A stretch of 48,441 nucleotides of DNA from Octopus sinensis (lineage: Eukaryota), in assembly GCF_006345805.1 (NCBI RefSeq), contig NW_021834397.1, forward strand, positions 1 to 48,441, in the 5' to 3' direction. The number at the start of each line of letters is the position of its first letter. The first letter of the stretch is position 1. A program made the position numbers and the translations under genes. The notes below the pieces were generated by a model. It saw only the letters and a program-made list of their open reading frames with translations, was not told where the DNA came from and searched no databases. Shown in pieces: positions 1 to 48,441 of this stretch.

Positions 1-1959
1 TTCTCAACTCCATATCCTTCAAGGACGGCATCTCTTCTGTCCTCCAGTTTGGAGAAATGGGGTGTCTCGTCATTGCTGTCCCCGTCATTCCCCCCCACTG
101 ATTATATTTCCTTATTTCTTGAATACACTTTATTTATTTGTATAATAAGTTACGATATTAATTGGGGGCCTGTTCCCCTCAACTCGAGGATTTGCGAAGG
201 TCGTGTTCTATACAATCCACTTCTCCACTCAAACATGGTCATCTCATCTGGGCTTTTTCCATTCTTACGGTCGAGTCCAACTGGTTTGTGTAGGGAAGGA
301 AATCAGCAGAATTGAGTGGTTTTTTACCATGTTGATGCATTTGGGAGTAATTTTCTTTTGTCTCGCCGTATGAGTTCCCTGCCAGCCTAGAATAGAGTTC
401 GACTGGTTCATGAGCATCATTGGTGCTGTTTTCGTGATGTCTTTCAATAATGTATGTCGGGGAATTAAGACCATTTAAGTTGGTAGACTAATGCACATTG
501 ATATTTGAATCTTGGTTTATTTAAATATTCGACAATTGGAAAGTCTATTGTGCCAATTCTCAATTTTTGATTTTATTTTAGAGATGGGTTTGACACTCCA
601 GACTATACCTGCGGAAACAGAACATGCACCTTATTAATGGGGCTGACGAATAATACGCCAAATAATAACATCACTAGTACTAAGTTGCCCAAACTCAGCA
701 AGTACAGGTATTGCCAGTAATAATAGGTCCGTTTCCGATGGAACCTGCAGTCATTGTAGCTTCATTAATTTTCCAGGTCTTGATTGCAGATTGACTGGAG
801 GGTGGGATTTTCTTTCAAGGTCAGAGAATAATCTTTCTTATCTTCTATTCTTTTTTTCTTTTACATTTTCACCAGTTGGTTTCATGGCATTGATCCCTCT
901 GTATTCAGCACAACAGTATTTTATATATTATTTGTTGGTTGAGTTGGTTGACACCTCTCACTTTGTGATGTCTTTATCGTACTCTCGATCTGTCCATCCT
1001 ACGCTTTTTCCATAGCAGCTTTCAGTGTCAGAGGAAGCGCGTCACTTTAACAATCAGTTCAATCGGGAGGATACTTCATTGCTCTCACAATTCGACAGCC
1101 TCGTTCACTGAAAAATATATTTACAGAGTAATTCTTTGACTGAATAACAACAGGTGCAGCGGGTTATGATAATATTTGCTGAGCACACCGACCAAGCTTG
1201 CAGAAAGGATAGCCTTTATATTTCAGTAATGTACATTGCAAAAGTAAGCATAGTGAGTGAATCCAACTCATCTCATTAGTCCAGGTGAGATGCATTCCAT
1301 TTGCTATTTTTAATAATTTTTGTGAAAAGTAAACATAGTGAGTGAATCCAGCTTCTCCAAAGACCAGCGATAATTTTTGTGAAAAGGTATTGCTGAATGT
1401 TCAGATTATATTCTTACGTTTTTAATCAACATATTTTGCATGAATCGGTCAAATAGGACCTCAGTTGGTCCAAGTCATGGTTATTTTCTGCGGACAACTT
1501 GTTTTGCAAACACTGAACAACATATTCGTTGTCGTCATTTCTCGACTTAGGTTGTTAAATATCTTCGAGTCATTGAGGGTTGACCATACCTTTGAAGTTG
1601 AGCTATTTTTTACACATTTTGTAATGTTCGTCATAGCCATTGAAACAACTGCTTTTGAACATGTAAGCTGACTAATTCACGTTGGCAGGCAACAATAATT
1701 ACATTGCCCTCTTAATTAATCAGACTTAAAAAGGATAAAACTAAGTACAAATCGAGGTCTAATAACCTCAATAATATTTGATGTTGTATTAATAATTCTC
1801 CCTGATGAGTACATTTTAGACACAAACTGACAATATTTAAATCAAGTATATACAGAAGAAAACTAGATGTGAGCTAGAGTAAGTGGCTGAAAGAATAGTC
1901 GAGAGCCTAAGGGTCAGCTCAATGCACAGCGCATGTCAGACACAAACAACATATTCGGC

Positions 1960-2945
1960 GGATCTGATGATAAAACTAATAGAGGAATTAGTAGATTACT
2001 CAGATGTGATAATGTTCTATAAAAGAATACAGTCTAATCTTTAATTGTCAACTTGGCACTAAGAGGCATTGTCAAGGTGCAAAGGAGCAAGCACTCATTA
2101 ACTGTTGTGTGAACAGGTCACATGAGTATAAATTATTTTCTTCATGGGTAGATGTTAAAAAAGCCTTTGACTCAATCAATCACGAATTCCTTGCAGTGAT
2201 TCTGAAAAACTCCGGGCTTCCTGAATGGGTAACAAAGTTTATAATGTCAATAATTCCAAATTGGAAGGTCTCCCTCAAATTAGGAAAGCAGCATCTGGGA
2301 ATTGTTAACATAGAACGTGGAATACTCAAGTAGATTCCCTGTCTCCTCGGTTGTTTATTTTGACTTTCCTTGTACAATTATTATATCGGCCTTCTGGATT
2401 TGGAACCGTCCGCTTTTGATGAAATTGACAAATTTGTCAGGAAGCTGTTAATGGATCTAAATATTCATATGAAATATTCAAAAAGAGAACCTAATATGGC
2501 TTATTGAAGTGGGTGTGACTTCAATAGATAACCTAAAGAGTGTGGAAGTAGAAAAATTGCACAAATACGACATTTTAGCTAGTGAATTACAACTGATTCA
2601 CAAGGCTAGGTGAAGATTGTGCCAATTGTTATTACGTGGGATAGAATCGTCTCAACGTTCTACCGCAAGTACATGGAGCTCCTTGGGATTGAAGAAAGTG
2701 TTTGTTCCTACATCCAGACTGTAACGCTGAAGGCCACTCTGGAGAGCATGTTTGTCGAGTACAAACATGGCTTCACTGAAATCCTGGACTCTGCAAATTC
2801 CGTAAATAGGGACTGGCGGAAATATAATGAAGGTCAGCAAGTCCCTTAAGAGACCCAGAGACTGCAGGAGGAGATTGAGGATAATGGCGAGGACGATCAG
2901 AGTGGAGTCATGGGGAACTCGGAAAACAAAAATTGGAGAGTATTA
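1960..2945 (+). mobile_element. Internally deleted RLE-type non-LTR retrotransposon, related to the element at 34200-37790
   Basis: Fragments CQGAKEQALIN, SSWVDVKKAFDSINHEFL, RGIL..DSLSP, IEVGVTS.DNLKSVEVEKLHKYDIL and KIVPIVITWD are collinear with the longer copy, with large deletions and stops. Confidence 0.85.
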
Positions 2946-3002
2946 TTAATTAGCTAAATTAGATGAATTAAAAGAGGGAATAAAATAGAGTGTAGTGTGG
3001 TG

Positions 3003-5759
3003 ATGGATCTGTCAATGTGTTGGAGCAATCAGTGTTGGGAAGTAGAGTGTTGTGTAAAGTTGTAGACCCGTGTGAAGTGAAGAAGTGCCTGGAAGTGCTG
3101 GAGGAGGCGTGTGAAAGGAATTTAGTGGGTGGTGTGAGTAAAGTGTAGACGGAAGTGATGTTGGAGCTGTCGGAAGTAATAAAGGGGGAGAGCAAGGAGG
3201 TAGTATGTAGACAGGCGTGCATCCAATTGAAGAATATAATATTTGGAGTGTGAACAGTGAGAAGCGTGTGTGGCTGGCGCAACGGTGGAGAGAGCAGGAA
3301 GAGTGGGCGCGTGAGAGGATAAAATGGAATGTGAGGAGTGAGTAATGAGGCAGATTGTGTGTGGACTGGGAAAGGAGAGGTGGAGACCGAGCAGTGTGGC
3401 GATGGTGTATTCTGCAGTGGCGTGTGTGGAGATGGCGTTTGGAGAGTGGGAGGAGGGAGTGGTGTTATTGTGCAACAACGTGATGGAGGGGCGTGTGACG
3501 GAGGCCAGTTTGGAGGCTCTGGGGTTCATAGCGAATGACCTGGTGTGGTGTGTGGTAATAGTGCAGGACTGTTCGTACATGGCCCAACACACGGACTTGT
3601 TGGTGAGTGCGATTGTGCGTGGAATGGAGGCGAGTGTGTGAGTGGTGTTTGTCCTATTTAGTGGATATATCCAATTGGCCGCACTGAGGGCTCTCCACTC
3701 GACAGTCCCCCTCCTGCAGGCCAAGGTCCCCCTCCTCTGGTCTACGATAGAATGAACGGGACGTGATAATGAAGGTGGTCTGCCAGTCGTGCCACTCGTC
3801 GGACGTGGGCGTGGCCGACATGTCCCTCAAGTGCCTGGATGTCATGGCCACACACTTTTACGAGTACTTGGAGGACTACATGGCCGACTTGATCTTCCCG
3901 GTAGTGAGGACATGACATGTACAGATCACGCTCAATGCCATCCAAAGTGAGTCACACGTCCTCCAGGGAATCGAGTTCTGGTCGAGCATTTGTGAGGTGG
4001 AGTTGTCCTCCCCCCACTCGTCCAAGTTGTACGCACAGGCAGCCATGCCCCACATTATATACCCAATACTCACACACCTCCCCAAACAACACGAGGATGA
4101 CGACACCGACGGCTGCTGGATCCCCCCCAAAGCAGCCTCCGTCTGTCTCACACTCCTCAGCGAATGCTGCCACGACCACATCCTCCCCCACGTCCTCCAC
4201 TTTGCAGAACAGTTCATCGGACATGCCCATTGGAATATGCGGGAGGCCGCCGTGATGGCATTCGGTCGTGTTTGTGTGTCACTCCAGGCTGTGTCGTCCG
4301 CCACAACATTGCCCCACACGCCCTCCGCGTCCTCCCCCTCCTCCTCACACTCGCCACTACCGACCCCAGTGTGGCAGTCCGCGACACAGTCGTCTGGGTA
4401 CTCGGCCAGTTGTGCGAGCACGTCCCCCCACTCCCCTTCCACGACATTGCCCACACACTCCGCACGTGTCTCACACACGAACCACGAGTGGCCACCAATG
4501 CCTGCTACGTTACCATTCTTATTCACTTGTAGGCACTCTCCACTCTTGCTTCCACTCTGGCCCCTCACTCACTCTCCCCCACTTTCACCATCTGTTCGAC
4601 GCACTCTTTCGCCTCTGCACTACACACTACGACTCGGTGTACTACGAGACTCTGATCTGTCTGATCACACACAACATACTCCCCGACATGTCTCCTGTCC
4701 TCTCACATTACTTCCCACTCATCGTCCAATTCCTACAACATACACTCCAATTTGACAATCAATTCCACGTACAGTCACTCCTCTGTGCACTCATCAGAGT
4801 ACTCCCCCCCATCACGACAGTCCATTGTCCTCCTCCTCCCCCTCTCACAACTCACACACGCAGACACTGCCTTCCACATCCTCTCCACCTTCCTCTCCTC
4901 CCCCGCCCACCACCATGTCCACGAGGACGCCCTTTACGCCCTCTCTCCCTTTCTCGACGATACTAACACTCACACCATTCTCCCCCTCTTGCTTAATCTC
5001 CTCACACCCCACAACGACCAACAGGTTCTCCACTCTCCCCATCACAGGTCTTGTTCGCCTGTCTGGCACTCCTCGCCGACATCCACTCCCCTCAACACAT
5101 CCTTCCCTACGCACACCCCCTCATGTCCTCTCTCTGGAATATCCTCCTCGTAACTCTCCTCACTATTCCACAGAGTCCACACACCTCCGACAAACTCAAG
5201 GCTGTCATTTTGGCCGGCTTCGGGGACTTGGCCTTGTCACTTGGCCACCACTTTGCCCCATTCGCCACCCTCGTCCTCGACACACTCCAATCCGCTGCCT
5301 CCGCCTCGTTCGACCAAGTCCTCCCTTCCCTCATTCCAGTCCACACAACAAGGCCTCGCTCTCCTCTCACAGACACACGAAGCATGCATTCAGGCATACA
5401 CCGGCATTGTCCAGGGACTCGCGGGTGCCTTGTTCTTTAACCACCAGCATCACACTCTTCTCTCCTCAATCCACACCTCCCCTTCTTGTTCGACTTTCTC
5501 ACTTCCGTCGCTGCCAACTCTTCCATTTACGACATTTCCACCCTCGAAAATTTGTGCGGACTATTGGGGTGTCCACACCTTCTCACTCCTAGGGACATGT
5601 TGGGCATGTTTTCCACACAAACTCGTTCCTCTTCGCCTCGACTCCGTCAACCAACTGTTGACCAACGACCGGCTCACATGCACCCCCAACGGCAAGAAGA
5701 CTGTCAATTGGGTTAAGAAGCAGTTAAAAAAGGCAAATAAGGCGTATGACTGTGTATGA
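3003..5759 (+). CDS. KPNB1: Importin subunit beta-1 (karyopherin beta 1), about 14-15 introns of 22-28 nt, with a few probable assembly frameshifts
   Basis: Spliced translation gives ACIQLKN, EASLEALGFI, NERDVIMKVVCQ, LQGIEFWSSICEVE, KQHEDDDTDGCWIPPKAASVCL, WNMREAAVMAFG and DPSVAVRDTVVWVLGQLCE. Example introns: gtagagtgttgtgtaaagttgtag and gtaactctcctcactattccacag. Confidence 0.95.
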
Positions 5760-5822
5760 TTGTTCTTTCTTTTGTTTGCTTGTTATTCTGTGGCCACCAA
5801 CGTAGGGACTATTCGAGTAGGC

Positions 5823-6330
5823 ATGTCGGTAGTTTACATTACCCACATTTCTCCTCTCCTTATTCCCTTCGTTGGCCCATCTGTATAGTTGTTAATATAG
5901 GTGGTGATGTGTGCAGGACATAAATGGGACGAGCAGGGCGAGTAGTACAATATATGACTGATATTGTCGGCCTACATTCACGACAGTGAGTTGGTACGTC
6001 TACATGCACTACCGAGTGGGGCAAAGGTACGAGTCCTCTTTACACGTAGAGACCGCAAGTTGTTGAACTACGACAGTGTGGTGGCCATCGAGCCACTACT
6101 CAAAAATAAGTGCCACGTTTATTAATATCCCAGCTATGTCAGGCAACTAAAGAAGAACATGGAGGCCGATATCATGAAGGACGTCGAGGGGTGGGCCAAT
6201 ATTAGCCAGTCTACCACAACGAGGGCGACCACTGGATTGACCCTTCCATCGACGAGTACTACGCATGCTCCACTCAGGTATGAGGAACCGATTTAAGTAC
6301 AAAAACACGTCCTTCACTCCCCTCTTCTAA
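5823..6330 (+). CDS. NDUFA13: NADH dehydrogenase 1 alpha subcomplex subunit 13 (GRIM-19)-like; frame disrupted (low-quality sequence or pseudogene)
   Basis: Fragments VAIEPLL, YVRQLKKNMEADIMKDVEGW and YHNEGDHWIDPSIDEYYA resemble the GRIM-19 C-terminal half, and short GT-AG introns are present. The 5' exon structure is uncertain. Confidence 0.65.
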
Positions 6331-7619
6331 TACTCCACTTACTCTCTCTTTACTAATCTCATTCAACCTACTTCTTTTAGATCCATCAAGGGTGCCTGTC
6401 AGTCACTTAGTTTGTTCATGACAGTCCTGTTCACACGTCCCTTCACATTAACGCTTAGAAAATGCGAATGCTGTCAAATGTTTTGCGAAGCTGTGTATAG
6501 TTGCTTTTTCTATTCAAGGAACTCTTGGTGACCCTCTTACTACGACGTCAACACCTGATAATTCCCAATTGTCGACAGGCATATACAACAAATTCACCCG
6601 AGAACATTAAACTCTGTGGAACATACTAAATGACCATGGTTTATTTTACAGGTCCTCTCTTTGACTTTGCCGACACTCAGTAGACTTGGTCCCCTGGGGT
6701 TGTCATGTTGAGTAATATGACGAATGGATGTGTTTGAGGGAGTGTGTGGACAATATGTTCCCCCAATGGAGTACAACAAAGTAGGGTCAATTAATTCCCT
6801 TGGTTAAGCGCAACAGATCGCAGTTTTCTTTGGTTAGGTGATCACTATCTCACTATGTAAGGTAGGTTAGTGACCTTTATTTGTGGCTTTTCCAAGCCAT
6901 TTTTTACTAGTGTAAACGTATTTCACTACATTAAGCAAAGAATTTAGAGCTTAATTTAGTCAGCAATGCCAATTTGGCAGAGACAGCGACAGATAATCAA
7001 CTTTATTGCACACTAAAAAGAAAGGAAGGCGACTCAGTGCCTCTTTGTAGTCCTCCAACTGACACTTTCAGTTGTGGACTCTGAAATAGCCAGACTATGA
7101 CTCAGTGATGATAGACTGCGCGGTAAGGAAACCCTCGCCAAACGGAAATAGCCTGACTAGATCACGCTTTATTGCATACGACGTCCAGCACAAAACTGAA
7201 AATTCTAGTTTACGACAAATATGAGCTCCTTTTCTGAGCTCCATTGACAATATTGATATATTTTCTGTCAATGAACGACTGATGATTATTGAAAAATGCA
7301 GTATCTAATGATTTGTTGGAGGTTCTGGTAGATACTACAATAAATAGTTAAGTTTGATCGGAAACACAAATGAGTAATTATTGAAGATGGAAACATAACA
7401 ATGTTGGAAACACGCATGAGTAATTATTAAAGAAAGTTATAGGCTGGAAGATGTATTTGTGCAATGTGCTTTCCACCGAATTATTATTGAATAACCTCAC
7501 AAATTTTCTTATTTACAGAAATCTTATGAATAATATTGAGTTAGCCAATTTTTGTTCAATTTATAAATGATTTATTTACGGATTTTATGGAAGTATCCAG
7601 TCGAAACTCAAAATGCTTC

Positions 7620-8305
7620 AGAGGTTGTCCAGGATGAGTTTGGCAATGAAAATGGAGTGTTTGTTGTGGAGTACTCCTCTGGTGTCACCACGGACTGTTC
7701 CGCAATTTCTATTGTCTTGTGAGGCATCTCCTTCACTTCGCAGTGAAAAACTGCCAAGTTGAAGAAAGGCCCTAGTCGGTTGAGGTTGTCGGGCTGCAGA
7801 GAGAACAGAGACAATTAATGTGCTTACGAATAGGCCTCTAAGATTTGTATCACCTCCTCTACACATGTAAAATAAGAGACTTTCTTAATGGGTCGACTAT
7901 TTCCGTCTTGTAGCAGAGATGGTCGTCGACTGTTTTGTAGTATTACACCCTAATCTCGGGTGAGTGAGATTGGTGGGGCAGTCCAACACTTTCTCACAAT
8001 ACTGCAAACTTCTTCCCTCTCCTTCTCAATCATTCCATTTATCAGACATCTCGTCAATCGATTTCAGCAGTCGGTGCGACGTAGGTGGCATCCAATCCGT
8101 GTTTTGTAGGTAATTGAAACCAGGCATTTCTCCTCTTGCTCAATTCTCTACAATTCCTTTGTTAATAATCTTGACTGCTTCCGAAACAGAAACCACTGCG
8201 ACACCGCTTGCCTAAAATTTTTTCTTATATGCTATCCGTGGATTAGCACTGCTTGGATGGACGTAAATAATACACAATCTCCCTCTGCTTTAATAAATGT
8301 GGCAT
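7620..8305 (-). pseudogene. Highly divergent 14-3-3-like pseudogene, copy A
   Basis: Minus-strand fragments follow 14-3-3 order: EEKCLVSITYKTRIG (~EERNLLSVAYKNVVG), IEKEREEVC, PEIRV*YYKTV.DH.CYKTEI (~[20 protein letters not shown]), PDNLNRLGPFFNLAVFHCEV (~HPIRLGLALNFSVFYYEI) and SIFIAKLILDNL (~STLIMQLLRDNL). A stop and a frameshift are shared with copy B. Confidence 0.7.
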
Positions 8306-8798
8306 TCCAGTAAAAATATATGATTTAAACGACAATCATGAAAAAAATAGTGTTCTATCTTTTTGTGAATAGGGACGGAGTAGGTTTAAAAGTATTACAA
8401 AGTGTTCTATCTCCTATATCGAAAGATTATTTGTTCAAGGCCCGACGAGAACATACATTCTGGCACTTGTAATGAAAAAGACACTAGAAAGCATAGGAAT
8501 GGGAATTAATATGCCTAATAAAGAAGTCATTACGGCAGTTGTTTGCAATGACAAACTAATAATGCGAAAACCCCAGATGAAACAAATTGACAAATTATAA
8601 ATGACTCTGAGCATGAAAGTAAATGTGGAAAGAATGAGTTATGGAGTTCCCTCAAGATGAGAAAAATTTCCAAAAACTAGGATCAATAATTACTTAATTT
8701 CTTATTATTTTTGGTTTTGGATTTAGTTAGTAAAGTTTTTAATTTATTTGTTGTCTAACCAATGAGTTATTCGCAATAAAATATTAGCTTTAATTAGA

Positions 8799-9585
8799 AT
8801 GCTTTCACTTGTCCTACTTTTTGTTCACGTAGTGGTCCAAAGAGACTGTGATTTAACAGAAGGGTTTTTGAAAAATTGCTTATTTGAATTAGAGATTTGG
8901 AATACTGTGAATTCAATGGAGAAAATGCTGCAGGACATAACACAAGAATTTTCATTTATAGCAACGTTGTATTTCCAAATGGAGAAATATTCGCGAATTT
9001 AACAAACTTGGAGGATTTGTAATTAACATTTTATTAACACTAGTTACTGTAATGGAAACTCGCTAAAGAGAATACTAAACAACTCATTTGACGGGTTGAA
9101 TCACCTAGACTATATGTACATTCAAATATTTTGAATCACTAGATCACTGTATTCCTGTAGTGACCTTCGTTACGTGAACGTAGATGCATTTGCACGTCTA
9201 GTCGCATTATCATCTCTGTACAAATCTTATTCTAACATTAAAGTGACATGCCATCAAATACCATTTTCCAGAGGCCAAAAATCAGTCGTCCCCTCTACAT
9301 GGGGTATTTTAACTTACTGACTTTGTAGTATTTGACGGCCAGAAAATGTGCATATTCACAAATGGGTCCCAACCCATAATGTATACTTATATATTCAAAT
9401 ATAAGGATTACGACAGTGACAGATGAGCTAGATATCAAATTAACTGATAAAAGTGTAGAAATAGATCCAGACGCAACACTAATCAGTGAGGAAGCCTATG
9501 GTGTGTTATTTTACTCACAATAGATTGCAACCTCTGCCGATATCCCGGATCAAGCAATCTTCTATGCTGGAAGGATTGCTTTTGA
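8799..9585 (+). CDS. Secreted leucine-rich-repeat protein, copy A (7 introns; 2-nt deficit near 9330 relative to copy B)
   Basis: Introns at 8864-8892, 9019-9043, 9116-9142, 9218-9243, 9304-9328, 9381-9405 and 9501-9523. Product has a hydrophobic N-terminus MLSLVLLFVHVVV, LRRs IFANLTNLEDFYCNGNSLKRILNNSFDGLNHLDYISLYSCSDLRYVNVDAFARL, and a Cys-rich tail CNLCRYPGSSNLLCWKDCF*. Confidence 0.85.
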
Positions 9586-9653
9586 CCTACATTTCGGATG
9601 TTACTAATTGACTAACCTAATTATTTGCTTTAATATTTCCTTGTTCCTCTTTT

Positions 9654-9780
9654 GCGACACCACTTGCCAAAAATTCTTTTTTAGATGCTATTCATGGATT
9701 AGCACAGCTTGGATGGATGTGAAATAAAACACAATCTTCCCATGCTTAATAAGTGTGGCATTCCTGTAAAAATGTAATTT
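9654..9780 (-). repeat. Diverged copy of the 14-3-3-like 5' end (matches 8198-8320; also at 39639-39800)
   Basis: gcgacaccacttgccaaaaatt...aagtgtggcattcctgtaaaaat matches gcgacaccgcttgcctaaaatt...aaatgtggcattccagtaaaaat. Confidence 0.8.
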
Positions 9781-9784
9781 AATG

Positions 9785-10170
9785 CGCTCTACGCCCTGCT
9801 TTCCCGAACAAGAATACTTATTTCGCCTCGATAATCTGGTTTCCAAAGCCCTTGTGCAGTTTTAATGATATTTACTTGTGATAAAATTCAAATCTGATGA
9901 TATTCTGCGTGCTAATTTGCCCATCCGTTATGGGGGCATCGGTATTCGCTCTTGCCGTGATTTATCCCTTCCGTGTTACCTATCATCGTTGTCCGCCTCC
10001 ACTAATTTCGTCAACTCTGTTCTTTTTCCCTCTTCTGAACAGTGCGAGTTGTTGGAATATGCGGCTGGTGTCAGCGTGTTGGTTTCTCGGGGGCTTAAAG
10101 TCCTGGACATTCCGTCGGCTCAAAGGAACTGGGACAACATATATTGTTCGCATGTAATTGAAGATATCCG
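9785..10170 (+). mobile_element. CRE-like non-LTR retrotransposon fragment
   Basis: ANLPIRYGGIGIRSCRDLSLPCYLSS post-RT motif and QRNWD. Confidence 0.7.
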
Positions 10171-10639
10171 TAAAATATTTTTACAATCCTGATTAAATAT
10201 ATTATTGTCATCATGCCTCGGAATATATTGAATTATTTAGTTAAGAATCCAGATCGTCAGTGATTTCTCTTCTTTGCTTGGAAGAAGAGTTTGGCCCAAA
10301 CTTCCCTTAATTTTCCATTTCTGCGTAGTTGTTCAGCTGAGTGTCCTCGCAACATGCTAGCTTAGCAAGTTGATTGGCAGCCGATGCGTACTCTTCATTA
10401 GCTACCCTCATTCCGTGTCTGTGTTCAATGAGCTACTCTACAGCGTCCTCTTCAGCACAACCGATTGGATGTATGTACAAGTTCCATCTTCAATGGATAA
10501 CTTATTATGAATTTTAAAGAACTTTGAGACAACTCCACTCCATGTAAGACAATCGGAATAACCTTTAAAAAAGAATACACGACTTGATGATAAAAGTTGT
10601 AAAAATAGTGATCATTATAAATCCGATTATTCATCTCTC

Positions 10640-11100
10640 TTCTCTTTCACGACTCATCGATCTTTTATTTGGGAAAAAAGGTTCACCAAGGAGATCCACT
10701 CTCCTATTTGCCCTCGCAGTGGACCATATTGCCCGCTCAATTTGTGGTATCTTGATGATATCCCCTTTGTGGTATCTTGATGATATCCCCTTTGTGGTAT
10801 CTTGATGATATCCCCTTCTCCGATGGAACACTCCTATCACAAATAAAAAACGTGAGCTTGTTGCCTCTATGATTCGGTGGTATTGCTCGGGCATGTTCGG
10901 TTTTGGAGACACTCTTCCCTGTCGGTTAAACGAGACATTTCAATATAAACAACGTCGTCAAACGGGGCTTTAATGGCCTCCCTTCGGTTGGAGCCTACTG
11001 GTCTTGATTGAGGAGACGGCAAACGTCCGCATGGAATGACGGCCTTCTCATTCAACAAGGGAATGTGCCCCGTATGGAAAGTAAACTATGTCCTGCCTTC
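10640..11100 (+). mobile_element. CRE-like non-LTR fragments (RT core joined to RLE region)
   Basis: QGDPLS, FALAVDHIARS, WYLDD and LEPTGLD*GDGKRPHGMTAFSF. Confidence 0.75.
10741..10815 (+). repeat. Perfect 25-bp tandem triplication tttgtggtatcttgatgatatcccc
   Basis: Three consecutive identical units. Confidence 0.95.
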
Positions 11101-11479
11101 GCTCTCGCCAGGCCGAGGATATCAAACGGTGTAGGCGTCGCTTACTTACTCCGTTCATCCTAATATGCATTGACTAAGCAGTGACAATAATTAATGTTAT
11201 AAATTAGGACTGTTCAGGAATGCCACATTTCCTGCCAAATGTGACCTGAGTGCAATAATCAGGCGACCACTCGAATGGAAACAACCCTTCCTCTGACAAA
11301 TACAGTCAACACGTCATACCCATAGAAAAGCCCCCGAACACTGCTGGGTTGCCACCCTAGCATTGCTGTCATACACAAGCGAGGTTGTGCACTTTACATC
11401 CTTCTAATTCACATAATACAAACTACCCCATTTACAAATTCCACACGAGAAGGTTTTCAGTATTTTCAAACTAAATTTA

Positions 11480-12059
11480 GATTAATAAAAATACTTTAAT
11501 GTTGGGGAAACATTCTTTGGTTGAATCGACGTGGTGATCTCCAACTCAATGTCAGACATGTCGGAAACATCAAAGGATAACTCATCTCTACACAACATCA
11601 AATCATAAACCCAACTTCCCGTTTTCTGAGTCTATAAGCCTCAGGAACAACATATTCTCCCTCCTCTCTCCTATTTGATGGGGTAAATACGAGTCCATCG
11701 AGCTTAAATATATCCACGGAGTCACCTCAGTGTCGTCATCTCCTCTTTTTTGTCTGATTTGAGTATTTTTTGATATTTGTTTGGTAGGCGGGGGTCTCTG
11801 AGTGGTCACATGAACTACTTTCGAAGGCACGTGCTCTGATTGAGGTCCACTTGTGGGCTTGGATTTCTTTTTTCCGTATTCTTGCCATTGTGTCTGATCA
11901 AGTAAGAGGAACTTGGCCTACAGTGCCCTCTCTGATGGCGGATATGGCTTTGGAGACCATTTGTTGGTTGTCCTTGAGGGAGGTTATTGCTGTCGTTTCT
12001 GAGCATCCAGTTTGATTCATTATTTGTTTAACTTGTTCGGAGAAAGCAGAGCTGTCCAT
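11480..12059 (-). CDS. Small UBA-domain protein gene with a UBAP2/lingerer-like N-terminus (short introns, frameshift)
   Basis: MDSSAFSEQVKQIMNQTGCSETTAITSLKDNQQMVSKAISAIREGT, then a 28-nt GT-AG intron, then TQWQEYGK. This resembles the UBAP2 UBA plus WExVGKKK motif. The 3' end is uncertain. Confidence 0.45.
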
Positions 12060-12394
12060 TTGTCAGTTAAAGTCTATTTTGATTGTAATAAATAACTACA
12101 GCACAAATCAATATTACACGTTATTGATAATGTATTTATTTGTAAATTAAAAATATATTTTAATAATAATTAAATATATTTGAACTAAAATTACTGGCTG
12201 TTGATCTAAAAATAGTAATGTACACTAAATCATATAAAAACGGTAATTATTTTAATGCTGGCAACAAATCAGAAATCTCCAAAATAGCTTGAAAGGTCGC
12301 AGCGCGTCTTCGCTGGACTGACCCTCAAGTCAGCGACATTATTTCTTTTTAAAAAAACTTATTTATCGACAAAAAAGAGTATAAAGATTATTTA

Positions 12395-13470
12395 ATAACT
12401 AATGCCTCACGAGACGTTGGCCGGCCTCGCGAATAGCAAGCCATTCCCACGGATCACGGCGATCGACAGACTTTCCAAGAGCCAGGATGACTCTCCTGAA
12501 TCGTGTCTTACTCTTCACATTCGTCTCGGCCGAGAGAGCGAAGAAAGCGGAGTGTCTTAAGGCCGAAGATCTCCGAAGACTCCAAACGATTAGAGTTAAA
12601 TAAACTAATTCTTAAAAAAGTCTCCCAATATGTATTGACTCGTCCTTAGCTTAACAAAATAAATAATTCATTATTTTAAACTCCGGCACATAACACGGCC
12701 AGGCAGTTCAATCGGAAAAAATCATCTTTTACAAAGAGTTTCGTTGCAATCGCCCGAGAGATTGACCAGCCCATTGGAGTTTTTTATTACGGTTTTTTCG
12801 CAGATACACTTTAAATTATTTTTTGAAGAAACTGTTATTTACTAGAATTAACAAAGCCATCTATTCCGAAGTGGACCCCGCCAACATAATTGACGTTGCG
12901 TTGGCTCTCACGATAGCAACGGAGATCAACTGGAGAAGCCACCGGGTCTCACGTGTGTCGTGGCTTTTTAATGTGGCTAAGTGTCAAAGCTTCTTTAGGA
13001 AGCGAAGCGATTTCACTTATTCCTCCAGTTGTCTCGACCACAATCGGACAGAACACGAATCGATCTCGCAGCGCTTCAATTTTCTCTCCTTTGCCTCATC
13101 GTTTTTTCCGCGCCATACAGTCTGTCCACTGCGCTCGGCAATGTGGACGGGCAGAGAGTGTCCACACAGTTGCGCCAGGGGTTTCCCCTCTTCAAATGGA
13201 AAATTGTGATCCCATCAGGACGTTTTCCATCTCCTCGGTCAAGCTCGGCCGGTTCAAGTACGGCTGGGTATCCTGCAGACTCAGGGTCGCTTGACAATTT
13301 CGTTGATCGCCTTGTGTCTTGGAAAATCGTCCTGCACTTCTTAACAAGAGAGAGCATGGTGTCCATAACAATCGACGGTGGCCCCACACCGGCATTTGTG
13401 AGTCCGGCAAATCTCCAGTCCAAGTCTGGTGCTGATGTTAATGCGGACAGTATCGTCGTCAAGGTGGGTT
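12395..13470 (-). mobile_element. Two CRE-like non-LTR 3' fragments (12395-12600 and 12875-13470)
   Basis: SAGYPAVLEPAELDRGDGKRPDGITIF, RETRWLLQLISVAIVRAN and WLLESLSIAVIRGN. Confidence 0.8.
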
Positions 13471-13729
13471 CCGATACTTGTTTAAATTAAAAACCATAAG
13501 TACTTTGCCTCTTTTTTATTTTGTTCTCTATTAAGTTATTAAGTATTAGACTAAATCTATTGTAAAAAATTGGTTCTTGGAACCTTCATTCAATCCTGTT
13601 CAGTTTTATCTGGTGAACTATCGTTTTGTTACATTCTATTCAACCTGACTCGATTTTGTGATTTTTGCTTTTAAGTTTTCCATTATCTTTGATTTCGGGA
13701 AGATAGTTTCCAGTTCTTTAGATTAATGT

Positions 13730-14729
13730 ACAGTCAACCCTCTCTATAATGAACAAAATGTCCACGTCAAAACATCATGTTCACTATTGTCTATAGTGAA
13801 CAAAAGGAATCGAAATAACAATAAACAATATTAAAGTATAATTACAAAGATTATTTAGAGATTTTAATCATGTAATCGGGTGATTTTTTGAGAATGATTA
13901 GTTTGATAATTTCTTAAAATTTTTGTATTTCGTATACTTTTCCTCTTTGTTCATAATCATTCTCAAGAAACCATAATTCAAGCGCCTTCGCATATCACTA
14001 GCTTCATATAGTGTCGGAACATAAATTTTTCATCTTCCTCTTCAACTTGGTCTTGCTGTTTTAGTTTTCTCGCAAAGTTTTGTATAAAGTTTTCGTCGTC
14101 AATTGATCATTTTCATGAATCAAAAAATTTTCATCATCTATTTCTTCTATTTCTGTCAGGTTCTGTATTAACGCATTTTCAAATGCTTTCTTGAAACAAT
14201 TGTAATTGTTAATTACCGACACTTCTAACCAAGCTTGATTTATGAATATCAAGCAATTCAATAGAGTGAATTTCTTCAACTTTTCCGTAACTTTTTCGTG
14301 ATCTACATTGTCATCATTAGTATAAAATTCAATCAAGTGTGCACATAGGAGTTGTCTATACCTGTCTTTGAATGATTTTATTATTCCTTGATCAAGGGGT
14401 TGTAACTTCGATGTTGTATTTGGAGGGAAAAAGAGTTCGATGTTACTGAACTCTAAATCACGTGAGTGTACAGTTGCATATCAAGTAGAATTAGAATTTT
14501 TCTTTTTGCAAAATCATTTTTTGTTCAATTCTATGAGCCATTCTGAGAAATAACCATATGTCTTTCATGCTTTTTTATTTGATTTGTATTCCACTTGTAA
14601 ATTATTAATTAAATTTCTTCTTCTTTTAAAGCAGCGTGGATTTTTGGCTTTTCCAATAACAAATGGATCAAGTTTTTCTCCCATCATACTAACGCAAAAC
14701 ATAACAGTTACTCTTTCTTTTATCGGTTA
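13730..14729 (-). mobile_element. pogo/Tigger (CENP-B-like DDE_1) DNA transposon, 3' half with one terminus
   Basis: RVTVMFCVSMMGEKLDPFVIGKAKNPRCFK, PPNTTSKLQPLDQGIIKSFKDRYRQ and FINQAWLEVS. The end reads ta-cagtcaaccctctctataatgaaca. Confidence 0.85.
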
Positions 14730-14799
14730 TTAGACAGATTTTTGTATCGTAGTCGAACTACAAAAAACTCGTGCATTAAACTCGTGCATTAGTGCAAGT

Positions 14800-15458
14800 T
14801 GTAGGAAACCAGTCCGAGGGCTGGAAGTGGCTGGAAAAGTGGAAGAACGGCCAAGAAAAGTGTCAGTCCCAGAAAAGTAGGATCGTAAGCCCAGGGAAGG
14901 AAGAGAGTGCCAGTAATGTATTCTCCCAATGTGAGAGATAAAACAAAGAGAGAACTGAGCCAAGATTGAAAACTAATCTCCCAAGTGACATCCCTCCACT
15001 GCCCCCGCAGACATAAAGGGAGGAGAAGACGAACATGACCAACAAAAAGGCAGAAAAACTATCACAGCCGTGGTCGAGGAGTTCCCCCATGGCACTGCTG
15101 ATCCCCAACTTCCTGGCCTGCATTCCGTCAGTTCCGTCGAGGGTGTGTGAGAGAAATGTGCAGAAAGAAGTGACAAGCCACGCCTAGCCAGGAATGGGAA
15201 GGAAGACGACAAGTAGGTTGAACCACAAAAATTATGGTCGTATTGGTCAATGGCAAAATAGACTATGATGAGGACAGACAAATGAGGAGGGTTAGGACAT
15301 TCGGGGATAGCCAGACCGGGCAGTAGGACTCGGCAATCCAACGCCAGAATGGCTTGGTTATGTATTTAGACACAGGACTGTTGTCTACAGCATTGTATTT
15401 GTATGCTTTTATTCTCTCCGCTTCGTTGCTATCAAGATACGATGTAAAAAAACGACAT
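14800..15458 (-). pseudogene. SELENOI: Ethanolaminephosphotransferase 1 (EPT1/SELENOI)-like 5' fragment, truncated and without visible introns
   Basis: YKYNAVDNSPVSKYITKPFW, CPVWLSPNVLT, the CDP-alcohol motif TLDGTDGMQARKLGISSAMGELLDHGCD, and HWE.YITGTLFLPWAYD. Homology ends near 14870. Confidence 0.8.
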
Positions 15459-15516
15459 TTATACAACAACCACGGCACACTTTGAATATTAAAAGTTTAT
15501 TTAAAAATTGAGAAAA

Positions 15517-15597
15517 TACCGACAGTGGGATTCGAACCCACGAGGACATTGTCCAATGCATCTAAGTGCACCGCCTTAACCGCTCGGCCATATCGGT
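15517..15597 (-). tRNA. tRNA-Leu, probably UAA, with a 6-nt anticodon loop as assembled
   Basis: ACCGATA-TGGCCGAGCGGTTAAGGCG-GTGCA-CTTAGA-TGCAT-TGGACAATGTCC-TC-GTGGGTTCGAATCCCAC-TGTCGGT-A followed by TTTT. The long variable arm is typical of Leu-UAA. Confidence 0.9.
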
Positions 15598-15639
15598 GTT
15601 TTTATAGTTTTATTACTTTTAAACTAATACATATTACGT

Positions 15640-18050
15640 TATTTGTATTTATTATTATAGCACTTTCACGAAAGCCATAATGTTTATAGCCCCGCATGTG
15701 CAACACTCAATGTAACGATATTTAAGGTTAGTTTTTTCCATTTTCCTCTGTCGTATGCGAGTGATCTTAATTCCTCCAGGTCGTCCCCCGTCTTTAGGTT
15801 TTTCCTCACTCGATTTAGGTCTTTGTTTAAGGCAGTTGGAAGTGTCGATCTAGGTCGTCCGCGGAAGGGTATGTCGCATCTGTCGAAGTAGTCTTCCATC
15901 GCTTTGTTAGCTGGTGCGTCCGGGTTCATTCTTAGTACATGCCCGAATAGCCTCCACCGGGCATCTACCACATCCCCGCTGATGCAGGAGCACATACACT
16001 TGTAGATACCATTGGTTGATATTCGACGTGGCCACTCCATTCCGAGTAAGCTTCTTAGTTGCCTTCTATGGAATGAGTCCAGTTTCAGTAGATCGTTGAA
16101 GGAACATCCCCATGTCCCAGCGTTGTACAGCAGGATCGGTTTCACAAACGCGTTGTAGAGCCTGCATCTGATGCCAACTCCAAGTCCTTTGGCTCTTAGC
16201 CATCCTTTCTTCAGTTTCGCCAATGCCGAATTCGCCAGTGTTTTCCTCCTTAGTACATCTTCAGCGTCTCCCAGTAGGGATCCAAGCTTATTAGTGTGTC
16301 TCCATCTTTCATGGGTAGTATCATTCTCTTTGGATTTCCGTAATCTCAGTTTTGTTCACATTTACGCTGAGGACCCATTCCCAAGCTCCCAAGCTCCATA
16401 GGTGTTGGAGTGCGGTCACGTCCCGTGATACGAAATCCACATCATCGGCATAGGATGTTTCTTTCTATGTCTCCCGTATAGCATTTACGGAGGTCGCGGA
16501 GTGCAGATTCAAGGTAGATGGTGAATAGTAGGGGGGAGAGAGAGTCACCCTGGAGTGTCCCAGTCGTTGTTTTGAAACTGCGGGAAGTTGCTCCTTCTGT
16601 CCTCACGAATAGTCTTGTGTTCGCAAGTAGTAGTCTGATTATTCTAACCGATGATTCATCCAGTATTTGCTCAAGCACATTCATCAGTTTCTGTATGTTA
16701 TTGAGTCAAAGGCTCTGGAGAGATCTATTCCCAGCACGGTCGTTGTGCTCTTGAATCTTTGGTGCGTTGCGCAGCGCCATCTGTGGCTCCATACAATGTC
16801 TGCCGTAGACCTCCCATCTCGGAACCCACTTTGACTCGGTGATAGTATTGATCCGCCACACCCTTTATCCGCCTTAGTGCGACGTCTGCCAGCACCTTGC
16901 GTATCGAATTCAGGAGTATTATCGGGAGGAGATTTTCTACGGGTCCTTTTGGTTTGTTGGATTTGTATGGGTATTAGTAATCCATTCCAAGTCCCAGATC
17001 GGTATTAGTTTCGAAAATTTCATTTAGGGTTTTTGCAATTGTGTCGCTGAGTTTTTTTGGCCCATATTTTAGGAGCTCGGGGCTTATGTTGTCCGGCCCA
17101 GCACTCTTGTTGTTCCTCAGTTTATTTATCGCTAGTTCCACTCTTCCGCTGTGATTGGGATTTTTAACGCTTTTGCATCTCCCTGGAAACAGGGAAAGTC
17201 CGTGTTTTCTATTCAGCAAGGTTTCGAAGTTTCGTGCGATCAGCTCTGCTTTTTCTTTTGGATTACCCACGAATTTTCCATCTTTGTCTTTAATGTGGAG
17301 GATGTTTTGTCCTTTCTTAGTAGTCCGCAGTAGTCGTAGGGCCGCATACATCCTTGAGTTGTCTTTTAGGCATTCCACATCTTTTAGTAGGGATGTAATG
17401 ATTTCTCGTGAGTATTTTCGGTTCATCTTTTGGATTTTGCACTTTAGTTCCCTTGTTGGATGTTAAGCTCCTTTTTCTTAATCTCGTCTGCCGTGTTTGC
17501 GGCTTTTAGCCGTACCTCTCTGCGATGCTTTGCCATGTCTGGCACGTTCGGGTGGTGATCCAGTTTTAGGGCACAATGATTTCGGACTCCAAGGCATATA
17601 CTGGCCGCCTTGGAGATTGCCCGCTTTGTTTGGTCCCACCGGGTTCGTAATGAAGTTCTGGTGTGGTTTTCTCCATAAGAGTCTCAATTGCTTGTGATAA
17701 TTGTCTTTACAAGTGGGCTCCAGCCACAATTCTCTGCTGGAAGTGTATTTTGGCCTTTGTCTCGCCTTCTTCGCGTTTGTATATTTAGCTTCGTAATTTT
17801 TAATAGGTTTTTATCTCTTTTTTATTAGTACTTTTTAATTTATCTCAAATCAATTTTCTTTCTCTTTCTAGATTGCCAATCTCTTAATAAGCATACTTAT
17901 CCATCTCATAGGCCTGGCCTCTTTTGTTGTCGTTATCAAAGATTCTTCCGTTGCTCTATTTGTAAGGCGAGCCTTTCGGCGTTGCTCCGGCGGCATCATT
18001 CCAGCTTATGTCCCCATCCATACTCTCTAATGTTTTCCTGACAACCATCG
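15640..18050 (-). mobile_element. RTE-clade non-LTR retrotransposon, 5' truncated and frameshifted
   Basis: NNKSAGPDNISPELLKYG, QGDSLSPLLF, YADD, RLYNAFVKPILLYNAGTW, RWRLFGHVLRM and RGRPR, plus an ATA-repeat tail. Confidence 0.9.
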
Positions 18051-18329
18051 ACTGAATGTAAGCTCGTTTGGGTCCCTGAGACTGATTTAGTCGCAGTGAT
18101 GTTTCTAGAATTTACTCACAACATTTTAATGTTAGTACAAATGGTGCTATAGTTACGCTGTGGATTACTCACAGTTCACAGATAGTAATCCATAAACCCT
18201 GCTTCCATACTATTGTAAAAAGGCAAGGCATTAAACAAATATGGGACACATAAATGCACTCAGTGGTTGCATGAGGTATAAAAAGGAAAAGCCTTGTCTG
18301 TCGATGTGGGTCACCTTCTCGCGGTGGCA

Positions 18330-19180
18330 GATGATAGTTCTATACTACGATAAGACTCAAACTACTCCCCTATCGAAGCCGTTGCTCCCAAAGGCCTCTT
18401 TGCTTATCAAACTCGCCCTTCTCCTTTCCGGAAACATTGAACCAAATCCTGTCCCCAGCAAGAAGACCCTATTACGTATCTTGCAGATCAACATCAATGG
18501 GATTGCTCCGAAGACTGCTGAACTTTATTCCTTTCCTGGAGAAGCACGACATTCCTTTGTGCAAGAAACGAAGCTCTCGACCAAAAATCACTTTCCTGGA
18601 TACTCATACGTCCGGCTGTGTACTCCAATTCTGGCCCCTGTTACTTCTTTGAAGGTCATTTACGACCTAAATACTTTCCTCAAGGAATTATACAAAATTT
18701 CTCGCAAAGTTACAGCCACGAAGTAAACGCCCTTATAAAGACTCGTAACAAACTGAAACGGGAAAATGGATAGAACTGATGAATCTAAACAAACAAATCA
18801 CTGCTGCCATACATCGCCCTCGAAATTATCGGTTATTTTCTTCCGACAATCAAACCTTCACCCGAAGTTATCTCTCTTTGGTTCTGACCTCCCACTATGC
18901 AAAAACCTACTATCCTCGGACTTACTTTTGATCCAACTATGTCCTTCACATGTCTCTAACATTTCTGTCAAGGCAAACAGACGCAAAAACAAAGCAATAA
19001 GTGGTCACATTACAATAAGTTATGCGAGTCCAAGCTGGGCGCCCTGCTTATCCATAAACTCGACAATGGCACTTCAATCAGTACAAAACAAGGCACAATA
19101 TGTGGGTGTCTAAAATCAACCCCAATTGATAACCTCCACTGTGAAACAAACCTTTTGAAGATCATCTAATATGAGAGGAG
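18330..19180 (+). mobile_element. Deleted APE-type LINE (jockey/I-like) with a degenerate 2A-like motif
   Basis: LLLSGNIEPNPVP followed by APE motifs LRILQININGI and VQETKL. The 3' part reads ISYASPSWAP...LQSVQNKA. Confidence 0.75.
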
Positions 19181-19848
19181 TGCCATGCGCACAATATTTT
19201 ATAAGCGTGATTGTGTTTATTCTCAGCCACTGACTGAACAGAGTAGATTTTTAAACTCATTGATTTCTTAATTACATTCTCCCTGCATGTACACATCTGC
19301 CTTGGTGAGTAGTCATTATTATTTGTAGATGATCAATGAACAGTTGGTGTATATGTAGCCATCATCTTGGTCATCCATCATAACTTTGGGTACTTTCACT
19401 GAGTGGATTCATTACAAATGCAAAGATTTGGAGTGACAAGAAATCACCCTGAGTATGTTTCTTTCCATTTTGATTTTCCAATCACGTTCTGGTTGGGGAT
19501 TGGCTTAATTTCCAATTTGCGACAAGGTCGGAGTGAGGGAGGCCGAGTTTGCAAGAAAGTCGTGATCAACCGAATGGAACGCTTTATCACATCAATCCAG
19601 ATAAAAAACAAATTATTTCCGCTTTATTTGTGAATGGACTGATTAATTATTGCTCGTTCGACACCCTGGCACATTATCGGGTGATTATTGGCAAACACAT
19701 AACGACACTCATGACTCGATTCAGGAAGGAAACATGACTTTGTTGTTTTGGATGATTAGGAGGAATAAAGTATAATTAAATGTAAAAAATAGAATAGAGT
19801 AGAAAAGTAAAAAATAAATAGTCGATTAGTTTTAGTGGTGTGGATAAG

Positions 19849-20674
19849 ATGGGCGACGAGAAAAGGTAGTAGATGAATGATAGAACTAGTAAACTTAATT
19901 AATTAGAAAATTATTTGTTGGTGGGTTAGCCTCAGAGACAAATAATGGTAATGGGTGTTAGAAATAGAAGAATCGATGAAGGCGTACTTTGGTCGGTTCG
20001 GTGAAGTGGAGGAGTGCATAGTGATGACGAACGTGGAGACAGGGCAGTCGCGTGGATTTGGATTTGTGACATTCGAGTCTGCTTTGTCAGTGCAGAAAGT
20101 GATGGGTACATTGACGCACGTGGTGGATGGGAGGCAAGTGGACCCGAAGATGTGCAATCCGCGAGGGAAAGTAATAAGTTGGTGGAGTAGTGAAGGGTGG
20201 AGGAGATGGGTCGGACGGGAAGATCTTCATAGGGGGACTGCCTGCGAACTGCACAGAGGAGACGATAAAGGCCTTTTTTTCGTACTACGGAAATGTGAGT
20301 GGTTGAATGACATGTGAGGTGACGGACACTATTTTGATGATGGACCAGAACAGAGAACGCCACCGAGGGTTCGGATTCGTCACGTTCGATTCACAAGAGC
20401 CCGTCAACCGTCTGTGCATGGAGAGATACGTCGTCATTAGTGGCAAGAGAGTTGGCCCATCTTGTCAACGTAGGTCGAGTGCAAACTGGCTCAGCCACTC
20501 ACTGGTCGTCGCACCACCCCTCGCTGGCCACGCCCATATCACATGCCTCTCTACCACTTTGGAGGGCTCACTGACTGGACTATGCAGGACTACTGGGACC
20601 AACAGTACCACTACGCACAACAGCAGTGGGCTGCACAACAAATGGGCTACCCTCCTCCCGACCAACCTAACTAG
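19849..20674 (+). CDS. DAZAP1: Two-RRM RNA-binding protein, DAZAP1/Hrb27C-like
   Basis: Spliced MGDEKRKLFVGGL, RGFGFVTF, VDPKMCNPR, KIFIGGLP and HRGFGFVTF, with a Q/Y/W-rich tail ending at TAG 20672-20674. Confidence 0.85.
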
Positions 20675-20753
20675 TCCATTCTTTATTTGGCTTCTTGTTT
20701 GTTTTATTGTGGCCACCCTGTTCTAGTTGTCATGATAACCATCCTACTTTACA

Positions 20754-21406
20754 ATGTTCACTAATACTTTCCAAAGCGGCATGTTGTCCATTTTGTACAG
20801 CATTGGCAGTAAGCCACTCCAAATATGGGACAAACAGGCACATCTCCTCTATCACCACCACAGGTCAAGAACGGACACATCAAGAGAATCACCGACAACG
20901 ACATCCAGTCACTCGTCCTCGAGATTGCCGGCACTAATGTCAGGTCCGCTCATTCCCCCCACTCCTTAGCACCACCTACATCACCTCACCACTATGGACG
21001 TCACTCTCGGCATCAAACTCCCCTTTCTTGTCATGATCATCAAAAACCTCAAAAAGTACTTCACCTTCGAAGTCCAAGTCCTCGACGACAAAAACGTCAA
21101 ACGACGATTCCGTGCCAGCAACTACCAAAGCACCACCCGAGTTAAGCCCTTCATCTGCACCATGCCCATGCGACTCGACGACGGGTGGAACCAAATACAG
21201 TTCAACCTGTCGGACTTCACCAGACGTGCCTACGGGACTAATTACATCGAGACTTTGAGGGTCCAGGTCACTCCCTCTCCCCATTTTAGATCCATGCAAA
21301 CTGCCGCATTCGACGAGTCTTTTTCTCCGAGAGGCTCTACTCCGAGGACGAACTCCCCGCAGAGTTCAAGTTGTATCTCCCCGTCCAGAACAAGGCTCGT
21401 TCTTAA
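20754..21406 (+). CDS. CFAP20: Cilia- and flagella-associated protein 20
   Basis: [28 protein letters not shown]|[16 protein letters not shown]...[25 protein letters not shown]...[31 protein letters not shown]. Three introns of 23-26 nt, the first GC-AG. One small indel near 20990. Confidence 0.97.
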
Positions 21407-21589
21407 CACACTAATTCACTATTAACGCTAATATGTTCGGGTTATGATTGCTCATATCCTTTCCTTCAGACAAGTCCTGTTACATTAACTGAACTGCCAT
21501 TATTCTATCCAGCATATTCGGGAGATCAATCAGTCCAAGATTTTGAATTTGACTGATTTTGTATCAAAAGTTCAAATGATAAATGGTAG

Positions 21590-23520
21590 TTTATAGAACG
21601 AATGCATTGTAGAGGCACAAACGAAGCGCAATCGTTACCGGCCTGTTAGCCACCCAATCCGTTTTTAGCCTGTTCAACGCGGCCGTCGATAGTACTTTCC
21701 TTCGGGTAATGTCCTCACTATCTCCGAGGAGTGTGCCCAGTTTTCTAGAATGTCTCCATTCATCATCTAGTCTTGAACTCATGCGTGCGACTTCCGTGAT
21801 TTCCGTTTTGGTTGTGTTCACAGTGAGGAACCATTTTCCAAACTCTGCTGGTGCAACATCAAGTAACCGCCTCAAGGCTGCTGTGTCGTGTGATACAAAA
21901 TCCACATCGTCAGCGTATACAATTTCGGTGATTTGTCCGTTATAAAAGAGCCTGAGATCACGCCTCCAGGTATATCACGAACAGCAAAGGGGAAAAGGAG
22001 TCTCCCTGAGGGGTACCCACTGTCGTCGAAAAATTCCTGGATGACGTACTCCCAATTTGTACTTTTAATTCCGTGTTCGACAATAGGACTTCTATCATCC
22101 TGACGCAATCCCCGTCGAGGAATCCCCGCAAAACACTAATAAGTTTTCCTCGGCGAATTGTGTCGAAGGCTCTCGACATGTCGATCCCTAGAATTGTAGT
22201 CGCACTCTCGAATCTTTGGCAAGTAGCGCAACGCCATCTGTGTCCCCAGACCACATCAGCAGTAGATCTACCCGTCCTGAACCCACTGTGGTTCAAAGAC
22301 AGGAATTCGTTCGCAGGCTCTTGTATACGGTCTAGAACCACGAGAGCAAGGACCTTTCTCAGCGTATTGAGTAGAATGACTGGTCGCAGGTTATCCACAG
22401 AGCCCATCTTCTTATTTGGTTTTTGAATCGGGACCAGAATTCCTTTGCCCAAAGGAAGAAGATCATTAGTTGTAAACATTTTGTTTAGTACTTTGGCCAT
22501 GATTTCCATCAGTGTTTTAGGACCTTATTTCAGTAACTCAGCACTTATACCATCCGGTCCCGGAGAGCGATTACTTTTCAGTCTATTCGTTGCTTTCATA
22601 ACTTCTTCCACCGTGATTTCATTTATCAGGTTTGCCGGATTACTAGTGATTAGGTCCACCTTTTCCCCGTCAACATTAAAAAGTCGCTCAAAATGAGTAG
22701 CAATAAGTTCTGCTTGTTCCGCAGCACCAAAATCATATTTCCGTTGTTGTCCTCGATCTTTAGTTTAATCTTTTGCTTCCTCCTCTTAAGCAACCTCATT
22801 GCTAAGAACATCTGTGCACAATCCTTTAATTCTCCACTTCTTTTAGCCTGGCATCCAAAACGTTTGCAATGTGTTCGCTGTTTAACTTTTTGATCATTTT
22901 CTGTATCCTGGTGCGTTCCGATTGTAAGAAAGTTTTCTGACCATATCCGTTGTGTTCTCTAGCGAGAGTCGGAGAGCCTTCTGTTTTGCAGCCATTGCAG
23001 GGACATCGGGATGGCATTGGTCTTTACAGCGTACATTGTACATTGTTCTATACAACTCCTCCTGTTGGGGGATCTCTGCTTCCGAAATTAAAAACCTTAA
23101 CTCCTTCCACCGAAGACAACTGCGTATATTATGTGGGGTACAATGGCCGACCCGGATCAACAACGGGGCACTTTACCGTAAATGCACAGCGCAACCTGTG
23201 ATTCTGGATGTGATGGAAGCCCGATGGAGACTGTTCGGACATGTCCTACGGATGGACCAGACGTCACCCGCAAATTTGGCTATGGAAGAATATTTTGCCG
23301 CTAGTGGAAAGAAATTTTGGGGACGCCCGCGCATTGCTCTACCGGAGGTGCTGGATGCTGACCTCAAATCAATCAACCGCAAGCTTAAAAATGAGAATGA
23401 TCTGGACGCAATGAGAAACTTAGCATGCAACAGGGGAGGTTGGACAAGGATTATCAAGAAAATCGTTTCGTGGAAATATAACTATTATGTTTAAACTGGC
23501 GAATCAAACTAAACTGGCGA
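21590..23520. mobile_element. RTE-clade retrotransposon with an inverted 5' segment (minus 21590-~23035, plus ~23036-23520)
   Basis: The minus-strand RT (PQGDSFSPLLF, YADD) ends at LRLCLYNAFVL. The plus-strand piece resumes IVLYNSSCWG...RWRLFGHVLRM and ends with the repeat taaactggcga x2. Confidence 0.9.
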
Positions 23521-23859
23521 GTAGGTAGACATCTCTGACTTAAAGGCGCTTCACTTTTCAGTAACTAATGTGCATGTCGAATGGTATCAAAAAAACTTTT
23601 ACTGATACCATTAATCCCATCTCGTTACATATCCTTGTTGAATTCTGAATGTAACTCATTTTTGACAATGTAAACTAAATATTTATTGATTATTATAAAG
23701 AAGGAATCTGAATGTGACTGGTTTCTAAAATTTTGGATTGCCAAGGTAATAAATTTGAAAGATGCCTTCATCTCTCGTGAATTCGTGTGCGAATCGATTA
23801 GCGTTTGCAATGTCAGAGTCTTATCAAAAGAAAATTCCTAGATTTTAACTCAAACACAT

Positions 23860-24080
23860 TTTTAATGTAGAGAGAAAAACAGTAAAATTCAGTAAGGGAA
23901 ATATCATGGTATGGTGTGCCATATGGATTCAGTAATTTGGTTGGGAAAAGAAAAGATGGATGGAGCTTTGTATGTTAACATACAAACGAATAATCTTATC
24001 TCATTTCTGAACAAAATCGAAATTAATTCCCAACAAGACAATGATCCGAAACATACTTCGGCAATACAAGGCGCTTTTTT
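23860..24080 (+). mobile_element. Tc1-like transposase remnant
   Basis: TVKFSKGNIMVWCA and QQDNDPKHTS. Confidence 0.7.
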
Positions 24081-26189
24081 CAAATAAATAATATCTAATA
24101 AATAATATCGAATTACTAGTCTAATTCATGCTTGTTCAGTTTTTATTTTTCTGACTGATCGACTGGTTGGCCACCCCTGGTTCACCGCCACTTTTTTGCA
24201 CTGTTTTTTGATTTAGGGAAACTATAAAAAGTAATTAAATTTGAAGACCACCAACCCAAAACGATTTGCTAGATAAATGTTCCCTTTATCCAATTGTTGA
24301 CCAGTTCGAGATTGATAGAAGACTCGAGGTTGATCTAACATATGAATCAATTTATTTTGCGAAATACATGAATAGATAAAAGGGAATAAAATTGGATATT
24401 CATTATATAAATCATACGCCCTTATGGATGTCAATTGTTTTCATTTTTAGATTCACTCTTAAAATATGTAAATATCACTGATACAGTGCTATAGTAGTTA
24501 TTCGCCATGTTTAGAGGCATGTATGTATATCTCCAATTAAACTAACTTATTATTTTAAAATTAAACAGTGTCTGGCGGGAGTATTTCGACGATGTAGTCC
24601 GTGGAACAGTTGTCAGCATATAAAAGCCACTTATCCTCGAACATTCTCCACCCAGTCAAGTAGCCCCGGGTAATTCCAAAGGGAGTCAGCAGGTGTTTCC
24701 AGAGTAACTATAATGAGTACTCAAGACAATACTTCTTCACTAGTCATTTCAATACCGTTGAATAGTCCTTTCACTTCGATAACTCGTGTGGTGATTATCC
24801 CCTGACTTTGGTCTGGGTCGGGTCGAAAATAAGGAAATACGAGTCTAAAAATGTGCTTTGATAAATATGATTCTACTTTTAACCGCAGATATAAGATCAT
24901 CAAGTGTTGCCCCAACTTTCCTCATTCTCCGGAAGAGCAGGATTTCTTCAAGCTTTATAAACCCGAAGTCGTCAGAAAGAAGTGCAAGATAGCCGTCAGC
25001 CATCATATTTGTGCTAATTTATGATCAAAGTTTAGTTACTCTGAGAGATAATATTCAAGTTGGTATTGAATTAAATAGGACCGGTCTTTGTTTGCAAGAA
25101 AGCGGAGTTTATGTTCATAATGAATATTGTATGGCTCCATTCTCGACAATTTCAAATGCATAGTTTGCGTTAATCTAGATTATATATCCCGTATTGAATA
25201 CGTGAAATTTGCATGGTAGTAAGTCAAATTAAGTGTGCTTTAGTTCTGGATACTACTTTTATTCCCTAATCATTATAATTAGTGTTTTCTCATGCTCAGT
25301 TATTGGGGAGAAACTTACTTTTTTGAGAGTGGTATTCTTCAATCTATTTAATTTTGAATTATTCCAAATAATCGAATATGGATTACTTGTTATGTTTAAT
25401 TGTATATATTAAATGTTGTGTAATTTAGATTTGAAAGTGTATTAATAATCATTTACATCTCTCAATTTAAATTATATTTATTGTTTTATTCAAATTATTT
25501 ACATTGTCTGAGAATACAGTGGATACAATCCAAACAAATCAATTCTAGATAAGTACCACTCAATTGTCTACTTAATCTATTAAATTTCTTCCCCCAAAAT
25601 GTATATTATTTAATTCTACTGAGACATGACACAAATGACAGCGACCGAGATATTCACAAATAAGGCATGTGATTTTTGTTGACATTAAATATCAGGGTGT
25701 TTGTTTTAGTGACAGATTTTAAGTATTGTGTTTATTTGAATGCCGGTATAAAACCGCATTGACACATACAATGGTTCGTTTAAACTCATTTGTAAATCAG
25801 CAGCTGAAAAAAGGTCAGAAAAGTTATTTTTTCTACGATGATTTGTAATTGAGATTTATTTCAGCTAAGTATGCTTTTTCAATATTCCTGTTCTTTTATA
25901 AAATTGAATTACCAGTTTCAAATGTTGGCTATAATCCTTTGGGAAAAATCGAAATACAATGTAAAAAATTCACATTCTCAAATGAATGCTGCCTATAAGC
26001 CATAAAATGCGTTTTCCTCTCAGGATAATTCCCTGAGTATAGTTTTCGCATAGTCATTTCACGCAAACAAACAATTTTTCTAGTTATTTGGTCAACTTGT
26101 AATTTCATCAATTTCTTTTCCATAAGAAAATTGTTCAATACCTTATGAAAGGTAAAATTAAAAATTATTAAATAAAGGGTAAATAAATA

Positions 26190-26700
26190 TTAGGAAATTA
26201 AAATCGGAATCTGTTTACGGCTGGGCATAGAGATTTGGCAGCCCGATCATTGCAGATGTAGACAACTCATCGACAGGATCCCGCTTAACGCCGCTGAATT
26301 CCCCTCAATGTTAGAACCGGTAGGACTTGACCGTGGGGACGGAAAACGCCCTAATGGGTCGACTTTATTCCCGTTCAGGGAGAGAATGGCATTCGTGTGG
26401 AATGTTACCAGACTCATTTTCCTCATCACCGTTGATGGACTCCGCTTCTCGTTCTGGATCTGCATCTGCCCTTGCCGAATTTAGAAAAACTGCAAAATAT
26501 GGCTGTTTGATTGCTGCTTCATCTCTCTGACTTTCGAGACCAGTGGGATAATTGGACCCCAAGCTTCAAACTCCTCTCAGAGATTGGTTTAATCATCTCG
26601 AGGAGGAGTCACAACAGTGGTGAAACGAGCTGGTTTTTCAGCGGACATCGTTCTCGATATTACGTTGAAATTGTCTGTCCATCCGCTCGGCGACCCATCT
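26190..26700 (+). mobile_element. CRE-like non-LTR 3' fragment
   Basis: MLEPVGLDRGDGKRPNGSTLFPF and ALAEFRKTAKY. Confidence 0.75.
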
Positions 26701-27157
26701 AATCCAGTTAACTTCTTAATTTCGCCCCTGATATAGAATTTAAATAAGTTTGCTTCTTTTGTTTATTAAATTTAACATTGTAATTTCTGTTCTGATTATT
26801 TTTTACTTCAGCTGTTTTTTTGCCAGTTTCATCACTTAAAAAATGTGAAAGGATACATGTTTGTCAAATTTTCGGTTGAGTACTTTTATTTGTATGTCAT
26901 TATTGTTTTAATCGAGAAGTTGTTTTTATTGTTACAAATTATAAAGTATACAATCCATAGTCGAATAATCACTGGCCAGATTAGATATGTCGACTACGAC
27001 CTCAGTTGTTTGCCTGAATGTCAGTTCTTAGAAATGTTGTATAGGATTTGTGTACGAGGGGAAAAATCAAAATTAATATCGAAAGTAAAGTATGTACAGA
27101 TAATAAAACATTAGTGAACAATTAAAAGCCAATAATATTTGGAAAAAAAAATAAATG

Positions 27158-27229
27158 CCCGTGATAGCTCAGTGGTAGAGCGGAGGACTGTAGATCCTTA
27201 GGTCCCCGGTTCGAATCCGGGTCGCGGGA
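27158..27229 (+). tRNA. tRNA-Tyr(GUA), intronless
   Basis: CCCGTGA-TAGCTCAGTGGTAGAGC-G-GAGGA-CTGTAGA-TCCTT-AGGTC-CCCGGTTCGAATCCGGG-TCGCGGG-A. C1:G72 pair and a TTTT terminator. Confidence 0.95.
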
Positions 27230-27309
27230 ATTTTATTTTACATCATCGGTATAATTAAATTTACATTTTTGTTTGTTCTTTTTATTTAACCCAAGAATGT
27301 GTTAAAAGA

Positions 27310-28200
27310 TTAATCAATGAAAAGGCCTACGGCCTGACGGATCGCCAAACTGTTCCCCTGGATAACGGCGATCAAGAACCGTTGGAAAAGCCAGTCCACC
27401 TTCCGAGGATCGTGAGTGCGCATTGAGATTTTGACCTTGAGAGAAATTTTTCCGTCTTTGGATCAAGAGCACCCGACGTCTCCACCGCTATCGACAACAC
27501 GAAAAACTCATCCGAAATGGCAGAATATTTGGTTAGCTTTAAATCTTCAACCTGCTTAGCAGCAGATTTAGCCTCTAGAGCACACGAAGTTAAATGTGAA
27601 GCAGAAAAAGTGTCCCAGCAGGTTGCATCCCATACGAAGACTTTTCCGCCCTCAAAAGGGAAAAGGGTCATCCCAACAGAACGTTCCCGTCACCGCGGTC
27701 AAGACCCGGTGGTTCGAGGACCGAAGGGAATCCCGCCGAATCAAGGGCCCTCCGTATGATGTCATTCAAAGCAGAGTGTTTTGGAAACCATCCGGCACTC
27801 CTCCTGCACGATAAAGGATGCAAACCGAAAGGCTCAACAGGGCAGCCACAACGATACACGTGCGGGACACATTGCCTTAGCTCGAGGCGCAGAGAGATTC
27901 AAATTTTTACCGATTCATCGTCGAGGAGAGCGTTCGGGAATGCTCGAGCTGCAGATTGAAAATTTGCTTGCATCCTATTCGATCCCAGTTTCGTTGAGAC
28001 ATTTGATCTTCCGGAAAGTCAAGACCTTGTTTCCTCCAGACTTTGCTGAAATGAACCACATTTGTGTCCAAAGAAAAATTCAGAAAAGGTGCGTAGAATT
28101 TCCATGACAAGTGTGTGAATCACCAGCAGTTAAAAAAACATAAACTCTCAGCCACGGCGGCGAATCACGTAACAAGTATTGCAATGGATGTTGGGGCAAT
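27310..28200 (-). mobile_element. CRE-like non-LTR 3' fragment (zinc knuckle plus RLE)
   Basis: [18 protein letters not shown]...[28 protein letters not shown] and IAVETSGA. Confidence 0.85.
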
Positions 28201-28369
28201 CAATAAGCGACTGAATGAAGGAAGTAGCCACCACGAGACATCAGTGGAACTTGTCAAACACACGAAAGCTGTATCCTGGCCCATGAATCTGGCAGAAAGA
28301 GGCGGATCGACAGCAAAGAAGAGATCATGAAGTTGAAATGTGTGTCAGCTTGTGGAATATTGAGTGAAT

Positions 28370-28714
28370 ATAAGAATGGGGGGCCAACGGATATATTGTC
28401 CAGGATGAGTTTGGCAATGAAAATGGAGTGTTTGTTGTGGAGTACTCCTTTGGTGTCGCCACGGACTGTTCCGCCATTTCTATTGTCTTGTGAGCCATCT
28501 CCTTCACTTCGCAGTGAAAAACTGCCAAGTTGAAGAAAGGCCCTAGTCGGTTGAGGTTGTCGGGCTGCAGAGAGAACAGAGACAATTAATGTGCTTACGA
28601 ATAGGCCTCTAAGATTTGTATCACCTCCTCTACACATGTAAAATGGGAGATTTTCTTGGTGGGGTCGACTATTTCCGTCTTGTAGCAGAGATGGTCGTCG
28701 ACTGTTTTGTAGTA
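28370..28714 (-). pseudogene. 14-3-3-like pseudogene copy B, 3' part (5' part at 37895-38260)
   Basis: Near-identical to 7625-7942, and extends to IAKLILDNISVG. Confidence 0.7.
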
Positions 28715-28901
28715 CAGTCCGACCTCGATTTGGAACAGACCTTGGGGCTGGAATACTTCAGTTTTTGGAACAACCTCAGTTTTTGGAACACTTTGTAGGA
28801 TCTCTGCCTAGATTCTAGGTTCCAAATCGAGGTTTTCATTTAAAATGACTTTTGGTTAACGGTGGTCTTTGGAATAAATTTTGATTTGATTTATTCTAGG
28901 C

Positions 28902-30440
28902 CAGGGGTGTCAAACTCATTTCGCTTTGAGGGCCGCATTTATAATAATTTCTCATTAAGGGAAGATTAGTTCTGATATTTATTATGATGAATAACCAAAA
29001 TAAGAGAAACTAAAATTTAGTTTTAGTTAATAATTTAGTTACTAAATTATTCAATTATCGCTTTTTAATTTTGGTGAGAGTTGCTTCCAGAGGATTGACA
29101 ACTTTTTAAGTTTTTAAACTTTCCAGGAAGATATGAAAAGAAAGCAGGTATTCTAACCTCCAAATATTTAGCTTTAAGTATAGAATCTGAGTGGATTAGT
29201 TCCATTTGTAAACTTTCATCTGCATTAGAAACATTAAAAGAGAATGGTGATGCGAATAGTAAAAATTGTTGTTCAAAAGACGAAAAATCATTAAATCTTT
29301 CTTGAAATTCCTTTAACACCGATTCCATTTTTAATATCTTTGAGCACAAATATTGCTGATAAATAATACAATGAAAATGAGCAAATGATGACCCGGGATA
29401 GACCTCATCAAGCGAGTCCCCTCTTGGTCTTCCAGGCTTCAGTATCGGCCTTATTAAGGCCTGTTTCCATAAAGCCGGAATCACGTTGTTGTTAATAGAA
29501 TGGTTGAAGATTGCTGTTAGAAATCTGACACCTTCGACGCCGAGGTTTTTTAATAGGATCACCGGGATTTTGTCCGAGCCGTCAGAGTAAAAAGGTTTTG
29601 TTGAGTGCAAGGTATCTTCCACCTCCTTTACCGAGAGGAGGAGCGGTTCAGCCCGTTTTTTTAGGCTTCTGTTGGAGGGGAGTGAGTCGGATTTCCTGTG
29701 ATCTTTATGTGCATTTTTCGCATAGAAATTCATGAGGTTGTTCACGTCTTTTTTATCAAAATCTTCGAAAGGTTCGGGAGCGTCCCCCCTGACCACGTGC
29801 CGAATGGCTTTCCACACTTCACCCGTTGAACGATTGCGGTTCACGGTAGAAAGAATTCGATTCCATTTCAAATAGGTGTGTCTGAGTTCATTGGACTTCA
29901 GTTCCTTGTTTAAGTGTCAGAAGACATCCGGTTTGACCTTTTGAGGCGATTTCTCTCCTTGGCCAGACCGGATATCCTTCGACTACAAGCAGCGAGAGGT
30001 GGACGTTTAGGAATAGCCATTGCTCTTGCTTCCAGAATGATCTTCGAGAAGAAGCCAATGGCTTTGCCGAGAAAGCTAAAGTTGCAAAGATTGCAATTTT
30101 TTAGTCTCGTGTTCAATGTTCGTGTTACATATAAAACAATGTATTTTTCCATCAACCATTGTGCAAAAATAGAGAAGTTCCCATTTATCTTGAAACACCC
30201 TCCGTTCATCTTTCAAGGAGCGTTTCTATTTTATTCCAGAAGAAGCACGTGACATTAACAAACACGATTTAAAAATACAATTAAAAATTTTAATTAAATG
30301 TAAAAAAATAAAAAATAATTTTTTGCATTTTATAGCCATTAAATCAGACCGCACTTATGTTTGGTAAAGTACGCTGAGGGTCGCACCTATGTCTTTCGAG
30401 GGCCATATGCGGCCCGCGGGCCGCATGTTTGACACCCCTG
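28902..30440 (-). mobile_element. hAT transposon of SPIN/Charlie type, internally deleted and interrupted by a LINE
   Basis: TIRs caggggtgtcaaac...gtttgacacccctg and subterminal gcggcccgcgggccgc. Peptides FQDKWELLYFC...CFIC and LKEFQERFNDF...FASPF...LQMELI. Confidence 0.85.
29385..30085 (-). mobile_element. APE-type LINE fragment inside the hAT element
   Basis: GSDKIPVILLKNLG and IPALWKQALIRPILKPG. Confidence 0.8.
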
Positions 30441-30698
30441 TTATAGAACAAGTTGTAGACGAAGTGTTGGAAAATACGGAAAACAGCGATAATGAAGAAA
30501 TTTTTTACAGTGGTATGCAAAATAAACAGACTACGGTCAAAGAAGTAGTAACAAAAGTGAATGAATTGGAAGAATCAGTTCTAGACATAGCTCCAATTTT
30601 GTTAAATGATTTTTACTGTTTCAGACAAAATTTGTTCAAATCAAAATCAAATCCAAATTTATTCCAAAGACCACCGTTAACCAAAAAAAAATTAACTA

Positions 30699-32382
30699 TA
30701 CCATTTACAAGTCAATTTTGCTGCTGAGAACATCATTTTTGCAATCTGGAAATTAAATTTGCAGCCAAGAATGTCAATTTTGCATGTAAGAAATCCGGTT
30801 TGCGGTTAGGAAAATCATTTTTGCAAATAGTAAATGAATTTTGCGGCTGGGAAAATCGATTTTCCAATCAAGAAATTAAATTTGCGGTCATGAAAACCAA
30901 TTTTGCAAGTGAGAAATTCTATTTTGCAAGAAATTTTTATTACAAAAAAGAATTGTCAGTTAAATCTTCACATCGAATAACTGAGGGGTAATATCTCTCC
31001 ACATGATTCGAGAATTCCATTAACTTTTGTGGAGTTAATACTTCTTTTGCCTCAATTACAATCCTTTCCAAGATTCTCATTCTGAATTCGGTTATTGACA
31101 GTCCCTCTGCAGTTTTTTTATAATTTATAATTATATCCATATTTTCACGAATTCTTTTTTTTACATCAGCTTTGAATGAACTCCAAGCAAGTTCTATTGG
31201 GTTGATTAAATTAAAATATGGCGCTAGTCTTAATAATTCACTTTTTTCTCCTGAATTTATTACAGACTCAAGTTGACTGTGAATAGGAGCATTATCAATT
31301 ACGAATGTTGGATGTGTAGCTCTTGATTCATCACATTCATTAATAAGTTGCTTAAACCATGTTTTACAGGACTCCCCTGTATATGAGCCTCTTCTGCACT
31401 TAAAATTATATATTTGTGACGATGACATTGCAGCTATACAATGTAAATTTGATCCTCTGCTACTAGATGCAAGAACAATAGACCGACATCCAATTTTTGA
31501 ACGTCCTTCTTTACAACGACAAAATAAATTAAAATTTGACTCATCTATCTAAATTATAGTTCTTCCTTTAGATCTCGCATTCAAAAGACGTGTTAAATAC
31601 TCCATTCTTTTTATTTTCCTCTGTATTCATGTTAATTGTGATTGGCTGAATTGATTTCAATGAAATTAATTGTCCATCAAGCCAATTTTTTACTGTATTT
31701 AAACAAACAGTAACATTGAATTGAGTTGAATTTTTTCAGTACACTTGACCAGTGAGATCTGTCAATCACATTCAATCCAACTTAATAGAGCAGATATAAT
31801 TTCTTCACTTTTTTTACTCCAAATCTTTCCTCCTTTAGGAAGTAATTCAATTTTTTTATTTTTAATCCAATAATATGCGGTTCTTTCTTTCACTCCCAAA
31901 GACCTGCATAAAGAGCGCCAATCTCCATCTCTATCGTGTGTGTCTATGATCAATTTCCGTTTTTCCATTGAATATTTTTCGTAATGTCCTCTTCCTTGTC
32001 TGTTTATGCAAATGTCTTCTGTACCATTTTCTTGTGAATTTTCGGAGGCTTCTCGATTTTGTGCCATTTTTAATTTAATTTTAAACGTAAAAATACTTGA
32101 TATATATTGTTTAAACGCATTAATGTTTCGTCAAGGTTATACAAAATGAATTTGCAAAATTAAATTTCCTACTTGCTAAATTAATATTCCTACTAGCAAA
32201 ATTGATTTTCCTAGCCGCAAATTAAATTTCCCACTTGCAAAACCGATTTTCATGACCGCAAATTAATTTTCTTGATTGCAAAATTGACTTTCTTAACCGC
32301 AAAAATCATTTCTTACTTGCAGAAATGAGTTTACTGACCGCAAATTAAATTTCGTACATGCAAAATAGAGTTGTAAATGGTA
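30699..32382 (-). mobile_element. IS630/Tc1-superfamily DNA transposon, near full length, with 21-bp-period subterminal arrays
   Basis: TIR (ta)taccatttacaa...ttgtaaatggta(ta). HTH ORF at 31762-32067 and catalytic motifs IDESNFN, VIDNAPIH and NPIELAWS. Confidence 0.88.
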
Positions 32383-32389
32383 TAGGTGA

Positions 32390-34080
32390 TCCTGACGAAT
32401 TTTATTTATTGCTCTCAGCTTCGCTCTGTGCTGCTCTCTTGAGCCCACACAAGATCGTTGAGGGCGGATCGTTCCTTTATACCATTGATGCCCTTTTGTA
32501 TTCTTCTCAATGAGAGTTTCGAAAGAGATTGGTGGTTTGATAGCTTCACCTGTATACCACCTTTCGGTAAGTGTGAAAGCTTCTTTCTGGGTTGCGGAGA
32601 TTTTACGGATGTTTGTATTCGAAATCAGTGGCCCCCATGAGGCACAAACATATGAGATACATGGTTCGATATACTGTGAGTAGAGTGTTTTAAGTATAGG
32701 GTGATTTCCTATTTTCAATAGACCAGTTAGGCATTTCAGGAGGTTGATTTTCTTTTCACATTTGTTCAGCACATTTGTGACATGTTTAGAGAAGTTCATG
32801 TGCGTGTCATAAGTTAATCCCAATATCTTTTGCTGAAAGGTAATACTCTTCCCTCCACAACAACTTTGATTGAAGTTTTCGATAGTCTTTTGGCTGAGGA
32901 GTAGAGAGTTGTGACAGATTTTTCTGTGTTGATCGACATCCGGTTTACGTTAAACCACTCAACTAGGTGATCCAGGTTTTGTTGTAATCTTCCTTTTGCT
33001 GTTTGGATGTTCTGGTCCCGTGATGCCAATACAATGTCATCTGCATAGGCCAGAAGCAGATCGCCATTAGGCGTCGGAATATCGGCCGTAAACAATTTGA
33101 ATAGGAGAGGTGATAATGGTGAGCCCTGGGGTACACCATTTGGGAATAGACGGGAAATGGAACGAATGTTTCCAAAGCATACTTTTCCTCTTCGACCGCT
33201 GAGGAAGTTAGTCAACCAGAGCTTGAGGTCTTCAGGGATGTTTGATTGGTAGATTTTCCATGCTAGGTTTTTTCTAGGCACAGCGTCGAAGGCTTTGTGG
33301 ATATCCAGCGAACAAAGTACAGTTTTCTGATGTCTTGGCTTGCACGAAATGCCAGAACGGATAAAGTTAGTCAAGGAGCTAAGGAAGCTTGCAGTGGAAC
33401 AATCTTTTTTGAATCCATGCTGTTAATGATTCTCGTGAGGATGAGTTTTTCCAGAGTTTTTGACATGGAACATAATAGGGAAATTGGCCTGAAGGAGGCC
33501 GGGTCTTGTTTTGGTTTTCCACTCTTCAAAATTGGGCGGATGTTCGCCAATTTCCAAATCGTTGGGATTGAGTTGTAGTTAATCGACCAATTGTAGATTT
33601 TGTGAGAACACTGATTCCCTCATTCCCTATGTTTTTCAGGAGAATTATAGGAATGCCGTCGGGACCATGTGAATATGTTACTTTTGTTTGGTGTAGGGAT
33701 TCCAATACTTCTTTTTCAGTGAAATGAGTTGAATGTTTACTTTTCAGCTTCCTTAGCGGCGGTTTGGAAAGGTCAGTCTTCATACGATCCTTGTAAGAGA
33801 TTTTCGCGTAGTATTTTATTAAGGCATTTAGGTCTTTTTGGCTGAATTCGTCATCTCCAGGTGTTTCCTCATTAGCCTTCGAGATGTTCCGAATAGATTT
33901 CCAGATCTCGGATGTCGACCGATTACGGTTTAGGGACGTAAGTACTTTCCTTTATTTCGCTCTTTGAGTTTTGAATTCACTAGCTTTTATTTTGTCGTTC
34001 AACAGTTTCAAACAGATTTTTGCATCGGGGTTCGGATCCCTACTTTTTTAAGACGATTTCTTTCCTTGACAAGAGACTTC
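32390..34080 (-). mobile_element. APE-type (jockey/I-like) LINE RT region, frameshifted
   Basis: GPDGIPIILLKN, FRPISLL, LDIHKAFDAV, GVPQGSPLSPLLF, YADD and LGLTYD. Confidence 0.9.
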
Positions 34081-34199
34081 CTTCCATAGTTACATGTGTT
34101 TAGTAGTTTGAAGAAAAATTATGGTTATGGAAAAAGGATCGATGACTATTTTTTAATAAATAATAATATTTAAGACTTTTTTGCATTAATTAAATTATT

Positions 34200-37100
34200 A
34201 AATTTATATATATATGGTTGTTGTGGTGTTGTGCATGTCCGTTTTTATCAATAAGAAGAAAACGAATCCCATGGGCCTTTCTGCAGAATCAAATAATAAA
34301 AACAGTATAGTGGATGCAGGAGTGTTGTCTCTGTGGCTGGATAACGGCACAAGAACTAATATTAACAATAATCCTACAGTTGGAAGTCGTGCTGCACCAA
34401 CTAACTTTCATTCCCTGTCCGCCATTATTAAGGATGTCAAGTGTGTCTCTGAGACTGAATGGGTGTCACAGGTGTTCTATGCTATCAAAGAAAGATTTGG
34501 AAGGATGCCTAGAGGTGGCTGGGATCTCATTCTGAAAGAGTTCAATGAAAAATACTTAAAGTGCTCAAGTCTATATCAACTAAAAAAATGGTCAAACCAC
34601 TAAATGGGAATCAAAATGTAGGGAAAAGAGGCGATTGTAGTGAAGGAAAATCTAACATGAATATTGAAATTTCTAACTTCAAGAATTGCCTAGAAGAACT
34701 CAAAGTCCAACTCGAAAGAATCAAATCTATTCCTAGAGAGTCTCGAAAACCTACCCCAAAAATCCAAAAAAATAAAGTGAAAACTAATATTCTGTCTGGA
34801 TTGAATTCTGCAATTTATCGTATTACAGAAGATAATCCTCCACAAAATATGGATCAGATTACAGACATATTATATGCTGCACAGTGTGCTTATTTGGCCT
34901 TAACTATAAGGCCAAAACAAAAAGCACATGGTTGGAAAACACAGAAAACAAAATTTCGAAATTAGCAGCTGAAATTAAATTAGTGAATTCCTTTTCGAGA
35001 CAAGCATTACCTCAATCTGAAAAGAAAAATGTAATGGATATTCTTTGCCGCTACGGATATAAGAAATCTAAGAAGGGAGAGCTAATGAGAATTGAGGCTT
35101 TAATGATGATCTAATCAGAATTAAAGATAAACAAATATCCATTTATAACTCGAGGAAAGAGTTCCGAAAAGACAATGCGTGCTTCGAATTAAACCGCAGA
35201 AGGTTTTACCGAAACTTATCGTCGAATAATGAAGTAACCTTATATGGCTTTGATGATAATGAGTGTTTGTTATTCTGGGAGGACGTCTGGAGAAAGAGAA
35301 ATATGGATCACGTTTCGTATAATTGTGTGGATGTGAGGTCTACCGGTGGTGAAGCTATAGAACCTCAATTCACAAATGAGTTGGTTAAAGATATGCTCAA
35401 ATATGTGCCTGATTGGAAGGCGTGCGGATGCGATGGAACATATAACTTTTTCATCAAGAAAATGGAATCATTACATGAATTCTTGTGTAATGAAGTAATC
35501 CGGATAATCAAGGGTGAGTACATGCCCGAGAGTTGGTTTTACACGGGATTAACTTACTTGATTCCAAAAAGGATGATTGTGAGAATCCAAAGGATTTACG
35601 TCCTATAACGTGTATGCCAACTTTGTACAAGCTTGTAACGAAGTGTGTGAATGCTAAACTCTTTGACTTTGTGGATGGATTTGGGCTGATTTCAGACAAT
35701 CAACTCGAAACCAGAAAGCAATGTCAGGGTGCGAAAGAGCAAGCATTTATTAATCAATGCTTGAACAAGGAATATGGAAACAGTCTGTACTCTGCTTGGG
35801 TGGATGTAAAGAAAGCCTTTGACTCGGTTGATCACCAATTTTTATTTCACATAATGGACAGCTCTGGAATTCCACTCTGGATTATTAACTTTGTGAAAAG
35901 TATAGTCAAGAAGTGGAAAGTAAATCTACACCTTGATGGAAGAAAAATTGGTTCAATAAAGCTAACTCGAGGAATTTTACAAGGAGATTCATTATCCCCA
36001 TTGCTATTTGTTATGGTAATGGATCCCCTAAGCAGGATCCTGAACTCTAAATTTCCCAAATTGCAAATTAATCAGGAGGATCTAAATATGCTGACATATT
36101 CTACCAATCACCTATTTTTTATTGACGATCTAAAGATATTTGCTCTCAAAGAAGACACTGTTATTAAAATGGTGGAAGCTGTTAAAGAATTTTTCGACAT
36201 TGTTGGCCTGGAGATGAACTCTGAAAAATCGGCCTCTAATGTCAAATCTTTATCATGCTGTGAGACTTTGGAAGGAATCAATGGATATCGCTATTTGGGA
36301 GTATTTGAAGATGGAGGAAGTAATGTCCTCAAGAATAAAGTTATGGATTCAATAATGGAGAATGTAAAAAAATAACTATGTTGTCAAAAACAAAATTGAA
36401 TTCGGTGAATTTATTCTATGCCATAAATGAATATGCATTGTCCCTATATAATTATTATATTGGGCTAATTAATATCGAGCCATATGAATTTGATGACATT
36501 GATAAACAAATACGTCGACTGCTCATGACACTCAAGTTACATTCCAGCCTGCAAATAAAGAAAGGCTGTATTTAGACCGCAAAACTTTTGGAAGAGGACT
36601 TGCCTCCATCTCGTTCAAGAGCGAATTAATACTCATGCAATTTCTTAAAAGCTTGGAAAGACAGTCGGCTGTGTGTTTGCGAAGGTCGGGGATTCTGCGA
36701 GTTATTAAAACAAAGAAATGGCATTTGACTACAATCGCAGGATTTCTTACCTCTAAATACGCTATTGCTGACACAGAAAGCATAGATATTAATTTTCTCC
36801 AAGACATTCAGAAAAAATATTTGCTAAACAAAATAAAGTCCAAGTACTACACTCTGTTATGTTCAAATGCTTGAATGAATCAAATGTCGATCTTTCTACT
36901 TCCTCAGAATGGTTAGCCAAAGGAAATAATGGCCCCCGAAGTGAAGCATTATACTGCCTTCTGCAAGATAGAAATTTGTTTTTTGCAAACACGAGGCCGT
37001 TATGCAATCATTGTAAAAAAAGTAAACAAACTGTTGATCATCTGGCCACACAGTGTGGTAAAATGCTCAATAGCGATTACCTCCGAAGACATGACGAGGT

Positions 37101-37790
37101 GGTTAAATGTGTCCATCTTCATATTTGTCGAATGTATGGAATCAAAAAGAACAGGAAATTAAAGACTCATTCAGTTCAGTCGATATTGTCAACTCAAAAT
37201 GTAGAAATTAAAGTTGACACGTCAATTATAACAGAAAATAAAGTCAACTTCAATAAACCGGATATCTTTGTTTATGACAAGATTAAAAAGGAAATAACCT
37301 TAATCGAGGTGGGCATAACATCTCAGGACCGCTTAAAACAAGTGGAAGTTGAGAAACTTCAAAATATGATTTCCTTGCAAATGAACTGTCACTACTCTAC
37401 GAATGCCAAGTTAAAATTATTCCTGTGGTTCTGACCTGGGATGGTGTTGTCACAAGATGCTTCAAAAATTATATGGATAAACTATATATTGAAAAATCTA
37501 CAATGACATACATCCAATCGATTGTGCTCAAAAGGACGCTAGAGAGCATGATAATTGAACACAAGCATGGAATGAAGATAACTGGCGAGGAATATACCTC
37601 TGCGACCGATCAACTAGTAGAAATGGCATGCCGCCAGGAATTCATTCAAAGATAAAAGACGCACAACAACCGACGCAGAGATAGAGAATGAAGAGGAACA
37701 AGCAGCAGACTCTTCTCCTAAAAGGAGAAGAGAGACTATCAATCAGGATTGAAAGTCCTAATTAATTAAATATTTTAATCTTAATTAATT
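34200..37790 (+). mobile_element. Near full-length RLE-type non-LTR retrotransposon (R4/NeSL-like): RT, CCHC finger and restriction-like endonuclease
   Basis: LRPITCMPTLYK, VDVKKAFDSV, GILQGDSLSP, FIDD, CNHC...HLATQC, RHD and KPDI...LIEVG. Several frameshifts. Confidence 0.92.
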
Positions 37791-37894
37791 TTGGTTTCGT
37801 AAATAAACGTCTTAATTAAATTTATATTGATATTAATTTTTTGACAAAACCTCAGTTTTTGGAACACTTAGTGTTCCAATTCAAGGTCGGACTG

Positions 37895-38260
37895 TATTAC
37901 ACCCTAATCTCGGGTGAGTGAGATTGGTGGGGCAGTCCAACACTTGCTCACAGTACTGCAAACTTCTTCCCTCTCCTTCTCAATCATTCTATATTATCAG
38001 ACATCTCGTCAATCGATTTCAGCAGTCGGTGCGACGTAGGTGGCATCCAATCCGTGTTTTGTAGGTAATTGAAACCAGGCATTTCTCCTCTTGCTCAATT
38101 CTCTACAATTCCTTTGTTAATCATCTTGACTGCTTCCGAAACAGAAACCACTGCGACACCGCTTGCCTAAAATTTTTTCTTATATGCTATCCGTGGATTA
38201 GCACTGCATGGATGGACGTAAATAATACACAATCTCTCTCTGCTTTAATAAATGTGGCAT
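37895..38260 (-). pseudogene. 14-3-3-like pseudogene copy B, 5' part
   Basis: Near-identical to 7941-8305. Confidence 0.7.
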
Positions 38261-38766
38261 TCCAGTAAAAATATATGATTTAAACGACAGTAATGAAAAA
38301 AATAGTGTTCTATCTTTTTGTGAATAGGGACGGAGTAGGTTTAAAAGTATTACAAAGTGTTCAATCTCCTATATCGAAAGATTATTTATTCAAGGCCCGA
38401 CAAGAACATACATTCTGGCATTTGTAATGAAAAAGACACTAGAAAGCATCGTTCTGGAGCATAGGAATGGGAATTAATATGCCTAATAAAGAAGTCATTA
38501 CGGCAGTTGTTTGCAATGACAAACTAATAATGCGAAAACCCCAGATGAAACAAATTGACAAGTTATAAATGACTCTGAGCATGAAAGTAAATGTGGAAAT
38601 AATGAGTTATGGAGTCCCCTCAAGATGAGAAAAATTTCCAAAAACTAGGATCAATAATTACTTAATTTCTTATTATTTTCGGTTTTGGATTTAGTTAATA
38701 AAGTTTTTAATTTATTTGTTGTCTAACCAATGAGTTATTCGCAATAAAATATTAGCCTTAATTAGA

Positions 38767-39570
38767 ATGCTTTCACTTGTCCTACTTTTGGTTGACTTAG
38801 TGGTCCAAAGAGACTGTGATTTAACACAACAGTTTTTGAAAAATTTCTTATTTGAATCAGAGTTTTGCAAAACTGTGAATTCAATGGAGCAAATGCTGCA
38901 GAACATAACACAATAATTGCAATTTCTAGCAACGTTCTATTTCCAAATGGAGAAATATTCTCGAATTTAACGTACTTGGAGCAATTGTAATCAACATTTT
39001 ATTAACACTAGTCACTGTCGTGGAGACTCGCTAAAGAGAATACTAAACAACTCATTTGACGGGTTGATTCACCTACGCCATATGTACATTCAAATATTTT
39101 GAATCATTAGAGAACTGCAATCCTGTAGTGACCTTCGTTACGTGAACGTAGATGCCTTTGCAAGTCTAGTCGGATCATTAAGCCTGTACAAATCTTATTC
39201 TAACATTAAAGTGACATGCCATTAAATACCATTTTCCTGAGGCCAAAAATCAGTCTTCCCCTCTACATGAGGTATTTTAACTTACTGACTTTGTAGTATT
39301 ATTGACGGCCAGAAAATGTGCATATTCACAAATGGGTCCCAACCCATAATGTATACTTATATATTCAAATATAAGGATTACAACAGTGACAAATCAGCTA
39401 GATATCAAATTAACTGATAAAAGTGTAGAAATGGATCCATTTGCAACAACAGACGCAACACTAATAATCACTGAGGAAGCCTATGGTGTGTTAGTTTACT
39501 CACAATAGATTGCAACCTCTGCCGATATCCCGCATCAAGCAATCTTCTATGCTGGAAGGATTGCTTTTGA
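38767..39570 (+). CDS. Secreted leucine-rich-repeat protein, copy B (intact, 207 aa after removing 7 introns)
   Basis: Same intron positions as copy A. The 624 spliced nt read open: MLSLVLLLVDLVV...IFSNLTYLEQFHCRGDSLKRILNNSFDGLIHLRHIELQSCSDLRYVNVDAFASL...CNLCRYPASSNLLCWKDCF*. Confidence 0.88.
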
Positions 39571-40382
39571 CCTACATTTCGGATGTTACTAATTGACTAA
39601 CCTAATTATTTGCTTTAATATTTCCTTGTTCCTCTTTTGCGACACCACTTGCCAAAAATTCTTTTTTAGATGCTATTAATGGATTAGCACAGCTTAGATA
39701 GATGTGAAATAAAACACAATCTTCCCCTGCTTAATAAGTCTGGCATTCCTGTAAAAATGTAATTTACACAACAATCATGCAAACAATTTAGTGTTCATAT
39801 CCCTCATGAATAAACTAGTCGATAATGACGTGACAGAAGAAGAATTTGTCAACTTGGACTTTTAACTACCCACTGAAAATCTCAATGAATAGGAATCATT
39901 CCCCGTTGGCCAATACAAACAGTCTCAGCTTCTGAAGATAATGACGATGACTCAGATAAGCAAACAGGCCAGAAAATATAGAGAAATTACTACGCACAAA
40001 TGTTCAAAAAATGCTAAATCTACCACTTTGTTTGCATTCAAGACCCTGCATTACTCGATCCCGTCGACAGACTGATCTATCCAAAAATAAAACGATTGCT
40101 AAATCGAGGCTAAAAACGAGCCAATCCTTATTGACAAATTTTTATTAATATCACTTTGTCGTTATAAGTAAATTTGATGTGCAATATACCGGTCTCCTCT
40201 CTATAGGAATCGGTTTAGAGTGATTTGATTGTATATAATAAAATTATTTGTCACCCTTCGTCCCCTTTGTCGTATATTTATTTTGAAGGAATAATAATTA
40301 AGTAATAATGAAATGACATAAAAATAAAGGAATTGTTGTTTGGTTGTGTGGTATGCCCAATAAGTGATCTCTGTTTAGTAGG

Positions 40383-40639
40383 ATGGCGGAGTCGGGAAAC
40401 AAGTCAGAAATGGACATAAACGAGGAAACTCGAAAGGCAATGGAGGAGTCGAACGAGATCCAGAATCTGTTGGAACAACTGCAGAGCAAATTCGAGAGCA
40501 TGTCCGAGGATATAATGGCCAAAAGTATTGTCGTGGCTGACTCGCAGTCGACCAAATGGGCGGACGGATTGACGAAATGGAGAATTCCATCAACGAAATG
40601 ATCGAGCAGACTCAGTCCGAGATTGATGCCTCCAACTAA
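40383..40639 (+). CDS. HSBP1: Heat shock factor binding protein 1
   Basis: IQNLLEQLQSKFESMSEDIMAKI, then the 23-nt intron gtattgtcgtggctgactcgcag, then DQMGGRIDEMENSINEMIEQ. Confidence 0.9.
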
Positions 40640-40789
40640 TTTTCTTTTTTTGATAATAAATTTGGTTGTTAGTTAATTTTGGTTGTGTGTGATTGTCCTG
40701 TGCGACAATAAGTACTTCTCTGGAAGGGATTAGACTGCCTTTGTGATTATAATTTGAATTCCCTGGAAGAGTACGCCTTCTATGAGTTA

Positions 40790-41460
40790 CTCCACAAACA
40801 CATAAAAGACAATTCAACCTAAACCCAGTCCTCAATGTGGCCGGCGAAATAATTCCTGTCATAAAAAACCCGAAAATCCTTGGAGTCGTATTCGATCAAT
40901 GCCTATCTTTCACGCAACACGTGGAGCTCATTTTCACCAAAGCCAAACGAAAACTGAATGCACTACGTGCCTTATCTGGGCAAACTTAAGGCCAAGCCAA
41001 AGAATGCCTCACTTTGGTTTACAAACAATTTGTCAGAACATCTATGAACTATGCTAGTCCAGCATGGTCATGGAACTTGTCTCATTCAAACCTCCAAAAA
41101 CTCTAAAGAATCCAAAACTCAGGGCTACGCACAATAACTGGCTGCCTTGCATCCACTCCCATCGATCATCTTCATTGGGAGTCCTGTATTCTTCCGGTCG
41201 ATGACCATTTGACGATGAGAGGACTCCAATTCCTACAGGAAATACAAGACTCTTCTGATCCAAGTCACAAAATCTCTATTCCAGAAAACAAAAGACACAT
41301 CATTTTTACTCTGGCCGATCAATGTAGATGTCTATCAAAAATACTCTCAACCAACAATGGGAAAACTGCGAATAAACTAATCCATGACTACATCTCCACT
41401 CGTGCTATCAGGATGCTCAAAAACAACAAACTTCTTAACAGCCATCCATTGGCACACTCA
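40790..41460 (+). mobile_element. APE-type LINE 3' fragment
   Basis: KILGVVFDQCLSF, LVYKQFVRTSMNYASPAWS and ITGCL..TPIDHLH. Confidence 0.8.
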
Positions 41461-41641
41461 CAATTTACTTGTTTGCGGGGTTCCATTATTCTTGATGTGG
41501 TAGACACAGCCTTCCACTGGTTGAGAAAGAAGTGGTATTCAAAATTGGTCCCAAATAGTAAAACGGTTATTGATACAAAAACGAATAGAAATATTATAGG
41601 AATAAAAATGTGAACATTAAGAACTGCGGTAAAGTGATATA

Positions 41642-44600
41642 ATGGAGACAGTCAACCACATTTCGACCTGCCTGAAACAACTATTGACAACCAGTTCCCA
41701 GTTGTACGAGAGGGGGTGTTACTCGGCGGATAGAATACGACACAGCCTGACACACCATTTGACAGCACTGCAGGAGGTGATGTCATCAAGAGAGGAAGGG
41801 AAGGTGACACAACTGCTGAGGCGGATGGACTACCTGCGTCCCAAGAACACATCATTCTGCCTCCTTGTTGACTACAAAGTGAAGTCGTGCCTTATTGGTA
41901 GAGTCAACTCAAGGAGGGAGATCGAGTGCAGTTTATGGAGATGGATGGACTCGACGACTACTTGGTTGCCTCCCTAATGTCATTGCAGGTGGAGACTGCG
42001 AAGGGGGACAGAATCTCCATTCCGTGGCTGTTTGTCCAAGACGAGAGTCTAAGCGAGTGAGTGCTTAAGGCAACATGCTTAATCGATCGAGACTGATTTG
42101 TTTATAATTATTCGCAGAATCAAACGAGAACTGATGGAGTTTTACGAAAAGATAACCTTCAGGAAGAACAGCAATGAGGGCACTCATAACATGACCACTG
42201 GATATGTCCAAATCACCTCCACCAACACACAGTACGCCTCCAAGTCATACATCTGGACAAAGTGAGGGTCCTCCTTATTCCAGTCCACATTCAGTCCTGT
42301 CCATTTCCGAGAGGCCCGAAAGGATGTTCCGAGAGAGATTGGTCGTGGAGGTGAGACTGGATGCACTCCCTGCCCCAATCGACCTCACGTGTGCTATAGA
42401 CAGAGGACATTTGGCCATTCTTGGACAAGACCTGTTTGCGGTCAAACAACCAAATGACTCGTATTCCCTCACCACCACCACCGAATTGGTTTCCCAGAGG
42501 AGACTCCGCTTGGTCGTCCTCCCACCAAACACACAACCCCCACAACCAAACTTTGGTCTTGTCTTCTCAACCCTTTCGGAGAATTGTTCCCAAATGTCCT
42601 GGGAGACACTGAATCCCCAAATCACTCCACTGGAAGGACACAGTCCCCCGCCCTTGGAGGACTGCGATGACTATCAAGTGAGAGGGGACTTGTTTGTATT
42701 TGTGGACCATCGACAACACGGACGGGTTTGCTCAGTGCAGGAAGCTTTCGGGGAAGAAAGACTGTCATTGGAGCACGTCCACTCTCTTGTGAAGACATTC
42801 TTCGACAACAGCCTGTCGCCCCCCGTCTACCACGCACATTGGAAGTGCCTCTGCTCACTCCCACTGCCTGCCTGTCAGAATGACTTTGTGCTGAGGGATG
42901 TGTGTTCCCCCCACCTCCTCATCACACAATGCCTCACTCTCGCATTGACCAGACCATTGTGGGACTATCCTCTGTCCAGGTCAATCACGCTGAAGGAAGC
43001 ACTCCTCACGTTTCTGATAAACATGACCTGGTTTTCCTTCCGCTGTGGGATAAAGGAAACATTCGAGTCATTCTATAAAGTATACACCTGTCCCCGTGGG
43101 TGGTGGAACAAACGAACTCTCCGATTGTTCTTTGATTTGGTTACTCCCACGTTCTTCCCACCCTCCCCCCTCTGTCCCCACACAACATACTGTCTGAGGA
43201 ATCAACAAATGGGCACGTTGACTGCATTCGCCCAGGGACTCACCAACAAGTCTCCTCAACAAGTCATTCATGAACTCAGTCTGTCCCTCCCAACAAGACC
43301 TGCCTTTGCTAAGGGCAGTGTCGGGGAAATTACTAAATTTAATATATTCGGGCAGGACTTTGTACTCTCAGAGTCCCTCATTTCGCGGAATGTGGTCTCC
43401 TTTATGGTGAGACAGGAATGTGAATTGTTGTATGACTTCAATTCGGGGGTGGCATACTTTCTGGGCAGCCAACTGATCGTGCAGTATTTGACTGAGTTGT
43501 TAGTCAAGTTGGCCGACGAGTGGGGCATCCAATCATGGGACTGCAAAGTAATCATTTGAGTGATTGGACAAAGAGGGAGACCGAGTCACTCATTCGAGAC
43601 ATGGACATGTACCGGCGGGCAGTCATTACATATAGTCCTCACCCCCCTCCTTCCAATTTAATTCACACTCTCCAAAAGGTCGGCCAACTCATTCAAATTA
43701 GACATTGGACTACTTCCACGCTGGGAAGGAAGCCTTGGACTACACAGACTGGTCGTGCGAGGTGTTCAGAGGACTGGTTGAGGATTGTGAGGCACTCCTG
43801 TCGTCCATCGAGAAAGAGGCGGGCAACGTGTCTTCAGTCAAGGATTTGGAGAATAAAATGAAAAATGGAAAGCGAGAGTTCATTTTGAAAGTGGAGCAAG
43901 TTCAAAATAAATATCGGGTAAAGTATATATTATTAATTTAAAATTGTCTCTTTGGCAATAACCCATCCTTAGGACACAATCACGTCCAGTTGGCCCAACA
44001 ACAAAATCGCGGAAAACTGCATGAGTCACATTTATCTTCCCTCAACGACCAGTTCAGCCAAGTCGATTCTCCACCGCTTCGAAGAATTGGCGGATTGTTT
44101 AGAACAAATTACCCGCCGGGCAGACACACTATGTCGAGAAAAGGAAGGCGAGTTGGAACGGATAAAAAACAAGTTCATTCTCTTCCGGACTGATCTGTCT
44201 GCTCTGTCTTCGAGGATTGACAGCCAATCAGACGACGTGGTCACAGAAATCGCAGAAATAGGCAAACAAGTGAGGGAGGAGTGGCAAGTGGCAGAAAGAC
44301 TAAAAAATGAGATCGAGGACATGATTAAAGTAGTTTAAGAACTGCTGATTGTGACAGTCCGATCCTTCTCTCGGAGATTTGCTGAATAATGCGCTCGCCG
44401 TGTTGGCCAATGCAGTCGCCTTGAAGGGCGTGGTGGCAGACTTGTCGAGTCTGGCAGGAAAGCACTCAACCAAGTATTGACTGTGTTGGTGACTGTCCCA
44501 GACTGGAGCCACTCGAAAGAATTATCAAGGAAACTGCCGACTTGTTTCAGACTGGTTTAAACGAATCATTGGAAGAACAACTGAGACGACTGTCCTCTGC

Positions 44601-47600
44601 GCGGGACCGTGTGGATAAAGTGAGGATTGGGTGACCATTCAGGCTGTGGTGGATCTGTCGGACTGCATTGGATGTGGGGAGTTATTGGAGCGTTGGAAAG
44701 TCGTGCGAGAAAATGTGTTAGTGCGAGTAGTCAATAAAGTATGAAACAAGTACGACAAATAGGTCCAATCGGGCATGAGCAATCTGCTGGCGTGGATGGA
44801 CAAGACCGACTCCCAACTAGAACAGAACGAGGGGACTATGATGACTGTATATTCCACTCTGACCACGACAGACTATCGAGGCTGCAATGTCGGACAAAAT
44901 GAGGGAGGTGACACAACTCTTGAGAATATTCACAACCCTCGCATCCTTTCGAGTCACCGAGAACGGGGGATTACTTTTATTGAGAAATAAATTGGCCACC
45001 CGAAGCCTCGCTGTCCTCCAGTCCATGACTAAAAAGTATTAACATTGCACTAAATGTAGGTTTGGTGACTTTAGGGAGGCAGTGAATATTATCAATCGAA
45101 TTAATCCAGTCCTTCAGGAGTTGAGGGACACTGAGGGAGATGACATTCTACAAGTATTCCCCAATTTGAACTGCCCAGTCTCACTACATTCTGAGAAACA
45201 TTTCCCTCAGTCAGTTATATATCGCCCGAATTGGCAAACTGAGCACACACAGTGAATGCGCTCATGTTCTTCAACGACAACTCGACCACATCAGGCAGGC
45301 CAAAGACACAAGTCAATTCGACTGTTGTGGAGATGTACACGTTACTATTCAGAAAATACACGATTTGTGCAAAGAGGCAGTCGAGAGTGACATTCCAATC
45401 GACCCCGACCTGTTGAGACATGAACAGAATATAAACAATGTAAGTCCACGCCCACACTGTCACAGAACTTGCTGGCAGTCCTCACACAACTCACTCATTC
45501 AGACATTCTTAATTTGACTGACAAAGCACAACACAGGGCACGAATACTCGCCCACGTGTATAAAGAGACCGCCCACGTGTGGGACATTATTTCCGCATTT
45601 TTTGAATTTGTCAAGTCCAGTATTTGCACCTTCAATGAGCACATGACACAATCCGTGGAGAGTGTCCCCCAACAGGCAGTCCCCTCTAACATATGCACAG
45701 ATTATATTTTCCCAATTCGAGTCCCAAAGAAGGGGGATGGAGCAAGTGATGAGAGTTCTCAACTCGGTGGAGGAGTATTTGGGAGAGTCGGCATTGAGGA
45801 TTGTTCGGAGAGTGGAAATGAGGTATCAAGTAGCCCTCCAGGAATTCGAACGGAGTCACGCGACTTTGTCTCGACACTGTCAAGTGATTGAGTCGAGGAC
45901 TGAGGCAATGAGGGAAATGGAATCAGTTTTCATCATTCCCCTCATTTCTGCAGACTTTGGAAAGGAAAATGAGAGAATTGAAGTGTGCCTTGGCAAATGA
46001 GCAGTCCAAAGTGGACTACCAGGACTTGCTTGATGACTCGATCGCCATATCAGCCATGTTACTAAACTATGAACGACTACTGGACTCGGTGAGTCCTTTC
46101 CAATGCGACTCGCGGTTTGAAGAAATGGTCTTTTCGTGGGCGGACATTTGTCAAGAATTGAGCAAACTGAGAGTGATGAGTATTCCCGATTGTGTAGAGC
46201 AATGTGGAATACACTCGAGTACTCCTCAGTCGGGAATGTGTGTGGCAGTCTGACACTGATTTGGAACGTCTGTACAATGTGTATTACTCTCTCCAAGTTG
46301 AATATTATTCTGACCAGTAGGCCGAGTTGGAAGAACTGGCCCAACACAGAGCATTGCAAAGCACAGTAAGGGAGATTGATGCACGGTCCTCTCAGCTCTC
46401 AGTGTACTCCAACAGGGTGGAGTCCAATATTATGAGAGTATATTCTCCCATCAATGTCCTCAGATCAACCACGTGTTGTCCTATAGGAGACACTTGGAAT
46501 GGGTGGAGAACAGTCTTTGTGCGTGCATACACATTCAACCACTTTCGACGGATGAGGACACACTGAGGACTCAGATTGAAGGATTCGAGGTATGAGCAGG
46601 CCTAATGGTAGAGGGAATGTGAGAAATTGAACGAGGACGATTACCGGAGATGTGTGGCGGTAGCAAAAGAGGTGGTAAAGGATGGAGGGGATGGTGGTTT
46701 GGTGGATGAAATAGAGAGGGGATGGGGGAGGGCGATGGAATATTGTGAATACATTCGAGTAGTGAGTGTGGGTGAAGAATAGAATCGAGTGGAGTGGCAC
46801 AAGAGTGGAGTGAGGAGGATGGAGGAGAGATATTCCGAGGAGAGTGTTTGGAGGAGACGTGGTTGTGTGAAGTGGAGGAGTATCTGTTGTCGAACGGGAA
46901 TGTGTTTGGGGACATGAAGACAGTGGGAATGTTGTTAGAACAGCACAAAGTATGGGTGTGTGAGTAAAAGGGAGGAGATGGGACGGGAGTTGGCAAGTAG
47001 AGTGGGGAGTGAGTGGGGGCGAGTGGGTGAACTGATGGCCGAGAGGGGGAGGAACCTTGGGCGAGCAGTGGAATTGGTGTGAGTGGTGTGTAATGTGGAG
47101 GCAGAGGACATGGAGAAGGGAGTGGAATACGCCCGAAAGGTGATCAAAGTGGCAGAACAAGTGCTGAGAGTGCGTCCGTCCTGCGAGGACAAGAACCAAC
47201 TGCTGTCGGCCATTGACAAGCACGAAGTAAGAGGGGACAGTTCATTGCAGACTTTCCTGGAGTGTTTGGCGGAAGATGAGAAGAGAATAGACCGACTGAA
47301 GGAGACCATCGACACAATAATGAGTCGAGTCCACCCAAACGCAGTCCGCTTCGTCCGCTACGACTACACCATCAGTTGTGCCAGTTGGGAACAGGTCGTC
47401 CAACCACCACATTCCCAGATTGTCAAGAAGGCACAACTGAGAACTGAGCACTTGAATGGTCTCTTTCTCCGGGCCAAACAGGACGCCCTCCACGCTGACC
47501 AAACATTGCAGTGGTTGACCGACGCCAGACATTTCCTGGCTGACAAGATGAGATATCCGTTGCCCGAGGACATTACCATGCTCACTCAACTCATGCAAGA

Positions 47601-48441
47601 CCACCAAGTCCAGTCATTCTCTATTTCAGGAATTCGAGCACAGTCTGAGGGACAAATACGACCAACTATCCACTCCACAATTATCCCACCTGTGGAAGGC
47701 CCTCAACACCACCTCCGCCCAATACTCACAAACTCTCCAACACTCCATCGACCAGTACGGCAGAGTATTCTATTCCCTCACACCAGTTCGAACATGTCGA
47801 CTTTGCCCGCTGGCGAACCAACTACTTGTCCTGGATTAAGGCCAACAAACTCAGAATAACCGACTTTTTCCGCAAAAACCAACAGGAAGGCCGCATCACC
47901 AGGGAACGTTTTGTCACCGGACTCGTCAAGGCAGGTCACACCACTCCATCACTCACCAGGCCTCGACAGTCCACGTCCTCAACTCAATGCCGTCTTCTCC
48001 CTCTTCGCTGGGCCACACTCGGACGACATGGACTACACTCTCCTAATCGACGCACTCACTCAGAAGGTCCCCACTCAGACAAACACCCCTCCCTCCCTAG
48101 AACGGGCTATCCAACACGAGTTGACCAACTGCACGTGTCACAGACCACTCAGAGTTAATTATATTTCCGATGGACGATATCAAGTATTCTTCCCCACGAC
48201 CTGCTAGATTGGGTCGTCCATCAGGTATGTCCACATCACACACACTGGAGTCTTTGTCCGAGTCGGCGGGGGGTGGCAATCCCTCTCTCAATTCATCCGG
48301 GCGGTCGACCCCTGTCGTGCCACTCACACCACACGGCCTACGAGTAGTCCTCACTCCAGTTCTCCAAATGGCCTACCCACACTACTCCGCTATAAGGACA
48401 CGACCAGTGATGGACATTCCTTTCCTCAGTACTCTTCCCTG
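41642..48441 (+). CDS. Spectraplakin (MACF1/dystonin/short stop-like) with many short introns; runs to the window end, and the 5' extent is uncertain
   Basis: Spectrin-repeat-like helices (LLAWMDKTDSQL, TLQWLTDARHFL), EF-hand region DFARWRTNYLSWIKANKLRITDFFRK..EGRITRERFVTGL, and GAR/GAS2 domain CTCHRPLRVNYISDGRYQ|IG...VFVRVGGGWQSLSQFIRAVDPCR. Confidence 0.8.

What the first reader, a model, noticed from the sequence alone, without database searches (positions are those of the whole stretch)
3003..5759. G-rich to C-rich strand-skew reversal inside one gene, repeated across gene islands at kb scale
Seen: importin beta starts extremely G-rich (2990-3650) and ends extremely C-rich (4000-5700), and introns follow the local skew (gtgggtggtgtgagtaaagtgtag vs gtcctcccttccctcattccag). 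The same switch spans DAZAP1+CFAP20 (G 19760-20350, C 20400-21420) and recurs in the spectraplakin (G 41600-42100, C 42200-43300; G 46600-47300, C 47350-48441). All these genes are on the + strand, so a uniform transcription-coupled bias cannot explain the sign change. The pattern is identical on the reverse complement. Inference: fixed bidirectional replication or processing units of ~2-3 kb, like miniature N-shaped skew domains or nanochromosome-end skew. This may connect to the DNA elimination, amplification and small circles reported for dicyemids.
Basis: partly seen in the sequence, partly recalled or inferred. Interest (0 to 1): 0.78.

Follow-up and report, generated by a model that had tools for sequence, protein, structure and literature searches.

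The report
Mirror G/C flips inside parasite genes
In a few GC-rich genes of a tiny-intron animal, probably a dicyemid parasite, the DNA strand switches from almost no C to almost no G at points inside the gene, strongly enough to skew the protein's amino acids; this likely marks long-lived DNA break-and-repair (recombination) spots rather than genome-wide 2-3 kb replication or excision units.

Summary
The flip is real. In importin beta, 4-fold sites run G48:C2 and then G19:C183; introns run 36:0 and then 9:55. It recurs in the RRM/CFAP20 pair and three times inside the spectraplakin.

It is not a genome-wide 2-3 kb unit. Nine of 10 dynein heavy chains are flat. Of 144 control genes, 97 show the weak opposite polarity (C-rich 5', G-rich 3'), as described for fungi. 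Strong skew domains number 4 in this 48-kb window against 4 in about 1.5 Mb elsewhere. Five allelic copies share flanks, and contigs of one DNA run show flat depth and no circle joint.

The islands have top-ranking GC at silent sites, short introns and 0.5-2 kb arms. Their polarity matches resection around a double-strand break. Rare variants lose G rather than gain it (16 vs 3), which favours biased fixation over ongoing mutation.

Best reading (0.42, inferred): stable intragenic break sites with strand-asymmetric, GC-biased repair. Rivals are transcription-linked bias and replication origins. The scan noted this pattern before on another piece of this genome (e1-9572766); new here are its rarity, the opposite background polarity and the polymorphism test.

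The parts
3003..5759 (+). Importin beta-1 gene, 14 curated GT-AG introns of 22-25 nt, 809 codons plus stop
   Evidence: PDB importin beta E=4e-26; Pfam TPR_IMB1; open frame on the consensus of 5 copies; spliced pieces of runs X3/X4 have gaps of 23-25 letters over three introns
2867..3651 (.). G arm of island 1 (raw skew +0.62; 4-fold G48:C2). The first ~75 bp lie in the end of a repeat fragment
3652..3999 (.). Switch zone of island 1, mixed (4-fold G16:C17 over 3641-3999); by eye two sub-switches near 3680 and 3935
   Evidence: sequence
4000..5880 (.). C arm of island 1 (4-fold G19:C183), running past the stop codon
   Evidence: sequence
5885..6450 (+). Small downstream gene with a weak G-to-C unit of its own (NDUFA13-like by recalled resemblance, not confirmed by a call)
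19850..20674 (+).
   Evidence: Pfam RRM_1 in three exons; parse
19724..20343 (.). G arm of island 2 (raw +0.53); switch near 20344
20345..21420 (.). C arm of island 2; it crosses the ~80-bp intergenic gap and covers all of CFAP20
20755..21406 (+). CFAP20 gene (start read by eye), C-rich from its first codons (4-fold G4:C42 over 20825-21406)
   Evidence: Pfam CFA20_dom E=7e-43
41642..48441 (+). Spectraplakin-like gene, running off the contig end; parsed as one frame of about 2050 codons with 28 introns under a forced single-gene setting
   Evidence: Pfam GAS2 at the 3' end; parse; the end lies in C8899; RNA-like pieces skip introns at 42057-42117, ~44330 and ~48184
41642..43399 (.). Weak unit A, switch near 42050-42180
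44150..45799 (.).
46550..48441 (.). Strong unit C: G arm 46550-47304, sharp switch at about 47305 (+0.71 to -0.81 between adjacent 150-bp bins), C arm to the end of the gene

Best explanation
Each G-to-C switch likely marks a long-lived site where germ-line DNA is broken and repaired by recombination, and the repair is inferred to favour G on the strand left single-stranded, so that the + strand becomes G-rich to the left of the site and C-rich to the right over 0.5-2 kb. SHOWN: the mirror skew at neutral sites, high silent-site GC, short introns, shifted amino-acid composition, rarity in the genome sample, and chromosomal embedding. INFERRED: that the centres are break sites; that the bias acts mainly at fixation (strand-asymmetric GC-biased gene conversion in heteroduplex DNA, about 0.28) rather than as mutation in single-stranded DNA (about 0.14); and that the weaker, opposite-looking pattern of ordinary genes (C-rich 5', G-rich 3') is the same process with its centre at the promoter instead of inside the gene.
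For: (1) Polarity and scale match resection: single-stranded DNA lies left of a break on the forward strand and right of it on the reverse strand, 1-2 kb each side, with C>N and A>N changes (C>G, A>G) on that strand (PMC7615360 passages). (2) The strongest spectraplakin switch is sharp and saturated on both sides, and fades to about zero 750 bp to the left (46000-46549 G33:C27). (3) Raw GC peaks at or next to the three strong switches. Importin 4-fold GC is 0.72, above 206 of 208 genes (median 0.41). True skew amplitude rises with gene GC, from 0.04 to 0.29 over five classes; the top class of 12 blocks falls back to 0.14. (4) Independent two-fold sites: high-GC G blocks G/(G+A) 0.70, C/(C+T) 0.46; high-GC C blocks 0.41 and 0.75; low-GC flat blocks 0.27 and 0.33. 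This is a GC gain on both strands, much larger on one. (5) Singleton variants at neutral sites, read on the G-rich strand: X>G 3 vs G>X 16 (p=0.004); C>T and G>A per site are equal (3 of 181, 14 of 804); diversity is not raised (0.6-1.8% in the arms vs 2.5-3.6% in the flanks). (6) Island introns are shorter (mean 23.4, n=20, vs 26.2, n=2216), and intron length falls with GC across 144 genes (rho -0.55). (7) An apparently intact SPO11 with 21-31 nt introns lies on a tiny-intron contig. (8) Across short intergenic gaps the + strand also goes from G to C: divergent pairs 3 of 3 (+0.26/-0.58), tandem pairs 18 of 27.
Against: No break, crossover or conversion map exists here, so the centres are unproven. 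A/T does not flip: importin 4-fold A:T is 11:6 left and 57:31 right, whereas A>G changes predict a flip. The polymorphism excess is not significantly different from flat genes (3:16 vs 30:48, p=0.10; S>W 17:5 vs 84:56, p=0.16). It also rests on singletons in long-read contigs that may contain errors or be mosaics. Four-gamete incompatibility is no higher in the C arm (3 adjacent pairs among 7 informative sites) than in the flanks (2 among 8, 5 among 13). The importin C arm stays saturated 1.9 kb from the centre and ends near the gene end. In this window the G arm is always upstream and shorter than the C arm, which hints at transcription. The repeat fragment just left of importin shows no G gain (3 of 18 changes to G). 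Convergent pairs show little switch (7 of 12). Budding and fission yeast are exceptions to the fungal gene-end pattern (PMC3315797 passage), although budding yeast breaks at promoters (recalled); this weakens the unifying step. Some GC-rich dyneins have no skew; dispersed breaks would explain that, but this is untested. I did not find strand-asymmetric GC-biased conversion of this strength in print. No shared motif was seen at the nine centres inspected.
Confidence: 0.42

Rival explanations
1. Transcription-linked bias. In these genes an R-loop-prone or paused 5' region makes the sense strand G-rich, and convergent antisense transcription or a termination-phase regime makes the 3' part C-rich; resets inside the spectraplakin would be internal promoters.
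For: Most units begin near a start codon and end near a gene end. The G arm is upstream and shorter in every window unit. The ordinary polarity is strongest in housekeeping CCT/DEAD genes (5' -0.27, 3' +0.19, n=29) and absent in dyneins. Opposite skews at gene ends are known in fungi and ascribed to transcription phases (PMC3315797 abstract).
Against: It needs opposite signs in two classes of housekeeping gene in one genome. CFAP20 has no G-rich start. Three switches lie inside one reading frame. It does not explain the high GC or the loss of G among rare variants.
Confidence: 0.25
2. Miniature replication domains: efficient germ-line origins at the island edges with forks meeting at the G-to-C point, or an origin at the switch itself.
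For: The shape, an upward jump followed by a decline, resembles human N-domains (PMC5137433 passages). C-to-G jumps sit in AT-rich intergenic gaps. Bidirectional asymmetry around human CpG islands has been ascribed to origins (PMC2817419 abstract). Switches recur at about 2.5-kb spacing in two long genes.
Against: Nine of 10 dyneins are flat. There is no mirror C arm left of 46550 (G33:C27) or left of importin. No G4 motifs were found in 6 arms, and GGG is under-represented (0.59). It gives no reason for GC to peak at a terminus. Origins 1-3 kb apart would be far denser than known ones (recalled).
Confidence: 0.15
3. Selection for a DNA or RNA signal: fold-back of the G-rich half onto the C-rich half, or G-rich structural elements.
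For: The arms share more reverse-complement 8-mers than dinucleotide shuffles do (importin 127 vs 73; spectraplakin 63 vs 35). A fixation bias could also be selection.
Against: Arms from different loci share as many words (148 and 57), and 12-mers are at chance level. There are no G4 motifs. Selection would have to outweigh protein-level change across a conserved protein.
Confidence: 0.07
4. The islands are units that are excised, circularised or amplified during dicyemid development (nanochromosome-like).
For: Dicyemids are reported to have diminution and extrachromosomal circles (PMC6543705 passages). A circle joined from C end to G start would look like a small bidirectional replicon.
Against: Allelic copies keep the same flanks. 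In run X1, long single-copy contigs have depths of 147-199 over 2-22 kb and 97-126 over 40-48 kb. No go-back joint appears among 15 of 39 joints shown or among the 3 joints listed. Cuts would fall inside one essential reading frame. Somatic circles cannot leave an inherited skew.
Confidence: 0.03

Closest known systems
Strand-asymmetric mutation footprints at meiotic double-strand-break hotspots (human, Hinch et al. 2023, PMC7615360; passages read)
   Same: Mirror asymmetry about a point, 1-2 kb arms, C lost and G gained on the forward strand left of the centre.
   Different: There it is a small excess of rare mutations at short-lived PRDM9 hotspots. Here the composition is nearly saturated, lies in coding sequence, shows no A/T flip and no raised diversity; breaks are not mapped.
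GC-biased gene conversion overriding protein constraint (gerbil high-GC genes, PMC7403616; passages read; 'GC skew' there means GC-ward substitution)
   Same: Clusters of very GC-rich genes with changes at the amino-acid level, ascribed to recombination.
   Different: No strand asymmetry is described in the passages read; here G and C are gained on opposite sides of a point.
Opposite GC skews at 5' and 3' gene ends in unicellular fungi (McLean and Tirosh 2011, PMC3315797; abstract and passages)
   Same: Gene-scale sign change at 4-fold sites that alters amino-acid use. The ordinary genes of this genome show the same sign (C 5', G 3').
   Different: The islands have the reverse sign and far larger amplitude, and can cross or lie within genes.
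Human skew N-domains and bidirectional asymmetry at CpG islands (PMC5137433 passages; PMC2817419 abstract)
   Same: Upward jump then decline; symmetric under reverse complement; GC-rich centres with a gene-conversion signature in CpG islands.
   Different: Those extend over long ranges (up to 1 Mb) at low amplitude. These are 1-3 kb, lack a mirror arm outside the edges, and are absent from most long genes.
Dicyemid extrachromosomal circles and diminution (Noto 2003 as cited in PMC6543705; original not read)
   Same: Probably the same animal group; kb-scale size range.
   Different: The islands are chromosomal coding genes with stable flanks, and no junction was found.

Membership tests
Recombination (DSB) hotspot footprint | Mirror asymmetry with G-rich left arm and C-rich right arm | tested here: met
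   polarity from PMC7615360
Recombination (DSB) hotspot footprint | Arms of about 1-2 kb | tested here: met
   arms of 0.6-2.2 kb
Recombination (DSB) hotspot footprint | A>N as well as C>N asymmetry (A/T flip) | tested here: not met
   4-fold A:T 11:6 vs 57:31
Recombination (DSB) hotspot footprint | Raised GC with fixation bias (gBGC) | tested here: inconclusive
   GC4 0.72, above 206 of 208 genes; S>W 17:5 vs 84:56 in flat genes, p=0.16
Recombination (DSB) hotspot footprint | Locally raised recombination or diversity | tested here: inconclusive
   four-gamete counts like the flanks and diversity lower than in the flanks, from four long-read haplotypes only
Recombination (DSB) hotspot footprint | Mapped SPO11 breaks or DMC1 single-stranded DNA at the centre | not testable with these tools
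   SPO11 gene present; no break map
Replication skew N-domain | Bidirectional jump at the border (mirror C arm outside the G-arm start) | tested here: not met
   46000-46549 G33:C27; left of importin +0.1; met only between adjacent islands
Replication skew N-domain | Recurrent across the genome regardless of gene | tested here: not met
   9 of 10 dyneins flat; 1 of 16 long genes beats all permutations
Replication skew N-domain | Fork-polarity switch in OK-seq or nascent strands | not testable with these tools
   no such data
Fungal-type gene-end skew | C-rich 5' and G-rich 3' on the coding strand | tested here: not met
   the islands are reversed; the feature is met by control genes, 97 of 144
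Fungal-type gene-end skew | Anchored to transcript ends, with no internal resets | tested here: not met
   three internal switches in the spectraplakin; C arm crosses into CFAP20. Transcript ends themselves are not mapped
Excised circle or nanochromosome | End-to-start junction or copy-number step at the unit ends | tested here: not met
   (assembled contigs only; rare forms are dropped; 24 joints not shown)
Excised circle or nanochromosome | Unit moves independently of its flanks | tested here: not met
   collinear allelic copies
G4/OGRE origin element | G-quadruplex motifs in the G arm | tested here: not met
   0 motifs in 6 arms; GGG observed/expected 0.59
Dicyemida (organism) | Spliceosomal introns of about 22-30 nt in a repeat-rich genome of about 37% GC | tested here: met
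   median intron 26 nt; contig GC 35-41%; published values
Dicyemida (organism) | Sequence identity to named dicyemid genes | tested here: inconclusive
   two protein searches returned no named dicyemid hit

The most novel reading that the evidence does not exclude
Dicyemids keep fixed recombination hotspots inside essential genes, and their repair converts alleles with a strand-specific G preference. This 'strand-asymmetric gene-conversion drive' is strong enough to rewrite conserved proteins in opposite directions on the two sides of a break, so break sites, intragenic and promoter-located alike, could be read directly from base composition.
Probability: 0.25. Interest if true: 0.85.

Novelty: new variant of a known kind. 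Interest (0 to 1): 0.6.

Why it matters
Nearly complete strand asymmetry over 1-3 kb of nuclear coding DNA in an animal is unusual. I found no description of it for dicyemid nuclear genes or 81 (listings only). It shifts protein composition (importin N-terminal part E 13.9%, V 11.1%, H 0.6%; C-terminal part E 2.1%, V 5.4%, H 8.1%), which can bias phylogenies of a long-branch group. If the break-site reading holds, it gives a sequence-only map of recombination initiation in an animal where none is mapped, and a natural test of whether gene conversion can be strand-biased. If transcription is the cause, one genome would hold both signs of the unexplained gene-end skew.

Tried and rejected
Genome-wide 2-3 kb periodicity: rejected. 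A universal 5'-G/3'-C gene polarity: rejected, since control genes are opposite. Circles or coverage steps: none seen (contigs only). Locus-specific fold-back: the cross-locus control was equally high. G4 selection: no motifs. A motif at the centres: none seen at nine centres by eye; no dominant hexamer beyond an order-2 model (top z 4.3). Direction of change in a flanking repeat: no G gain among 18 changes; the copy is young, so the test is weak. Four-gamete test: uninformative. REV1-type C>G mutagenesis: the Y-family search found only a Pol kappa-like gene (label recalled) and a fragment on tiny-intron contigs; 16 candidates were scored, so absence is not shown. No RNA holder was listed for the stretch. 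Runs X3-X5 behave like spliced RNA but are too fragmentary to place transcript ends or test an internal promoter. Searches for orthologues in other dicyemids, to date the switch, gave nothing usable. No look-alike stretch was found among earlier windows of other genomes.

Full report
Setting. The window is a whole contig (G000:C10868) in a 2.7-Gb animal assembly. Its genes have 22-30 nt GT-AG introns and sit among repeats. Related contigs are 35-41% GC. This matches published dicyemid features: median intron 27 nt (PMC6543705 passages), and 36.7% GC with 49% repeats (PMC6736024 passages). The organism is therefore probably a dicyemid co-assembled with its host; no named sequence hit confirms this. 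Importin beta, RRM domains, CFAP20, HSBP1 and the GAS2 domain were confirmed. The names DAZAP1 and spectraplakin go beyond those hits.

Observation. Raw skew runs from +0.65 to -0.67 across importin beta, far outside 200 shuffles. The contig has indel errors, so I annotated a majority consensus of five allelic copies. I used 14 introns. Two of them are in-frame 24-mers: 3042-3065 was added by eye, and 3543-3566 came from the first parse. Two further in-frame candidates (4774-4797, 5150-5173) were left as exon. Four-fold sites are G48:C2 and then G19:C183, and intron interiors G36:C0 and then G9:C55. A/T does not flip (11:6 and 57:31). Amino acids follow the DNA: E 13.9% and H 0.6% in the G arm, E 2.1% and H 8.1% in the C arm. 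The RRM/CFAP20 island behaves alike, and its C arm crosses the short intergenic gap. In the spectraplakin there are three switches, near 42050, 44850 and 47305. The last is sharp, saturated on both sides, and fades to neutral about 750 bp to the left. Further G-to-C units follow the gene's end in the allelic contig C8899.

How general is it? I sampled about 1.8 Mb of tiny-intron contigs, picked through a repeat and through Pfam families, so the sample is not random. I annotated it with a self-trained gene finder. That finder scores extremely skewed genes poorly, so I also ran an annotation-free scan. Among 144 control genes, the 5' part is more C-leaning than the 3' part in 97 and the reverse in 47 (Wilcoxon p=7e-9). 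Strong C-to-G occurs in 21 genes and strong G-to-C in 2. The 5' C bias peaks 150-300 bp after the ATG and is gone by about 700 bp. In a second pass over 136 genes, 5 had a G-to-C step with z>4: four are allelic copies of this window's genes (importin twice), and one is a duplicated dynein 3' piece. Thirteen had a C-to-G step. Nine of 10 dynein heavy chains (some parsed only in part) show no internal structure beyond permutation. Of 16 genes over 6 kb, one dynein beat all 60 permutations and three genes were borderline at 1-3 of 60. Raw domains with |skew| of at least 0.5 number 4 in this window and 4 in 1.50 Mb elsewhere, after dropping two allelic importin copies (p=6e-5). Strong islands do occur on other contigs: one in C7755 and a small-GTPase gene in C9004. 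The islands are thus a clustered minority on a background of weak opposite polarity.

Are they physical units? The importin island has the same flanks in four other copies; one of them aligns only from 2682 leftward. In DNA run X1, which may be the source sample and so is not independent, long contigs have similar depth across the islands. No go-back joint is listed at island ends: 15 of 39 joints were shown and all 3. Contigs drop rare forms, so rare circles are not excluded.

What force? The islands are the GC extreme: importin 4-fold GC is 0.72, above 206 of 208 genes. Their introns are shorter, 23.4 vs 26.2 nt (14 importin and 6 spectraplakin introns; three doubtful G-arm introns were left out). 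At two-fold sites both G and C are above the AT-rich baseline, but one much more than the other, depending on the side. Singleton variants among 3-5 haplotypes at seven loci show ordinary AT-ward change on the G-rich strand: X>G 3, G>X 16 at neutral sites, with equal per-site C>T and G>A. Under mutation pressure at equilibrium these counts should match, so either the bias acts at fixation or it has weakened. The contrast with flat genes is not significant (p=0.10), and singletons may include errors. Diversity is not raised and four-gamete counts do not differ from the flanks. The arms share a vocabulary (GTG, TGT, AGT, GAG) across loci, without G4 motifs or locus-specific complementarity.

Mechanism. 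At a resected double-strand break, the forward strand is single-stranded to the left and the reverse strand to the right, over 1-2 kb. Human hotspots show C>N and A>N changes on that strand (PMC7615360 passages). This gives G left and C right, the observed sign and scale, and gene conversion would add the GC peak. The missing A/T flip, the flat diversity and the singleton pattern fit a conversion bias toward G on the exposed strand better than mutagenesis. That mismatch resolution near a break can be strand-dependent is shown for single-strand annealing (PMC9001825 abstract), though there the type of mismatch mattered little, which does not support a base preference. An apparently intact SPO11 is present. 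The same G-to-C step across divergent promoters (3 of 3 pairs) suggests that ordinary genes have their centre at the promoter, but that step is speculative: the same gene-end pattern in fungi is ascribed to transcription, and the model yeasts are exceptions. Transcription remains the main rival, because units tend to start and stop near gene ends and the upstream G arm is always the shorter one in this window. Replication domains fail the mirror-arm and generality tests. I put 0.42 on break-centred repair, 0.25 on transcription, 0.15 on replication, 0.07 on selection for structure and 0.03 on excision.

Literature seen. Passages: PMC6736024, PMC6543705, PMC7615360, PMC7403616, PMC5137433, PMC3315797 (also its abstract). 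Abstract only: PMC9001825, PMC2817419. Noto 2003 and Awata 2006 were not read. No supplements were read; those of the two dicyemid genome papers could bear on novelty. Searches that showed no description of this pattern in dicyemid nuclear genes: (listings only; the library lacks most subscription papers).

Verdict. It is a new, extreme variant of known mirror-skew footprints with an unproven cause. Interest 0.6.

Noticed in passing
window 5765-5810 and 20685-20725: The same 10-base word (TGTGGCCACC) in a similar T-rich context follows the stops of importin beta and of the RRM gene, each just before a close tandem gene. Other hits in 1.7 Mb lie antisense inside predicted genes, and it is not a general 3' element. 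It could be a shared processing signal or part of a short UTR intron.
   Followed up: partly
144 control genes on G000 contigs (L001-L139): Ordinary genes of this animal show the fungal-type polarity (C/A-rich 5', G/T-rich 3'), strongest in CCT and DEAD-box genes.
   Followed up: yes
control gene set: Neutral-site GC varies about threefold between genes (0.19-0.68) and correlates negatively with intron length (rho -0.55), like a gene-scale isochore or recombination gradient.
   Followed up: partly
window 42195-43559: A long, nearly intron-free stretch (454-codon open frame) inside the spectraplakin has no Pfam hit. Pieces of runs X4/X5 have loose ends at 42450-42590 that suggest a rearranged or paralogous copy.
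   Followed up: no
window 40801-41437: A LINE-like fragment between HSBP1 and the spectraplakin is absent from one X1 contig (joint 40800-41438): an insertion polymorphism.
   Followed up: no
window 7940-9781 and 37894-39766: A 1.9-kb segment is duplicated at 94% identity, with further copies in C12459 and C8899.
   Followed up: no
G000:C12459 28631-29230 and 112024-112623: Two copies of the importin region lie 83 kb apart on one contig: either a segmental duplication or two haplotypes joined by the assembly.
   Followed up: partly
L215 (G000:C8459) and L217 (G000:C12463): SPO11 with nine tiny introns; a nearly intron-free Y-family polymerase (Pol kappa-like, label recalled); no REV1-like hit on tiny-intron contigs in one search.
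   Followed up: partly
L062 (G000:C7755, about 320450-321700): An isolated GC-rich island with a sharp G-to-C switch near 321040 and the same vocabulary, in very AT-rich flanks; the gene is not identified.
   Followed up: partly
window 15527-15600: A tRNA-like sequence on the minus strand, seen by eye; not scanned.
   Followed up: no
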